Of a stretch of 64,000 bases of DNA, positions 1 through 64,000 are shown in pieces. A program made the position numbers and the translations under genes. The DNA is from Thermoanaerobaculia bacterium (GTDB lineage: Bacteria; Acidobacteriota; Thermoanaerobaculia; Multivoradales; Multivoraceae), in assembly GCA_963666565.1 (NCBI GenBank), contig OY762911.1:672001-736000 (forward strand). The letters are read 5' to 3'. Each line of letters starts with the position of its first letter. Position 1 is the stretch's first letter. The notes beneath the pieces are model-generated. The model was not told the DNA's origin. It worked only from the letters and a program-made list of their open reading frames with translations, and did no database searches.

Positions 1-676
1 CGGTCAGAGCGGACACCCACGGCGCGAACCCGTCGCCGTCCGGCCGCTGCCGCCAGTGGGCGACGAGTTCCGCCGTCCGCCCGTCGTCCACCGCGGCCCG
101 GTCGCCGCCAAGGTAGACCGTCAGCGAACGACTCCGCAGCGTGGGCAGAAGCTCCTGGGCGGACGCCGCCAGCAGGAGGAAGTGCCTGGGCGTGCTGCCG
201 ACCGGTTCCTCCAGGGTCTTGAGCAGCACGTCCGCGGCGTTGACGTTCAGCGTGTTCGCCTCCGCGATCACGAACACCTGGCCCCGGGCCTCGTACGGCG
301 ACATCTGGGCCGAGCGCACGACCGGCCTCACCATGTCGACGACGATGTCCCGCTTGCCGGGGGGCCGCTCCAGCAGCAGGACGTCGGGATGCGATTGCCG
401 GACTCCCACGTCGCCCGCGTCGCCGGCCTTGCCGCGCTTCTTCTCCGACGGCGCCTTCGCGCGCGCCTCGCTCGCGTACCGGTCGGGGTCGATCCGCCGG
501 CAGTGCGTGCACTCGCCGCACGGCCGCTCCTCCGGCGCGCGCTCGCAGAGCAAGGCCCGGCCAAGCCGGAACGCAAGGCCGCGCCGCTCGTCCGCCGTAC
601 CGCCCGAGACGATCACCGAGGGATAGAGACGGCCCTCCGCCGCGAGCCGCGGCAGCTCGTCCGCAGCGCCACTCAT
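1..676 (-). CDS. holB: DNA polymerase III delta' subunit (3' end runs off the window)
   Basis: Manual translation from ATG 676: LLCE..PCGECTHC zinc motif, HPDV, LLKTLEEP, LLPTLRSR. ATGA overlap with the tmk stop; tmk-holB is the usual gene order. Confidence 0.85.
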   Translation of the reverse strand, partial: MSGAADELPRLAAEGRLYPSVIVSGGTADERRGLAFRLGRALLCERAPEERPCGECTHCRRIDPDRYASEARAKAPSEKKRGKAGDAGDVGVRQSHPDVLLLERPPGKRDIVVDMVRPVVRSAQMSPYEARGQVFVIAEANTLNVNAADVLLKTLEEPVGSTPRHFLLLAASAQELLPTLRSRSLTVYLGGDRAAVDDGRTAELVAHWRQRPDGDGFAPWVSALT

Positions 677-1344
677 GCGCCCGCCAGACGGACTCGCAAC
701 GGCACCAGCAGGTCGACCAAGGCAGCTTCGACCTCCCGCGCAACGACCTCTACCGAAGCAGCCGCGTCGATGACGCGGAAACGGTCCGGGTCGGCAGCAA
801 CCCGGTCCTTGTAGGCGGCATCCACGCGATCGTAGAACTCCAGACTCTCTCGATCGATGCGGTTTCTCTGCCTGATACCGGGCAGCAGCAACTGAGAGCC
901 TTCGCCGCGACGCCGTTGCGCCACTACCGCCGGCAGGTCAAAGAAGAGCGTGCGGTCGGGTGTCCGGCTGCCGGTAACCAGCAGGTCCATATCGGAGATG
1001 AGATCCAGAGGCACGCCCCGACCGCCGCCTTGGTAGGCATAGGTGGAATCGGTGAAGCGGTCGCACAAGACCACTTCTCCAGCGGCGATGGCTGGCTCGA
1101 TCACCTCCGCCAAGTGCTGGTGTCGACTCGCGAACATCAGAAGCAACTCGACCACGCCATCGGCCAACGCTGCGTCCGTTGCCAGGACCACGCGACGCAG
1201 CTGCTCAGCGAACGGCGTGCCGCCCGGCTCGCGGGTGACGACGTGGTCGATGCCCCGGCGATCGAGGTTCGCCGCCACGCGTTCGAGCTGAGTCGACTTG
1301 CCGCTGCCGTCGAGGCCCTCGAAGGTGATGAACAGGCCACTCAT
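673..1344 (-). CDS. tmk: Thymidylate kinase
   Basis: FITFEGLDGSGKST P-loop, TREPGGT, CDRFTDSTYAYQG. Confidence 0.96.
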   Translation of the reverse strand: MSGLFITFEGLDGSGKSTQLERVAANLDRRGIDHVVTREPGGTPFAEQLRRVVLATDAALADGVVELLLMFASRHQHLAEVIEPAIAAGEVVLCDRFTDSTYAYQGGGRGVPLDLISDMDLLVTGSRTPDRTLFFDLPAVVAQRRRGEGSQLLLPGIRQRNRIDRESLEFYDRVDAAYKDRVAADPDRFRVIDAAASVEVVAREVEAALVDLLVPLRVRLAGA

Positions 1345-1405
1345 TCGGGGTCATGGTAGCCGCGCCCGGAAGCGGCTACCGAAGCGATCGGAACCTCGAC
1401 GAAAG

Positions 1406-1651
1406 TCAGACGCCCGTGAAGCGCAGTGCCGCGAACAGGAGGCCAGCCGTAGCCGCTGCGACTCCGATCGCCCACCGTACGAGACGGAGTTCCAAGTCCT
1501 TCAGTTCCGCCTGCAGGTCGGGCCTGGTGACGAGACCTTCGGCAACCGCGGCACGGATGGTGTTGGTAACCGCCTCGGCCTGGGCCGAGTCCATCCCCGC
1601 GGCCTCCAGTTCACGGGCTGCGGCGAGGGTGTCGAACGTGGTCGTGTTCAT
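1406..1651 (-). CDS. Small DUF1640/CCDC90-like coiled-coil protein with C-terminal TM helix
   Basis: FDTLAAARELEAAGMDSAQAEA head motif, LVTRPDL neck, hydrophobic C-terminus. Confidence 0.75.
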   Translation of the reverse strand: MNTTTFDTLAAARELEAAGMDSAQAEAVTNTIRAAVAEGLVTRPDLQAELKDLELRLVRWAIGVAAATAGLLFAALRFTGV

Positions 1652-1713
1652 GATCGGGCCTCGAAGAAGCTCCTGACGGCGCCCGGGGCGCAGACCCGCC
1701 AAGACGCCTCATC

Positions 1714-3399
1714 CTATGGCATCCGATCGGGACTCCGCAGCCGTGGCCACCTGCGCCGCAACTCCGCCGCGTCGAGCCCGAGGCGCGCGGCGATCCGGAC
1801 CGACCGCCGTTCCATGTCTTCCAGGTCGACCGGGTAGGCGTTGCGGCGACGCGGGTCCAGGAGGCCGATCAGGTTCCAGCGCTCGATCACGCCGCCGACC
1901 CACTCCGCCGGCGACCCGCTCCCACCGCCGGATGCCGACCGCTCGTCCAGCGCCTCGAACAGACGGCGACGACGGTCGTCGGCGCCGAGAAAGCCCCGCC
2001 AGCACCAGCCCTCGGGCGGAGCGTCGAGCAGACGCTGCCGCAGCTCGTCGAAGGAGGCGGCCGCGAAGTAGACCATTGCCGCGGGCGTGAACCGGTCCAT
2101 CGCCGGCATCAGCCGGTAGGCGGCGGCGAGCAGCCGGTCGATGTGGTTCGCCTCGGCGGCGACGAGCCGCCCGTAGCGCTCCAGGTCGCCGGCCGCCGGC
2201 AGGCCGTTCCGGCAGAGATCGGCCACCCGCTCCACCGCCAGCAGGCTCCAGGCGATGCCGGTCGAGAACATCGGGTCCGCGAAGGCGTAGCTGTGCGGCA
2301 GGAGCAGCCAGCCGCGGCCCGCGGCGAGATCGCGGCGCCAGGCGACGTTCGACCGCGCCGCCACCGGGCGCAACGGCGCGCTGTCCGCGAACTGGACAGC
2401 CAGCGACGGGTAGCGGTCGAGCAGCCCGGCGAAGACGGCCTCGGGCGCGCCGGGGAGATCCTCGGTCAGCAGGAAACCCGCGCTCACCGTCCCGTCGTCG
2501 AACCGGAGCTGGTACATCCAGCCCTCCTCCAGCAGGTGGTGCGAGGCGCTCCAGCGCTCGGGGAACGGCGAGGCCGGCCAGCCGGCGACGCGCTCGAACG
2601 GCGCCGGCCGGTTCTCGCGGGCCTCGCGCCGACCCGGGCCGGCCTTCGGCCGCTCGCCGCCGCCGCCGAACGGCGCCACGCCGGAGAAGTGCGAGTAGAC
2701 GAGGCTCGTCTGAAGCCGCGGCGCCACCGCCCGCGCGCCCAGACCGGCGGCCAGCGGCGAGCCGCCGGTCGCATCGACCAGGAGTCCCGCCTCGACGATC
2801 CGGCCGCCGGCCCGAATGCGGACCGCACCGTCCCGCGCGCCGCGGGTACCCGGGTGGCCAACGAGACCTTGCCGTGCGTCGGGGCCGGCCGGGAGGCGGA
2901 CCGCACCCTCCCGCGCGCCGCCCCCGTCCGCGACGATCTCGACCGGCGTCTCTTCCCGGCAATCCACGCCCTCGGCCCGGGCCCGCTCGAACAGGAAGCG
3001 GTCGACGTCGGCGCGCAGCCACTGGTTGTCCGCCGCGTCGTCGTCGGGCGAAGCCGCCACGACCAGCCGCCGGTCGCTCGACGGCCCCGGCGAGAAGACC
3101 TCGCCCGGTTCGTGGGAGTAGAAGCAGAAGCCCCGCTTGAGCCCGCGACCGACCGCGGGCAACCGGCGGCGCCAGCGGCCGTGGGCGGCGAGGTCCCAGA
3201 GGTCCTCGAAGCCGTAGCGCACCGCCAGGCGCTCGAGCGCCAGGTTGGCGAGCGGCGTCGACGACTCGCCGAGCGCGAACCGCGGATGGCGGCCCCGCTC
3301 CAGCAGGAGCACGTCCCGGCCTTCGGCATGGAGCGCCCGCGCCAGGATCGAGCCAGCGAAGCCGCCCCCCGCGATGACGACCTCGCGGCGCTCAGCCAT
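1714..3399 (-). CDS. Flavin-dependent halogenase-family oxidoreductase (PrnC/tryptophan halogenase-like)
   Basis: GGGFAG FAD motif, HPRFALGESSTP, GLKRGF, DATG, FADPMFSTG; start overlaps the radical SAM stop. Confidence 0.8.
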   Translation of the reverse strand: MAERREVVIAGGGFAGSILARALHAEGRDVLLLERGRHPRFALGESSTPLANLALERLAVRYGFEDLWDLAAHGRWRRRLPAVGRGLKRGFCFYSHEPGEVFSPGPSSDRRLVVAASPDDDAADNQWLRADVDRFLFERARAEGVDCREETPVEIVADGGGAREGAVRLPAGPDARQGLVGHPGTRGARDGAVRIRAGGRIVEAGLLVDATGGSPLAAGLGARAVAPRLQTSLVYSHFSGVAPFGGGGERPKAGPGRREARENRPAPFERVAGWPASPFPERWSASHHLLEEGWMYQLRFDDGTVSAGFLLTEDLPGAPEAVFAGLLDRYPSLAVQFADSAPLRPVAARSNVAWRRDLAAGRGWLLLPHSYAFADPMFSTGIAWSLLAVERVADLCRNGLPAAGDLERYGRLVAAEANHIDRLLAAAYRLMPAMDRFTPAAMVYFAAASFDELRQRLLDAPPEGWCWRGFLGADDRRRRLFEALDERSASGGGSGSPAEWVGGVIERWNLIGLLDPRRRNAYPVDLEDMERRSVRIAARLGLDAAELRRRWPRLRSPDRMP

Positions 3400-4423
3400 C
3401 GCAGTCGTCACACACCGTCCGCCGGGGCGCACTCGTGCGGTTCATCTCCCGGATCGCCGCGACCCGCTCCTCCCGGCATGCCTCGCAAGCCGAGGGGACC
3501 TGGTCGAGGTCCCACGGGTCGACCTGCACCGCCACGCCCGCACCGGCGACCTCCGCCGCGCCCGCCAGACACTCCTCCAGCAGCGCCAGATCGGGCGGCT
3601 CGAACCGCCCCAGCCGCTGCAGCCGCTCCAGTTCCCCGTTGCCGCCCCGCACCGGGATCAGCGCCACCGACCGCGCGCCCGCGCGCGCTGCATGCCGCAC
3701 GCTCGCGACCGTCCACTCCGCCTGCTCCTCCGCGCGCACGAAGGGCACGCCGACGAGGACGAACACGCGAAGATCCACGCCGTCCGCACGCAGGCGCCCG
3801 GCGGCCCGGTCGAACTGCTCCAGGGTCAACTGCTTGCCCAGCCGGGCAAGCGCCTCCGGATGCGCCGTCTCCAGGCCCATCGCCACCTCAAGCTGGCCCG
3901 GCAGCAAGTCGGCGAAGCGCCGCACGCGCTCGTCCACGAGCCGCGGGTGGCACTCGACCACGACCCGCCGGAACGGCGCCGCCAGCCGGGCGATCGGTTC
4001 CAGGTCCGTCTCGGGCACCGCCCGCGGGTCGAAGAAGTTGCTCGCGTTGTAGAGCTTGAGCTGGTCGCAGCCGTCGAGCCCCGCATCCCGGAGCAGGGCG
4101 GGAAGCCGCTCCAGCGCCGCTCGCAACTGCGCCGGCAGCGCCCCGGCCGGCGTCGCTCCGTCGATCGTGTAGCGCCACAGGTCGCAGAACACGCAGGTGA
4201 AGGGGCACTCCGCGCCGGTCAGGAAGACGGTCGCCGACGGGACGGACTCGCCGTCCGGGCCGCGCTCCGCCTCGACCGTCACGCCCTGGGGCCGCCAGGG
4301 GTCGTGAATCGGCTTCGGCGGGCGGAGCGCCCGGACCTCCGCCGCGCTCAGCGCAGACGCAGCATCAACGCCCACATGAACCGGACACGACTTCTCGCCA
4401 GCCTTGACTCGGGCCACGGACAC
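3392..4423 (-). CDS. Radical SAM protein (Elp3/RaSEA-like)
   Basis: CPFTCVFC CxxxCxxC motif, KLYNASNFFD, VECHP, MGLET; start codon uncertain. Confidence 0.85.
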   Translation of the reverse strand: MSVARVKAGEKSCPVHVGVDAASALSAAEVRALRPPKPIHDPWRPQGVTVEAERGPDGESVPSATVFLTGAECPFTCVFCDLWRYTIDGATPAGALPAQLRAALERLPALLRDAGLDGCDQLKLYNASNFFDPRAVPETDLEPIARLAAPFRRVVVECHPRLVDERVRRFADLLPGQLEVAMGLETAHPEALARLGKQLTLEQFDRAAGRLRADGVDLRVFVLVGVPFVRAEEQAEWTVASVRHAARAGARSVALIPVRGGNGELERLQRLGRFEPPDLALLEECLAGAAEVAGAGVAVQVDPWDLDQVPSACEACREERVAAIREMNRTSAPRRTVCDDCDG

Positions 4424-5236
4424 TCATCGTCCAATCGACAGATCTTCGGGTAACAATTCTGCTACAGTCGAAGCGTTCAAGCACACTCTACTGTGGTTGA
4501 CGTCGGAAGACCGCCGAACGGTGGACCGCACCACTTGACGGATTTGGGGGTGCCCAGCTTTGAGATCGCCCTTGACTCACTGTTTCCTGCTCGCGTTTCT
4601 TGCTGGCGGGCTCAACGCCCAAGCCCCCGACCCGGACGACCCGTCCGTTCGCAGCGACTACCCGTCCTCGGATCCGCCAGTTCTGACGTGGCAGATGATC
4701 GATCCCAACCTCGACCCGGATCAACCTCTGCCGAAACTCGAGTACGCGCCACCCAGCGAAGAAGAGGCGCGCGAGCACTTAGCCCGACTGCCGGCTTTCG
4801 AGCCGGTGGACGAGCACCGCCATGCTTGGGTACGGCTGCCGCTCATCTGGGATCAGTTGACCGATCGCGAAACCAGGTACGTCTATCTCCTCATGTCGAG
4901 AATGGAGGGGGTCGGCTTCGACATCCTGCTGGGGGACGTTCAGGAAATGCGGCGGCTCGCCGCATCCGCATCACGAAGTCTCGCCTACGAAGATGCCTGG
5001 TTCGTCTACGACTCTGCAAGATCCATGCGGGAGAAAGAACGCGCTTTCTGGAGCGCACACCTCCCAAAAGTGCCCAGTCCGGTCCGGATCAATGAGGCGT
5101 CCGGGGCAACACCAACCTTCGGCGGCGGTGGCCCCGGAGAAGGAGGCAAGAGCGGTCCGATCAAGTGGATTGAAATCGGCAATCTGTCTTTCGGCGAGTT
5201 TCGAGACATCTGCGACCGAGAGCCCCTTACAGGCTG

Positions 5237-6538
5237 GGCTCTTCAGGGTTGATGGTGGAAATCGCGTAGTGTGGCGCGATGCGCGACACAGACTTGTACG
5301 GTCGGATTCTCGGCATCGAGAGTCCCTGGAAGGTGACGGACGTCGAGCTGCGGCTTGACGCCGGCGAGGTGGAGGTGTTGGTGGCTCGCAGGCAGGGCGA
5401 GTCGTTCCGTTGTCCGAAGTGCGGCGGCGCTGCGAGTCGGCACGACTCGCGTCGTCGGCGCTGGCGGCATCTGCCGACGTGCCAGTACCGGACGATCCTG
5501 ACCGCGGACGTGCCTCGGGTGCGGTGCGCGGAGCACGGGGTGCTGACGATCGGCGTGCCCTGGTCGGACCCGGGGTCGCGGTTCACGGCGTTGTTCGAGG
5601 CGCTGGTGATCGACTGGCTGGGTGCGGCGAGCGTCTCGGCGGTGGCTCGGCTTCTGGACCTGAGTTGGGACCAGGTATCCGGCGTGATGGAGCGTGCGGT
5701 GAAGCGCGGGCTCGAGCGGCGCGGGCCGGCGTCGGCGTCGAGGGTTCTGGGCGTGGACGAGACGTCGTTTCAGAAGCGCCACGAGTACGTGACGGTGGTG
5801 GCTGACATCGAGGGCGAGCCGCGGGTGCACCACGTGGCGGACGGTCGGGGCAAGGACGCTCTGTCCTCGTACTTCGAGTCGCTGTCGGAGGCGGAGCGCT
5901 CGCGGATCGAGACGGTGGCGATGGACATGTGGCCGGCGTACATCTCGGCGACGGTGTCCTGCCTGCCGGACGGCGGCGCCAAGCTCGCGTACGACAAGTT
6001 CCACGTCGCGGCCCATCTGAGCGACGCCGTGAACCGGGTGCGGGTAGCGGAGCACCGAGAGCTGCAGAACCGGGGGGACGACCGGCTGGCCGGTACCCGG
6101 TACATGTGGCTGTACCACCCCGACCGGTTGCCGGAGAGGCATGCGGCCTCCTTCAAGACCTTGGTGAACGCGACCTTGAAGACGGCGCGTTGCTGGCACC
6201 TGAAGGAGGTGGCGATGATGATGTGGGAGACGCGGGACCGCGTCGAGGCGCGAGAGATCTTCGACGGCTGGTACTCGTGGGCGATCCGCAGTCGTCTCGA
6301 GCCCATGAAGGAAGTCGCCCGCATGATCAAGGCTCATCTCGACGGCGTGCTGAACGCGATCGAGCGGGGCGTCACCAACGCCCGCCTCGAAGGCATCAAC
6401 TCGGTCATCCAGTCGCTCAAGAAGTCCGCCCGCGGCTACCGGAATCGGGACCGGTTCCGCGACGCCATCTACTTCCATCTCGGCAGCCTGAACCTCTACC
6501 CCGATTCGCTCACGTTCCACACGAAACCCTGAAGAGCC
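5237..6538 (+). mobile_element. ISL3-family insertion sequence
   Basis: Terminal IRs GGCTCTTCAGGGTT / AACCCTGAAGAGCC; 8-bp TSD ACAGGCTG at 5229-5236 and 6539-6546. Confidence 0.95.
5279..6532 (+). CDS. ISL3-family transposase
   Basis: CPKCG...RCAEHG zinc finger, GVDETS, AMDMW, YDKFH, TNARLEGINS..ARGYRN. Confidence 0.96.
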   Translation: MRDTDLYGRILGIESPWKVTDVELRLDAGEVEVLVARRQGESFRCPKCGGAASRHDSRRRRWRHLPTCQYRTILTADVPRVRCAEHGVLTIGVPWSDPGSRFTALFEALVIDWLGAASVSAVARLLDLSWDQVSGVMERAVKRGLERRGPASASRVLGVDETSFQKRHEYVTVVADIEGEPRVHHVADGRGKDALSSYFESLSEAERSRIETVAMDMWPAYISATVSCLPDGGAKLAYDKFHVAAHLSDAVNRVRVAEHRELQNRGDDRLAGTRYMWLYHPDRLPERHAASFKTLVNATLKTARCWHLKEVAMMMWETRDRVEAREIFDGWYSWAIRSRLEPMKEVARMIKAHLDGVLNAIERGVTNARLEGINSVIQSLKKSARGYRNRDRFRDAIYFHLGSLNLYPDSLTFHTKP

Positions 6539-6859
6539 ACAGGCTGGAAGGGCGCTCACGGTTGGACCAGGGGAGCGTGGATGGGAGACCACACAAACCA
6601 CCTCAATGCCCTGGTCTACGACCCGACCTTTCAGCGGCTACCGGAGTCGTGGAAGAGCCGTCTGCAAACGTGCCAAGCCGAAATGCACTTCGCCGGCGCA
6701 ATGATACAGCGTCGTTGGGAGGTCTGCATGGCCACCGGCGGGCTGTCCCCGAACCGGCGGAGCAGAGAATGCAACGACGCCGGGGCAAAAGCGATAGCGG
6801 CCAGCAACAGACTGCATCGGTGTCTCGATCCCAAGGACGGCAGAAACTAACTGGCTAGC

Positions 6860-8636
6860 TCGTGCCCGCCAGAGAACCCGGGAGTCGTTGATTCTACGGG
6901 GTTTTGCGAGGGATTCGGTCGGTTGAAGATGTCGCCGATGCCGTAGGATCCAGTCCTGAATCGGACGTTTTGGGCGGATTCTGGAGGATCTTCGGAGGTC
7001 GAGGCGATGCGGGAGGTTCAAAGTCGGCAGTTCAGGCTGGGCGAGGCGCCGATCGGCGAGATCTGGATCGACCCGAAGTCTCGCGACGACACGCCGGCGC
7101 TGTTTCGCGGTCTTCAGCACATCTACTGCGACGAGACGTTTCGGCCCCGGCTGTTCGAGTTGCTGGACGAGCACATGCTGCCGGGTACGGATCGGACGGT
7201 CGGTCGTCCGGGCATGGAGTTGTGGCGGATTCTGGTGTTGGGGGTGGTGAAACAGGGTCTCGGCTGCGACTTCGACCGGCTTCACGATCTGGCCAACCAT
7301 CACGGGACGCTGCGTGCGTTTCTGGGGCACGGCGAGTTCGGGGAGGAGAGCTACTACGAGTACCAGACGGTGGTCGACAACGTGAGCCTGTTGACGCCGG
7401 AGTTGTTGTCGGCGGTGGGCAGATTGGTGGTGGAAAGCGGCCATGCGGTCGCGCGAAAAAAGCCTGGCGGGCCGTTGCGCGGTCGGTGTGATTCGTTCGT
7501 GGTCGAGACCGACGTGCATTACCCGACGGACGTGAATCTGCTGTGGGACGCGATGCGCTGCATGCTGCGGGAGAGCGGTCGGGCGGCGCGTCGGCACGGC
7601 ATCTCTGGCTGGCGCCAGTGGCGTTATCAGCTTCGGTTGGTGCGCCGGCTGTTCCACAAGGTGCGCGGGACTCGGCGGGCGAAGCGGTCTCCGGCCCGGG
7701 TGAAGGCGTACCTCGATCGGTGCCGGCCGCTCGTGGCGCGCGCGGCGGACACGGTGGAGGCGCTTCGTGCCGCGGGGGACGGCATGGCCGCGGAGACGAT
7801 CGAGGGCTTGATCGTTCACGCGCGGCGCCAGATGGACCAGGTCGAGCGTCGTCTGCTCCTGGGCGAGACGATTCCTCACGCGGAGAAGGTGTTTTCGATC
7901 TTCGAGCCGCACACGCGCTGGGTCTCGAAAGGCAAGGCGGGCACGCCGGTGGAGCTTGGCGTTCCGGTGGCGTTGATCGAGGATCAGCACGGTTTCGTTC
8001 TTCACCACGAGGTCCTGTGGACAGGCGGCGACGCCGATGCGGTCGTGCCCCTGGTCGCGGCGGCGCAGAAGCGGTTCCCCGAGCTTCGGACGTGCAGTTT
8101 CGACCGCAACTTCCACAGTCCGGAGAACCGCGTCCGGCTCGATGAGCTTCTCGATCTCAACGCGCTGCCGAAGAAGGGGTATCTGTCGAAAGCCGACCGG
8201 GAGCGGGAAACCGACGAAGCCTTCCTCTCCGCCCGCCGTGCCCATCCCGCGGTCGAGTCCGCCATCAACGCCCTGGAGCATCGCGGCCTGGACCGCGTCC
8301 GAAGCCGCGGCGCCGAAGGCTTCGAGCGCACCGTCGCCCTCTCGGTGCTCGCGGGCAACCTGCACCGTCTCGGTCGCCTCCTGCACGCGCTCGAGCGAAA
8401 ACCCAAGCGAAGACGGGTCGCCTGAGGGCGCTCGAACCTCCATCGCCGACCCTGCCTTCCGAGATGGGGGCGCCGCCGTGGGACGAACGGTCGCCGCTCT
8501 CCGGAAACTGCCGTCGAGAACCCCAAGAAGCTCCCGCGCCGCCGATCAAGAGCCGCTGCGCCCGGCTCCTGGGCCTGCCAGCAGCGTCAAAGACGCTCCA
8601 GAATCTCCGATGAACGGGGTTCTCTGGCAGGCACTA
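6860..8636 (+). mobile_element. ISNCY (ISDol1-like) insertion sequence
   Basis: IRs TCGTGCCCGCCAGAGAACCC / GGGTTCTCTGGCAGGCACTA; 6-bp TSD GCTAGC at 6854-6859 and 8637-8642. Confidence 0.88.
7007..8425 (+). CDS. DDE transposase, ISNCY/IS5-like
   Basis: IDPKSRDD..GLQHIY, DSFVVETDVHYPTD, EKVFSIFEPHT, SFDRNF, VESAINALEH. Confidence 0.92.
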   Translation: MREVQSRQFRLGEAPIGEIWIDPKSRDDTPALFRGLQHIYCDETFRPRLFELLDEHMLPGTDRTVGRPGMELWRILVLGVVKQGLGCDFDRLHDLANHHGTLRAFLGHGEFGEESYYEYQTVVDNVSLLTPELLSAVGRLVVESGHAVARKKPGGPLRGRCDSFVVETDVHYPTDVNLLWDAMRCMLRESGRAARRHGISGWRQWRYQLRLVRRLFHKVRGTRRAKRSPARVKAYLDRCRPLVARAADTVEALRAAGDGMAAETIEGLIVHARRQMDQVERRLLLGETIPHAEKVFSIFEPHTRWVSKGKAGTPVELGVPVALIEDQHGFVLHHEVLWTGGDADAVVPLVAAAQKRFPELRTCSFDRNFHSPENRVRLDELLDLNALPKKGYLSKADRERETDEAFLSARRAHPAVESAINALEHRGLDRVRSRGAEGFERTVALSVLAGNLHRLGRLLHALERKPKRRRVA

Positions 8637-8728
8637 GCTAGCTAAACCAGCACAGTCTACTGCTTGCCGGCCAGCCAGCGAAAACTGAGTCGGGACAACG
8701 GCATCGCATCCCGCCACTTGGCGGGAGG

Positions 8729-10057
8729 CTAGAGGTAGAGCGACTGGAAGTGCCGGCGGTACTGTTCGGGCGGCCGCTCGAAGGCGGCGGCGAACACGTC
8801 TTCCGAGGCCGCACCTTCCTGGAAGCGGCGCTTCGGAAAGACGGGGAAGTCGACGCCGAGGACCCGCTTCATCCCGCGACGCACCACCTCGCCCTTGAGG
8901 TCGTAGAGCGCCTCGTGCGAGCCGCCGACCAGGTCGGCGAACGGGATCGCCTCGGCCACCGCGATGACGGCCGGCCGGGTGAACGGGCTGAAACCCTCGA
9001 AGCCGAGCAGGCGCGCCGGCGCGTGGGTGCGCACCGCGGCCCGGCCGAGGCCGCCCGAGTAGGTCTGGGAGTGCTTGATCGCGTCGACGCCCCAGCCCTC
9101 CTGGTAGAGCATCGAGTTGTTGACGACGCTCACGATCGTGAGCTCATGGTTCTCCTCCAGCGGGTAGTCCTTCAGGTTCTCGTCGCCGCCGTCGCCGTCC
9201 ACCAGCAGCCGCCATTCGGGGTAACGCGCCCGGATCCCCCGCAACAGGGCCAAGCCGACCGCGGCGCACTCGACGTCGAGCGGCTTGTAGTCCTCGATGA
9301 CCTCGACGGCCGCCAGCGGATCGACCGCCGCGGCGCCGGCCTCGATCTCCTCGCCCAGCATCTCGAGGTCGACGCGGCGCAGGAACTCCCGCGCCTGGGC
9401 GGCGTCGCCGGCGCCGGCGCCGACCCGCAGGGTGAACGCCTTGAGCCGCGCCGCGCTCTGGCCGGCTTCCAGCAGCGCGCGGTGGAGCGCGACCAGCACC
9501 GCGCCGCTGTCGATGCCGCCGGAGAAGCACACGCCGACCGGCTCGCGCGCGCGCTCCGCCGGCAGCGCCGCGAGCCAGCCGCGGAGCTCGAACATCAACG
9601 CCTCGACGTAGCGCTCGCCGATCAGGTCGAGATCGGCCGGCAGCGTGCCCCGGGGCGGGTCGAAGAAGCGCTCGTGGGTCGGGTTCGGGTCCGGGCAGCC
9701 CACGAGCCGCAGCGTCGTCGCGTGGTGCGCGGGGACCATCCGGGTGTAGGTCGGGTGGAACTGGTCCAGGTAGCCCTCGGCCGCGAGGCAGTCCCGGATC
9801 TCGTCGATCCGCTGGGCGATCACGAGCATCGGCCCGGACGACTCCTTGGCCAGGAAGTAGCGCATCGGCCGGTCCAGGCTGCGGGCCATCACGACGTCGA
9901 CGCCCAGGCGGGCGGCCAGTGCGAACGAACCGTCGATGCCGAGCACCGCCTCGGGCCCTTCCAGCAGGCGCCGCCGCGCTTCCTCCGGCGTCAGCGTCCA
10001 GAGGCGCTGTTCGCGGTCGTCGATGAGGTTCAGAACGCGGGCGATCGGCTGGTCCAT
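8729..10057 (-). CDS. Asparagine synthetase-like ATP pyrophosphatase protein
   Basis: FSGGIDSG PP-loop, DGDGGDE, degenerate N-terminal glutaminase-like region; start MDQPIARV inside the long 8729..13453 ORF. Confidence 0.82.
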   Translation of the reverse strand: MDQPIARVLNLIDDREQRLWTLTPEEARRRLLEGPEAVLGIDGSFALAARLGVDVVMARSLDRPMRYFLAKESSGPMLVIAQRIDEIRDCLAAEGYLDQFHPTYTRMVPAHHATTLRLVGCPDPNPTHERFFDPPRGTLPADLDLIGERYVEALMFELRGWLAALPAERAREPVGVCFSGGIDSGAVLVALHRALLEAGQSAARLKAFTLRVGAGAGDAAQAREFLRRVDLEMLGEEIEAGAAAVDPLAAVEVIEDYKPLDVECAAVGLALLRGIRARYPEWRLLVDGDGGDENLKDYPLEENHELTIVSVVNNSMLYQEGWGVDAIKHSQTYSGGLGRAAVRTHAPARLLGFEGFSPFTRPAVIAVAEAIPFADLVGGSHEALYDLKGEVVRRGMKRVLGVDFPVFPKRRFQEGAASEDVFAAAFERPPEQYRRHFQSLYL

Positions 10058-10141
10058 CGTGCTTCTCCCTGTCCGTTGCGCGGCCCGAACGGACGCGGTG
10101 CGGCCCCGTCCGGCGGCAACCTGCATGGTACTGTCCCAACC

Positions 10142-10819
10142 ATGCCCCGGCACAACCGAACCGCATTCCGGACCGCGTTCTTCGTCTTGGTCAGTACAGG
10201 TGTCTCGTTCGCTTACATCGGTTGCCAGGGCACGGAGGGTCCGGAGGAATCCGGGCCCAGCCGGATCGTCCTCCACGGGCCCGGGCTCGGCCTCGCCGAT
10301 CTGCCCGACGGCTGCGCGCAGGTGGAAACCGGCGAGCATCCGCTGGAGCTCTCCTGCGAGCTGCTCGAGACGACGGAAACCCCGGCCGGGCCCGCGGGCA
10401 CGATCCGCCTGGAGCTGGGCGAGCCAACAGCGAGCCACATCGAACTGGCGGAAGTCTCCGCGCTCGACGCCATCCGGGAGGAGCAGCGGCCGCTGTTCGA
10501 GGCGCTGCCCGGAGGCGAGTTCCTGGGCGTCGGCGGCGCGCTCTTCTACGGCCCCTTCGGACCCGCGCGCTACTCCCGCGGCCGGTTCCAGGCCGAGGAC
10601 GGAACGGCCCTCCAGCGCATTCGCCTCTTCATGGTCCATCCCCTGGAAAACCGGGTCGTCAGCCTCGTCTACGACCATCCCTCGGGCGACAACGCGGACA
10701 CGGCGGCGCGGGTCAACAACCATCTCCTCATCCTCCTGGAGAACTTCCGGACCGCGGACGAACTCCTGGCCGAGGAGGGGGACGGGGAGGGCGCGGCGGA
10801 GGCGCCGGCGACCGACTGA
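10142..10819 (+). CDS. Putative lipoprotein, hypothetical
   Basis: Hydrophobic N-terminus ending AYIGC (lipobox-like); coding-like codon usage. Confidence 0.65.
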   Translation: MPRHNRTAFRTAFFVLVSTGVSFAYIGCQGTEGPEESGPSRIVLHGPGLGLADLPDGCAQVETGEHPLELSCELLETTETPAGPAGTIRLELGEPTASHIELAEVSALDAIREEQRPLFEALPGGEFLGVGGALFYGPFGPARYSRGRFQAEDGTALQRIRLFMVHPLENRVVSLVYDHPSGDNADTAARVNNHLLILLENFRTADELLAEEGDGEGAAEAPATD

Positions 10820-10873
10820 TCCCCGGTCCCTTCGCGACGTTCGCGGCGCCCGCGTTCCGGGAGGCCGCTGAAC

Positions 10874-12016
10874 GTGTTCCGCGCCCCCTGGCTCGCCGAC
10901 GAGGACGAACTCCTCGCGCCCGAACCCGCCGAGCGGGAGGCGCCGGGGCCGTGGCGGCCGCGCTGGTACCGCCCAGGCCAGCGCGTCGGGCCGAAGACCC
11001 TCGCCGTCTTCACCCGGCAACTGGCCGTCCTGCTGGACGCGGGCCTGCCCCTGCTCCAGGGCCTGGAGATCCTGAGCATCCAGGGCCAGCACGCGGGGCT
11101 TCGCGCCATTCTGCTGGAGGTGCGCTCCGAGGTCCAAGCGGGGTCCAGCCTGGCGGAAGCGATGAAGCGGCGGCCGCGGGCGTTCAACGACCTGTACGTC
11201 AACCTGGTGGCCGCGGGCGAGGCCAGCGGCGCGCTCCACGCGGTGATGGAGCGGCTCGCCACCCACATCGAGAAGGTGGCGAAGCTGCGCAACCAGGTCC
11301 GCTCCGCCCTCACCTACCCGGCCGCCATCCTCACCGTCGCCGCCGCGGTCGTGTTTCTCATCCTGTGGAAGGTGATTCCCGTGTTTCGGCTCGTCTTCGA
11401 GGACCTGGGAGGCGACCTTCCGTTCCTGACGCGGCTGGTGGTCGGCGTCAGCGAGTTCATCGGCGCCTGGGCGCTCGTCCTGCTGGGCGGCGGCGCGGCG
11501 GCGGCATTCGCGGCGAACCGGCTGCTCCGCACCCGCCGGGGCCGGCAATGGGCCGACCGGCTGGCGCTGCGGCTGCCGCTCGTCGGCAAGCTGCTGCTGC
11601 GGATCGTCGTGGGACGCGCCTGCCGCACCCTCTCCGTCCTGCTGGCCTCGGGCATACCGATCCTCGAGGCGCTGGGCACCGCCGCCGGCGCCGCCGGCAA
11701 CACGGTCGTCGAAGGAGCGCTGCGAACCGTCCGCGGCGAAGTCGAGCAGGGCGGCTCGATCCACGCCTCGCTGCGGGCGACGAACGTCTTCCCGACGATG
11801 CTCTGCCAGATCGTCCATGTCGGCGAACAGACCGGCACGCTGGGTCCGATGCTCGACCGCATCGCCGACTTCTACGAGCAGGAGGTCGACGCTGACGTCG
11901 ACAGCCTGATGAAGCTGCTCGAACCGGCGCTGATCACCGTGCTCGGCGTGGTGATCGGCGTCATCGTCATTTCGATGTACCTGCCGATGTACTCGGCGTT
12001 GACCCGAATCGGCTGA
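10874..12016 (+). CDS. Type II secretion system F / PilC-family inner-membrane platform protein
   Basis: FTRQLAVLLDAGLPL, AGEASG, ALTYP, GEQTG, LLEP..MYLPM. Confidence 0.92.
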   Translation: MFRAPWLADEDELLAPEPAEREAPGPWRPRWYRPGQRVGPKTLAVFTRQLAVLLDAGLPLLQGLEILSIQGQHAGLRAILLEVRSEVQAGSSLAEAMKRRPRAFNDLYVNLVAAGEASGALHAVMERLATHIEKVAKLRNQVRSALTYPAAILTVAAAVVFLILWKVIPVFRLVFEDLGGDLPFLTRLVVGVSEFIGAWALVLLGGGAAAAFAANRLLRTRRGRQWADRLALRLPLVGKLLLRIVVGRACRTLSVLLASGIPILEALGTAAGAAGNTVVEGALRTVRGEVEQGGSIHASLRATNVFPTMLCQIVHVGEQTGTLGPMLDRIADFYEQEVDADVDSLMKLLEPALITVLGVVIGVIVISMYLPMYSALTRIG

Positions 12017-12070
12017 GGGCGCCCGGCGGAACCGTTGACGGCGGGCCGCCGGCTCGGATAACAACGCGCC

Positions 12071-13378
12071 ATGCTCTCTCCCGAGGACGCCTGGGCCGCC
12101 GTTGCCGCGGAAGCGGAGACGCTCGGCAGCGAGCGGGTGACTCGCGCCGCCGCGGTCGGCCGGATCCTTGCCGAGGGTCTGACCGCGACCGTCGACGTGC
12201 CCGCCCACGACGTCTCGGCGATGGACGGCTTCGCTCTCGGCGGCGACGTCGAGCCGGGCGCCGTCCTGCCGGTCGGCGGCATCGTGGCCGCCGGCGACCC
12301 TCCCGGAGCGGAACTCCGCCCCGGCACGGCCCTGCGGATCATGACCGGAGCACCAACGCCGGCCGGCGCCGACCGCGTGGTCCCGATCGAACAGACCGAG
12401 TTCGACGCCGGCGCCGCGGGAACCGATGGGTGCGCGGGTCTTCCGACCCGCCGGGTGCGCGGGTCTTCCGACCCGCTTCCGCCGAAGGGAGCGTCCGCCG
12501 CCGGCACGGGCACGGTCCGCATCGTGGAAACCGTGCCCGCGGGGCGCCACATCCGCCGCCAGGCCGAGGTCACGGCGGCCGGAGGACCGCTGCTCGCCGA
12601 GGGAGAGCTGCTGACCCCCGGCGGGGCCGGCGTGCTGGCGACCCACGGCATCCACGAAGCACGGGTCGTTCGGCGTCCGGCCGTCGCCACGCTCTCCACC
12701 GGCGACGAGGTCGTCCCCGCCGAAGCCGAACCCGGCCCCGGTCAGCTTCGCGACTCCCACCGCGACTTTCTCCGCGCGGCTCTCTCGCAACTCGGCATCG
12801 AGGCCCGCTCGCTCGGCATCGCGCGGGACGACCCGGCCGAGCTGCGCGCCAAGGTCGAACGCGGCCTCGACGCCGACGTCCTCCTGATCTCCGGCGGCGT
12901 CTCCATGGGCGAGTTCGACTTCGTCGAGCAGGTCCTGGGCGACACCGGCGTCGGTTGCCGCATCCTGTTCGACGCGGTCGCCATCCAGCCGGGAAAACCG
13001 GTCGTTGCCGCCCGCCACGACAGGGGCTGGGTGTTCGGTCTGCCCGGCAACCCGGCCTCGGCGATGGTCACCTACTGGCTGTTCGTGCGGCCGCTCCTGC
13101 GGCGCATGACCGGCACGGACGATGGCTACTGGCGGGGCGCGCTCCGGGGGCGGCTCAAGGGCGGCCTGCCGCCGGCCAAGGGCCGCGACCGCTTCCTGCC
13201 CTGCCGGCTCGAGACGTCGTCCGGCGAAGTGCTGGTCGATCCCCGGTCGCCCCTCGGCTCCCACGACCTCGTGGCCTACGGCGCCGGCGCCGGCCTCGTG
13301 CGCGTGCCGAAGTTCAGTGCCCCGGCCGTCGCGGGAGATCCCTGCGAAGCGCTGCCCCTGGGTGCGCGGATCCCCTGA
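12071..13378 (+). CDS. moeA: Molybdopterin molybdotransferase (contains in-frame REP insertion)
   Basis: SAMDGFA, RIMTGA, STGDEV, SGGVSMGEFD, PGKP, GLPGNP. Confidence 0.95.
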   Translation: MLSPEDAWAAVAAEAETLGSERVTRAAAVGRILAEGLTATVDVPAHDVSAMDGFALGGDVEPGAVLPVGGIVAAGDPPGAELRPGTALRIMTGAPTPAGADRVVPIEQTEFDAGAAGTDGCAGLPTRRVRGSSDPLPPKGASAAGTGTVRIVETVPAGRHIRRQAEVTAAGGPLLAEGELLTPGGAGVLATHGIHEARVVRRPAVATLSTGDEVVPAEAEPGPGQLRDSHRDFLRAALSQLGIEARSLGIARDDPAELRAKVERGLDADVLLISGGVSMGEFDFVEQVLGDTGVGCRILFDAVAIQPGKPVVAARHDRGWVFGLPGNPASAMVTYWLFVRPLLRRMTGTDDGYWRGALRGRLKGGLPPAKGRDRFLPCRLETSSGEVLVDPRSPLGSHDLVAYGAGAGLVRVPKFSAPAVAGDPCEALPLGARIP

Positions 13379-13477
13379 CCCGCCGCCGGCACAGCCAGCC
13401 AGGAATCGCGCCGGCCGCCAGGCCGGCGCCGCCCGAAGTACTCCACGACACAACCGCTGCTACAATCCCGCGCCGCC

Positions 13478-13822
13478 ATGCCTCTCTACGAGTACCAGTG
13501 CAACGACTGCGACGCCACGCTGGAGACCATCCAGGCATTCTCCGCGCCACCGCTGGAGGAATGCCCCGAGTGCGGCCGGCCCAGCCTGAAGAAGCTGCTG
13601 TCCGCGCCCGCCTTCCAGTTCAAGGGCAGCGGCTGGTACGTGAACGACTACGCCCGCAAGGACAACGCCAACGGCGGCAAGTCCAACGGCGCATCCGCGA
13701 ACGACAGCGGCGCGGACACCAACGGCAAGACCGCAAAGTCGTCGTCCGACTCAAGCAAGAAGGCGAAGAAGTCCGCATCCTCCCCCTCGAAGAGCGAGTC
13801 GTCCAGCGCCGCCACGCCGTAA
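13478..13822 (+). CDS. FmdB-family zinc-ribbon protein
   Basis: MPLYEYQCNDC...CPECG...FKGSGWY followed by a Ser/Lys-rich tail. Confidence 0.92.
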   Translation: MPLYEYQCNDCDATLETIQAFSAPPLEECPECGRPSLKKLLSAPAFQFKGSGWYVNDYARKDNANGGKSNGASANDSGADTNGKTAKSSSDSSKKAKKSASSPSKSESSSAATP

Positions 13823-13892
13823 CGCCAGCGGATCCGCAATTCCCTGCAAGCGGGGTGGCTGCAGGAGGCCCTCAGCGGCCAACGCCGGCCAG

Positions 13893-14066
13893 CCGGTCGG
13901 GAGGCCAGGGGGCGGATGCCAGGGAGCTTGGAGCGAGCGACGCCCGACGCCGTGACGCGAACCGCTTGCCGACCGGAGCGAGCGGAATGCAGTGAGCGCC
14001 ACCCTCTCCAATCATCCGACAAGGCGCGAACGGTCGCTGGCATCCGCCCCCTGGCCTCCTGACCGG
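13893..14066. repeat. MITE-like element with 30-bp inverted arms (second repeat family)
   Basis: CCGGTCGGGAGGCCAGGGGGCGGATGCCAG (13893-13922) and its near-perfect inverse (14037-14066); interior resembles 21442-21601. Confidence 0.6.
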
Positions 14067-14078
14067 CGGGCGAGCACT

Positions 14079-14177
14079 TGGCGGAAGCGCATGGGAATCG
14101 AACCCACCCCCGGGGCGCATCACGCACCGGAAAACGGTTTTGAAGACCGCAGGAGGCACCAGCCCCCGAGCGCTTCC
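14079..14177 (-). tRNA. selC: tRNA-Sec (UCA)
   Basis: GGAAGCGC/GCGCTTCC acceptor stem, CTTCAAA anticodon loop, long variable arm, GTTCGATTC, GCCA end; 99 nt. Confidence 0.93.
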
Positions 14178-14232
14178 GCAGTCAGCATATCCTCGGCGTT
14201 CCGACCCGGAACCTGACGAGGAGCGCCCGACG

Positions 14233-14841
14233 ATGACCACACCGACCGCCGCCGACCCGCGCCGACCCGCGCCCCTGCTCGGCCTGACGCTCCTGCTTCT
14301 GGCATGCGGCGCGGAAGCGCCCGCCGAGGGAGGCGGCGCCGGCGCCCAGGAAACGCGGGAGACGGTGGAACTCTCCGAGCCCATCGCCGCCAGCGGCCTC
14401 TCCATCGCGCTGCCGGCCGCCTGGAACCGTCTGGCGCCGAGGTCGTCGATGCGCATGCTGGAGGCGGAGATCCCCGGTTCGGCCGGCCCCGGCGAGATCT
14501 CCGCGTACTACTTCGGACCCGGCGGAGGCGGCGGCCCGGCCGCCAACGTCGAACGGTGGAAGAGCCAGGTCGCGCTCGATCCCGGAGCGCCCGAGCCGAC
14601 CGTGCAGAGCCGCGAGAGCGGCGGCGTCCGCCGTACCTGGATCGAACTGGAAGGCACGGTCAAGGCGAGCACGATCGGCAGCTTCCCGACGACCGATCTG
14701 CACGACGGAGCGCTCTTCGGGGCCGTGATCGAAGCGCCCGGCGGTCCCTGGTACCTGCGCGCCGTCGGACCGGGCGCGACGATGAGGGAACAGCGCCAAG
14801 CGTTCCTGGCGATGCTCGACAGCGCCCGCCCCGAAGGCTAG
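14233..14841 (+). CDS. Putative lipoprotein, hypothetical
   Basis: LLLLAC lipobox; ANVERWKSQ and GPWYLRAVGP motifs. Confidence 0.75.
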   Translation: MTTPTAADPRRPAPLLGLTLLLLACGAEAPAEGGGAGAQETRETVELSEPIAASGLSIALPAAWNRLAPRSSMRMLEAEIPGSAGPGEISAYYFGPGGGGGPAANVERWKSQVALDPGAPEPTVQSRESGGVRRTWIELEGTVKASTIGSFPTTDLHDGALFGAVIEAPGGPWYLRAVGPGATMREQRQAFLAMLDSARPEG

Positions 14842-14935
14842 GAGCATGCGCCGCAGAACGCGGCGAAGCGGCGTCGGAGGCACCCGCCCGTCTTGGGTCA
14901 GGAGGGGTCGGCCGCGCACCGAGCGGACCGAAACG

Positions 14936-15011
<76 letters not shown>

Positions 15012-15153
15012 ACGGGTCGGCGGCGCGCGAGTGTAGCAGCCTCGGTTGGCGCTCGCCGCCGAAAGCGGATCCGGCCTGACGGGCCGGTGTTGTCTCCGGC
15101 CGCCTTCGGCGGCAGCGGGTCGGAAGACCCGCGCACCGACAGGCGGCGAACGT

Positions 15154-15705
15154 CTAGAACTGGTACGCCAGCCCGGCGTGGACCGTGGCGTGGGTGCTGG
15201 CGGCGTCGAGGTCCGCGTAGTGGCCCGCCAGGTCGACCAGGATCGAGAACCGCTCGTTGATCGGAAACTCGCCCGTGACGCCCAGGGTCAGGCCGACTCC
15301 CTCTTCGCTCTCGACTCCGTCGCCGAGCTGGTAGACGCCGAGGCCCATGAACACGCCCGACTCGTAGTACAGGTCGTTGAATCGGTACTCGCCGGCGATC
15401 GTCGCGTAGCGGAAGGTCGGGCTGACCAGGGCGCCCACCTGGTCGCCGCTCAGGTCCATGCTGCCGAAGCGCACGCCGACCGAGGTCCGCGGCTGGGTCC
15501 GCCACGAGAAGCTCGCCAGAAAGCCCGTGTGGTCGAGCCCGCCGTCCGGCTCTCCGTCGAGGCTGCCGCCGAAGGTCGGTCCCAGCGAGACGGTGTAGCT
15601 GTACCGCTCCTGGGCTTCGACGGCCGCGGCGCCCGCCAGAAGCAGCAGGAGGGCCGCCAGCGCCGGAACGGCGGCGGCCCGAGGTCTTGGATGCGATGAG
15701 GTCAA
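15154..15705 (-). CDS. Outer-membrane beta-barrel protein
   Basis: Signal peptide, alternating amphipathic strands, C-terminal GLAYQF. Confidence 0.82.
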   Translation of the reverse strand: MTSSHPRPRAAAVPALAALLLLLAGAAAVEAQERYSYTVSLGPTFGGSLDGEPDGGLDHTGFLASFSWRTQPRTSVGVRFGSMDLSGDQVGALVSPTFRYATIAGEYRFNDLYYESGVFMGLGVYQLGDGVESEEGVGLTLGVTGEFPINERFSILVDLAGHYADLDAASTHATVHAGLAYQF

Positions 15706-16011
15706 GAGAATCTCCCGAGTTTCCCGCGCCGCGCAGTATAGACGCGGGTGGAATCCGTCCTTGTCGACAGGATGATCCGAAACCGCCCACCCGTGCGCGG
15801 ACTGCCCAGGCGGCGCCGGACCGACGGCCGGCGGCGTTACCGGGCCGCCTTCGGCGGCGGCGGGTCAGAGGACCCGCGCACCCGGCAGGCCGCCTCCCGG
15901 CGACTGTCCACTTCCTTGTACGGATCGGCGAGGCGAAACGTCCTCGCGGCGCGGATCCGGTCCGGCGCGCCGCGCCCGGGCCGGCGCCGGTCGCGGCTGG
16001 TCCGGGGCTGC

Positions 16012-16749
16012 ATGCGGCTGGCCCGGCGCTTCCCCGCCTTTGCCCTCCGGCTGCTCCTGCCCCGGCCCTGCCTCGCCTGCTCGGCGCCGGCCGACCGGGA
16101 GTTCGGCCTGTGCGCGGACTGCCGGCGCCTGCTCGCGCCTCCGCCCCCTGCCGCGGTCGCCGAAGGCGACTCGGCAAGCCGCGAGCCGGGGGCCGAAGCG
16201 CGTTCGTCGCGTCCGCCCCGCGGAGACCCGGCCGCCGAAGACTGCCCGGACGACTGCGACGCCTGCCTCTGGCTCCGGGCCTACGGTCCGCCGTTCGACC
16301 GGGTCGTCCTGGGCCTGAAGTACCGCCGACTCGACTACTTGGGCCGCCACATCGCCGGCGAAGCCGTCGCCTGCCTGGGCGCCGAACTGAAGCGGGCGGA
16401 CGTCGTCGTGCCCGTGCCGATGCACTGGCGCCGCCGGCTCGCCCGCGGCCGCAACCACGCCGAGTCGATCGCCCGTCCGCTCGCCCTGGGCCTCGGCCTC
16501 CCCCTGTCGCCCGCGCTGAGGAGGCGGACCCTGGGCCAGCGGCAGGTCGGCCGGGGACGCCGCGAGCGGCTGGCGAACCCGGGAATCGCCTTCGCCTGCC
16601 GCAGACCCGCCGCTGTCCGCGACCGGGTCGTGCTCCTGGTCGACGATGTGGTCACCACCGGCGCCACGGCCAGCGGCGCCGCGCGCGCCCTCAAGGCGGC
16701 GGGCGCCGCCAAGGTCGTCGTTTTCGCCGCCGCGCGCACGCCCGCCTGA
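16012..16749 (+). CDS. comF: ComF-family double zinc ribbon / phosphoribosyltransferase protein
   Basis: PCLACS..LCADC, LKY, VPVPMH..RGRNH, LLVDDVVTTGAT; start chosen at ATG 16012. Confidence 0.85.
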   Translation: MRLARRFPAFALRLLLPRPCLACSAPADREFGLCADCRRLLAPPPPAAVAEGDSASREPGAEARSSRPPRGDPAAEDCPDDCDACLWLRAYGPPFDRVVLGLKYRRLDYLGRHIAGEAVACLGAELKRADVVVPVPMHWRRRLARGRNHAESIARPLALGLGLPLSPALRRRTLGQRQVGRGRRERLANPGIAFACRRPAAVRDRVVLLVDDVVTTGATASGAARALKAAGAAKVVVFAAARTPA

Positions 16750-16777
16750 ACGGCGTCCGCTATAGTGACGTGCAGCA

Positions 16778-18834
16778 TGACCTGCCGGCTGCATCCCGGC
16801 GACTCCCGGCTGGCCGCCGCGCGAGCCCGCGCGCTCTCGGCCGGAGTCCTCGCGCCCGTCGCCGCGGCGGCCCTTCTGGGGGCCGCGCCCCTCCGGGCCG
16901 GCCTCGACGTGCCGAGCCTGGGCGATCCGCTGGCCGGACGACTGATCGGCAGCGTCCACGCCGGCAAGGCGCCGCTGCCGGCGGCCCGGGTCTACGTATA
17001 CGACGTCGCCGACCGCAGCAAGCGGAAGACGACGACCGACCGCTTCGGCCGCTACGCCTTTCAGCCCCTGCCGGCCGGCGTCTACAAGGTCGTCGCCCAC
17101 CGGCCGGGGTTCGTGCCGGCGGTGGCGGAACTCGTTCGGACCACCGGCGAGTCCGTCCAGTCGCTCGATTTCGAGCTCGGCGCCCGCGAGCGCCGGCCCG
17201 CCGGCGAGAAGACCGACGACGGCGAGGACGACTTCTGGTCCGTCCGCCAGCGCATCCCGAGCGACGTCCTGCGCCAGATCCAGATCGCCGAGGCGATAGC
17301 GGGCAACCAGGACTGGGCGCTCGAATCGGCCGTCCAGCGCGAGCGCTTCGAGGCCGAACTGCGGACCCTGTCGGGCATCGAGGACGCGGGCGGCGACGCC
17401 GGCGCCCGGGTCCACGGCGGCCAGTTCGACCTGCGCAGCCGGTTCGGCGAGACGCAGCTCGCCCTGCGGTCCGACCTCCGCGAGTTCGAGCGTCAGGCGT
17501 TCGACCGGGATCGCCGGCAGTTGGGCGACAGCCAGGCGTTCGCCCTCGACGTGAACCACCGCGGCTCGAACGTCCGGATCACGTCCCAGCGGCACCGATT
17601 CCGCGGCACGGACGCCGCCGCCTGGGACGACTGGGGCCCGGCCCCGTTCGAGGGCCTGGAGAGCTACGGCGTGCGGGTCGAACAGGCGGCCGGCCGGGGC
17701 GGCGCCCACTTCGAGGCCCGCTACACCGCCGACCGCAACTACCACCACGGTTTCGGCGACCTCTACGCCGGCCGGAGCGGCATGCACAGCATGGCGATGG
17801 CGGCCATCGACTCGCCCATGTCCTCGACCACCGTCGAGTTCCGGGGCGGCTACGAGCGGCAGATCACGGCCAACACCTCGCTCGAGGCCGGGCTGAGCTA
17901 TCGCGAGCGGCAGGCGTACGGGAACGCGCCGTTCTCGACCTGGGGCGAAGGTCCGCACCAGCGGTTCGACGTGTTCAGCCAGGGCGCCTGGGAGATCCAG
18001 CCCACGGTCGTCCTCGAGTACGGGATGTTCAGCACCCTGAGCGACGGCAGCGTCTCCTTCACGCCCCGCGCCGGCTTCGTGGTGGAACTGGGTTCCCGCT
18101 GGCTGGCCGCCTTTGCCGCCAGCGAGAGGGTGGACTCGGAACACCTCCTCTTCCGCGACTTCCTGCAGGTCCAGTACCACGACGACGACGCCTGCACGAC
18201 GACCTACGAGCACTGCTACCGGATCGAACTCGGCCGCCGGCTCGGCGCCGTGGACGACAGCCAGCGGGTCGACTTCGGCTTCACCCAGCGCCAGTTCGCG
18301 GACAGCGTCCGGCTGTACTTCAGCCGCGACATCTTCGAGCGGCTGGAGAGCCTGCTGCTGCTGGACGGCGACCAGGTCGCCGAACTCCACTTCGGGCTCC
18401 AGCAGCGCCTGGGCGACAAGATCCTGACCCGGGTCGACGCCTCGGCCGCCGACGGCGGAGGCGGCCTGCTCCGCGCCAAGGGCGCCGGCGGCAACCTGGA
18501 GAACCGGGTCCGTTACGTGGTCGCCAGCGTCGACACGCGGTTCGAGCGCAGTTCCACCGGCGTACTGGTCGCATTCCGCCGGGTCGACCAGGAGCTGTCG
18601 CCCCTGGCCCGCGGCGACAGGTCGCCGACCACCGGCCCGAACTCGGTGCTCTCCGTGGAGCGCCTGCAGGTCCTCCTGACCCAGGGGCTGCCGTGGATCA
18701 CCGGCACCGGCATCCACGACTGGGCGCTCCAGCTCGAGATGCAGCTCAGCCGCGGCCATCTCCCGGTCGATTCCAGCCAGGACCCGGATCAGTTCCGCCG
18801 CAGGGTCGTCGCTGGCATCGCGGTCCGTTTCTGA
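16778..18834 (+). CDS. Carboxypeptidase-regulatory-like domain outer-membrane barrel protein
   Basis: TTTDRFGRYAFQPLPAGVYKV domain, beta-rich C-terminal part ending IAVRF. Confidence 0.72.
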
Positions 18835-18926
18835 CGCCGCCGGGTGCGCTGGGTGCGCGGGTCTTCTGACCCGCTCCGGGCGGCGGCGCTACACTGGAGG
18901 AGCGACGCACTCGAGGAGGATCCCGG

Positions 18927-20321
18927 ATGTCCCTGCTGATTCGCAACGGACGCATCGTGACGGCGGTAGACGACTACCGCGCCGACATCTTCGTCGAGGA
19001 CGAGACCGTCTCGCTGATCGGCCGCGACCTGGACGTGGAGGCGGACCGGACGATCGACGCGGCGGGACGGCTGGTCATCCCGGGCGGCGTCGATCCGCAC
19101 ACCCACATGGACATGCCGTTCGGCGGCACGACGAGCGCCGACGACTTCGAAACCGGCACCCGGGCGGCCGCCTTCGGCGGCACGACGACGATCGTCGACT
19201 TCGCGATCCAGACCAAGGGGCACTCGACCCTCGAGGGCCTCGAGACCTGGCACGAGAAGGCCGCCGGCAAGGCGGGCATCGACTACGGCTTCCACATGAT
19301 CGTCACCGACATGGAGGACGACCGGCTGTGGGAGATGCGGCGGCTGGCCGACGAGGGCGTGACCTCCTACAAGATGTTCATGGCCTACCCGGGCGTGCTC
19401 TACGTGGACGACGGCACCCTGTTCCGGGCGATGCGCAAGGCCGGCGAGGACGGCACCCTGGTCTGCATGCATGCCGAGAACGGGATCGTCATCGACGAGA
19501 TCGTGAAGATCGCGCTCGCCGAGGGCAAGACGGCTCCGAAGTACCACGCTCTGACCCGGCCCACGCGGATGGAAGCCGAGGGCGTCCACCGTTCCATCGC
19601 GATCGCCGAGGTGGCCGGCGTGCCCGTCTACATCGTCCACCTGAGCTCCGCCGACGCGCTGGAACAGGTGACCCTGGCCCGCGACCGCGGCGCCCAGGTG
19701 TTCGCGGAAACCTGCCCGCAGTACCTCTTCCTGGACCTCAGCCACTACGACCACGACGACTTCGAGGGCGCCAAGTACGTGATGACGCCGCCGCTCCGCG
19801 AGAAGTGGAACCAGGAACACCTCTGGCGGGGGCTCGGCTTCGGCGACCTGCAGAGCATCTCGACCGACCACTGCCCCTTCTGCTTCAAGGACCAGAAGGT
19901 CCTCGGAATCGACGACTTCAGCAAGATCCCGAACGGCGGTCCGGGCGTCGAAAACCGGATGAGCCTGGTCTACAACGGCGGCGTCGTGGGCGGCCGGCTG
20001 TCGGTCAACAAGTTCGTCGAGCTGACCTCGACGGCGGCCGCCAAGCTGTTCGGACTGTTCCCGAAGAAGGGGACGATCGCCGTCGGCAGCGACGCGGACA
20101 TCGTCGTGTTCAACCCGGAGCGCCGCGAGACGATCAGCATCGACAACCCGCACACGCACCACATGAACGTGGACTACAACGCCTACGAGGGGACGGAGGT
20201 CCAGGGAGTCTCGGAGATCGTGATCAGCCGGGGCCGCGTGGTCGTCGAGGACAACGTCTGGCACGGGCGCGCCGGCGGGGGTAACTTCATCAAGCGGGGG
20301 CTGTTCGGCGGCCCGTTCTAA
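18927..20321 (+). CDS. hydA: Dihydropyrimidinase
   Basis: PGGVDPHTH, TSYKMFMAY, HAENG, VHLS, ETCPQYL, STDHCPF. Confidence 0.95.
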   Translation: MSLLIRNGRIVTAVDDYRADIFVEDETVSLIGRDLDVEADRTIDAAGRLVIPGGVDPHTHMDMPFGGTTSADDFETGTRAAAFGGTTTIVDFAIQTKGHSTLEGLETWHEKAAGKAGIDYGFHMIVTDMEDDRLWEMRRLADEGVTSYKMFMAYPGVLYVDDGTLFRAMRKAGEDGTLVCMHAENGIVIDEIVKIALAEGKTAPKYHALTRPTRMEAEGVHRSIAIAEVAGVPVYIVHLSSADALEQVTLARDRGAQVFAETCPQYLFLDLSHYDHDDFEGAKYVMTPPLREKWNQEHLWRGLGFGDLQSISTDHCPFCFKDQKVLGIDDFSKIPNGGPGVENRMSLVYNGGVVGGRLSVNKFVELTSTAAAKLFGLFPKKGTIAVGSDADIVVFNPERRETISIDNPHTHHMNVDYNAYEGTEVQGVSEIVISRGRVVVEDNVWHGRAGGGNFIKRGLFGGPF

Positions 20322-20425
20322 GCAATGCGGCGCCGGCCTTGCGGCCGGCGCGAGTATCCGGCCGCGTGCGGCGGCAGCGGGTCGGAAGACCCGCGCACCC
20401 AGTGGAGTCTGAGGGAGACAGGTAG

Positions 20426-21307
20426 ATGAGCAGAATGTTGAAGTCCGGTTTGATCCAGATGTCGTTGCCGGAGGGCACCTGCGGCGACGGCGCGTCGGCC
20501 GAAGAGGTCGCCGCCACCGTGGAGGCGATGACGGCCAAGCACATTCCCTGTATCGAGGACGCGGGCCGCCAGGGCGTCCAGGTTCTCTGCCTGCAGGAGG
20601 TGTTCAACACGCCGTACTTCTGCCCCGGCCAGGACTCGAGCTGGTTCGCGGCCGCGGAGCCGGTGCCCGGCCCGGCGACGGAGCGGATGGCGGAGTACGC
20701 GCGCCGGTTCGGCATGGTCATCGTCGTGCCGGTCTACGAGCGCGAGACCGCGGGCATCCTCTACAACACGGCCGCCGTCATCGACGCCGACGGCAGCTAT
20801 CTCGGCAAGTACCGCAAGACCCACATTCCGCAGGTGGCCGGCTTCTGGGAGAAGTACTTCTTCCGCCCGGGCAACCTGGGCTACCCGGTCTTCGACACCG
20901 CCTTCGGCCGGATCGGCGTCTACATCTGCTACGACCGCCACTTCCCCGAAGGCGCCCGCGCCCTGGGCCTGGCCGGCGCCGAGATCGTCTACAACCCGTC
21001 CGCCACCGTCGCCGGGCTCTCCGACCACCTGTGGACCATCGAGCAGCCGGCCCACGCGGTCGCCAACGGCTACTTCATGGGCTGTATCAACCGGGTCGGC
21101 ACCGAGAAGCCGTGGGATCTCGGCTCCTTCTACGGCAGCAGCTACTTCGTCAGCCCCAGGGGCGAGATCGTCGCCCAGGCCTCGAAGGACCAGGACGAAC
21201 TCCTTGTCGCCGACCTCGACCTGGAGATGATCGACGAAGTGCGCTCGGTGTGGCAGTTCTACCGCGACCGCCGGCCCGAGGCCTACGAGGAACTGGTCCA
21301 GCCCTGA
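20426..21307 (+). CDS. Nitrilase-family C-N hydrolase, probable beta-ureidopropionase
   Basis: CLQE, YRKTHIP, ICYDRHFPE (E-K-C triad); adjacent to hydA. Confidence 0.9.
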   Translation: MSRMLKSGLIQMSLPEGTCGDGASAEEVAATVEAMTAKHIPCIEDAGRQGVQVLCLQEVFNTPYFCPGQDSSWFAAAEPVPGPATERMAEYARRFGMVIVVPVYERETAGILYNTAAVIDADGSYLGKYRKTHIPQVAGFWEKYFFRPGNLGYPVFDTAFGRIGVYICYDRHFPEGARALGLAGAEIVYNPSATVAGLSDHLWTIEQPAHAVANGYFMGCINRVGTEKPWDLGSFYGSSYFVSPRGEIVAQASKDQDELLVADLDLEMIDEVRSVWQFYRDRRPEAYEELVQP

Positions 21308-21441
21308 GGGCCTGGAAGGGAGCCGGCCTGACGGCCGGCGCGTTCTTCTGGCCGCCTTCGGCGGCAGCGGGTCAGAAGACCCGCGCACCGACAGGGCTGG
21401 ATAGTGCGTCGGCCCCTCCCGGCACGACGTCCAGCCCAGTC

Positions 21442-21601
21442 GGGGCAGGAGGGGTCGGCGCCCAGGTGCCTCTGAACGAGCGACTGCCGACGACGTTGCA
21501 TTGACCGATGCCCAAACGGAGCGAGTGAAGCGGAGCGAGCGCCACCCCTCCCATCTCCTCTTGAGCGCGAGCGTCAACTGGGCGTCGACCCCTCCTGCCC
21601 C
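21442..21601. repeat. MITE-like inverted-repeat element (second family), flanked by REPs
   Basis: GGGGCAGGAGGGGTCGGCGCCCAG / CTGGGCGTCGACCCCTCCTGCCCC arms; a related fragment lies at about 14880-14912. Confidence 0.6.
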
Positions 21602-21690
21602 AAGACGGGCGGGTGCGTCCTCAGCCGCTCCGCAGCGCCCGGCAGCGGGTCGGAAGACCCGCGCACCCAGTGGGCCGGACGCGGTGGGCG

Positions 21691-23070
21691 TCAGCTTGCG
21701 CGGCTCTCGATCGTGACTCGCAGGCGTTTCATCATCTCGTGCAGCGTCGTCGGCTTGACCTTCAGCCGCTCGGCGGCGCGCTTCTGGACGCCGCCGCAGG
21801 CCTGGAGGGCCTTGACGATCAGCTCGCGCTCGTAGGCGCTGACCGCCTCCTTGAACGAGACCCCCGCCTTCGGCAGGGCCACCGTCGCCGTCGCCGCCGC
21901 GGCGGGTTCCCGGAGGTTGCCGGGCAGCAGGTCGAGGCCGATCTCCTCGCCCGTCGAGAGCACGACGGCCCGCTCGATCACGTTCTCCAGTTCGCGCACG
22001 TTGCCGGGCCAACGATGTGCCATCAGCACGTCCATCGCCTCCGGAGTGAGCCGGCGAGGCGGCTTCTCGTTCTCGTTCGAGTACATGCGGAGGAAGTGCT
22101 GCGAGATCAGCGGAATGTCCTCGGCCCGCTTCGACAGGGGCGGAATCTGGATCGTGATGACGTTCAGCCGGTAGTAGAGGTCCTCGCGGAAGTCGCCCTC
22201 GGCCACCCGCTCCTCCAGGTCGGCGTTCGTCGCCGCGACCAGGCGGACGTCGGCGCGCAGGGTCTCCAGCCCGCCGAGGCGCATGAACTCCTTCTCCTGG
22301 ATCACGCGCAGCAGCTTGGACTGCGTGTCGGGCGGGATGTTTCCGATCTCGTCGAAGAAGATCGTGCCCCCGTCGGCGACCTCGAACAGCCCCTTCTTGT
22401 GCGAGACGGCGCCGGTGAAGGCGCCCTTGACGTGGCCGAACAGGGTGCTCTCCAGGAGCTCGCTGGGCATCGACCCGGAGTTCACGGTGACGAACGGCCC
22501 GTCCTTGCGCTTCGAGTTGTTGTGGATCGACTTGGCGACGAGCTCCTTGCCGGTGCCGCTCTCGCCGCGGATCAGGATGTTGCTCTTCGACGGCGCGGCC
22601 CGGCGGATCAAGTCGAACACCTGGCGGATGGACCGGCTCTTGCCGATGATGCTGTCGAACCCCTGGCGCTCGCGAAGCTGCTCCTTGAGGTCCCGGTTCT
22701 CGGCGGTCAGGCGGCGGCGCTCCAGGCCCTGGCGGATGGTGAGCCGGACCTCTTCGTTCTTGAACGGCTTCGGCAGGTAGTGGAACGCGCCCTCGCGCAT
22801 CGCCTCGATCGCGCCTTCGATCGAGGAGTAGGCGGTGATCACGACGACGACCTGGTCCGGGTCGCTCCGGCGGATGCGCCGCATGACCTCCTTGCCGTTC
22901 ATGTCCGGCAGCATCAGGTCGAGCAGCACCAGGTCGATCTCCTCCTGGCCGAGGACGGTCAGCGCCTCCTGGCCCGAGGCGCAGCAGATCGGATGGTGCC
23001 CTTCCTGCCGGATGAGGGCGGTGAGGACGTCCTGCAGGACCTCTTCGTCGTCGACGATGAGGATGTTCAT
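21691..23070 (-). CDS. Sigma-54-dependent response regulator (NtrC family)
   Basis: MNILIVDDE receiver, GESGTGKE, GAFTGA, WPGNVRELEN, C-terminal HTH. Confidence 0.95.
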   Translation of the reverse strand: MNILIVDDEEVLQDVLTALIRQEGHHPICCASGQEALTVLGQEEIDLVLLDLMLPDMNGKEVMRRIRRSDPDQVVVVITAYSSIEGAIEAMREGAFHYLPKPFKNEEVRLTIRQGLERRRLTAENRDLKEQLRERQGFDSIIGKSRSIRQVFDLIRRAAPSKSNILIRGESGTGKELVAKSIHNNSKRKDGPFVTVNSGSMPSELLESTLFGHVKGAFTGAVSHKKGLFEVADGGTIFFDEIGNIPPDTQSKLLRVIQEKEFMRLGGLETLRADVRLVAATNADLEERVAEGDFREDLYYRLNVITIQIPPLSKRAEDIPLISQHFLRMYSNENEKPPRRLTPEAMDVLMAHRWPGNVRELENVIERAVVLSTGEEIGLDLLPGNLREPAAAATATVALPKAGVSFKEAVSAYERELIVKALQACGGVQKRAAERLKVKPTTLHEMMKRLRVTIESRAS

Positions 23071-25928
23071 TCGTCGTTCTCCTTCGACCGGGCCGGGCGG
23101 CGCATTCCCGGCAGGCGGAGCGCGAGGCGGCAGCCGCCGGACGGGAGGTTCGAGGCCGCCAGTTCGCCGCCGTGGCGACGGACGATCTCCTGGCTGATCG
23201 ACAGGCCGAGGCCGGTGCCGCCGGCGGCCTTGCGGGTGGAGAAGAAGGGCTCGAAAACGCGGTCGAGGCGCCGCTCGGGGATGCCGGGTCCGGTGTCGTC
23301 GATGAACACCTCGACCGTGCCGCCCGGCCGCCGTCCCCGTGCCCGCCGGCGGTCGCGGGCGCCGGATCCCGGTTCGCGCGGGGACGCGCCGGCCGAATCG
23401 CGGACCGAGAGCGAGAGCCGCCTCTCGGCGCAGCCCGCCTCCGTCATCGCCTCGACGGCGTTGGTCATCAGGTTGACGAGCACCTGGCCGAGTTCCGTGT
23501 CGTTGCCGGGCACCCAAGCCGCGGCGTGCGGGCCGAGGTCCACCCGGAGTTCGACGCCGGCTTCGGCGAGCCGCTCGGCCAGCGCCTCGCAGCTCTCCCG
23601 GACCACGGCGCCCAGGTCGACCGGCGCCGGTTCGTGCCGGCCGCGGCGCGCGAAGTCCAGAAGCGTGTTGACGATGCGGGCGGCCCGGAAGGTCTGGCGT
23701 TCGACCTTGCGCAGGAGCCGCCGGCGCGGATCCCGGTCGGGAGTCTCGGCCAGCAGCATCTGGGCGTAGCTGGAGATGCCGGTCAGCGGTGTGTTCACCT
23801 CGTGGGCGACGCCGGCGGCCATCGCCCCGAGCGCCGCCAGCCGTTCCTTCTCCGCCAGCTCCTTCTTCATCGCGACCCGCTCGGTGACGTCGTGGGCCAC
23901 GACCACCCGGTGGCCGGGCGCGGCGCCCTGGAACGCCGCGACGGACAACTGGAGGAACCTCTCCCCGCGCCGCGGATCCTCGAACGGCGCCTCGACGGGC
24001 GGGTCGTCCAGCCCCGGCAGCAGGCGGAGAGGAATCAGGTCGCCGAGCGCGCGGCCGGCGACGGCGCCGCGACCGAGGCCCGCGAGCGCCGCGAAGGCGC
24101 GGTTCGCCGTCACGATCCGGTTCGTCCGGTCGATGACCGCGATGCCGGCCGGCGAGGACTCGATGATCTCCTCGCTGAACTGCTTCAGCTCGGAGACCCG
24201 GTTCAACTGCCGCTGCCGCTGCTCGAGCAGTTGCGCGTTCTCGATCGCCAGGACCGCCTGGTTCAGAAGCTGGCGGATCAGGGTCAGGTCGTCGGTGGAG
24301 AGCGGCGCGCCGCCGGCGCGCCGGCCGACGTAGAGCAGACCGACCCGGCGGTCGCGCACCTCGAGCGGGAAGACGTAGTGATAGCCGAGCACCGCCAGGC
24401 GCGGGTAGCCGCTGTCGGCGACGTCGGCCAGCGGCGCCCGCGAGAGAGCCCGGTGCGGCTGGCGCCAGATGGAGGGATCGATTTCGGCCAGCCGCAGGTC
24501 GGGCGCCTCGGACTCTTCCCGCACCGGCGCCAGACGGTCGCCTTCGACCAGGAACAGATTGCTCCGCTCCAGGCTGAGGCCCTCTTCCAGTTCGCGCAGC
24601 AAGCTCGACGCGAGCCGCCCGAGATCCCTTTCGTGCAGCAGCTCGTCGCCGAGTCTCGCGAGCGCGCGGCGGCTGCGCTGGGCGCGGTACTGGAGCCGCT
24701 GGAGACTCGATCCGATGCCCTGCTTCACCGGGATCGAGAGGGTGCCCACGACGAGCAGGGCGCTGGCATTCAGGAAGCCCCTGGCAACCGCCATGTCCTG
24801 GGGCACGCCGCGGCGGATCAGCAGGCTGAGCAGGGAGAAGCCGAGCACGGCGAGCAGCACCGTGAGCGCGTAGGTGGCGACATCGCGGGCGATCACGGCC
24901 ACGTCCCAGAGCCGGTAGCGGAGCAGGGCGTAGGCGAAGCTCAGCGGAACCAGTGCCAGCGGCGCCACCGCGAGGGCATCGAGCCAGGCGGGCGCCGGCA
25001 GGGCGAGCGCGAAGGGCGCGGCGTAGAGCAGCAGAAACGGCACGTAGCCGCCGGCGACGCCGAAGGCGATCCACTGGGTCTGCCGTCCCTGCTCCCAGTC
25101 CCGCCGCGACAGCAGCCGGCGGCCCAGCACCGCGGCCGCGGCGAGGGCGAAGGCCACCAGCAGCAGAAGTTCGACGCGGTCCTGCCGCTCCAGGGCGGCG
25201 GCCGAGAGCTCGCCGGCCAGCCGCCCGGCGCCGAAGATCCGGTCGAGCTGCAGCGCCAGCAGCGCGGCCGCCGGCAGGTAGAGCCAAGGTACCGCGCGGC
25301 GCGCCCAGGGGGAGGTCGGGCGCACCGGGAACACGAGGAAGAAGTGCAGCGTAAGCGGCGGCAGCAGCAGCCGGCAGACGCCGTCGACGAGGAAGAACAG
25401 GCGGTCGATCGCGTCGTAGGGCACGACCGGCGTCACCAGGTAGAGAGCGGCCGACGTCAGGGCCCACAGGTGGAACAGGAGCGTCTGCCGGCTGCGCTGG
25501 CGGCTCAGCGTGTAGAGCCCGATCAGCAGGTAGGCGATCCCGGTCAGAGCGAGGACGATGTACGCCCAGTCCAGGCTCAGGCCGGGCAGCCGGTGCAGCG
25601 CCGTGACGAGTTCCTCGCCGTCCTCTGTCTCGCGGAGCACCTGCAGGTCGCTCTCCGCGCGCCGGCGCAGCAGGCGCTCCAGCTCGCCGGCCGACAGCGG
25701 CGCTTCGCCGTTCGCCAGGACGATGACGTCGCCGGGAAGAAGCTCCGACTCCTCGGCGGCGGCGAGCACCCGCAACTCGGCGCCGGCCGGCTCGACCGTC
25801 AGACCGACCTCCTGGAACGAGGTCACCTTGCGGCCCATCGAGAAGCCGCCCAGGCCGACGACGAGGATCGTCGCGAGCAGCAGCGCGGCGGTCAGGCCGA
25901 GCCGGGCGGGTCGGGACTCGATGCGCAT
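23067..25928 (-). CDS. Membrane sensor histidine kinase (PDZ-like, multi-TM, GAF, PAS)
   Basis: AHEVNTPL H-box, NLMTNA, DTGPGI, FEPFFSTR, GTGLGL; ATGA overlap with the regulator. Confidence 0.93.
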   Translation of the reverse strand: MRIESRPARLGLTAALLLATILVVGLGGFSMGRKVTSFQEVGLTVEPAGAELRVLAAAEESELLPGDVIVLANGEAPLSAGELERLLRRRAESDLQVLRETEDGEELVTALHRLPGLSLDWAYIVLALTGIAYLLIGLYTLSRQRSRQTLLFHLWALTSAALYLVTPVVPYDAIDRLFFLVDGVCRLLLPPLTLHFFLVFPVRPTSPWARRAVPWLYLPAAALLALQLDRIFGAGRLAGELSAAALERQDRVELLLLVAFALAAAAVLGRRLLSRRDWEQGRQTQWIAFGVAGGYVPFLLLYAAPFALALPAPAWLDALAVAPLALVPLSFAYALLRYRLWDVAVIARDVATYALTVLLAVLGFSLLSLLIRRGVPQDMAVARGFLNASALLVVGTLSIPVKQGIGSSLQRLQYRAQRSRRALARLGDELLHERDLGRLASSLLRELEEGLSLERSNLFLVEGDRLAPVREESEAPDLRLAEIDPSIWRQPHRALSRAPLADVADSGYPRLAVLGYHYVFPLEVRDRRVGLLYVGRRAGGAPLSTDDLTLIRQLLNQAVLAIENAQLLEQRQRQLNRVSELKQFSEEIIESSPAGIAVIDRTNRIVTANRAFAALAGLGRGAVAGRALGDLIPLRLLPGLDDPPVEAPFEDPRRGERFLQLSVAAFQGAAPGHRVVVAHDVTERVAMKKELAEKERLAALGAMAAGVAHEVNTPLTGISSYAQMLLAETPDRDPRRRLLRKVERQTFRAARIVNTLLDFARRGRHEPAPVDLGAVVRESCEALAERLAEAGVELRVDLGPHAAAWVPGNDTELGQVLVNLMTNAVEAMTEAGCAERRLSLSVRDSAGASPREPGSGARDRRRARGRRPGGTVEVFIDDTGPGIPERRLDRVFEPFFSTRKAAGGTGLGLSISQEIVRRHGGELAASNLPSGGCRLALRLPGMRRPARSKENDE

Positions 25929-26013
25929 CGCTGGACGGGTCGTGGCGGCTGTGTGTCTTCCGTGCCTCAGTCGCGGCCGGCAGGCCGTCTCCGGGGCAAT
26001 TCAGCTTCTTGGA

Positions 26014-26030
26014 AGCACGTCCCGTGCCGG
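26014..26030 (-). promoter_or_regulatory. Putative sigma-54 (-24/-12) promoter
   Basis: Minus strand CCGGCACGGGACGTGCT (GG-N10-GC) about 85 nt upstream of the kinase start. Confidence 0.5.
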
Positions 26031-26140
26031 AACCGGACCGCGGCTATTCGCCTGATTCTAAGCCAGTTCAGGCGGATCCCGGTACCGCCGGGATCCAACC
26101 CGTTGATTCCGCTCCGGTTCCCTGAATCGCACCGAGCGCG

Positions 26141-26290
26141 CTGGGTGCGCGGGTCTTCCGACCCGCTCCGGGCGGCGCCGCAAAGCGGTGCAGCCCGAAC
26201 AAAGTAGCCGCCGGCCTTTGGCCGGCGACGATGTTGGACGCCGCCTGCGGCGGAAGCGGGTCGGAAGACCCGCGCACCCAGCGCACCCAG
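26141..26290. repeat. REPIN-like inverted pair of REP palindromes
   Basis: CTGGGTGCGCGGGTCTTCCGACCCGC ... GCGGGTCGGAAGACCCGCGCACCCAG; the spacer resembles those of other pairs. Confidence 0.85.
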
Positions 26291-27175
26291 CTACAAACGC
26301 CGCAAGGTCAGTACCCGCGGAATCCCCGCCAGGTCGGCGATCGCCCACTCCTCCTCGAAGCCGCCCCGCTCCGCCATCTCCCGCACCGCGTCGAGCTGGC
26401 CCTTGCCGATCTCCAGCAGCAGCCTCTGGCCGGCACGCAGGAAGCCGCCCGCCGCCAGCAGGCGGCGGTAGAACTCCAGGCCGTCGCCGGCAAGCAGGGC
26501 CTCGGGCGGCTCGTGGTCGCGGACTTCGGGCATCAGCGACGCCCACTCGCCGGCGTCGATGTACGGCGGGTTCGAGACGACCACGTCGAACGCTCCCGGC
26601 CGCAGCCCCGCCAGCAGGTCGGCCCGCACCAGGCGCACCCGGTCGCCGACGCCGTGCCGCCGGCAGTTCGCGGCCGCGACCGCCAGCGCGCCGGCCGAGA
26701 CATCCGTCGCGACCACCCGGCTGCCGGGCCGCTCCAGCGCCACCGTGACCGCGATGCAGCCGCAGCCGGCGCCGACGTCGAGCACCCTGGCGGCGCCGTC
26801 GCCGATGCAGTTCAGCGCCGCCTCCACCAGGTGCTCCGTCTCCGGCCTCGGGATCAGCACGCGCGGGTCGACGGCGAAGGTCCGCCCGTAGAACTCGCGC
26901 CGCCCCAGCAGATAGGCGACCGGAACCCGGTCCGCCCGGCGGCGGATCAACTGGCCGTAGCTCACCGCGGCAGGCTCGGCCACGTCGTCGTCGGCGCGGG
27001 CGTAGAGCTGCGCCTCCGCCAGCCCCAGCACCTCGCCGAGCAGCAGCGCCGCCTCCCGCCGAGGCTGCTCCACCAGGCCGGCGAGGTGCTCCCGCCCCAG
27101 GTCGAGCAGGTCGACGATGCGGGCCGTGCGGGCGGCGCGGTCCGCCCCGGCCTGGGGCTTCGGGCTGTCCGGCAT
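26291..27175 (-). CDS. prmC: Release factor glutamine methyltransferase
   Basis: LIPRPETE, LDVGAGCG, SNPPY; follows prfA. Confidence 0.95.
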   Translation of the reverse strand: MPDSPKPQAGADRAARTARIVDLLDLGREHLAGLVEQPRREAALLLGEVLGLAEAQLYARADDDVAEPAAVSYGQLIRRRADRVPVAYLLGRREFYGRTFAVDPRVLIPRPETEHLVEAALNCIGDGAARVLDVGAGCGCIAVTVALERPGSRVVATDVSAGALAVAAANCRRHGVGDRVRLVRADLLAGLRPGAFDVVVSNPPYIDAGEWASLMPEVRDHEPPEALLAGDGLEFYRRLLAAGGFLRAGQRLLLEIGKGQLDAVREMAERGGFEEEWAIADLAGIPRVLTLRRL

Positions 27176-27219
27176 CCGGGCTCTGCCGAGTTGCGGGGGC
27201 GGTTGCGGGCGCTGCGCGC

Positions 27220-28305
27220 TCAGACCCGGTCGGCGTCGCCCGTCTGCCGCAGCCTCTCCGCCTCGAAGTGCTGCTGCACCGGCACGATCAGCGGTTCGAG
27301 GTCGCCCTCGAGGATCGACGGCAGCTTGTGGACGGACAGCCCCACGCGGTGGTCCGTCACCCGGTTCTGGGGGAAGTTGTAGGTGCGGATCTTCTCCGAG
27401 CGGTCGCCGCTGCCGACCATCCGCCGGCGCTCCTCGCCCATCTCGGCGCTTGCCCTCGCCTCCTCGATCTCCAGCAGGCGGCTCTTCAGCACCCGCATCG
27501 CCTTCGCCTTGTTCTTGATCTGGCTGCGCTCGTCCTGGCAGGTGACGACCAGCCCGGTCGGCTGGTGGGTCAGCCGGACCGCCGAGTAGGTCGTGTTGAC
27601 GCCCTGGCCGCCGGGGCCGGATGCGCAGTATGTGTCCACGCGCAGGTCGGAGGGCTCGATCTCGATCTCGATGTCCTCCGCCTCCGGCAGCACGGCGACC
27701 GTCACCGCCGAGGTGTGGATGCGGCCGGAAGCCTCCGTCTCGGGCACCCGCTGGACGCGGTGGACGCCCGCCTCGTAGCGCAGCGTCGCGAACGCGCCGC
27801 GGCCCTCGACGATCGCCGACACCTCCTTGATGCCCCGGATGCCGGACTCCGAGAGGTCGAGGATGTCGACCTTCCAGCCGTGATCGCCGGCGTAGCGGCT
27901 GTACATACGGAACAGTTCGGCCGCGAACAGGGTCGCCTCGTCGCCGCCGGTGCCGGCGCGGATCTCAAGCACCGCGTTGCGTTTCTCGTTCGGGTCCTTC
28001 GGCGCGAGTTCCTCCCGGATCGTCTCCTCGATCGACGCGACCGTCTCCTCCAGCAGGCCCTTCTCCTCGGCCGCCATCTCGTACAGGTCGTCGCTGCGGT
28101 CGAGTTCGCCCAGGAGTTCCGCTGTCTGGTCGAGCTCCTCCTTCGTCTTCCGGTACCGCTGGTAAAGCTCGACGACCGGGTTCAGCTCGGCCAGCGCCCG
28201 GCTCGTGTCGCGAAAGAGGCCGGGGTTGGCGAGCACGTCCGGATCGGCGAGCTTCACCGTCAACTCGTCGTACGTCCGCTCAATCCGTTCGAGTTTGTCG
28301 AGCAT
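27220..28305 (-). CDS. prfA: Peptide chain release factor 1
   Basis: [17 protein letters not shown] (PxT), [13 protein letters not shown]. Confidence 0.97.
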
Positions 28306-28440
28306 CGTCCCGTCCTCTCGGCGGCCCGTCGACCGGCGCCGCGGCTGCCGCTCGGCGGCAACTCTCGCTATCCTGACACGGAAGCGGCCCTCCGGCCGCG
28401 CCTGGAATCGCCAACCGGCCTCGCCGGTTACCCGGATCTT

Positions 28441-30696
28441 ATGGCCCTTCACCTCTGGACGCTGCCGCTCCTGGTCCTGGCCGCCGCCCAGGATCCACGA
28501 ATCCGGCTCGTCGATCTCCAGGCCGCGGGAGATCCGGAGGCCGCGCTTGAGGAGACCCGCCGGCTTCGCGCCGAAGAGCCGGACTTCGGCGGCAGGCACG
28601 GCCTCTGCTACCTGGAGGGGCACCTGCTGGAAGAGCTCGGACGGACCGAGGACGCGTCCGAATCCTTCGCCACCTGCCTGACCGAGACGCCTTCGCTGGA
28701 GCCCTGGGCCCGCCACCGCCTCGCCGCGGGCCAGATGCGGCTCGGCTACCCGGAGATCGCCGCCGGGGTCACTGCCACCCTGCTCGGCGGCCAGCCGCCC
28801 CGGGTCCTGGTGCAGCCCGCGGCCGAGCTGCTCGCCGCGAGCCTCGACCTCGGCGGCGACTGCAGGCTCCTCGGCGGCATCGCCACGTCGCGACTGCCGG
28901 CGCCCGAACGCCGCCTGCTGACCCTCAGCCGGGCCAAGTGCCGCCTCGCCGCCGGCGAACCGGAGGAGGGGGCCGGCGAACTGACCGCGCTGCTCCGGGA
29001 ACGGGCCAACGACCTCGTCGCCTTCGAGGCCGCCGACCTCCTGCACCGGCTGCGCCCCGCCCTGGAGAACCGCCAGGAGGTGCTGCTGCTCGGCAACACG
29101 TTCCACGAGCACGGCGTCTTCGACCGCTCGAACGAACTCCTCGGCCGGATCGTTGTCGACCTGGAGGTCCAGTCGAACTCCGACTTCGAGATCCACTACC
29201 GCTGGGCCCGCAGCCACTTCCGGCAGGGCCGGCTGGAGGACGCCGCCCAGCACTACGAGCTGCTGGCCGCCAACGTCTCCTCGCCGCGCCAGTCGGGGCA
29301 GGCGCTCTACCAGAAGGCGCGGTCGGAAGAGCTCGCCGGCGACTGGATCGCGGCGGCCGCCGACTACCGCCGCGCCTACCTGGCCGATCCTCAGGGCAAC
29401 TACTCCGTGGCGGCGCTGCTCGGCGCGATGCGCCTCGAGTGGCGGCGCGGGCTCGAGGAGGAGGCGCTCGATCTCTACTCCGTGCTGCTCCAGCTCCGGC
29501 ACGACCGCGCGGTACAGGCCCGCGCCAGCCTCTTCCTCGCCGCGTCCGACATCGTCCAGGGCCGGACGGACCGCGCCGGCGACTGGCTCGACGACGCCGT
29601 CCGGGCCAGCCGCAGCGTCGGCTTCGAGGCGCGCTACTGGCGGGGCCGGCTCGACGAGGCTCGCGGCGCGCTCGACCGCGCCATCGAGACCTACGCGGAC
29701 GTGCTCGCCGCCGACCTCTTCCACCCGCTGGCCCGCGAGGCGGAGAAGCGTCTGGCCGCCGAGCCCCTGCGGGCCTACGTCCGGCGCACCGCCGGCGAGT
29801 TCGCCCGTTCGGAGGACCCGGCCCGGCTCTACCGCGCCTGGCTGCTCCACGGCCGGCAGGGCGACGAAGCCGAGGCCGCGCGCCAGGTCCTCCAGGGCCG
29901 CCTGGCCGCGGATCCGGCGGTGCGTTCGTTCTTCGGCCTGCGGAGCGTGCCGCCCGGCGAGTGGCCGCTGTGGGACCGGCCCGTCTCGAACCCGCAGGAA
30001 CTGCTGCTCGCCCTCGGCCTGTGGGGCGACGCGGCCGAGGTCGTCGACCGGCACTTCCCGGTGGCGAACCCGCGCCTGGCCCTCACCGCGGTGGAGGGGC
30101 TGGCCGCGGCCCGGCCCCGGCGCGCCCTGCTGATCGCCGAGATCCTCGCCCAGCGGGCGCCGCGCCGCGTGCCGGAACCGCTCCATCCGCTGACCATGCG
30201 CCGCGCGCTCTACCCCGCCGCCTACGGCGAACTGATCGCCGCGGCCGCCGCCCGGCGCGGCCTGGACCCCTTCCTGATCGCCGGGATCATGCGCCAGGAG
30301 AGCCGCTTCGACCGACAGGCGGTGTCGGCGGCCTCGGCGCGGGGCCTGATGCAGTTCGTTTTCCCCACCGCGGCGCGGCTCGCGGCGAACGCCGGCCGCC
30401 CGCTCGCGACGCCGCGCGAACTGGAGGACCCGGCCTTCGCGATCGAACTCGGCGCCTCCTACCTGGCCGAGCTGCGTTCGCTGTTCGGCAACGAGCAGCA
30501 CGTCATCCTGGCCGCCTACAACGCGGGCGAGGCCCAGGCCGCCCTCTGGCAGCGCCACTGCTACACAAACGGCGCCGACGAGTACTTCACCAAGGTCGGC
30601 TTCCGCGAGACCCGCAACTACCTGGAGCGCGTACTGCACAACGTGGCGCAATACCACGACCTCTACGGCCAGGGCCCGGGCCAGGGCGGCCCATGA
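28441..30696 (+). CDS. TPR-containing soluble lytic transglycosylase
   Basis: [25 protein letters not shown]; helical repeat N-terminus. Confidence 0.9.
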
Positions 30697-31493
30697 GCGA
30701 AGACGAACCGCCCGCGCCGCCGGGTGCGCGGGTCTTCCGACCCGCATCCGGGCGAAGCCGCGAAGCGCGAGCGCCCGCGGCCGCCGGCCGGCTGCGCGTC
30801 GTCGCCACGCCCATCGGCAACCTGGCCGACCTCTCGCCGCGCGCCCGCGAGGCGCTGCTCTCCGCCGACCTCGTCGCCTGCGAGGACACGCGCCGCACCG
30901 GCCGGCTGTTCCAGAGCCTCGGCGCGGCCGGCGGCGAGCGGCGGCCGCCGCTGCTGCCGCTGCACGACCACAACGAAGACCGGCAGATCGCCCGCGTGCT
31001 GGAGCGGCTCGAGCGGGGCGGCGCCGTGGCGCTGGTTTCGGACGCCGGCACGCCGCTCGTCTCCGACCCGGGCTACCGCCTGGTGCGCGCCGCCGTCGAG
31101 CGGGCCATCCCGGTCGAGACGCTGCCTGGACCGTCGGCGATCCTGGCCGCGCTCGTCGTCAGCGGCCTGCCGCCGTACCCGTTCACCTTCCTGGGCTTTC
31201 CGCCGCCCCGGCAGGGGAAGCGCCGGCGCTTCTTCGAGGCGCACGCCGGGCTGGCGCACACGGTCGTGTTCTTCGAGTCGCCGCGGCGGGCCGCCGTCTC
31301 GCTCGCCGACGCCGCGGCCGTCTTCGGCGAGGAGCGCCGCGCCGCCGTGGCCCGCGAACTGACGAAGCTGCACGAAGAGGTGATGCGCGGGCCGCTGGCG
31401 GAGCTTGCCGCCGAGGTTGCCGAGCGCGGCAAGCTCCGAGGCGAAGTGACCGTCGTCGTCGGCCGCGCCGGACTGGGTACGCGGGTCCTCTGA
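30693..31493 (+). CDS. rsmI: 16S rRNA C1402 2'-O-methyltransferase
   Basis: [39 protein letters not shown]; REP-derived N-terminus. Confidence 0.93.
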
Positions 31494-31690
31494 CCCGCTG
31501 GGTGCGCGGGTCCTCTGACCCGCTGGGTGCGCGGGTCTTCTGACCCGCTTTCGGGCGCAGCCGCGAAGCGGCGGAGACCGGAGAAAAGTGGACGCCGGCC
31601 GAAGGCCGGCGACGTTATGAGCGCCGCCTGCGGCGACAGCGGGTCAGAAGACCCGCGCACCCGGCGGTCAGGAAGACCCGCGCACCGGGT
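31474..31690. repeat. REP cluster / REPIN (3 forward, 2 reverse copies)
   Basis: Tandem GGGT(A/G)CGCGGGTC(C/T)TCTGACCCGC followed by inverted copies. Confidence 0.85.
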
Positions 31691-32910
31691 CAGGGCCGCC
31701 TTCCCGGCTCGAACGGATTCTCCGGCACCAGGTTCGAGGACGCGGCGGCCGGGCAGGTGACCTGGAACTCGGCCCACAGACCTGCCGCCGGAAGCCCGGG
31801 CGCGATCTCCGTTCCCGTCGTCGGTTGAGTGACGGTCACCCGGACCGTCTGGGCCGTGTTTCGATCCGGCACGTTCGCCGACGCGCAGCGGGTGTCGTCG
31901 GCATCGACGTTGACCGTCCAGGCGAAGCCGAGGTCCGCCGCGCCCGGGCACCCGGTCGGCGCGACGCTTGTCGCCTGGAGCGCGACGTTGCCGGGCGTAT
32001 CGATGGAGGTCGTTCCGCTCAGGCCGCCCGACAGCGCCGCCTCGACCATGTCCGCACAGTCCTGGACGAGGTGCCCGGTCGTCAGGCCGAGATCGACCGT
32101 CAGGGCAACGGCGTCGCCGCCACTCGCCGGTCGCACGACCGCTCCGCCGAGAGCCGCGCCCTGGCTGTCGCTCACCGCGATCGTCCAGTCGTCCGACTCT
32201 CCGACGACGCAGCCCGCGTTCCGGCTCGTCGAGCCGCCCTCATGCAGTCCATGGCACCCCGCCGGCGGCGACACGGCCTTCGAGTGGGGAAAGATGTCGA
32301 ACACCCGGTTTCCGTCGTCCGCGATCACCGTCGCGCCGCCAGAGCCGCGGCCGTCGGCATCGACCGCGAGCCCGTACTCATCCACCGAGAACGAGGGATG
32401 GCCCGGGTCGGTCGGAAGCTGCACCGGCGCCCCGGCCAGCACGTCCGTCCGAATGAGCGGCGCCGCCGCGACCGCCACGTCGAGGTCCGTCCCCGTGCCG
32501 ATCGGGCGGAAGACCCAGTACCAGCCGCCGTCTTTCACGTTGTGGATGAGCAGCGTCACCGGATCGTAGACGGTGTCGGAGGCGCAGTCGATGAGCCCCG
32601 TCACCAGGCCGGTCGAAGGATCCGGAGTCGGTGATTCCGTCGTCGTGACGTTGCCGCAACTGTACGAGTACCTGACGGTCTCGTACCCGTCGCCGGACGC
32701 GTTCGCCTTCGCGGTCGCGATGAAGCCGCCGCCCGCGCCGTTGCGGTTGGGCGACGGGTCGCTGAGTCCGCGCAGATCCGCGAACCAGGGTGCGGTATGA
32801 AGCTCGTTCGCCGGTTCGACTTCGACCAACTGCCCGGTCGCCGACCCGGTCATGGTCATCAAGGCGAAGAGGGCAACGGCGCTGGCGGAAATCGATGGTC
32901 GTCTGGGCAT
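31690..32910 (-). CDS. Secreted GGWYW / LVPENPF-tail family protein
   Basis: Signal peptide; motifs GGFIA, SCG, KDGGWYW and FQVTCP..LVPENPF shared with the genes at 58595-62013. Confidence 0.75.
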   Translation of the reverse strand: MPRRPSISASAVALFALMTMTGSATGQLVEVEPANELHTAPWFADLRGLSDPSPNRNGAGGGFIATAKANASGDGYETVRYSYSCGNVTTTESPTPDPSTGLVTGLIDCASDTVYDPVTLLIHNVKDGGWYWVFRPIGTGTDLDVAVAAAPLIRTDVLAGAPVQLPTDPGHPSFSVDEYGLAVDADGRGSGGATVIADDGNRVFDIFPHSKAVSPPAGCHGLHEGGSTSRNAGCVVGESDDWTIAVSDSQGAALGGAVVRPASGGDAVALTVDLGLTTGHLVQDCADMVEAALSGGLSGTTSIDTPGNVALQATSVAPTGCPGAADLGFAWTVNVDADDTRCASANVPDRNTAQTVRVTVTQPTTGTEIAPGLPAAGLWAEFQVTCPAAASSNLVPENPFEPGRRP

Positions 32911-33032
32911 GCGATGACTCCTAGGTCGTCCGTGGATGGAGAAGTCAGCGTAGCACCAGCCTCCGCCCGATGGAGCAGGGGCCGGTGAGGTACGCCGCGT
33001 GACGTGGCGCGAGGCTTCTGGCAACGCCTCGG

Positions 33033-34136
33033 CTAGAGCCGTCTTTCGATCCAGCAGCCGCCCAGAACCTGGGTGCCGCTATAGAAAACCGCCGCCTGGC
33101 CCGGCGCTACGCCGGCCTGGGGCTCCCGGAAGCGCACACGGCAGCGGCCTGCGCCATCTGCACCGCCGCCGCTCCCGATGCTCTCCACCATCGCGTCGAC
33201 TCCGGGATGGCGCGAGCGTATGCGGACCCGCACCTCCGTGCGACCGGCGTCGGGCGCCGGCGGCTCGCCCGCGATCCAGTGCAGGCCGCGTCCGACCAGG
33301 CCCGGGGCCAGCAGTTCGTCGCGGTCGCCGACGACCACGCGGTTCGCCTCCGGCTGCACGTCGAGCACGTAGAGCCGGCGGCCCGCCGCGACCCCCAGCC
33401 CGCGGCGCTGCCCGACCGTGTAGCGGTACGTCGGCGCGCCTTCGCCCAGCACCGCGCCGCCGGTCGTCGTCACCCGGGCGGACGCCCGCGGCAACTCCGG
33501 GCGTTCGCTCTCGACGAACTCCTGCACGCCCCGGTCGACGAAGCAGATCTCCATGCTCTCGCCCTTCCCGGCGACGGTCAGACCGGCCTCGCGTGCCAGT
33601 TCGCGCACCTCGAGCTTGGTCAGTTCGCCGAGCGGAAACACGGCCCGCGAGAGCTGTTCCTGGGTCAGTTCGAACAGGAAGTAGCTCTGGTCCTTCGACT
33701 CGTCGACGGCGGCATGCAGTTCGTACAGCCCGTCGCCGCCGACGCGGACGCGGGCATAGTGGCCGGTGGCGATGCGCCCGGCGCCCAGGCGGCGCGCCCG
33801 TTCCCGGAAGGCCTCGAACTTGATTTCCGTGTTGCAGGAGATGCACGGGCTCGGGGTGCGGCCGCCGACGTAGCTGTCGACGAACGGGTCGACCACGTGC
33901 CGGCGGAACTCGCCGTCCATGCGCAGCGTGTAGTGCGGCACGCCGATCTGCTCGGCGACCCGGCGGGCGTCGCCGAGGTCGAGCGAGCCGCAGCAGCGCC
34001 CGTGGCGGACCTCGTGCGAGCGGTCCCAGAGCAGCATGGACAGTCCGACGACCGGAACGCCCTGCCGCTCCAGGAGGAGGGCCGCGACCGAGGAGTCGAG
34101 GCCGCCGCTCATCGCGACCGCGGTGACGGGCGTCAT
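33033..34136 (-). CDS. mnmA: tRNA 2-thiouridylase
   Basis: AMSGGLDSS, TPSPCISCN, ATGHY, KDQSYFL, TVGQRRG, PGQAAVFY. Confidence 0.96.
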   Translation of the reverse strand: MTPVTAVAMSGGLDSSVAALLLERQGVPVVGLSMLLWDRSHEVRHGRCCGSLDLGDARRVAEQIGVPHYTLRMDGEFRRHVVDPFVDSYVGGRTPSPCISCNTEIKFEAFRERARRLGAGRIATGHYARVRVGGDGLYELHAAVDESKDQSYFLFELTQEQLSRAVFPLGELTKLEVRELAREAGLTVAGKGESMEICFVDRGVQEFVESERPELPRASARVTTTGGAVLGEGAPTYRYTVGQRRGLGVAAGRRLYVLDVQPEANRVVVGDRDELLAPGLVGRGLHWIAGEPPAPDAGRTEVRVRIRSRHPGVDAMVESIGSGGGADGAGRCRVRFREPQAGVAPGQAAVFYSGTQVLGGCWIERRL

Positions 34137-35314
34137 CGCGCCGCCGCCCCTGCCGCCGTGGCGGCCGGCGCCGGGGAGAGCGCACGCAACGCCTCGACCT
34201 CTCGCGCCAGCACCGGCAGAAAGCGGTCGATTTCGGCCTCCTCGTTCGACGTTCCCAGGCTGATCCGGATGGACGCGATCGCCTCCTCGGGCGCCACGCC
34301 CATCGCCAGCAGGGTCCGGCTGGGTTCGACCACGCCCGAGGCGCACGCGGCCCCGGTCGAGACCGCGAAGCCGGCCAGGTCGAGGCGGACGACCAGTTCC
34401 TCGCCGATCAGCCCCGGGAACGCGACGTGGGTCGTGTGCGGCAGCCGCGGCGACGACGCGCAGTGCAGGCGGGCGCCGGGAATGCCGGCCAGGCCGGCCT
34501 CCAGGCCGTCGCGCAGTCGGCCCATGCGCTCGATGCGGCGGTCGAGTTCGCCTGAGGCCAGGGCGGCGCAGGCGCCAAAGCCGGCCAATGCCGCCACGTT
34601 CTCCGTGCCGGCGCGGCGCTGCCGCTCCTGGCCGCCGCCGAGAATCAGCGCTTCGAACCCGGCGCCCTCCCGGACCCATAGCGCCGCGGCCCCGACCGGG
34701 CCGTTGAACTTGTGGGCCGCCACGACCAGGTAGTCGGCGCCGAGCGAGTTCACGTCGATCGGGTGCTTGCCCGCCGCCTGCACCGCGTCGCAGAGCAGCG
34801 GCACGCCGCGCGCCCGGCAGGCCTCGGCCGCCTCCGCCACCGGCTGCAGCGTGCCGAGCTCGTTGTTCGCCAGCATCAGACAGGCGAGGCGCGTGCCGGG
34901 GCGCAGGGCGTCCGCCACCGCGGCGGCGTCGACCACGCCGTCCGCGCCCGGCCGGAGCCGGGTCACGTCGACGCCCGAGTCTTCGAGCCGGTCCGCCGTG
35001 CGCTGGATCGACGGGTGCTCCAGTTCGGAGATGACCAGATGACCGCCGGCGGCGGCGCCGAAGACGGACATGAGCACCGCGTTGTTCGCCTCCGTTCCCG
35101 AGGCCATGAAGGCGACCTCGGAGGGCCTGCCGCCAACCAGCTCCGCCACCTGTTCGCGGGCCTGCTCCACCGCCGCCCGCGCCGCTCGCCCGAACGAGTG
35201 GACCGACGACGGGTTGCCGTGCAGGCCGCCCAGCCACGGCAGCATGGCCTCGGCGACCCGCGGATCGAGCGGCGTCGTCGCGTTGTGGTCGAAGTAGACG
35301 GGCGCGTCGCGCAT
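34133..35314 (-). CDS. iscS: Cysteine desulfurase (IscS/NifS class)
   Basis: YFDHNATT, GNPSS, DAVQ, HKFNGP, RAGTEN, STGAACASG. Confidence 0.92.
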   Translation of the reverse strand: MRDAPVYFDHNATTPLDPRVAEAMLPWLGGLHGNPSSVHSFGRAARAAVEQAREQVAELVGGRPSEVAFMASGTEANNAVLMSVFGAAAGGHLVISELEHPSIQRTADRLEDSGVDVTRLRPGADGVVDAAAVADALRPGTRLACLMLANNELGTLQPVAEAAEACRARGVPLLCDAVQAAGKHPIDVNSLGADYLVVAAHKFNGPVGAAALWVREGAGFEALILGGGQERQRRAGTENVAALAGFGACAALASGELDRRIERMGRLRDGLEAGLAGIPGARLHCASSPRLPHTTHVAFPGLIGEELVVRLDLAGFAVSTGAACASGVVEPSRTLLAMGVAPEEAIASIRISLGTSNEEAEIDRFLPVLAREVEALRALSPAPAATAAGAAAR

Positions 35315-35340
35315 GGCGGGCCGATTCTACGTCCGGGTGC

Positions 35341-35508
35341 CGGTGCGCGGGTCTGCCGACCCGCACTGGGTGCGCGGGTCTTCCGACCCGCTCCCGCCGA
35401 AGGCGGCGGAAACATCGCCGCCGGCCTTTGGCCGGCGACCTTGTTGTCCGGGCTGCGCCGCTCCGCGGCTCCGCCCGGAGGAGCGGGTCGGAAGACCCGC
35501 GCACCCGG
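35341..35508. repeat. REPIN-like element
   Basis: Two forward REPs and one inverted REP with the conserved spacer. Confidence 0.85.
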
Positions 35509-35572
35509 CGCGTACCCAGCCCGGGGATACGCTAGACGATGCCGTCACCGCGCCCTGAACGAGGAACCGCCC

Positions 35573-38155
35573 TTGCCCCACACAGCCGCACGGAGAGCCT
35601 CCATCCTGGCCCTTGCCGCGGGCCTTCTGTTCGTCGTCGCGCCCGCGCTCGCTGCCGCGCAGGAAGAGCGCCGCGAAACCCGCAAGGAACGGCGCGAACG
35701 CCGCGCCGCGCTCGCCGCCGCCGAGGAGGCGCTGCCGCTCGAGTTCAAGCAGTTCCTCGCCGACGTCCACTTCCTCATCTCCGACGACGAGCGCGAGGCC
35801 TTCCTCGAAGTCACCCAGGACTACCAGCGCCGCGCCTGGATCGAGCGCTTCTGGCGTCTCCGGGATCCGTATCCCGACACCCCGCGCAACGAACTCCGGG
35901 TGCGCTGGGAGGAGCGGCTCCTGCTCGCCGAACAGGAGTTCGAGCGACCGCGCGGCGACCGCGCCCGGATGTTCATGCTGAACGGAGAACCCGACGGGAG
36001 AGTCGAGTTCCGATGCACGACGGTCACCTGGCCGATCGAGATCTGGTACTACGGCCGCGACAACCGGACCGGCCAGGAGTTCTACCTGCTCTTCGTCCGC
36101 CGTTACGGCCAACCCGTCTACGAACTCTGGCATCCCGCGGACGGGATCGGCCGCCTGCTGGACGTCGGCGTCGGCGAGCAGGCTCTGGTCGCCGAAGTCC
36201 AGGGCTGCAAGGACAGCGGCGCCTTCTTCGCGGCGCTCAACTGGCTGATGCGCAGCAGGGGCATGGAGTTCTCCATCCTGCTGGCGAAACTCCTGGAGCC
36301 GATCGAGGCGCCCTCCTCCGAATGGACGCTCACTTTCGAGGCCTACTCCACGGACCTGCCGGAGGGAGTCGAGCGACTCGATGCAACCCTCGAGCTCCGC
36401 TATCCGGCCCGCTACCAGGCGCGGACGGTGATGGAGGCGCTGATCGAGATCGACCCGGCCTCGGCCAGCCACAGCACCTTCGGCGACCGGTCGAGCTACG
36501 GCTTCTTCCTCACCGGCGAGGTTCTGCGTGGGGGCGAACTGTTCGAGAGCTTTCGCTACCGGTTCGACCTTCCGCTCGACGACGACGACGTGGCGGACGA
36601 AGAAGCCGGCGAACAGCCGATCCTGCTCTCCTTCGAGCGCCGGCTCAGGCCCGGCGCCTACGAGCTCGTGGTCAAGATCGAGGATCTGAACGGCGACCGC
36701 TACGCCCGACTCCAGCAGACCCTTGACGTCCCGGTCCTGGAGGCGCCCGCGGCCCGCCAGCTCGATCCCGTGGTGCAGAAGATCATCGACCGGGCCGAGG
36801 CGCTCCTGACCAGCGACGTGCCGACGATCCAACTGGTGGAACCGCTCGGCGAACTCCAGACCGGCTTCGTCCGCTTCGACACCCTGGCCACCGGCGACAT
36901 CGCCGAGGTGCGCTTCTGGCTAGACGGCGCCGAGATCGCCCGCAAGCGCCGGCCGCCGTTCTCCGTGGAACTGGACCTGGGATCGACGCCCCGCCTGCAG
37001 ATGCTGCGGGCCACCGCGCACGACGGCGAGGGCGTCGAGATCGCCTCGGACGAGCTGGAGCTGAATGCCGGACGGCATCGCTTCGCGCTCCGCTTCGTCA
37101 CTCCCCGCGAGGGCCAGAAGCACGTGGACGACGTCGAAGTGACGGTCGACGTCCAGGTCCCGGACGGCGGCTTCGTCGAGCGCCTCGAACTCCACCGCAA
37201 CGACGAGTTGGTCGCCACCCTCTACCAGGCGCCCTTCAGGCAGCGCGTCGAACTCCCCGGCGGAGAGCAGATCGTCTACCTGCGGGCCGCCGCGTTTCTC
37301 ACCGACGGCAACTCCACGGACGCCGTCGTCTACGTGAACGCCCCGGACTACCTGGAGATCCTCGACATCCAGTACGTCGAGCTCTACGCGAGCGCGATCG
37401 CCAGATCCGGCCGCCCCTACCGGGAACTCGAACGGGAACATGTGGTCATCCGCGAAGACGGAGTGCCCCAGGAGATCCTCCGCTTCGAACGGGTCACGGA
37501 ACTCCCGGTCCACCTGGAAGTGATGCTGGACGTTTCGGCTTCCATGGTCGATCGCCTGGACACCGCCCGCCAGGCCGCCCTCGGGCTGTTTGAGTCGGAG
37601 ATCGCGCCCCGGGACCGCGTCGCTCTCGTCACCTTCAACGACCATCCCTACCTCGCCTCCGACTTCACGAACGACATCGGCCAACTGGCCGGTTCCCTCG
37701 CCGGACTGAAGGCCGAGCGCGGCACCGCGCTCTACGACGCGATCGTCTTCGGCCTCTACTACCTGAACGGGATCAAGGGCCAGCGCGCCCTGCTGCTGCT
37801 CTCCGACGGCAGAGACGAAAGCAGCCGCTTCTCTTTCGAGCAGGCGCTCGAGTACGCCCAGCGTTCGGGCGTCGCGATCTACTCCATCGGGCTCGGCATC
37901 CGCGGCCGGCCCGCGGTCGGGGCGCGCCGAGCGCTGACCCGCCTGGCCGCCCAGACCGGCGGCGCCTCGTTCTTCATCGACGACGTGAACGAGCTGGCCG
38001 GCGTCTACTCGCGGATCCTGGGCGAACTCCGTTCGCGCTACCTGATCACCTACCAGTCGACGAACACGGGCGACAACCGCCGCTTCCGTGAGATCGAAGC
38101 CGACGCCACCGTGCCCGGCGTCTCGATCCGCACGTTGAAGGGGTACTACCCGTGA
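35573..38155 (+). CDS. GWxTD-domain + Ig-like + VWA-domain secreted protein
   Basis: FWRLRDPYPDTPRNE..DRARMFMLNGEPD; MIDAS LDVSAS, TALYD, LSDG; start (TTG 35573) uncertain. Confidence 0.85.
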   Translation: MPHTAARRASILALAAGLLFVVAPALAAAQEERRETRKERRERRAALAAAEEALPLEFKQFLADVHFLISDDEREAFLEVTQDYQRRAWIERFWRLRDPYPDTPRNELRVRWEERLLLAEQEFERPRGDRARMFMLNGEPDGRVEFRCTTVTWPIEIWYYGRDNRTGQEFYLLFVRRYGQPVYELWHPADGIGRLLDVGVGEQALVAEVQGCKDSGAFFAALNWLMRSRGMEFSILLAKLLEPIEAPSSEWTLTFEAYSTDLPEGVERLDATLELRYPARYQARTVMEALIEIDPASASHSTFGDRSSYGFFLTGEVLRGGELFESFRYRFDLPLDDDDVADEEAGEQPILLSFERRLRPGAYELVVKIEDLNGDRYARLQQTLDVPVLEAPAARQLDPVVQKIIDRAEALLTSDVPTIQLVEPLGELQTGFVRFDTLATGDIAEVRFWLDGAEIARKRRPPFSVELDLGSTPRLQMLRATAHDGEGVEIASDELELNAGRHRFALRFVTPREGQKHVDDVEVTVDVQVPDGGFVERLELHRNDELVATLYQAPFRQRVELPGGEQIVYLRAAAFLTDGNSTDAVVYVNAPDYLEILDIQYVELYASAIARSGRPYRELEREHVVIREDGVPQEILRFERVTELPVHLEVMLDVSASMVDRLDTARQAALGLFESEIAPRDRVALVTFNDHPYLASDFTNDIGQLAGSLAGLKAERGTALYDAIVFGLYYLNGIKGQRALLLLSDGRDESSRFSFEQALEYAQRSGVAIYSIGLGIRGRPAVGARRALTRLAAQTGGASFFIDDVNELAGVYSRILGELRSRYLITYQSTNTGDNRRFREIEADATVPGVSIRTLKGYYP

Positions 38156-40992
38156 GGGAGAGAAGGAACGCCTCCGACAGCAAGGTCGCCGGCTTCGCCG
38201 GCGACGATTCTCCCGCCGCCTTCGGCGGCAGGCGGGTCGGAAGACCCGCGCACCCAGAGCACCGCCGTACCCACGATGTCGCAACGCGCCGACGCCGTAG
38301 CTCTGGGTGCGCGGGTCGTCTGACCCGCTCGCGGGCGTTGCCGCGGAGCGGCAAACGCCCGAACAACACGGCCGCCGGCCGTAGGCCGGCGACCTTCGCC
38401 CTCTGCCTCTTCGCAGCCGCCGCCGGCGCCCAGGACGCCACCCTCGACCGCCGCCACGCCGATTTCCTCGCCGACGCCGACCCGATCCTCTCCGACACCG
38501 AGCGCCGCGTCTTCGGCGAACTCCGGCACGCCTACCAGCGCGACGCCTTCATCCAGCGCTTCTGGGCCGTCCGCGACCCCTACCCCGAGACGCCGCAGAA
38601 CGAGTTCCGCGAGCGCTTCGAGCGCGTCGTCGAGCTGGCCGAAGAGCGCTTCGGCGGCGCCCGCGACGCCCGCTTCGAGGCGCTGCTGCTGCACGGCGAG
38701 CCGCTCCGCACCTTCCGCACCACCTGCGAGCTGCTGCGCACCCTCGACGTCTGGCACTACCCGCACAGCCCCGCGGTGCGCGGCGAGTTCTACCTCGTCT
38801 TCTTCCGCCAGGGCGGCGGCTTCCGTCTGTGGAAGGCCTCCGACGGCTTCTCCTCGCTGCTCGCGTTCGCCACGGTCTCGACCGACCGCGACGCGCAACT
38901 CCGGGAGATCGCGCGCCGTTGCTCGCGCGGAGGCGACCTGCTCGGCGCGCTGGGCCTCGCGCTCGACTGGGAGGCGATGGGGGCCGAGGCGCCGGAACCC
39001 GGCCGGGCCGACGACGAGTGGGCGCTCGTGTTCCTCGACCGCAGCACCGAGACGCCCGCCGACGCGGAGGCGCTGCCGGCCGAGATCGTCATGCGCTATC
39101 CCGGCCGCCGCGGCGGCCGCACCGTGGTGCAGGCGATCGTCGGGATCGACCCGGCGCACCTGCCGGCGGCCGGCGGCGAGGCGAGGCGCTTCGTGCTCGA
39201 CGGCGAAGTGCTGCGCCGGGGCGAGCTGTTCGAGAGCTTCCGGTATCGCTTCGACCGGCCGGTGACGGTTGCGGGCGATGGCGTCAGCCGCGGCCGCGTC
39301 GGCGGTGCCAGCGCCAGCGGCGAGCGAGCCTCGATCCCGCTGGTCGCGCAGCGCTACCTGCGGCCCGGTCCCTACCGGCTGGTGGTCAAGGTGCGGGAGG
39401 TCGAGGCGGACCGGTTCTTCGGCGGCAGCGCCGAGATCGATGTGCCGCTGGTGGAGCGGCGGGGAGGTGAAGGCTCGCCGCCGCTGGTGGAGCGGCGGAG
39501 AAGTGAAGGCTCGCCGCTTCGCGGCATCGCGCTCGATGCGGGTCAGAAGACCCGCGCACCCAGTAGGCCCGGAACCGCCATCCCCGACTGGCTCGCCGAA
39601 GCGAACGCGGCGGGCCCGCTCCTCGCCGACTCGCCCGGCGACCACGGCGTGCGCATCCACGCCCTGCCCGAGCGCCTCATCACCGGCCGCGTCCGGGTCG
39701 GCGCCGACGCCCAAGGACCGGCTATCCACCACCTCGCCTTCTCGCTCGACGGGCGCGAACGCATCCGCAAGCGGCGGCCGCCCTACCAGGTCGAGATCGA
39801 CGTCGGCGCGGCGCCCCGGCCCCACTCCCTGCGGGTCGACGCCCGCGACGAGCGGGGCGCCGTGCTGGCGACGGACGAGGTGACGATCAACTCCGGGCCG
39901 CACCGCTTCGCCGTCCGCCTCACTTCTCCGCAGCGCGGCGCCGCCCACACCCGCAGCGTGCGCGCGGCGGCCGAGGTCGAAGCGCCCCGCCACGAGCGGC
40001 TCGACCGCGTCGAGTTCTTCCTGAACGACACGCGCACCGCCACGCTCTACCAGCCGCCGTTCGAGCAGCCCATCCGCATCGACCCGGCCGAACCGCTCTC
40101 CTACGTGCGCGCCGTCGCCTACCTGGAGACCGGCGCCTGGGCCGAGGACCTCGTCTTCGTGAACTCGCGCAACCTGGTCGAGCAGGTCGAGGTCGCCCTG
40201 GTCGAGCTCTACACCTCCGTCACCGACCGCTCGGGCGCGCCCGTCGTCGGCTTGGCCGAGTCCGACTTCGAGGTCTTCGTCGACGGGGAACGGCAGTTCC
40301 TGCAGCGGTTCGACAACGCCGCCAATCAGCCGATTCACGCCGGCATCCTGTTCGACACGTCGCTCTCGATGATCGACCGCCTCGACGCGGCGGAGGAAGC
40401 CGCGCTGCACTTCTTCGAGCTCGTCCTCGGGCCGCGCGACCGCGCCGCCCTGATCACCTTCAACGACCGGCCCGATCTGGCCGTCGGCTTCACCGGCTCG
40501 AAGGAGGCCCTGGCCGGCGGGCTCGCCGACCTGGAAGCCGAGGGCGAGACCGCGCTCTACGACAGCATCCTCTACGCCCTCTACTACTTCGGCGGCCTGC
40601 GCGGGAAGCGGGCGTTGATCCTGCTCACCGACGGCGGCGACTCCAGCAGCGAGTACCGCTTCGACGACGTGCTGGAGTTCGCCCGCCGGTCGCAGGTGGC
40701 GATCTACAGCATCGGCATCGACATCGACCAGCGCGAAGTCCTGTTCCGCGGCCGCCTGCAGCAGCTCTGCGCCGAGACCGGCGGCCGCTGCTTCTTCATC
40801 GGCGGCGCTTCCGAACTGACGCGGGTGTACGAGCGGATCGAGACGGAGGTCCGCTCCCAGTACGTACTCGTGTTCGAGTCGCCCGAAGGCGAGGCCGACG
40901 CCTTCCGCAAGGTCGAAGTGAAGCTGAAGGACCCCCGCGCCCGCGGCCGGCGCGGCGTCAAGATCCAGCACCTGCCGGGGTACTTCCAGTGA
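38152..40992 (+). CDS. GWxTD-domain + Ig-like + VWA-domain protein (paralogue, with in-frame REPs)
   Basis: FWAVRDPYPETPQNE, FDTSLS, TALYD, LTDG; GTGA overlap with the upstream paralogue. Confidence 0.85.
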   Translation: MRERRNASDSKVAGFAGDDSPAAFGGRRVGRPAHPEHRRTHDVATRRRRSSGCAGRLTRSRALPRSGKRPNNTAAGRRPATFALCLFAAAAGAQDATLDRRHADFLADADPILSDTERRVFGELRHAYQRDAFIQRFWAVRDPYPETPQNEFRERFERVVELAEERFGGARDARFEALLLHGEPLRTFRTTCELLRTLDVWHYPHSPAVRGEFYLVFFRQGGGFRLWKASDGFSSLLAFATVSTDRDAQLREIARRCSRGGDLLGALGLALDWEAMGAEAPEPGRADDEWALVFLDRSTETPADAEALPAEIVMRYPGRRGGRTVVQAIVGIDPAHLPAAGGEARRFVLDGEVLRRGELFESFRYRFDRPVTVAGDGVSRGRVGGASASGERASIPLVAQRYLRPGPYRLVVKVREVEADRFFGGSAEIDVPLVERRGGEGSPPLVERRRSEGSPLRGIALDAGQKTRAPSRPGTAIPDWLAEANAAGPLLADSPGDHGVRIHALPERLITGRVRVGADAQGPAIHHLAFSLDGRERIRKRRPPYQVEIDVGAAPRPHSLRVDARDERGAVLATDEVTINSGPHRFAVRLTSPQRGAAHTRSVRAAAEVEAPRHERLDRVEFFLNDTRTATLYQPPFEQPIRIDPAEPLSYVRAVAYLETGAWAEDLVFVNSRNLVEQVEVALVELYTSVTDRSGAPVVGLAESDFEVFVDGERQFLQRFDNAANQPIHAGILFDTSLSMIDRLDAAEEAALHFFELVLGPRDRAALITFNDRPDLAVGFTGSKEALAGGLADLEAEGETALYDSILYALYYFGGLRGKRALILLTDGGDSSSEYRFDDVLEFARRSQVAIYSIGIDIDQREVLFRGRLQQLCAETGGRCFFIGGASELTRVYERIETEVRSQYVLVFESPEGEADAFRKVEVKLKDPRARGRRGVKIQHLPGYFQ

Positions 40993-41708
40993 GCGGCGAG
41001 CGGCGGACCGCTGGCGCCGCATCGGCGAACCCGCCGAGTGCCGGTGCGCCGGCCTTCCGGCCGGCAACCGGGGCGAGACAGCGAAGCGCCGAGCCCGAAG
41101 GCCGTCTCGTCCTTGCGTCCGCCTCCCCGCGACGGCGCGAACTCCTCAACTCCCTGGGCCTCGACTTCACCGTCCGCCCGGCGGCCGTCGACGAGACCCC
41201 CGATCCCGGCGAACGGCCCCGCGACCTCGTCCGCCGGCTGGCCCGGGAGAAAGCCGAAGCCGCCGCCCGCGACGGCGAGTGGGTGCTGGCCGCCGACACG
41301 ATCGTCGTAGCGGACGGCGCCATCCTCGGCAAGCCCGCCGACCGCGACGAGGCCCGGAAGATGCTCGAACGCCTCCAGGGCCGCTGGCACCTGGTGCTGA
41401 CCGGCACGGCGCTCCGGCCGCCGGCCGGCGACACGCTCCACGCGGTCGAAAGCACCCGCGTCCTGTTCGCCGAGATGACCCCCGGGCAGATCGACTGGTA
41501 CGCCGCCACCGGCGAACCCGACGACAAGGCCGGCGCCTACGCCGTCCAGGGCCTCGGCAGCCTGTTCGTCCTGGAGATCGACGGCAACTACAGCAACGTC
41601 GTCGGCCTGCCGCTGCCGACCGTGCGGCAGTTGTTCGAAGGCGCCGGCGGCGACGTGCGAGCGTTCCGCCGCTGGGTGCGCGGGTCTTCCGACTCGCACC
41701 GGGCGTAG
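40989..41708 (+). CDS. maf: Maf-family nucleoside triphosphate pyrophosphatase
   Basis: LVLASASPRRRELL, AADTIV, GKP, DKAGAYAVQG, NVVGLP. Confidence 0.94.
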   Translation: MSGERRTAGAASANPPSAGAPAFRPATGARQRSAEPEGRLVLASASPRRRELLNSLGLDFTVRPAAVDETPDPGERPRDLVRRLAREKAEAAARDGEWVLAADTIVVADGAILGKPADRDEARKMLERLQGRWHLVLTGTALRPPAGDTLHAVESTRVLFAEMTPGQIDWYAATGEPDDKAGAYAVQGLGSLFVLEIDGNYSNVVGLPLPTVRQLFEGAGGDVRAFRRWVRGSSDSHRA

Positions 41709-41883
41709 CCGCGCAGCGGCGAAGCCCGAAGACTCCCGAAATGGACGATCCGAAGCCCCGCTCCGTATGAAGTCACAGAGAAGTCGATCCCTCCGGCCGG
41801 TTCCGTCGAAGACGCCGTTGCTACGATTCGACTACCGAGGAGAGGTCCACCCACACGAAACGAACGCCCCTACGGAAACCGGC

Positions 41884-42408
41884 ATGGCAGAGACAACCGA
41901 AGTCAGCGAGTCGCGGCGGAACGAGGCGTGGTTCGACTATCTCGAAGCGGTCCGACTGGAGCGCTACTACTACAAGCTCTACGACCGCTACCAACTCTTG
42001 AGGCAGGTCGTCCGGCTTCTCATCTTCCTGTCTGTCTCGGGCAACGTCGTCGGCGCCTTGCAAGGCGCGCCCGCCTGGATCATCTGGAGCGTGAGCACGA
42101 TCGCCGCGATCCTGCTCGCTGTCGACTTCCTCGGGGACCATTCCCGAAAGGCCGCCGGCGCCTTCGCCATCAGCCAGGCCTGCGCGGCGCTCTCCGACGA
42201 CTACAGCCGTCTGTGGCAGCGGATCGACGAACGGGAGATCGACGACCAGGAAGTCGTCTCCAGACTCGAAGAACTGGCCGAGAGCATCCGGAGGACGACA
42301 GGCCGAGCCGGCGACGTCGACCTGCGAACCAACGAGCGGCTGAACGAGCGGTCCACCGTGGAAGCCAACCAGCTCCTGGAGAGCCGCTATGTCGTCCAGG
42401 AGGCATAG
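41884..42408 (+). CDS. Two-TM SLATT-like membrane protein
   Basis: Basic/aromatic N-helix (RYYYKL), two hydrophobic helices, helical C-terminal tail; lower GC than flanking genes. Confidence 0.6.
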   Translation: MAETTEVSESRRNEAWFDYLEAVRLERYYYKLYDRYQLLRQVVRLLIFLSVSGNVVGALQGAPAWIIWSVSTIAAILLAVDFLGDHSRKAAGAFAISQACAALSDDYSRLWQRIDEREIDDQEVVSRLEELAESIRRTTGRAGDVDLRTNERLNERSTVEANQLLESRYVVQEA

Positions 42409-42514
42409 CGACGCAGGCAGGCGCCCCAGCGAGATCAGAACCGCTTCCTCCGGGAAGCAGACGAGGCCAACGAAGATCAAGCCCGTGAAGCCGCCTCCTC
42501 CAAAGAAGAAGTAG
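42389..42514 (+). CDS. Putative 41-aa basic Pro-rich peptide
   Basis: MSSRRHSD...KPVKPPPPKKK*; overlaps the 3' end of the SLATT-like gene. Confidence 0.4.
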   Translation: MSSRRHSDAGRRPSEIRTASSGKQTRPTKIKPVKPPPPKKK

Positions 42515-42608
42515 CGCGCCACCGTCTCCGCCGGGTGCGCGGATCTTCTGATCCGCTGCCGCCGAAGGCGGCCAGGAAGGCGCGACGGCCGAAGGCCGTC
42601 TCCCCCAG

Positions 42609-43943
42609 TCAGGCGCCGAACTTGCGGAGCTTTCCCGCGTTCGCCAGCAGCAGGCCCATCAGGTCGCTGGATGGGATCGTGCCGACGGCGCCGCGGATGG
42701 CCTCGGTCTCGGTGAAGCGCGCGCACTCGTCGACGAAGCAGCGGTCCGACCGGAGGAGCAGGGGCACGGGGTGCCAACTGTGGGCCTTCATCGGCGCCGG
42801 CGTGGAGTGGTCGCCGGTGATCGCCAGCACGTCGGGACCGAGGCCGAGCAGCCGGGGCAGCAGGGTGTCGACCTCCTCGATCGCGGCAACCTTCGCCGGC
42901 AGGTCGCCGTCCTCGCCCGCCGCGTCGGTGCCCTTGACGTGGAGGAAGAAGTAGTCGAAGTCGGTCCAGCGTTCTTCCAGCCGGTCGAGCGCCTCGCCGA
43001 GGCTCTTGCCGCACTCGACGACCTCCATGCCGCAGACCTTCGCCACGCCGCGGTAGAGCGGGTAGCCGGCAAGCGCCGCCGCCCGCAGGCCGTACAGCTC
43101 GCCGACGCCGGGCAGCGCCGGCAGCTTCGAGAAGCCCCGGAGCAGGAACGAGTTGGCCCGATCCTCGTCCCGGAGTTCCGCCTGCAGCGCGGCGACCGCC
43201 CGCGCGATGCGGCCGGCCGTCGACCGAGCCGACTCGATCGGCAGCGGCGGCACGCCGGTCCGCTGCGGGTCCGTGTCGGCCAGGTCCGCGTCCAGCGGCG
43301 GCGTCCCCTCGCGCGCCCGGAACAGGAGCACGAACCGGTGGGACTCGCCCGGATGAACCTCGACCTCCACGCCGTCGCCCAGCGTTCCGCCGGCCGCCTC
43401 GATCCGCCGCGCGAGCCGGGCGCAGATCCGCCGGCCCTCCGCGCTCGGGATCCGCCCGGCGCGCCGGTCCGTCAACAGGCCCTCCGCGTCGACCGTGGCG
43501 AAGTTGCATCGCGCCGCCACCGTGTCGGCGGTCACGTCGAGCCCGAGCCCCAGCGCCTCCAGGACGCCGCGGCCGATGTCCGCTTGCGGCGCCGTCGGTT
43601 CGTACCCGAACAGCGCCAGATGGCCCGGTCCGCTGCCCGGCGTGATGCCCGTGCCGGCCGGGACCAGGCGGCCGAGAGCCGACCGCGCCGCCAGCCGGTC
43701 GAGGTTCGGCGTCCGCGCCTCCTCAAGGGCCGTCCGCGGCTGGACCGGAACGCGGGCGGGGCGCCCTCCTTCCGGGAGGGCCGTCCGCAGGTCGCCGACG
43801 CCGTCGAGCACCAGCAGCACGATCCGGCGCCCGTTCGGCTGCGCCAGCCGGCTCAGGAGCGCCAACCGCGCGCCCGACGACGCGTGCTCGGACCCGTTCG
43901 CGGCTGGCCCGCCAGCGCCCCGCCCGGGCGCCGTCCGTTCCAT
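42609..43943 (-). CDS. apgM: Cofactor-independent phosphoglycerate mutase (ApgM type)
   Basis: LVLDGVGD, TPGSGPGHLALFGY, HVKGTDAAGEDG, TGDHSTP, HSWHPVP. Confidence 0.9.
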   Translation of the reverse strand: MERTAPGRGAGGPAANGSEHASSGARLALLSRLAQPNGRRIVLLVLDGVGDLRTALPEGGRPARVPVQPRTALEEARTPNLDRLAARSALGRLVPAGTGITPGSGPGHLALFGYEPTAPQADIGRGVLEALGLGLDVTADTVAARCNFATVDAEGLLTDRRAGRIPSAEGRRICARLARRIEAAGGTLGDGVEVEVHPGESHRFVLLFRAREGTPPLDADLADTDPQRTGVPPLPIESARSTAGRIARAVAALQAELRDEDRANSFLLRGFSKLPALPGVGELYGLRAAALAGYPLYRGVAKVCGMEVVECGKSLGEALDRLEERWTDFDYFFLHVKGTDAAGEDGDLPAKVAAIEEVDTLLPRLLGLGPDVLAITGDHSTPAPMKAHSWHPVPLLLRSDRCFVDECARFTETEAIRGAVGTIPSSDLMGLLLANAGKLRKFGA

Positions 43944-43954
43944 CGCAGCCCCGC

Positions 43955-44371
43955 TCACGCGACGAAGTAGGCCGAAGCCCGGATCTGCACCCGCGCCCGG
44001 GACTGGAAGCCGCCGCCATGCAGCCGGAACGCCGAATCGCCCGACATCACCGGCAGGACGATCCAGCCGTCGAAGCTCTCGCCCCGGTTGTAGGGCGAGA
44101 CGACGGGTTCGAGCTCGGCCAGCCGGGTCCAGTGCCCGTCCTCCGAGAAGTTCGCCCTCAGCTCCAGGTAGGCCTTGTCGAGGTCGATGGTCTTCCCTTC
44201 GCGAGGGTGCCATACCGAGACGACGAAACGCATCTCGTCGTAGCGGCGCGTGTCCACGCGCGCGCCCTCCGGGCCCCTGAGCGCGTAGACGAAGGCGCCC
44301 TTGCTGTCCGTGGCGAAGATCTCCGGCGTGGCCTCGAAGGTCACGTGGAGCGGCTGGACGTTCTGGCTCAT
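43955..44371 (-). CDS. Hypothetical protein (beta-rich)
   Basis: 138-aa ORF with coding-like codon bias, co-oriented with its neighbours. Confidence 0.7.
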   Translation of the reverse strand: MSQNVQPLHVTFEATPEIFATDSKGAFVYALRGPEGARVDTRRYDEMRFVVSVWHPREGKTIDLDKAYLELRANFSEDGHWTRLAELEPVVSPYNRGESFDGWIVLPVMSGDSAFRLHGGGFQSRARVQIRASAYFVA

Positions 44372-44466
44372 CGTCGAGGCAGCCGGTCGGCTTGCGTTAT
44401 CCCCAGTGCGTCAGGGCGTCGGACGGCCGGCCAGTCCGCGTCGGACCGCGCCGGGCCGCGGGCCGA

Positions 44467-44994
44467 TCAGCGGAAGCCGCGGCGCAGTTCGTTCCGGAAC
44501 GTCTGGAAGTTCTTCTCGCCGTGGAGGCAGACGACGACGCGCTCCAGCTTCGTGCCGCCCTGCAGGTACCGGTGCACCTCGGTCAGCAGGATGCGGGCGC
44601 AACGGGCGACCGGATAGCCGAAGATGCCGGTCGAGATCGCGGGGATCGCGATCGTGCGCTGGCCGTTGCGGTCGGCCAGGGCCAGCGACGCGCGCACGGC
44701 GGCGGCGAGCTTGCGATCCTCGTCGCCCTCGCCCATCCGCGGACCGACGGCGTGGATCACCTGCTTCGCCTTCAGGGTGCCGGCGCCCGTCATCACCGCG
44801 GTGCCGACCGGCGTGCCGCCGATGCGGTTGCACTCGTCCTGGATGGACGTGCCGCCCTTCTCGCGCACTGCGCCGGCGACGCCGCCGCCCAGTTTCAGTT
44901 CCTCGTTGGCCGGATTGACGATGGCGTCGACTTCCAGCTCCGTGATGTCGCCCTCGATCAGTTCGAGCAGCGTATCGTTCATCCTGACGGCCAC
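44467..44994 (-). CDS. Macro domain protein (O-acetyl-ADP-ribose deacetylase-like)
   Basis: GDIT..DAIVNPAN..GGGVAGA, IHAVGP, PAISTGIFGYP; GGGGAG RBS before GTG 44994. Confidence 0.93.
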   Translation of the reverse strand: MAVRMNDTLLELIEGDITELEVDAIVNPANEELKLGGGVAGAVREKGGTSIQDECNRIGGTPVGTAVMTGAGTLKAKQVIHAVGPRMGEGDEDRKLAAAVRASLALADRNGQRTIAIPAISTGIFGYPVARCARILLTEVHRYLQGGTKLERVVVCLHGEKNFQTFRNELRRGFR

Positions 44995-45316
44995 TACGTA
45001 CTCCCCAAAGCTGTCTGCCGCGAGCCGCGGCACGACGGCCGGTGCGGCCGGTGCGCCAAGGCCAGTTTTCGCGGAACTGCCGAAGCGTGTTTCGAGCGGC
45101 AGGATTCTATCGCAGTTGTGAAGACTGTGGCGTTTCGCCGGTACGGCTGCGCGTGAGCCTCGTTCGGTTGGAGCGGTCGTGACGGCCGGCGGGTCCTGAG
45201 GGCCGCCTTCGGCGGCAGCGGGTCAGCACCCTGGGGGCGCGTCCCGCGCCACCAGCGTCCCAGTCCGAGCGCCCGTCTTCGGGCGGTCGGATGGTCAGAC
45301 CCGCGCACCCAGCCAG

Positions 45317-46744
45317 CTAGAAGAGATCGCCGTCGCCCTTCGTGTAGTAGCCCCCGGCCCGCATCCGTTCGACGGCGTCGCGGCTGACGAACGGCACCAT
45401 GATCGCCACCAGGCCCTCCGGTTCGGGCCGCCGCGCGAAGCCGAGCCGCTCGATCTCCCTCGACCACCAGGCCGGCCTCTCGCTGAACCAGCCGCCGACC
45501 GGCAAGGCTGGACCGACGCCTCCGGCGCCGGGCGCCCGGATCCCGGCCACCAGCGCCCGCAACGCGGGGAGCTCCGCCGGATCGACCAGGACGTCGCCCA
45601 GTTCCACGCGGTCCGGCAGCCGCTTCGCGGCCGCCCAGCCCGCCAGGCGCCCGCGCCGGAAGGCGGCGAGCAGCTCGATGTCCCGGTCGGGGCAGTCCAG
45701 GTAGCGCCAGCGCAGGTACTCGGCGGAGCGCTCCACCAGCAGGCCGTACCGATCGACGGTCCGCTCGACCAGCGCGTCGAACTCGGCGCCGATGTGGGTG
45801 CGTTCCGCAATCCGCTGCAGCTCGTAGCGGCGTCCGAGACGCCGGCGGCCGCCGAGCCGCGCGTCGCCGGGCAACTCGCGCCAGGGGGCGTCCTCCACGA
45901 CCTCGGCGCCCACGTAGCGCGTGGAGAACTTCGTGATGTTGCCCGTGTTGAAGCCGTAGTTGAAGGCGACGCGGCCGTTGCAGTGCGTCAGGTAGAAGTG
46001 CCGCGACGTGCGCGCGAGCACGCTCGTCGGCCCGCGGCCCACGCCGCGCGCGCCCCGGCGGGTCATCGTGTCGCCGACCTGGTGGCCCTCGGCGGGGACC
46101 GACGGCGGCAGGCCGCGCCAGCGCACCGGGTACGCGCAGTACTGGCAGACGAGTTCGCCGCCGGGGTCGAAGGCGAGCGAGATCCGCGGGCCGCCGCGCG
46201 GGTTGTCGAGGTACCTCCAGCGCCAGCGCTCCAGGCCCAGGTCCCTGCCGAAGCTGTCGCGGAAGAGCTCGAGGATGGCGACCTCGTCGCCGGGCCGGTA
46301 GCCGCGGATGCGGTAGCCGTCCCGGCGAGCGCGGACGACGCGGAACGCGGGCGATCCGGCGCTTGCCCGCTCGCGCAGCGGACGGAAGCCGGCTTCGAGG
46401 AGGGCGAGGACGACACGGTCGTAGCCGCCGGCGGCGGGTTCGGCGGAGCGGCAGGCATCGCCGCCGACGGAGGCAGCGGCGGGGTCGGCGGCGCGCCCGG
46501 GATCGTCCCTGCCGTCAGCGGCGGTGGAGTCGTTGGCCGTCCAGCCGATCAGCACTTCGTCGGGGAGGGCGTCCGCGTCGTCGACCGGCTGCGAACCGGC
46601 GACGAGACGGGTCGCGTCCGCCGGCAGCGCGGCGAGGTCGCCCCGCGGCAAGACGCCGGCTACCGCGCGGTCGAGGTCGTTCTCGGGCGCCGCGCCCGCG
46701 CGCAGACGCTCGAGAGACCGATTCCAGGCCGCCTCCGCGCTCAC
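45317..46744 (-). CDS. GNAT-family N-acetyltransferase
   Basis: IRGYRPGDE..WRWRYLDNP, QVGDTMT..RGVG, YGFN, RSAEYLRWRY. Confidence 0.75.
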   Translation of the reverse strand: MSAEAAWNRSLERLRAGAAPENDLDRAVAGVLPRGDLAALPADATRLVAGSQPVDDADALPDEVLIGWTANDSTAADGRDDPGRAADPAAASVGGDACRSAEPAAGGYDRVVLALLEAGFRPLRERASAGSPAFRVVRARRDGYRIRGYRPGDEVAILELFRDSFGRDLGLERWRWRYLDNPRGGPRISLAFDPGGELVCQYCAYPVRWRGLPPSVPAEGHQVGDTMTRRGARGVGRGPTSVLARTSRHFYLTHCNGRVAFNYGFNTGNITKFSTRYVGAEVVEDAPWRELPGDARLGGRRRLGRRYELQRIAERTHIGAEFDALVERTVDRYGLLVERSAEYLRWRYLDCPDRDIELLAAFRRGRLAGWAAAKRLPDRVELGDVLVDPAELPALRALVAGIRAPGAGGVGPALPVGGWFSERPAWWSREIERLGFARRPEPEGLVAIMVPFVSRDAVERMRAGGYYTKGDGDLF

Positions 46745-46764
46745 GCCGGGGATGCTACTTCCCG

Positions 46765-46932
46765 CTGGGTGCGCGGGTCTTCCGACCCGCACTGGGTGCG
46801 CGGGTCTTCTGACCCGCTGCCGCCGCAGGCGGCGAAAGAACCGTCGCCGACCTTCGGCCGGCGTCCACTCTCCTCGGGCTGCGCCGCTCCGCGGCTTCGC
46901 CCGCATGCGGGTCGGAAGACCCGCGCACCCAG
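46765..46932. repeat. REPIN-like element
   Basis: Two forward REPs and one inverted REP. Confidence 0.85.
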
Positions 46933-46940
46933 CGGGCCGG

Positions 46941-48080
46941 CTAGGGCGTGACGCGGATCCACAGGTTCGACCCCGTGCCGGCACGCACGTCCGGCGGAAT
47001 CTCGAAGTCCGCGGCCTCGCCGGCGGCGACGCGGCAGCCCGCGGCCGGCACGCCCAGCGGCAACGTCGTCACCTCGACCCACGTCTCGCGGCCCTCCGCG
47101 CCGCCACCCGCGGCAAGTTCCGGCGCCTCCTCGAACCGTCTCGGCACGCGCTCCAGCCAGCGCAGCAGCGCCGCGAACCACGCCCCGTACCGGCGCCGCC
47201 GGAACCGGGCAGCAGACTCCTCGAACCACAGCCGTGCCCGCGGTTCCCGCTGCGCGCTCTGGTCGTACGCGTGGACGCAGCGCGCCGCCGGCGCCAGCAC
47301 GGCCCGCACGCCGGCACGCCGCGCTCGCAGCAGCCACTCCGTCTCCTCGAAGTACAGGCGGTAGCCCTCGTCGAACCGCCCGACCCGCCGCCAGCCGTCC
47401 CGCGTAACCGCCAGGCAGGCGCCGGTCAGCTCGTAGCAGGTCACGGGTTTCTCGGCCCGCCAGAACGCGCGGGCGCGCCGCCGCCAGCGCCGGCGGAACC
47501 CGCGGCCCCAGGCCGGCCAGCGTTCCGCGAGCGCCGCGTCCAGCTCGGCCCGCCGGGTCCGGAGCTGCTGCGGCGGCAGCATCAACCGGCAGCCCTCGTC
47601 CCAGAACAGCCGCGGGCCGGCAATCTCGGCACCCGGACCCGCGCCAGCGCCGGATTCCGCAACACCGCCGGAACCCGTCTCGCTGCCGGAACCCGCGCCA
47701 CCGCCGCCGAAACCCGCAACTTCGGCACCCGCCTCCACAACGTCCACGCCGCCCAGCGCATCGAGCAACGCCCGCAGGCAGCCGGCCTCGACCGTCACGT
47801 CCGCGTTCATCAGCAGCAGCACGTCCCCCGCCGTGTGCTCCACGCCCAGGTTGATGCCGGCGGCGTAGCCGAGGTTCCCGGGCGGCCGCAGCACTTGCGC
47901 GGGGAGATCCTCCGGCGCCGCGTCTTCGGCGTTACCGGCCGCGGACTCTTCCGCGGCGCCGTTGTCGACGACGACGATTTCGAGCGCCAGCGCCGACGCC
48001 CGCGCATCCTCGCGAAGCGCGGCCACGGCGGCCTCAAGACGCTGCGGCGTCCGGTAGTGGACGATGACCGCGGAGATCAT
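46941..48080 (-). CDS. Glycosyltransferase family 2
   Basis: VVVDNG, NLGYAAGIN, MNAD, GACL, FDEGYRLYFEE. Confidence 0.88.
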   Translation of the reverse strand: MISAVIVHYRTPQRLEAAVAALREDARASALALEIVVVDNGAAEESAAGNAEDAAPEDLPAQVLRPPGNLGYAAGINLGVEHTAGDVLLLMNADVTVEAGCLRALLDALGGVDVVEAGAEVAGFGGGGAGSGSETGSGGVAESGAGAGPGAEIAGPRLFWDEGCRLMLPPQQLRTRRAELDAALAERWPAWGRGFRRRWRRRARAFWRAEKPVTCYELTGACLAVTRDGWRRVGRFDEGYRLYFEETEWLLRARRAGVRAVLAPAARCVHAYDQSAQREPRARLWFEESAARFRRRRYGAWFAALLRWLERVPRRFEEAPELAAGGGAEGRETWVEVTTLPLGVPAAGCRVAAGEAADFEIPPDVRAGTGSNLWIRVTP

Positions 48081-48173
48081 TGGGCTCGCGCTCGCCGCTT
48101 CGCGGCGTCGCGCCCGGTGCGGGTCAGAAGACCCGCGCACCCAGTGCTCGACCCGCCGCACACCGGCAGTGCG

Positions 48174-48950
48174 TCAGATCTCGTCTGCGAGGCCATGCTT
48201 CAGCCGGGCGAACAGCGCGCCGCCGAAGACCACCGCGGCGAGCGTCGTGGCGAGCAGCGGCGCCAGGCTCACCGGGACCTCGCCGCCCAGGAACGCGGCG
48301 CGGTAGAGGTAGACTAGGCCGGTCAGCGGGTTCCACTCCAGCAGTTCCCGATACGGTTGCCGCGTGATGTAGAACAGGGAGTAGATGATCGGCGTCACGT
48401 AGAACCACGCGTTCAGGGCCAGGCCCACCGCCTGGGCCGTGTCGCGGAAGTAGACGTTCACCGCCGCCAGCCCCAGGCCGAGCCCGAACGTCAACGCCGC
48501 CTGCAGGGGCACGGCGACGAGCAGCAGCGGCAAGGTCCCGACGGACAGCTCGCCGATCAGGGCCAGGATGACGACGAACACGGCGCCCCCCACCGCCGCA
48601 TGGAGCAGGGCGCCGAGCACCAGCGACGCCACCAGCAGCTCGCCCGGCAGCCGCATCTTCTTGACCAGGTCGGCGTTATCCGTGATCGCCGACGCCGAGC
48701 GGCTGACCCCCTCGTGGATCGCCATCCACGGCAACAGGCCGCAGAACAGGAAGACGCCGAAGTTCTCCGTCCCCTCCTGGTCGAACGGGAGGCGCAGCAC
48801 GAGCGAGAACACGAAGGTGAAAAGCAGGAGCTGCCACAGCGGGTTCAGCAGCGACCAGGCGAGCCCGAGCGCCGAGCCGGCGTAGCGCGAGCGCACGTTG
48901 CGAACGACGAGTTCGCGCAGCAGGAACAGGTGCTGGCGGCGCTTTCGCAT
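48174..48950 (-). CDS. ABC-2 polysaccharide export permease (Wzm-like)
   Basis: RYAGSALGLAWSLLNP, YFRD, FYVTPIIY, NPL. Confidence 0.9.
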   Translation of the reverse strand: MRKRRQHLFLLRELVVRNVRSRYAGSALGLAWSLLNPLWQLLLFTFVFSLVLRLPFDQEGTENFGVFLFCGLLPWMAIHEGVSRSASAITDNADLVKKMRLPGELLVASLVLGALLHAAVGGAVFVVILALIGELSVGTLPLLLVAVPLQAALTFGLGLGLAAVNVYFRDTAQAVGLALNAWFYVTPIIYSLFYITRQPYRELLEWNPLTGLVYLYRAAFLGGEVPVSLAPLLATTLAAVVFGGALFARLKHGLADEI

Positions 48951-49093
48951 TCTCGTCGGCGGAGACTAGCGGATTCCGGCGAGAGCAGACCGTGCCGGCG
49001 GCGCCTCCCACGCGACCGAACCCGGGTCGCTCTCGGCCGGCGACGGGGCCGCTTCGCGAACCCGGCCTTGCTCCAGCGCCGGCAGGCGAAGGC

Positions 49094-50551
49094 TCACCGA
49101 ATCGGCTGGACGCCGCCCTTGCGGCCCAAGCCATAGCCGACCCTGAACACATCGGGCATGTTCACCCGGCCGTCCCTCATCCGCTGAACGACGTTCAGCG
49201 CCTCGAGGTCCCGCCGGACGCCTTCGGCGCCTTCCTCGAAGTGAGGGGGCGGCAACTTGACATCCCCCTGAGCCCCAGCCTCGACCAAGCGACGCACACC
49301 GCCCTCGTCGCTCCATTTTGCCTTGATCTCGCTGAAGTCGCAGGGCACGACCATGCCGGCGAGAGGCTCCAGCACGCGGTGTACCCACGGGTAGTCCTCC
49401 TGAATCTCCTGAACCCGTATCTTCGACGCTTCCTGGACTCCGCGCTTGAGGCTTTCGTAGTGCAACGCGACGCGGTGGTCGGGGTACCGGTCCCCCGTGT
49501 CCTCGGCCGCCGCCCGCAGGGCAGCAAGAAAAGTCCGCGGGCTCACCCGGCGCGCACCGTCTCCCAGGCGCCCGTGAACCCACCGATAGGGCAAACCTCG
49601 TCGCCGGTCCCGCCCCATCCAGGGGCCGGTCAGTTCGTGGAACTTCTCTCGGTCATACTCCTCATCCAGAACCAGGAAACGAGGCACGAAGAAGAGAGTC
49701 AACTGCTGCACTTCTGCCGACCGCCAGTCCTCAAAGCCAAGGAACTCGCGGAAGATCTCGCCATGCTGTTGTCCGTTCGCGAGAACATGCCAGAGCAGGC
49801 CGTAGAGTTCGGGGCGCGGCCAGTTGAGCTCGGCGCTTGAGGACAAGAGCTTCGAAGCATCCGGGAAGCTCCTGAGTCCCGGTTCGCTGAACTGATCCGG
49901 ACGGAGGAACACCTTTGCCCGTAGCCGCCGGTAAGAGCGCAAGTCGTGAACGCTCTGCAAGAGGCCGCGAATCACCCCCGACATGGTCTGCCAGTCGTCC
50001 GCGCAACGGTCCAGCGCGTCGAAAAGAACCAGGCAATGCTCGCCACGCGACGCGTACTCCCCATCGCGTTCTTCGAACAGCCGCGCGATGGCCTCCGGGT
50101 TCCCGCGGACGAACCGCGCGCGCTCGGACCAACGCTCACACCGCGCAACCGGGTGTTCTCGCGGGGCGATCTGCTTGGCCAGCACCGTCCACCACAACAG
50201 CCTCGGTTCAAGTCCGCCCTCGACCAGGTTCAGCAACGTGTCCTTGTCCGGATACTTCCCGGAATCCGGCTTCATCCCGAAACCGACCCGCACGTCGATC
50301 TTTCTCCACTCGTTCCGCCGAGTGTCTCCCTGATGCACCAAATCGCGCACCGTCCGGTCCTGAAGCGCACTCCACCAGAATGTCTTGCCGGCGCCCCTCA
50401 TGCCCACGACCACCAACCGGTCCAAGTCGAGCGCCTTCCGATGCGACGGCGGCAGATAGACGAGATCCGGCGGCGGCGCCTCGCCGTAGCTCGTTCCTTC
50501 CGGCAACGACCGGAACGCCTCGCGCGCCTCTGCCACCGGAATGGCGGTCAT
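49094..50551 (-). CDS. P-loop ATPase (Sll1717/STAND-like)
   Basis: Walker A VVVGMRGAGKT, Walker B LVLFDALD, KVFLRPD; ATGA overlap with the upstream gene. Confidence 0.78.
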   Translation of the reverse strand: MTAIPVAEAREAFRSLPEGTSYGEAPPPDLVYLPPSHRKALDLDRLVVVGMRGAGKTFWWSALQDRTVRDLVHQGDTRRNEWRKIDVRVGFGMKPDSGKYPDKDTLLNLVEGGLEPRLLWWTVLAKQIAPREHPVARCERWSERARFVRGNPEAIARLFEERDGEYASRGEHCLVLFDALDRCADDWQTMSGVIRGLLQSVHDLRSYRRLRAKVFLRPDQFSEPGLRSFPDASKLLSSSAELNWPRPELYGLLWHVLANGQQHGEIFREFLGFEDWRSAEVQQLTLFFVPRFLVLDEEYDREKFHELTGPWMGRDRRRGLPYRWVHGRLGDGARRVSPRTFLAALRAAAEDTGDRYPDHRVALHYESLKRGVQEASKIRVQEIQEDYPWVHRVLEPLAGMVVPCDFSEIKAKWSDEGGVRRLVEAGAQGDVKLPPPHFEEGAEGVRRDLEALNVVQRMRDGRVNMPDVFRVGYGLGRKGGVQPIR

Positions 50552-51837
50552 CGAGTACCGGGCGCCATCACGGCAACCAACTCGTCGAATCGAGCCAGGA
50601 ACTGGGCGTACGCCTGCTTCACCGGAGTTCGGTCCAAGTCTCGAAGCGACACGCCCCCCGCGAGGCCCCGCGTCCAATGAATCGGAAGGGGAACGTGGGG
50701 CGCGTCTTCCTCATCGAGCGCGAAACTGAACGGATCCCCCGCGGCCGGAACCTCTCCGCCGACGTCGTCGTAAAGACACCCCCTGAAGAGGTTCCACGAG
50801 CGTTCCGTGAAGCCCTCCAGGTACGAGTCGGTCTCAAGCTCCGGCGTCAACGCCGAGGCGACCCACAAACGCCCACGCAACCGATCCGCCAGACCGAGAT
50901 CCTTCCAGTGGCGAAAGATGATCCCGTAGTCGTCCCAGGTGCTCTCCGAGTCGACGGCGAACAGAAGAACCTGCGCGTTCAGGTCGGTCACCGTAGCGGC
51001 GGCCGCGTCGTGCAGGCCGCTTCGGCTCTCCAGCAGAACCGTCGAGGGCTCGTACTCCGCCTCGAGCGAGGCCAGCATCCGGGCAAGTCGCTGAGGCCAA
51101 GCCTCGTTCTCGCCGCCCATGTAGGCACGGCCCAGCTTCTCAAGGTACTCGCCCGGCTTCCGGCCGTGAGCAGCGACGATACGCACGTCGCCGTCCATGT
51201 CCAGCCCCCACTCCGGCGCACCCATCATGTCTCCCATGACCCGCTCGCCCTGGCCGACGAGATCCTCCACGAACCAGTCGACCACGCCGAACTTCGGCCG
51301 CCGTCCTTCATCGAGCATGGCCGAGGAAAGGCCCGGGGACTCCAGATCGAGATCGACCACCAGGACTCTCTCACCGCGTCGGGCAAGGTGCCAGGACATC
51401 ACCGCGGACGTGGTGCTTCTCCCGACGCCTCCCTTGACCGAGTAGAGAGCCCACCGTTGCGTCTCGCGTTCCTGCTCCGCGTCTCTCGCCGAGCCCCAAT
51501 CCTGCCCGGTCAGAAGCCGCTCCACGCGAAAAACGCCCGGCTCGACTACTCTCGCGGCTTCGGCAAGCGTCCCCAGAAGCTCGTCTTCCAGGAACTGGAG
51601 TCCCTCCTCGACCGGACAGCCGTAGGCGCCGAGCCCACGGTGCAGCGAGGCGGCCAGCGAGTCCAGGTAGTCGCGGGACTCGCGGTCGTCGGCGACTTCC
51701 GCCGGCGCCAGGATTCGGACCTTCCCGCGGAGGTCGCGGACGAAAAGGAACTCCGCCGCGGCCGGGCGTTTCCGTTCGCTCAGCGCCCGGTCCACGAGCG
51801 GCCAGACGTCGTCGAACGCGACGAGCGAGGCGCTCAT
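50548..51837 (-). CDS. ParA/MinD-like ATPase with KGGVGR variant motif
   Basis: SVKGGVGRST, VVDLDLESPG, LLESRSG; extra N-terminal domain. Confidence 0.85.
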   Translation of the reverse strand: MSASLVAFDDVWPLVDRALSERKRPAAAEFLFVRDLRGKVRILAPAEVADDRESRDYLDSLAASLHRGLGAYGCPVEEGLQFLEDELLGTLAEAARVVEPGVFRVERLLTGQDWGSARDAEQERETQRWALYSVKGGVGRSTTSAVMSWHLARRGERVLVVDLDLESPGLSSAMLDEGRRPKFGVVDWFVEDLVGQGERVMGDMMGAPEWGLDMDGDVRIVAAHGRKPGEYLEKLGRAYMGGENEAWPQRLARMLASLEAEYEPSTVLLESRSGLHDAAAATVTDLNAQVLLFAVDSESTWDDYGIIFRHWKDLGLADRLRGRLWVASALTPELETDSYLEGFTERSWNLFRGCLYDDVGGEVPAAGDPFSFALDEEDAPHVPLPIHWTRGLAGGVSLRDLDRTPVKQAYAQFLARFDELVAVMAPGTR

Positions 51838-52256
51838 ACCGCGGTACCGACCAGTTCGTGCAGCACCATGAGGCGAACGGTGTCGGCGCCGCTTCTGTGC
51901 CGGGCACCAGACGAACGCCCGAAACCTGCGCTCGCCGCGTAGCGGTCGTCGATGGACCAATCATGGAAAGGGTTGTTCGACGGAAGCCGCCCCAGGAACC
52001 TCGCGCCACGCCGGCCCGCGGCAAAAGAGTGGAAAACCGGCCAGATCTCTCGTGCGTGGCGTCGGTGTCCAGGCTGGACCGGCCTCCCCTGCGGAGACAC
52101 CGGCATTCCGAGGTGGACCATCGCGGCCTTGATACCGCACTCCGCGCTGAAGCCGTGAAGCTGGCTGGCATTCGCCCAATGCCCCTTGGCGTAAAGCAGT
52201 TCGCCGTCCCGCCAGTGGCGGGCATGCGCATCAACGTAATCGGCGGGTCGGCTCAC
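51834..52256 (-). CDS. HEPN-like domain protein
   Basis: HWRDGELL..NASQLHGFSAECGIKA, H..EIW, WSIDDRY pattern; start may be 52256 or 52265. Confidence 0.65.
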   Translation of the reverse strand: MSRPADYVDAHARHWRDGELLYAKGHWANASQLHGFSAECGIKAAMVHLGMPVSPQGRPVQPGHRRHAREIWPVFHSFAAGRRGARFLGRLPSNNPFHDWSIDDRYAASAGFGRSSGARHRSGADTVRLMVLHELVGTAV

Positions 52257-52529
52257 GGTAGTCACGGCTTGCCCCGGATCGCCAGGGAGGACACCGGCAG
52301 GAGCCGGCAGGAAGCGAAGAGCGTATCGCAGCGGAGTCTCGGGGCACTGCACCACGACCCAAACGAGGAAGACTGGAGGCCGATTCCAACGAGCCGAAGC
52401 GACGACCGACCGGAAGGACGAGATCGTGAGCATGCGGCCGGCGACCGGAGTGCGGGTCAGAAGACCCGCGCACCCAGTGGCGGCCGGAGTGCGGGTCAGA
52501 AGACCCGCGCATGTATGGTCCGCCCCGCT

Positions 52530-52760
52530 TGTGCAAGGGCACTTTCCGGAGTTCCGGCGAGAGAGGTGTCGTTGCTTGCATGTATTCGGCCTGTTGTTGG
52601 GCGTCTCGTGGTTTCGAGCTCCCTGGCCCCGATGGAATACGCGCGCGTCGTCTCTTCTGTACACCCAGACGGCCTGTTGAATGGCCCTGCGCGGGTTCAG
52701 GCTCTCGACGCGCCGGTCCGACCTGTTTCGCCATCGCTCCGTTGTGTCCTCGCAACGACT
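52530..52760 (-). ncRNA. Putative bridge/seek RNA of the IS1111 element
   Basis: Non-coding end downstream of the transposase. Contains ACCCGCGCA (52696-52688) and CTGGGTG (52668-52662) matching the target halves, and ATTCCATC / ATACATG matching the donor junction. Boundaries approximate. Confidence 0.78.
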
Positions 52761-52808
52761 TGGTGGGGCAATCCTCCTTGGTTGATTCGATGTGGATCGA
52801 GCCGCCTG

Positions 52809-53867
52809 CTACGCGGCCCGAGAGACCTTCTGCCGAGACCCGGCGAGGCGGTCGTCGCGGTACAGCTCGCCGCGGCGAAGCACCGCCCAGGCGATGCGGC
52901 CCAGCTTGTTGGCCAGTGCCACCGTGGCGACGTTCGGCCCCCGGCGCCGCTTGACGTCGAGCGCCCAGCCCTTCAGCCGCGTTCGCTCGCCCTTCGCCGC
53001 CGTGCGCAGGACCGCCCGCGCACCGTGGATCAGGAGCGAGCGCAGGTAACGGTCGCCGCGCTTGCTGATCCCGCGCAGCACCGTGCGACCCCCGGTCGAG
53101 TCCTGACGCGGCACCAAGCCCATCCAGGCCGACATCTGACGACCGCTGCTGAAAGCCCAGCCGTTGCCCACCGCCGCCACGATCGCCGTCGCCACGATCG
53201 GACCGATGCCCGGAATCGACATCAGACGCTGGCAGTGAGGGTTCTCCTTCGACTCCCGCACCAGCATCGCGGTCAGGTCCTCGACCTCCTTGTGGACCTG
53301 CATCAGAGCCTCGTACTGCATCCACAGCAGCGCGCGAAACTGACCCGGCAGCTCGCGCTCCGCGTCGCTCGCGATGTCGGGCACCGCCCGCATGACCACC
53401 GCCCGGCCCTGACGCAGCACGATCCCGTACTCGCCCAGGAATCCCCGCAACTGGTTCACCAACTGCGTGCGACGGCGAAGCGCCGCCTCCCGGCTCCGAT
53501 GAACCTGCTGAAGAGCACGCTGCTCCTTCGTCTTGTACGGCACGAAACGCATCGTCGGACGGGACACCGCCTCGCAGATCGCCTCCGCGTCGTGGTAGTC
53601 GCTCTTGTTCGACTTCACGTAAGGCCGCACGAACTGAGGACTCATCATCCGCGCGTCGTGACCCAGAGCGCTCAGCTTCTCCACCCAGTAGTGCGCGCCG
53701 CAGCTCGCCTCCATGCCCACCAGGCACGGCTCGAGCTGCACCATCAACTCCATCAGCCCCGACGCCTTCACCTGACGCTGAAACACCACCGCGCCCGACG
53801 AGTCCATCGCGCACACCTGGAACAGGCGCTTGCCCAGATCGATACCGACTCGAGTAACCTTCTTCAT
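52809..53867 (-). CDS. IS110-family recombinase/transposase
   Basis: DEDD RuvC-like motifs GIDLGK, MEAS, KSDYHDA; SIPGIG; GLVPRQDSTGG; ALANK. Confidence 0.96.
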   Translation of the reverse strand: MKKVTRVGIDLGKRLFQVCAMDSSGAVVFQRQVKASGLMELMVQLEPCLVGMEASCGAHYWVEKLSALGHDARMMSPQFVRPYVKSNKSDYHDAEAICEAVSRPTMRFVPYKTKEQRALQQVHRSREAALRRRTQLVNQLRGFLGEYGIVLRQGRAVVMRAVPDIASDAERELPGQFRALLWMQYEALMQVHKEVEDLTAMLVRESKENPHCQRLMSIPGIGPIVATAIVAAVGNGWAFSSGRQMSAWMGLVPRQDSTGGRTVLRGISKRGDRYLRSLLIHGARAVLRTAAKGERTRLKGWALDVKRRRGPNVATVALANKLGRIAWAVLRRGELYRDDRLAGSRQKVSRAA

Positions 53868-54179
53868 GGTCCGTCTCCTCCCTTGTTGGTTGGGAAAAAC
53901 CCATTCTGGCCCTACAAGAGGCCGTAGAGGGCGGGGCGGACCATCCCATTACCCAGAGGCGACCGGAGTGCGGGTCGGAAGACCCGCGCACCCAGTGGCG
54001 GCCGGAGTGCGGGTCGGAAGACCCGCGCACCCAGTGGCGGCCGGAGTGCGGGTCGGAAGACCCGCGCACCCAGTGAATCGAAGAAATCGCCCCGAATTCC
54101 GTCTTAGTCCTCAGAAGGTCGAGATTACCCGCCCGTTCCGGCGGACGACTCGTGCCCACACGAACGAAGGAGAACGGAA

Positions 54180-54863
54180 GTGACGGAAGCGAACGTGGAG
54201 CTACACTACCGGCATGGGGATCCCTGCCGGACACTGGAAGAAGCCGGCTTCGGGCACGGACAGGCCCGGGCGCTGGTCGACTTCATCGCCAGCCGCGAGA
54301 CCAGGTTGGTGACCGACGAAGACATGACCGCCTACGAGAAGGACGTTGCCGTCCTGAGAGGCGACTTGGCCATCCTGAAGGACGACGTCGCGGTCCTCAA
54401 GGTCGACGTCGCGGTCCTCAAGGTCGACGTCGCGGTCCTCAAGGTCGACGTCGCGGTCCTCAAGGAGGATGTCGCGGTCCTCAAGGAGGATGTCGCCGAC
54501 CTCAAGGTGAGGATGGCGGCGGTCGAAGGGCGCATCGACGGCCTCGTCATGGTCGTCGAGGGTCTCCGGCAGGAGGTCAGGGAGAGGGTCGAGGGTCTCC
54601 GGCAGGAGGTCAGGGAAAGGGTCGACGCGCTCAGGCTTGAGTTGACGGCCAAGTTCGAGGCCCTGGAGGCACGCGTCGACCGCCGCATCGGCGGCCTGGA
54701 GGCGCGGATGGACGGCCGGATGGCCAGCCTCGAGGGCAAGATGGACGGCGTTCAGGGCGAGCTCAGGACGGTCAAGTGGGTGCTCGGCTTGATTGCCGGC
54801 CTTCTGGTGGCCGTTGGCGTGCCGACCGCGGCCGCGCTGGTCCGGCTCGCCTTCTTCGCGTAG
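54180..54863 (+). CDS. DUF1640/CCDC90-like coiled-coil membrane protein with heptad repeats
   Basis: LEEAGF..QARALV head, DVAVLK(V/E) 21-bp tandem repeats, C-terminal TM. Confidence 0.8.
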   Translation: MTEANVELHYRHGDPCRTLEEAGFGHGQARALVDFIASRETRLVTDEDMTAYEKDVAVLRGDLAILKDDVAVLKVDVAVLKVDVAVLKVDVAVLKEDVAVLKEDVADLKVRMAAVEGRIDGLVMVVEGLRQEVRERVEGLRQEVRERVDALRLELTAKFEALEARVDRRIGGLEARMDGRMASLEGKMDGVQGELRTVKWVLGLIAGLLVAVGVPTAAALVRLAFFA

Positions 54864-54865
54864 TT

Positions 54866-55010
54866 CCGCGCACCCGGTGGCGGCCGGAGTGCGGGTCAGA
54901 AAGACCCGCGCACCCAGTGCCGCGCACCCGGTGGCGGCCGGAGTGCGGGTCAGAAAGACCCGCGCACCCAGTGGCGGCCGGAGTGCGGGTCGGAAGACCC
55001 GCGCACCCAG
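54866..55010. repeat. REP tandem cluster (3 units)
   Basis: GGCCGGAGTGCGGGTC..AAGACCCGCGCACCCAG repeated. Confidence 0.85.
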
Positions 55011-55015
55011 GGGTT

Positions 55016-56071
55016 TCATGTCCGCGGCGCGAACTCGTAAACGCGCTCCGGCTCGCGCAGGCGGGCGATCGAGCCGGACACCTCTCCCGCCGTCGCGGTC
55101 ACGGCGGCCCCGCCGATTTCGCAGGTCGTCTGGTCGCTCGGCACCTGCCAACGGGCGACGAGCAGGGGCGTCACGACCGGGCCAACCACCGAACAGGCGG
55201 CGATCGACGGCTTCTGGCGGGTCCAGAGGTAGCCGCCGAGCGCCGTCAGCACGTCGCCGCCGCGGCGCTCCACGAGCAGGCCGGTGCAGCGCCGGGGCAA
55301 CGCGACGAGCGGCCGGAGCGTCGCGTACAGTCCGTCGAGCGCTTCCAGGTCGCCCTCGGCAGCCCGGCGGCAGTACCGGTTCCACGCTCCGTCGCGCAGC
55401 CGAACGCCAGCCCGACTTTCGGCCGCGCGGAGCGTCTCCACGGCGCACCACGGCTGCGGGGCGTTGCCGCGCCGCTGCCGCGGGTTCCACTCGGCGGGCG
55501 CCGCCGGAGGCGCGTAGCGGCGCCAGCGGTCGTTGCGGTACCTGTGGGGAATGCCGAGCGCTTGGGCCAGGACTCCGTTCATCAGCGGCTCCACCGTGAC
55601 CGCCCCGTTCACGCGGCACCCGGTGGTCGGAATCGCCACGCCGCGGCGGGAGATGTGGCGAACCGGCGCCGTCTTCCCCGCCCACCGGATCGAGGCCGTC
55701 GTCCGCGCGTCCACCACCGTCGCCATCAGCGACCAGAGCCCGGTCAGCCGGTGCAGCCGCTTCCACGCCTCCGTGCCGCCCCCGAGCAGCGCGCCGAGCG
55801 CGGCGGCGACGTAGATCTTGTGCCCGTAAAGCGGCGACAGGAACTCGTTGTCGCCCGCCAGCTCCCAGTGCAGGTCGAGGATGCGGCCCAGGTCGTCCCA
55901 CTCGCCCCGCGCGGCCCGGAACGCCGGCGCGAAGTTCCAACTGCCGTCAGATCCCGCCCGCGGCAGCTCCAGGTCCCGGCGCGACCCCAGCCCGCACCAC
56001 GGGTTCGCCGAGCCTTCGGCGGCCTGCCAGTAGCACCCCAGGGTGGACGCGGCGTTCTGTTCGAGTCTCAT
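55016..56071 (-). CDS. Hypothetical protein (351 aa)
   Basis: Open frame from MRLEQNAAST with coding-like codon usage, bounded by REPs; no motif recognised. Confidence 0.6.
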   Translation of the reverse strand: MRLEQNAASTLGCYWQAAEGSANPWCGLGSRRDLELPRAGSDGSWNFAPAFRAARGEWDDLGRILDLHWELAGDNEFLSPLYGHKIYVAAALGALLGGGTEAWKRLHRLTGLWSLMATVVDARTTASIRWAGKTAPVRHISRRGVAIPTTGCRVNGAVTVEPLMNGVLAQALGIPHRYRNDRWRRYAPPAAPAEWNPRQRRGNAPQPWCAVETLRAAESRAGVRLRDGAWNRYCRRAAEGDLEALDGLYATLRPLVALPRRCTGLLVERRGGDVLTALGGYLWTRQKPSIAACSVVGPVVTPLLVARWQVPSDQTTCEIGGAAVTATAGEVSGSIARLREPERVYEFAPRT

Positions 56072-56133
56072 GGCGGAGTGCGGGTCAGAAGACCCGCGCA
56101 CCCAGTGGCGCCCGGTGGCGGCCGAATCCGTTG

Positions 56134-56616
56134 CTACCTCCCTGGGTTGAGCGTCGGCGGTCTCGACGACGATGGACTCGGGGGCTCTTCTTCCAGGGCC
56201 TGCCACACGCCCACGAACAGCAGGGCCCCTGCGAGGAGCGTCGAGCACGCGCTCGCGGTCACCATCCAACGGGGCCTGATCCACCTTGGACTGCCGGCGA
56301 CAGCCGATCCGTAGGCAGCGGCCGAGAGGATGAAGACCCCGGCAAAGGCGGCGACCGCCCCGAAGACGAACCACCACTTCGCCTGATGAGCAGAACCCGC
56401 CGTCGCAGCGCCGATGGCCACGGGAAGAGCGAGTGCGGCCGTGGCGAGAGCGGCGGGAGCGATGCGAAGTCCCGCCAAGCCCGCATTCAGGTATGCGACG
56501 GCGGTGTTGCTGTCTGGCTTCGGGAGAGCGTCTGCGAAGCGCTCTTGATCGCGAACCCCCTTGGCAGGTCCGCTGACCGGCCGAAAGGGGACCTCAACAT
56601 CCGAAGCGTCCGCCAT
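56134..56616 (-). CDS. Hypothetical membrane protein (about 3 TM)
   Basis: Three hydrophobic segments; starts 3 nt after the stop of the preceding ORF. Confidence 0.55.
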   Translation of the reverse strand: MADASDVEVPFRPVSGPAKGVRDQERFADALPKPDSNTAVAYLNAGLAGLRIAPAALATAALALPVAIGAATAGSAHQAKWWFVFGAVAAFAGVFILSAAAYGSAVAGSPRWIRPRWMVTASACSTLLAGALLFVGVWQALEEEPPSPSSSRPPTLNPGR

Positions 56617-56619
56617 TCT

Positions 56620-57120
56620 CTAGGCGGCGTACTTCTTCGTCTCGATGGAGTGAAGAAGGTGCACGGCGTTCGTCAGGGCCCGCAGGGCTTCGTTGGTGCG
56701 CCGCAGCGCGTGGGCGGTGGCATGAGCGCTGGCGAAGCCGTCCCGTTGGCGCGACCGCGTCGAGGGCAGAAAGCCCTCGTCATCGTCGTCCTCGTACGTG
56801 AGCTTCCGAATCGCCGTCTCGAGTTCGGCTTGGACCACCCGCAGTTCTTCGCTCGGGCGAGCCATGCTCCTCCCGAAGTAGAAGCTGTAGTTGTTCTGGT
56901 GCACTTGCACGAGAGGGGCACTCCACGGCACTGGATCCACGGCGAAGTCCTGAACCGACGCTCGCGGAAGCTTCAGGTCGTCCAGCATCGAGCTGGAGAC
57001 TTCGTCGAGATCCCGAACCGGGCTCTCCAGGAACTCGAAGTCCCGCACCATCGGGCTTGGAGCCTCGCTGATCGGCATGAGCCGAACAGAATCTTCCGCC
57101 GCCAGTATCGTGTTCTTCAT
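56620..57120 (-). CDS. Hypothetical protein
   Basis: 166 aa; GAGGAG RBS; ATGA overlap with the upstream ORF. Confidence 0.6.
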   Translation of the reverse strand: MKNTILAAEDSVRLMPISEAPSPMVRDFEFLESPVRDLDEVSSSMLDDLKLPRASVQDFAVDPVPWSAPLVQVHQNNYSFYFGRSMARPSEELRVVQAELETAIRKLTYEDDDDEGFLPSTRSRQRDGFASAHATAHALRRTNEALRALTNAVHLLHSIETKKYAA

Positions 57121-57443
57121 GGCTCCTCCTCTTTCCCGTCATCCGTCTGAACGATCTCCTGGATGCTGCGGGCCATCGCCAGCGCTTGCTCTGCTGGCAG
57201 GGACACTCTGGTGATCTGACTGGGCGTAATCGCACGGCTAGCCAGCAACTCTCTGATGTCCTCGTGCGTGTGCTCCTTCAAGGCGAGTGCGATGGGCGGG
57301 GCGAAGTAGCCGAACGTCAGCACGATCTCCGGCGCGTTCGCCTGAACGACACAGAGGTTTGCTGGATTCACCGGCGCGGTGTCCGCACCGTCCCAACTCA
57401 CCGACAACTGCATCGGTTCTGGCGTTTCGGCTTCGTTGCTCAC
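57117..57443 (-). CDS. Small hypothetical protein (DUF3467-like)
   Basis: ANLCVVQ..EIVLTFG..PP..RVSLP..A pattern. Confidence 0.6.
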   Translation of the reverse strand: MSNEAETPEPMQLSVSWDGADTAPVNPANLCVVQANAPEIVLTFGYFAPPIALALKEHTHEDIRELLASRAITPSQITRVSLPAEQALAMARSIQEIVQTDDGKEEEP

Positions 57444-57745
57444 GCTTGGACTCTCAAACCGCCCCCGTCCCTCGTTGCCCCAAGGCTTCCCACCCGCGCC
57501 ACTCGAGGCTGGGGGCCAGATTCGCGGCGGGAGAGTCTACCACGCTTCCGACGATCCGTGTCCTGTCACAAGGAGCATGTCTGGGGAAGCCAATCGTCAC
57601 GATTCCGCTGCTTTGATCCAAGAACGCCAGCCATGTCGAGGTTGACTGTCAACCTCCGGTAGTAGCTCGGTCCAGCCGCTCGCCACCATGCCACGGCTCC
57701 CCTTTTGCTCATTCCTGGAGTGGAACAAGGCTAGGCAGCCGCACC

Positions 57746-57785
57746 GGCCGTTACCGCGCTGGTCCGGCTCGTCTTCTTCGCGTAG
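57746..57785 (+). pseudogene. 3'-end remnant of a further DUF1640-like paralogue
   Basis: CGCGCTGGTCCGGCTCGTCTTCTTCGCGTAG nearly identical to the 3' ends at 54863 and 58514; followed by a REP. Confidence 0.6.
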
Positions 57786-57959
57786 TTCCCCGCTTCCCCC
57801 GGAGTGCGGGTCGGAAGACCCGCGCACCCAGCGGGGCGAGCGCACGGACTTCAACCGAATCGAAGAAACTGCCCCGAACTCCGTCCTAGTCCAAAGGAGG
57901 CCAAGATCGTCCGGCCGTTCCGGCGGACGACGCGAGCCCCGCGAAAGAAGGAGACGGAA

Positions 57960-58514
57960 GTGACGGAAGCGAACGTGGAGCTACACTACCGGCATGGGGA
58001 TCCCTGCCGGACACTCGAAGAAGCCGGCTTCGGGCCCGGACAGGCCCGGGCGCTGGTCGACTTCGTCGCCAGCCGCGAGAGCGGGTTGGTGACCGACGAC
58101 GACATGACCGCCTACGAGAAGGACGTTGCCGTCCTCAAGGACGACCTCGCCGACCTCAAGGTGAGGATGGCGGCGGTCGAGGGACGCATCGAGGGCCTGA
58201 TCATGGTCGTCGAGGGTCTCCGGCAGGAGGTCCGGGAGCGGGTCGACGCTCTCCGGCTTGAGATGTCGGCCAAGTTCGGGGCCCTTGAGGCACGAGTGGA
58301 CGGCCGCATGGCCTCGCTCGACGGCCGCATGGCCTCGCTCGACGGCCGCATGGCCTCGCTCGACGGCCGCATGGACGCCCTGGCGGGCAAGATGGACGGT
58401 GTAGAAGGCCAGCTCAGGACGGTGAAGTGGGTGCTCGGCATGATTGCCGGCCTCCTGGTGGCCGTTGGCGTACCGACCGCGGCCGCCCTGGTCCGGCTCG
58501 CCTTCTTCGCGTAG
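57960..58514 (+). CDS. DUF1640/CCDC90-like coiled-coil protein, paralogue of 54180-54863
   Basis: Near-identical N- and C-termini; DGRMASL 21-bp tandem repeats. Confidence 0.8.
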   Translation: MTEANVELHYRHGDPCRTLEEAGFGPGQARALVDFVASRESGLVTDDDMTAYEKDVAVLKDDLADLKVRMAAVEGRIEGLIMVVEGLRQEVRERVDALRLEMSAKFGALEARVDGRMASLDGRMASLDGRMASLDGRMDALAGKMDGVEGQLRTVKWVLGMIAGLLVAVGVPTAAALVRLAFFA

Positions 58515-58594
58515 TTCTTCGCTTCGCTCGGAGTGCGGGTCAGAAGACCCGCGCGCCCACTGGCCACGCGCCGGTGGGCGGCGCCGATCCAGCC

Positions 58595-59626
58595 TCAGTC
58601 GACCGGGAACGGGTTCCCCGGCACGAGGTCGGTGGCCACCGCGGCCGACGCCGAGTCGTCCGGACAGTTGATCGTGAAGCTCGTCTCGAGTCCGTCCTCG
58701 TCGAGCGACGGAATCGCGCCGTCCATCGCCGCGATCTTGAAGGTGACCGTCTGCGGATTGAGGCGGTCCGGGTCGTCGTTGGCTTTCAGGCAGCGGTTGT
58801 CGTCGGTGCCGACGGTTACCGTCCACTTGAGAACGCCCTCTTCCCGCTCGCCGGGCACCTCACCGCCGTCCGCCAGGAGCTGGACGGTCTCCACGCTGGC
58901 GTGATGCTCGATTTCCCCCCGCGCGGAGAGCGTTCGCGTGGTGATGAAGTTCTCGCCGAGGAGCCGGATGACGGCCTGCTTTCCCGGGTCGGTCCCGAGC
59001 GGCCGAATCACCTCGGAAGGGCTCACGGAGAGCCGCCAACCATCCGACGTTCCGAGGTGACAGTCGCTCGCGGACGCCGTTCCCGCCATGCCGCTGCAAC
59101 CCGGTATCGGTCTCGCCAGCACGATGCGCGGGATGATGCCGACCCGGCCCGTGGGAACGTGCTTGACGTAGGTGCCGATGCCGCCTCGCGGCGTGTCGAT
59201 TTCCAGGCCGCCCGGGTCCGTGACGTCGATCTGCTCGGCTTCGACCGCTGCCTTCGGGATGAACGCGGCGACCGCCGAGTTCACGTCGTCGTTGATCCAG
59301 TACCAGCCGCCCGGCTTCAGGTTGTCGACTTCGAGCTTGCCGGTGGTACCCGCCGGACAACTGCGCCCGTTGGCCGCGTTCAAGGCCTCGCGCACGATGC
59401 CGCCGCTGTCCGGCTGAACCCGGACGGAGATCGTCGTTCCGCCGCAGACCACGAAGAACTCGACTTCCTTCGAGCCGCCGAAGCCAGCCGTTTCACCGAC
59501 AAAGCCGCCCTCTCCCGCGAAGTACGGCGCCACCTGGCAGCGCGGGCAATCGACGGCGGCCGTCTGAGCCGCAGCCACGGCCGGAATCGCCGCCGCCAAC
59601 AGCGCGACTGGAATGATCTGCTTCAC
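58595..59626 (-). CDS. Secreted GGWYW / LVPGNPF-tail family protein
   Basis: GTG start with GGAG RBS, signal peptide, CPRC, GEGGF, GGWYWI, GRVGIIP, TINCP..LVPGNPFPVD. Confidence 0.82.
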   Translation of the reverse strand: MKQIIPVALLAAAIPAVAAAQTAAVDCPRCQVAPYFAGEGGFVGETAGFGGSKEVEFFVVCGGTTISVRVQPDSGGIVREALNAANGRSCPAGTTGKLEVDNLKPGGWYWINDDVNSAVAAFIPKAAVEAEQIDVTDPGGLEIDTPRGGIGTYVKHVPTGRVGIIPRIVLARPIPGCSGMAGTASASDCHLGTSDGWRLSVSPSEVIRPLGTDPGKQAVIRLLGENFITTRTLSARGEIEHHASVETVQLLADGGEVPGEREEGVLKWTVTVGTDDNRCLKANDDPDRLNPQTVTFKIAAMDGAIPSLDEDGLETSFTINCPDDSASAAVATDLVPGNPFPVD

Positions 59627-59715
59627 GACTCTTTCTCCTCCTCGGGGCTGGCGAACCGCCTCTTGGCGGAGACGGGATTCCAAGGGGCCCGAGCCCCTTT
59701 CGGCCGCGACGGCGC

Positions 59716-60678
59716 CTACGGACAGACGATCATGAAGCTCGCGCTTCCGACCTTGCCGGAGTCCGCGTTCCGCACGATGGAGGGCACGACCTGGTCGGCG
59801 CCGGTGCCCGGACCGCCGGTGCTCACGTTCACCGCGTAGGTGACGCCCGTGTAACGGGCGCCTGCCCTGGCGGCGGTCATCGCCACCGACGGCTGTCCGC
59901 GGAACGCGGTGATGCCGTCGTTCTCGGTCGAGTGGGACGCAACGTAGTGACCGCTCCCGTTGCCCCAGAGATCGGCGACGAGGACGACCGAACCCGTTCC
60001 GGCGGGCCGGGTGATGCTGCCCTTGTCGTGGATCCGCACGGTAGCCCCGGTGGTCCCGTTCGTGCTCGTCATCAGGACATTCGCCTTGCCATCTCCCAGC
60101 GCGCACGCGGTCTGCACCGGCTTGCCCGGCGACGCCGCCGTGCCGGCGCCCGAGAAGCCGCACTTCCTGGTCGGCGCCGTCGGCGGCTCCGGCAAGATGT
60201 TCGGCAGGATGCCGACGCGGCCGGTGGCCGACTCCTTCAGGTAGACCGCGCCGCTGCCCTTCGTCATCGTCACGCCGGGGCCGGCGCTCGCGATCACGGT
60301 CGGCTCGTTGCCGAGGATGTCCTTCGCCACCAAGTTGCCCACGGCCGAGTTCAGGTTGTCCGTGATCCAGTACCAGCCGCCGTCCTTCAGGCCGGCAATC
60401 TCGAGGGAACCTCCTTCCCGGTCGCAGGCCAAGCCGTTGCGATGGTTGAACAACAGCACCGCCGTGCGGCCATCGACCTGGGCTTCCCCCGTAGTACTGA
60501 CGCTGCCGCACGAAGCGACGAAGACGACCTCGCCGGCGTCCTCGGCGAGGGTTCCGATGAATCCGCCTTCGCCCCTCAACCAGGGAGCGACGTGATCGCA
60601 ACCGGAGCAACTGACGTCCTGGCCGAACGCCGCCGCCGGAATCGCGCTGAGCGCCAGCGCGAGCGTGAAGCGCCTCAT
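59716..60678 (-). CDS. Secreted GGWYW-family protein (internally deleted, lacks the tail)
   Basis: Signal peptide, CSGC, GGWYWI; long near-identity to 60811-62013. Confidence 0.82.
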   Translation of the reverse strand: MRRFTLALALSAIPAAAFGQDVSCSGCDHVAPWLRGEGGFIGTLAEDAGEVVFVASCGSVSTTGEAQVDGRTAVLLFNHRNGLACDREGGSLEIAGLKDGGWYWITDNLNSAVGNLVAKDILGNEPTVIASAGPGVTMTKGSGAVYLKESATGRVGILPNILPEPPTAPTRKCGFSGAGTAASPGKPVQTACALGDGKANVLMTSTNGTTGATVRIHDKGSITRPAGTGSVVLVADLWGNGSGHYVASHSTENDGITAFRGQPSVAMTAARAGARYTGVTYAVNVSTGGPGTGADQVVPSIVRNADSGKVGSASFMIVCP

Positions 60679-60720
60679 CGGTTCTCGTTACGCTCTCTCT
60701 GTAGGTCCTTGAAAGACGAA

Positions 60721-60755
60721 GCCTCCGCGCCGGGGTGTGAGCCCGACGCGGAGGC
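60721..60755 (-). terminator. Intergenic stem-loop after the first GGWYW gene
   Basis: GCCTCCGCG...CGCGGAGGC inverted repeat followed by TTCGTCTTT on the minus strand. Confidence 0.5.
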
Positions 60756-60810
60756 GGTACTTTCGAAGTCGTCTCTCCCCCGTTCAGCCCGGGGGAGGAA
60801 CGGCTGTCCC

Positions 60811-62013
60811 CTACTCGACGGGGAACGGGTTCTCCGGCACCAGCTCCACGCCCGTGCTGGGCGAGGCCGAGGGGCACATGATCGTGAAGCTCGCGCTTCC
60901 GACCTTGTTGGTGTCCGCGTTCCGCTCGATGGAGGGCACGACCTGGTCGGCGCCGGTCTCACCAGCCGGCATGTTCGCGGTGAGGGTGACCGTGGTGGCG
61001 TAGCTGGCCGTCTTGCTGCACACGGCCGAGTCGGCCTTGACGGTGACCGTCGCTGCGCCGGCAGCCTGGGTCCAGGAGACGCCGCGAGCGTCACCGGCAC
61101 CGTCGCCATCGACGGAGACGTCGGCGCCGGTGCCCGGACCGCCGGTGCTCACGTTCACCGCGTAGGTGACGTTCGAGTAGCGGGCGCCAGCCCTGGCAGC
61201 CGTCAGTCCCAGTCCCGGCTGTCCGCGGAGCGCGGTGACGCCATGGTTGTCGGTCGAGTGGGACGCCACGTAGTGACCGCTCCCGTTGCCCCAAAGGTCG
61301 GCGACGAGGACGACCTCACCCGAACCGGCGGGCCGGCTGATGCTGCCCTTGTCGGCGATCTGCACGGTCGCCCCGGTGATCCCGTTCGTGCTCGTCATCA
61401 GGACCATCGTCTTGCCGTCTCCCAGCGCGCACTCGGTCTGGATCGGCTTGGCCTCCGACGCGCTCGTGCCGGAGCCCGAGAAGCCGCACTTCCTGGTCGG
61501 CGCCGTCGGCGGCTCCGGCAGGATGTTCGGCAGGATGCCGACGCGGCCGCTGGCCGTCTCCTTCAAGTAGACGGCCCCGCTGCCCTTCGTCATCGTCACG
61601 CCGCTGCCGGCGCTCGCGATGTCCGTCGTGGCGTTCTTGAGGACGTCCTTGGCGACAAGACCGCCAACCGCCGAGTTCATGTCGTCGGTGATCCAGTACC
61701 AGCCGCCGTCCATGACGGGACCGATCTGGAAGGAACCGTCGTCCGAGCTGCAGGCCAGGCCGTTGTCCATGGTGAACAGGGCCGCGACCATGCCGTCGTC
61801 GTCGGCCGTGAGGTCGCCCGAGCGGGTGACGCCGCCGCAAGAGGCGACCCAGGTCACCTTTTCGGCGCCGTCGGCCGTCGCGACCAGACCGCCCTCGCCC
61901 ATGTAGACCGACACGTCGTGCGTGCAGTCCTCGCAAGAGACGATCTGACCGAAGGCCATCGCAGGAATCGCGCAGAGAACCAGCGCGATCGTGATGTGCT
62001 TCATCAGCTTCAT
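60811..62013 (-). CDS. Secreted GGWYW / LVPENPF-tail family protein (probable major member)
   Basis: AAGGAG RBS, signal peptide AMAFG|Q, CEDC, GGWYWI, TIMCP..LVPENPFPVE; Thr/Gly/Ala/Ser-rich. Confidence 0.85.
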   Translation of the reverse strand: MKLMKHITIALVLCAIPAMAFGQIVSCEDCTHDVSVYMGEGGLVATADGAEKVTWVASCGGVTRSGDLTADDDGMVAALFTMDNGLACSSDDGSFQIGPVMDGGWYWITDDMNSAVGGLVAKDVLKNATTDIASAGSGVTMTKGSGAVYLKETASGRVGILPNILPEPPTAPTRKCGFSGSGTSASEAKPIQTECALGDGKTMVLMTSTNGITGATVQIADKGSISRPAGSGEVVLVADLWGNGSGHYVASHSTDNHGVTALRGQPGLGLTAARAGARYSNVTYAVNVSTGGPGTGADVSVDGDGAGDARGVSWTQAAGAATVTVKADSAVCSKTASYATTVTLTANMPAGETGADQVVPSIERNADTNKVGSASFTIMCPSASPSTGVELVPENPFPVE

Positions 62014-62383
62014 CAGTTTGTTTTCTCCTTGAGCGGCTTGCGCCGCCGTTCGTTTCGGGCCGGCTGTCCAAAGCCGGACCCAAGGTTGTTCGATCCGAAG
62101 ATCGGGCCCCGGCGGTGCGGACTGTCCGCGTTGCCGAAGCCGCTGACGTTTTCTCACTGGACGGCCGGATTCACGCTCAACCGAGCTACCTGCCGCCACC
62201 CAAGCTGATGCTGCACATCACCTCCCGCTGAAAGACTTCAAGGCCGTCTGTCCAAAGACGTGGGGTGAACCCTAGCCGAAACGGCGGTTCAGATCCAGTG
62301 GCGCCAAGACGCGAGAAGCGCGGGGCGCCGGCGGACCGGGAAACGACGTTCCATGTCGGTACGAGTTCCTCCCGAAGGGGCAC

Positions 62384-62412
62384 ACTATAGGGCCTTCGAG
62401 GGGATTCGTCAA
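62384..62412 (-). promoter_or_regulatory. Sigma-70-type promoter
   Basis: Minus strand TTGACG-17 nt-TATAGT, about 370 nt upstream of the 62013 start. Confidence 0.7.
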
Positions 62413-62487
62413 GGGGTAGGGGTGTCGGAGTCAAATTGCTGAGGACATTGGGGTTACGCCCGGCGGCGGCGCACTGGGCGCGCGCCG

Positions 62488-62537
62488 GGTGCGCGGGTCT
62501 TCCGACCCGCATGGGGTGCGCGGGTCTTCCGACCCGC
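62488..62537. repeat. Tandem REP pair
   Basis: GGGTGCGCGGGTCTTCCGACCCGC x2. Confidence 0.85.
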
Positions 62538-62566
62538 ATCCGGGCCCGCCGTCGAACCGCCACGTC

Positions 62567-63820
62567 TCAGGGCGGCGCCTCCCAGTCGACGGCTTCGGGG
62601 TTCTCCTCGCCCGGGGCGGGCGGCGCCGCGGCTACCCGCCGCTCTTCCAGGGCCGGCGCCAGGGTGCGGCCGGCGGTTCCGAGCCGGTAGGCGGTCCCCG
62701 TCGCTTCCAGGCGGCGCGCGGCGGAGAAGTGGACCATCTCGCCGGCGGCGACCGGCTGGCCGTCCGCGCCCCGCTCGCCGACGGGCCTGTCGTGCCGGCC
62801 CATCAGCCGGTAGACGGCCGACATCGAGCGGCCCATCTCGCCGAGACCATCCGGCGCCAGGCCGCGCGCTGCGTCGGAGCGGAGCGCCAAGCCGGCGGCG
62901 TGGGCGCGGGTCCACATCCAGAGCAGGGAACCGTCCGAGAGGCCGGCGTTGCGAACGCCGCCGCCCACGTCGCTGTGAACGCCGGGGAACCAGAGCTGCT
63001 CGACGTTCTGGCCGGGCGCGGGCCGGGCCGTCCACAGGGTCGGCGCGAACGGCTGGCGGCCCTCGTCCACCGCCACCGCGTGGCAGGCGTTGCGGATGTG
63101 GCGGCCCAGCCGCACGTCGTGGAAGCGGTGCCGGCGAGCGCCAACCCAGTTCAGCCAGCCGATGGGCACGCCGAGCGCGCCGACGGTGTCCCAGACGCCG
63201 ACGAAGTGGACCCCGCGGCGGGACCAGGGCGCGGCCGCGGCGGCGTGAGCATCGGGCGCCGCCGGAGCGGCATGGGCGCCGGGCGAGGCCGCGGCCGCCG
63301 GGGTGGCGGGGAGGTCCGGCGACGCCGGGGCCGCCGGAGCGGCCGGAGCCGCGAAGGTCTCCAGGTGGCGCGCCGCGCGTTCGTCGCGGGCTGGGCCGGG
63401 GCGCAGGCGGTAGATGGCCATGCCGCGCAGGGCGACGTCGGCGATGGCGAGGCCGGCGGCGGCGCAACGGTCCGGGTCGGGCACGCCGCAAAGGCCGACC
63501 AGCCCGGCCAGGCTGCGCGCGGTGTAGGCGCCCCGGCTGTAGCCGAAGAAGAACAGCCGGTCGCCCGGACCGTAGTTCGTGCTCAGCCAGACGTAGGCCA
63601 GTTCCACGTTCCGGGCCAGGCCGAGGCCCAGCACCCCGCCCCGCACGCGGTCGAACCGGCCCGTGCCTACGCCGCGGTCGTAGTACCTGAGCTGTTCCGT
63701 GCCCGAGGCCGTGAACGGCGGCAGCGCCCGGCGGGTCTTGACCACGTTCGTGGCCGACGACCCGTCGTCGCTGTTCCAGGTGCCGTCGAAGCAGAGGGCG
63801 ATGTTGCGGGGCGGGGGCAA
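62567..63820 (-). CDS. DUF2235 (Tle1-like) alpha/beta hydrolase
   Basis: CFDGTWN, TNV, YYDRGVGT, FGYSRGAYTAR, GVWDTVGALG, HAVAVDE, WFPGVHSDVGGG. Confidence 0.9.
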   Translation of the reverse strand: MPPPRNIALCFDGTWNSDDGSSATNVVKTRRALPPFTASGTEQLRYYDRGVGTGRFDRVRGGVLGLGLARNVELAYVWLSTNYGPGDRLFFFGYSRGAYTARSLAGLVGLCGVPDPDRCAAAGLAIADVALRGMAIYRLRPGPARDERAARHLETFAAPAAPAAPASPDLPATPAAAASPGAHAAPAAPDAHAAAAAPWSRRGVHFVGVWDTVGALGVPIGWLNWVGARRHRFHDVRLGRHIRNACHAVAVDEGRQPFAPTLWTARPAPGQNVEQLWFPGVHSDVGGGVRNAGLSDGSLLWMWTRAHAAGLALRSDAARGLAPDGLGEMGRSMSAVYRLMGRHDRPVGERGADGQPVAAGEMVHFSAARRLEATGTAYRLGTAGRTLAPALEERRVAAAPPAPGEENPEAVDWEAPP

Positions 63821-64000
63821 GGGAACGTGCGCGGGGGCGAGGCTGCCAACCGCCTCCAGCGGCGAAGCCTGGCCTCCTCGCGCCGGTAGAGCTTCTCCTC
63901 CGTGTTCAGGCGAAGGCGCGAGGGCGGCCCGCCAGATCCAGCGCCGCAGATTCGCGAGGATCGGCCGTCGGATAGTCGGGGCTCGAAGGGTTCAGGAAGG

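What the first reader, a model, noticed from the sequence alone, without database searches (positions are those of the whole stretch)
52512..53950. IS1111-type recombinase whose non-coding end encodes guides matching the host REP it is inserted in (candidate bridge RNA)
Seen: the element splits a REP unit, GACCCGCGCA|element|CCCAG. The ~300-nt non-coding end downstream of the transposase reads on the minus strand ...CTGA-ACCCGCGCA-G-GGCC-ATTCAACA-GGCC-GT-CTGGGTG-TACAG.... ACCCGCGCA (52696-52688) equals the left target half plus the CA core. CTGGGTG (52668-52662) is the reverse complement of core plus right half (CACCCAG). A GGCC hairpin separates them. A second region has ATTCCATC (52638-52631; imperfect match to donor ATCCCATT) and ATACATG (52585-52579; complement of CATGTAT). 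Known: IS110/IS1111 recombinases use a bridge/seek RNA with target- and donor-binding loops in this left-guide/right-guide layout, located downstream of the transposase in IS1111. Inference: this is a natural RNA-guided recombinase programmed for a repeat with about 40 copies in this window alone, with target ACCCGCG-CA-CCCAG.
Basis: partly seen in the sequence, partly recalled or inferred. Interest (0 to 1): 0.92.

Follow-up and report, generated by a model that had tools for sequence, protein, structure and literature searches.

The report
RNA-guided IS1111 element aimed at REP
This is an ordinary but well-preserved jumping gene of the IS110/IS1111 kind whose own non-coding tail carries short guide sequences that match the host repeat it inserts into, as already shown by experiment for relatives such as ISPa11 and ISEc11.

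Summary
Window 52512-53950 is a 1439-bp IS1111-group element: a 352-aa DEDD transposase on the minus strand, 14-bp subterminal inverted repeats and a 297-nt non-coding end downstream. The genome has five identical copies, all at CTGGG-TG-CGCGGGT of a REP.

In transposase sense the tail reads ACCCGCGCA, a GGCC hairpin, then CUGGGUG. The first segment pairs with the top strand and the second equals it. They overlap on TG, in the order published for IS1111 seekRNAs.

Guide and target covary in relatives. In 40 full-length copies, 18 with ACCCGCGCA sit at TGCGCGGGT and 21 with GUCGGCGCA sit at TGCGCCGRC. One has a single mismatch. Three plasmid relatives at about 49% protein identity keep the same fold with unrelated guides that match their own flanks.

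There is no RNA or activity evidence. REP-targeting RNA-guided IS110/IS1111 elements are already known (IS621, ISPa11, ISPpu10). This is a new member of a known kind, with modest interest.

The parts
52512..53950 (-). IS1111-group insertion sequence, 1439 bp (1440 bp, to 53951, if the base shared by both junctions is given to the left end as the family convention does)
   Evidence: Five copies 100% identical over 1-1439 in the genome. Relatives align end to end.
52809..53867 (-). Transposase gene, 352 aa. Motifs GIDLGK (D10), GMEAS (E53), KSDYHDAEAI (D90, D93) and GLVPRQDSTG (T258-G259).
   Evidence: Pfam DEDD_Tnp_IS110 4.1e-20 and Transposase_20 7.6e-24. NCBIfam NF033542 'IS110 family RNA-guided transposase', 341 bits against a cut-off of 140. 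Motif positions; their catalytic role is recalled, not tested.
53868..53950 (-). Left end, 83 nt non-coding. It starts AATGGG and then the subterminal inverted repeat.
53931..53944 (-). Left subterminal inverted repeat ATGGTCCGCCCCGC
   Evidence: Read: a perfect 14-bp complement of 52515-52528.
52515..52528 (-). Right subterminal inverted repeat GCGGGGCGGACCAT, followed by the 3-bp extension ACA (52512-52514)
52512..52808 (-). Right end, 297-nt non-coding region that holds the candidate seek/bridge RNA
   Evidence: Relatives differ by indels of 1-2 nt, so the region is not coding.
52640..52716 (-). Target-binding module, 77 nt: outer stem GGCGCGUCG/CGACGCGC, a CUG/CAG stem, a loop with the two guides, and the GGCC hairpin
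   Evidence: Constrained and free folds. The same layout appears in four lineages with different stem letters.
52688..52696 (-). 5' target guide ACCCGCGCA. It pairs with the top strand TG+CGCGGGT, which is the right flank in transposase sense.
   Evidence: It covaries with the flank in relatives.
52671..52686 (-). Hairpin GGCC-AUUCAACA-GGCC between the guides
   Evidence: The stem is invariant and the loop varies in 10 distinct relatives.
52662..52669 (-). 3' target guide (U)CUGGGUG. It equals the top strand (T)CTGGG+TG of the left flank, so it pairs with the bottom strand.
52579..52628 (-). Second module: GGCC/GGCC helix, inner hairpin, then GA and the guide AUACAUG (52585-52579)
   Evidence: The helix changes to GGAC/GUCC and GGCU/AGCC in plasmid relatives (read).
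52579..52585 (-). 3' donor-side guide AUACAUG. It equals the last 5 nt of the element plus the first 2 nt of the right flank.
   Evidence: The matching segment is found in 4 of 4 lineages: ATACATG, ATATACG, ATGCATG, ATGTATG.
52631..52638 (-). More likely the 3' strand of an RNA helix with CGAUGG near 52732-52737.
   Evidence: RNAalifold pairs CGAUGG with CCAUCG. The outer pair is C-G here and U-A in two plasmid relatives. The segment does not follow left-end position 6, which is G, G, A, T.
52503..52511 (+). REP half left of the element on the + strand, ACCCGCGCA. It is part of the REP palindrome 52491-52508 plus GCA.
53951..53956 (+). REP remainder ACCCAG right of the element on the + strand. 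The first A is the base shared by both junctions.
52531..52536 (-). -35-like TTGCAC. Together with CA + shared T + AAT of the left end it would form a promoter only in the circular form.
   Evidence: Own scan of the junction built by script from the window: TGCACA-16-CATAAT 9 of 12, or TTGCAC-17-CATAAT 8 of 12. Nothing was found at the integrated left junction. The like is seen in three plasmid relatives. This is a consensus match only.

Best explanation
This is an IS1111-group member of the IS110 family.

Shown: its DEDD transposase is encoded on the minus strand, and every copy sits at one position and in one orientation of the REP.

Inferred mechanism: the 297-nt region downstream of the stop codon is transcribed with the gene. 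By analogy with relatives, transcription starts from a promoter that forms only when the excised element is a circle. The transcript is then processed into a seek/bridge RNA.

In a 77-nt stem-loop the RNA presents two guides in one internal loop around a GGCC hairpin. [quoted passage not shown] The two overlap on the dinucleotide at the crossover.

A second module presents AUACAUG, which reads the right end of the element. How the left end is read is not settled. It may be by protein at the subterminal inverted repeat, or by an RNA segment that I could not identify.
For: Family. Pfam DEDD_Tnp_IS110 and Transposase_20 both match. NCBIfam NF033542 scores 341 bits. There are C-terminal matches to the solved ISCro4 and IS621 recombinases at 1.3e-9 and 2e-9. 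The sTIR is 14 bp, with extensions of 6 (7 with the shared base) and 3 bp, and the long non-coding region lies downstream. These are the features listed for IS1111 in PMC11187229 (sections read).

Site fidelity. 5 of 5 copies in this genome lie at the same REP position. So do all 40 full-length copies in hand: 39 have CTGGGT on the left and one has ATGGGT.

Guides. The 9-mer and 7-mer appeared together, in order, in 1 of 50,000 shuffles. Their order, top-strand match 5' of bottom-strand match and overlapping in the target, is the one published for IS1111.

Covariation in the close clade (n=40).
- 18 copies with ACCCGCGCA lie at TGCGCGGGT, 9 of 9 pairs.
- 21 copies with GUCGGCGCA lie at TGCGCCGGC (14, with one G.U) or TGCGCCGAC (7).
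- 1 copy with GCCGCCGCA lies at TGCGCCGGC, 8 of 9 pairs.
- Three further copies with GCCCGCGCA lie at TGCGCGGGC, TGCGCGGGT and TGCGCGGAC.

Choice between site types. Genomes that hold both site types still show only cognate insertions.
- G000: 5 of 5 copies, with 526 GGGT-type against 52 CCGRC-type free sites.
- G069: 5 of 5 copies, with 69 against 40.
- G121: 6 of 6 copies, with 52 against 21.
- G025, with the other guide, has 0 against 413.

Distant lineages. Plasmid relatives at about 49% identity have unrelated targets. Pandoraea has exact guides GUACACCA and CGAAUCUG. Massilia has ACGCAACA and UGGCUUUG. Mesorhizobium has GGGGCCG for the bottom strand. The right-end guide matches in 4 of 4 lineages.

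Fold. The same fold with different stem letters appears in 4 of 4 lineages, and the first guide starts at nt 41 after a GAUGG anchor in all four.

Recency. The five copies are identical and there are no partial copies.
Against: - No RNA evidence. No Rfam family matched at E up to 10, and I do not know whether Rfam 15 holds a family for these RNAs.
- No sigma-70-like promoter in the integrated copy. The junction promoter is a consensus match on a junction that I inferred.
- Within the close clade no base pair shows a change on both sides: 0 of 31 pairs, and shuffles do as well. Support for the fold therefore rests on the four divergent lineages.
- In the free minimum-energy fold the two target guides partly pair with each other. 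Holding them open costs 7.9 kcal/mol.
- The whole 297-nt end folds no better than shuffles, z = -1.54.
- Imperfect cases. One copy has 8 of 9 guide pairs. One of three G061 copies has a C.A mismatch. One site has ATGGGT. The Mesorhizobium 5' guide has no exact match; by eye it makes 8 of 10 pairs. One G025 copy abuts a truncated copy instead of a REP.
- The donor's second crossover base (A) does not match what the guide segments encode (G), in 4 of 4 lineages.
Confidence: 0.88

Rival explanations
1. The matching segments act as DNA or are REP-derived debris. On this view the element picked up REP pieces, or its protein reads the REP directly, and no guide RNA is involved.
For: No RNA was seen. 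REPs are abundant, 812 palindromes in the genome, so capture of fragments is conceivable. The two guides resemble the REP's own quasi-palindrome.
Against: The two segments lie in opposite senses and are split by a hairpin, unlike any REP piece. The same layout with unrelated guide letters is found in elements whose targets are not this REP. The family is shown by experiment to use such RNAs (PMC11187229, sections read; PMC11208160, passages read).
Confidence: 0.04
2. The guide RNA is real, but the element here is a silent relic that no longer moves.
For: There are only 5 copies against 526 free exact sites. No promoter-like site is found in the integrated form.
Against: The five copies are 100% identical over 1439 bp, lie in different flanks, and have intact reading frames. 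There are no decayed copies. Low copy number with a promoter that forms only in the circle is the usual state of this family (passages read).
Confidence: 0.07
3. The matches are chance.
For: The sequence is G+C-rich. The 9-mer alone turns up in 247 of 50,000 shuffles.
Against: Both guides in order appear in 1 of 50,000 shuffles. The covariation also argues against chance.
Confidence: 0.01

Closest known systems
ISPa11 (IS1111 group, Pseudomonas aeruginosa)
   Same: It targets a REP. It has a downstream non-coding region that gives a seekRNA which co-purifies with the transposase. The top-strand match lies 5' of the bottom-strand match (PMC11187229, passages read).
   Different: The host phylum, the REP and the guide letters are all different. 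I had no ISPa11 sequence, so protein identity and RNA similarity were not measured.
ISEc11 / ISXne4 (IS1111 group)
   Same: The pair is a natural redirection by replacement of the target-matching bases while the stems stay the same. An 82-nt short form is sufficient. Flanks are needed for circle formation. The extensions are 7 bp on the left and 3 bp on the right.
   Different: Here the redirection is small, 1-4 bases of the 5' guide, and follows REP variants of sister species rather than an unrelated site.
IS621 (IS110 group, E. coli)
   Same: It targets a REP and has a DEDD recombinase. Its bridge RNA has two guides per loop that overlap on a core dinucleotide (passage read). The solved structure 8wt6 matches the C-terminal half at 2e-9.
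   Different: [quoted passage not shown] Here it lies downstream and the order is reversed. IS621 has only 2-3-bp inverted repeats. Its core CT is shared by donor and target, whereas here only one base is shared.
ISPpu10 and ISPpu9 (IS110 group, Pseudomonas putida)
   Same: Both insert in REPs (abstracts read). ISPpu10 needs the target's DNA hairpin as well as RNA matching. Here too the 5' guide covers one arm of the REP hairpin.
   Different: Both belong to the IS110 group with upstream RNA. A hairpin requirement was not tested here.
Unnamed IS110-family elements on Pandoraea, Massilia, Mesorhizobium and Aeromonas plasmids
   Same: About 49% protein identity over 94-97% of the length. The left end starts the same way, AATGG.ATGG. 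The architecture of the non-coding end is the same, and so is the junction promoter.
   Different: Their targets and guides are different. They are annotated only as 'IS110 family transposase'.

Membership tests
IS110 family (DEDD transposase) | N-terminal DEDD/RuvC-like domain plus C-terminal Transposase_20 domain | tested here: met
   PF01548 at 4.1e-20 (residues 7-147) and PF02371 at 7.6e-24 (residues 212-290). NF033542 at 341 bits against a cut-off of 140.
IS110 family (DEDD transposase) | Catalytic D, E, D, D and the S/T-G of the G-L-x-P-x4-S/T-G motif | tested here: inconclusive
   Motifs are present at D10, E53, D90, D93 and GLVPRQDSTG 250-259. The motif form is quoted in PMC11187229. 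Assigning the four acidic residues rests on recall; no structural alignment was made.
IS1111 group | Subterminal inverted repeats, usually 11-13 bp, with asymmetric extensions of 7 (or 6) bp on the left and 3 bp on the right | tested here: met
   The sTIR is a perfect 14-bp repeat. The left extension is AATGGG, or TAATGGG with the shared base. The right extension is ACA. The criteria were read.
IS1111 group | Long non-coding region downstream of the transposase gene | tested here: met
   83 nt upstream against 297 nt downstream. The criterion was read.
IS1111 group | Transposase falls in the IS1111 clade of a tree with named reference elements | not testable with these tools
   ISfinder reference sequences were not on hand. 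The length of 352 aa is close to the quoted range of 330-350 aa.
IS1111 group | Site- and orientation-specific insertion without target duplication | tested here: met
   40 of 40 full-length copies lie at one position and orientation of a REP-type site. Only one base is ambiguous between the junctions.
seekRNA / bridge RNA | [quoted passage not shown] | tested here: met
   ACCCGCGCA (top strand) lies 18 nt 5' of UCUGGGUG (bottom strand), and they overlap on TG. The published order was read.
seekRNA / bridge RNA | Guides change with the target across relatives | tested here: met
seekRNA / bridge RNA | Guides lie in an internal loop bounded by conserved helices | tested here: met
   With the guides held open, the same outer stem, small stem and hairpin appear in 4 of 4 lineages with different letters. 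Within the close clade no pair changes on both sides. In the free fold the guides partly pair with each other.
seekRNA / bridge RNA | Donor-binding segments for both ends of the element | tested here: inconclusive
   The right-end segment is supported in 4 of 4 lineages. No left-end segment was identified, and AUUCCAUC does not covary.
seekRNA / bridge RNA | An RNA of this region exists and binds the transposase | not testable with these tools
   No RNA run was listed. Only contigs of DNA-type runs could be laid.
seekRNA / bridge RNA | Match to a curated covariance model | tested here: not met
   No Rfam 15 family matched with E up to 10 beyond chance-level hits. I do not know whether Rfam holds such a family. 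The models of PMC11208160 were not available.

The most novel reading that the evidence does not exclude
In this IS1111 subclade, which includes the acidobacterial element and its plasmid relatives, donor and target share only one base at the crossover (T or C). Both target guides and the right-end guide are written for the target's dinucleotide, TG or CG. The donor's second base is an invariant A, which completes the -10 box of the circle-junction promoter.

The right-end guide matches the element's last 5 nt plus the first 2-4 nt of the flank. That is the integrated right junction rather than the circle junction. The second module could therefore be an excision guide, or the built-in mismatch could set the direction of the reaction. 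Either would be a departure from the shared-core rule of IS621.
Probability: 0.2. Interest if true: 0.5.

Novelty: new member of a known kind. Interest (0 to 1): 0.3.

Why it matters
It adds an acidobacterial (Thermoanaerobaculia) member to the RNA-guided IS1111 elements. It also gives a small natural retargeting series. Elements 83-86% identical in DNA carry 5' guides ACCCGCGCA, GCCCGCGCA, GUCGGCGCA and GCCG(C/G)CGCA, and each sits in the REP variant that its host genome offers. Such a series is a ready-made test set for how many distal mismatches or G.U pairs this group tolerates.

It also shows a repeat family with 526 free perfect sites that carries only five copies, so copy number is held down by something other than target supply. 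None of this changes what is known about the mechanism.

Tried and rejected
Rfam scan of 52300-54200 at E up to 10 gave only chance-level hits.

Covariation within the close clade gave no compensatory pairs, because the sequences are too alike.

Sequencing runs. No RNA holder was listed. Laying contigs of four runs gave only short-sided joints (22-30 nt) between REP units, which the tandem repeats explain. It gave no circle junction and no clear empty site. Element depth was about 4-5 times that of the unique flank, as expected for five copies.

Promoter and terminator scan of the integrated copy found 0 promoter-like sites, and one terminator-like site on the + strand inside the gene, with 0.5 expected.

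A second, distant IS1111-type clade in the same class has 35-42% protein identity and sTIR GGACTCCTCC/GGAGGAGTCC. I fetched and oriented its copies but could not fix their ends or targets, and dropped it.

Rows left out. Of the 55 loci in hand (5 own and 50), 40 aligned end to end and were counted. 15 partial or distant loci were left out: L034-L036, L040, L044, L046-L055. L065 (broken right end, guide GCCGGCGCA) and L063 (truncated right end, one stop codon) were looked at separately.

The Aeromonas plasmid copy has a truncated right end and gave no guide test.

I searched by eye and by script for a left-end donor guide. G.U-tolerant matches are too common to mean anything: there were three of 8-9 nt.

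Supplements of PMC11208160 and PMC11187229, with their lists of elements, RNA models and extra figures, were not seen. They may already hold relatives of this element. ISfinder could not be consulted. In print, no paper held 'Thermoanaerobaculia' with 'IS110', or 'Acidobacteriota' with 'bridge RNA'.
Full report
What is there.

The stretch 52512-53950 holds one long minus-strand reading frame, 53867 to 52809, of 352 aa. It matches Pfam DEDD_Tnp_IS110 and Transposase_20. It also matches the NCBIfam equivalog NF033542, 'IS110 family RNA-guided transposase', at 341 bits against a cut-off of 140. Its C-terminal half matches the solved ISCro4 and IS621 recombinases at about 1e-9.

In transposase sense the element has 83 non-coding bases before the gene and 297 after it. 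It begins AATGGG-ATGGTCCGCCCCGC and ends GCGGGGCGGACCAT-ACA. That is a perfect 14-bp subterminal inverted repeat with extensions of 6 and 3 bp. One base (T) stands at both junctions. Giving it to the left end makes the extension 7 bp. Extensions of 7 (or 6) and 3 bp and a long downstream non-coding region are the published marks of the IS1111 group (PMC11187229, sections and passages read; PMC11208160, passages read).

Copies and site.

The genome is one contig of 4.79 Mb and holds five copies that are 100% identical over all 1439 bp. It holds no partial copy of any part. All five sit at CTGGGT | element | TGCGCGGGT in transposase sense, and one has ATGGGT. This is the tail of a REP, GCGGGTC-N4-GACCCGC-GCACCCAG on the + strand. 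The genome has 812 such palindromes and 526 free exact 14-mer sites. The window has 38 palindromes and 26 exact sites. The copy in the window sits in a tandem run of REP units, and the neighbouring units at 52464, 53982, 54021 and 54060 are free.

The guides.

In transposase sense the non-coding end reads CUGA-ACCCGCGCA-G-GGCC-AUUCAACA-GGCC-GU-CUGGGUG-UACAG. ACCCGCGCA is the complement of the top strand TG-CGCGGGT. (U)CUGGGUG equals the top strand (T)CTGGG-TG. The two overlap on TG at the insertion point.

A top-strand match 5' of a bottom-strand match, overlapping in the target, is the order reported for IS1111 seekRNAs. [quoted passage not shown] In 50,000 dinucleotide-preserving shuffles both segments appeared in this order within 60 nt once.

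A 77-nt piece, 52716-52640, folds into an outer 10-pair stem, a CUG/CAG stem, a large loop with the guides, and the GGCC hairpin. In the free fold the two guides partly pair with each other, because the REP is itself nearly palindromic. Holding them open costs 7.9 kcal/mol.

Covariation in close relatives.

A scan of one genome per species gave 50 loci, mostly in Thermoanaerobaculia / 'Candidatus Multivorans' genomes at 76-82% protein identity. In a sample of the class, relatives at this level were confined to the window's own genus: 10 of 31 genomes of that genus matched at E up to 1e-40.

Of 55 loci in hand, 40 align end to end and fall into 11 distinct sequences. Stems are invariant. Hairpin loops and the 5' guide vary.
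- 18 copies with ACCCGCGCA all lie at TGCGCGGGT.
- 21 copies with GUCGGCGCA lie at TGCGCCGGC (14, with one G.U) or TGCGCCGAC (7).
- One copy with GCCGCCGCA lies at TGCGCCGGC with one mismatch.
- Three copies from another genome carry GCCCGCGCA and lie at TGCGCGGGC, TGCGCGGGT and TGCGCGGAC.

Free sites of the two types were counted in five genomes. They number 526 against 52 in this genome, 69 against 40 in G069, 52 against 21 in G121, 12 against 46 in G061, and 0 against 413 in G025. Where both types are on offer the element used only the type its guide matches: 5 of 5, 5 of 5 and 6 of 6. By my own arithmetic from those counts, blind choice in the three genomes would give this about 8 times in 1000. 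Copies in one genome may not be independent events.

Covariation in distant relatives.

A protein search of plasmids found full-length relatives at about 49% identity. I fetched four. Three are complete and share the left-end start AATGG.ATGG, the layout of the non-coding end and the conserved blocks. Their targets are unrelated, and their guides match their own flanks.
- Pandoraea: GUACACCA and CGAAUCUG for TCGAATC-TG-GTGTAC.
- Massilia: ACGCAACA and UGGCUUUG for TGGCTT-TG-TTGCGT.
- Mesorhizobium: GGGGCCG for the bottom strand. The top-strand guide has no exact match; by eye it makes 8 of 10 pairs.

With the guides held open, all four lineages fold into the same outer stem, small stem, loop and hairpin with different letters. 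The first guide starts at nt 41 after a GAUGG anchor in each. This is the structural support that the close clade could not give: there, 0 of 31 pairs change on both sides.

The second module.

After the first module comes a GGCC/GGCC helix around an inner hairpin, then GA and AUACAUG. The helix reads GGAC/GUCC and GGCU/AGCC in the plasmid relatives (read).

AUACAUG equals the last five bases of the element plus the first two of the right flank. The corresponding segment is AUAUACG, AUGCAUG and AUGUAUG where the ends are ATATA|CG, ATGCA|TG and ATGTA|TG, so it matches in 4 of 4 lineages.

It stays nearly the same while left-end position 6 is G, G, A and T. RNAalifold pairs it with an upstream CGAUGG. 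The outer pair of that helix is C-G here and U-A in Pandoraea and Massilia. I found no convincing left-end guide. PMC11208160 notes that in many IS1111 members the donor-binding bases lie in a multi-loop. PMC11187229 found an 82-nt short form sufficient for ISEc11.

Circle and promoter (inferred).

Joining the ends through the shared base gives TGCACA-16-CATAAT (9 of 12) or TTGCAC-17-CATAAT (8 of 12). Nothing of the kind is seen at the integrated left junction. The three plasmid relatives give TTGCAA-16-TACAAT, TTGGCA-17-CATAAT and CTGGCA-18-TATAAT. A promoter that forms in the circle is described for this family (passages read).

An oddity.

In all four lineages donor and target share only one base. 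The target's next base is G and the element's is A, yet the guide segments are written for G. The A is position 4 of the inferred -10 box. I could not tell what this means for the reaction. It is the basis of the novel reading.

What is known.

IS621, ISPa11, ISPpu9 and ISPpu10 all insert into REPs. Guide RNAs have been shown by experiment for IS621, ISPa11, ISEc11 and others. A natural redirection, ISEc11 to ISXne4, is in print. The element here is a new member of that kind, from a phylum for which my two searches found no paper.

What is shown here is sequence anatomy, site fidelity and covariation. That an RNA is made, binds the protein and steers insertion is inferred.

Verdict.

Novelty: new member of a known kind. 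Interest 0.3.

Noticed in passing
window 52441-52511 and 53951-54075; genome-wide: REP units often stand in head-to-tail runs. The commonest spacings between exact 14-mer sites on one strand are 28, 36 and 27 nt (69 spacings under 80 nt on the + strand). One 200-kb bin (600-800 kb) holds 104 of the 526 sites, and three of the five element copies lie at 724-805 kb.
   Followed up: partly
L062 2854-3758 (G025): One copy of the related element ends not in a REP but directly against position 535 of a second, truncated copy. This could be a rearrangement or an off-site event.
   Followed up: no
L065 about 2300-2330; L063 about 2780: Two decayed relatives. In one the right inverted repeat runs into an inverted REP piece, and its guide GCCGGCGCA is a perfect match for TGCGCCGGC. 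In the other the non-coding end is cut off after the second GGCC and there is a stop codon in the gene.
   Followed up: partly
L066-L096 (genomes G080, G176, G193 and others): A second IS1111-type clade in the same class has 35-42% protein identity, inverted repeats GGACTCCTCC/GGAGGAGTCC and a right extension AGATA. It sits in its own conserved sites. One locus (L093) has two right ends in tandem.
   Followed up: partly
window 52750-52775 (minus strand), RE positions about 34-59: A block GGAGGAUUGCCCCACCAAG just after the stop codon is nearly invariant in the close clade and is recognisable (UGCCCCAC...AGUUGCG) in the Aeromonas plasmid copy. Its role is unknown.
   Followed up: no
window 52675-52682 (minus strand): The loop of the hairpin between the target guides reads CCAUU here and CCCAU in most relatives. 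These are complementary to left-end bases 1-5 and 2-6 (AATGG, ATGGG). This could be chance or a contact with the donor.
   Followed up: no
window 54180-54863 (+): A 227-aa reading frame has a run of 7-residue repeats (DVAVLKV/E) and then longer repeats. It looks like a coiled-coil protein with a C-terminal membrane segment.
   Followed up: no
run X5 laid on 52502-53956: A contig from a marine metagenome run carries a variant of the element with 20 differences and one 1-nt deletion in about 1455 nt. Only one difference (52552) lies in the non-coding end.
   Followed up: no
L097 (Aeromonas salmonicida plasmid) 1415-2640: A relative at 49% identity sits between type III secretion genes. Its non-coding end is cut short about 130 nt after the stop codon, so it probably lacks a complete guide RNA.
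   Followed up: partly
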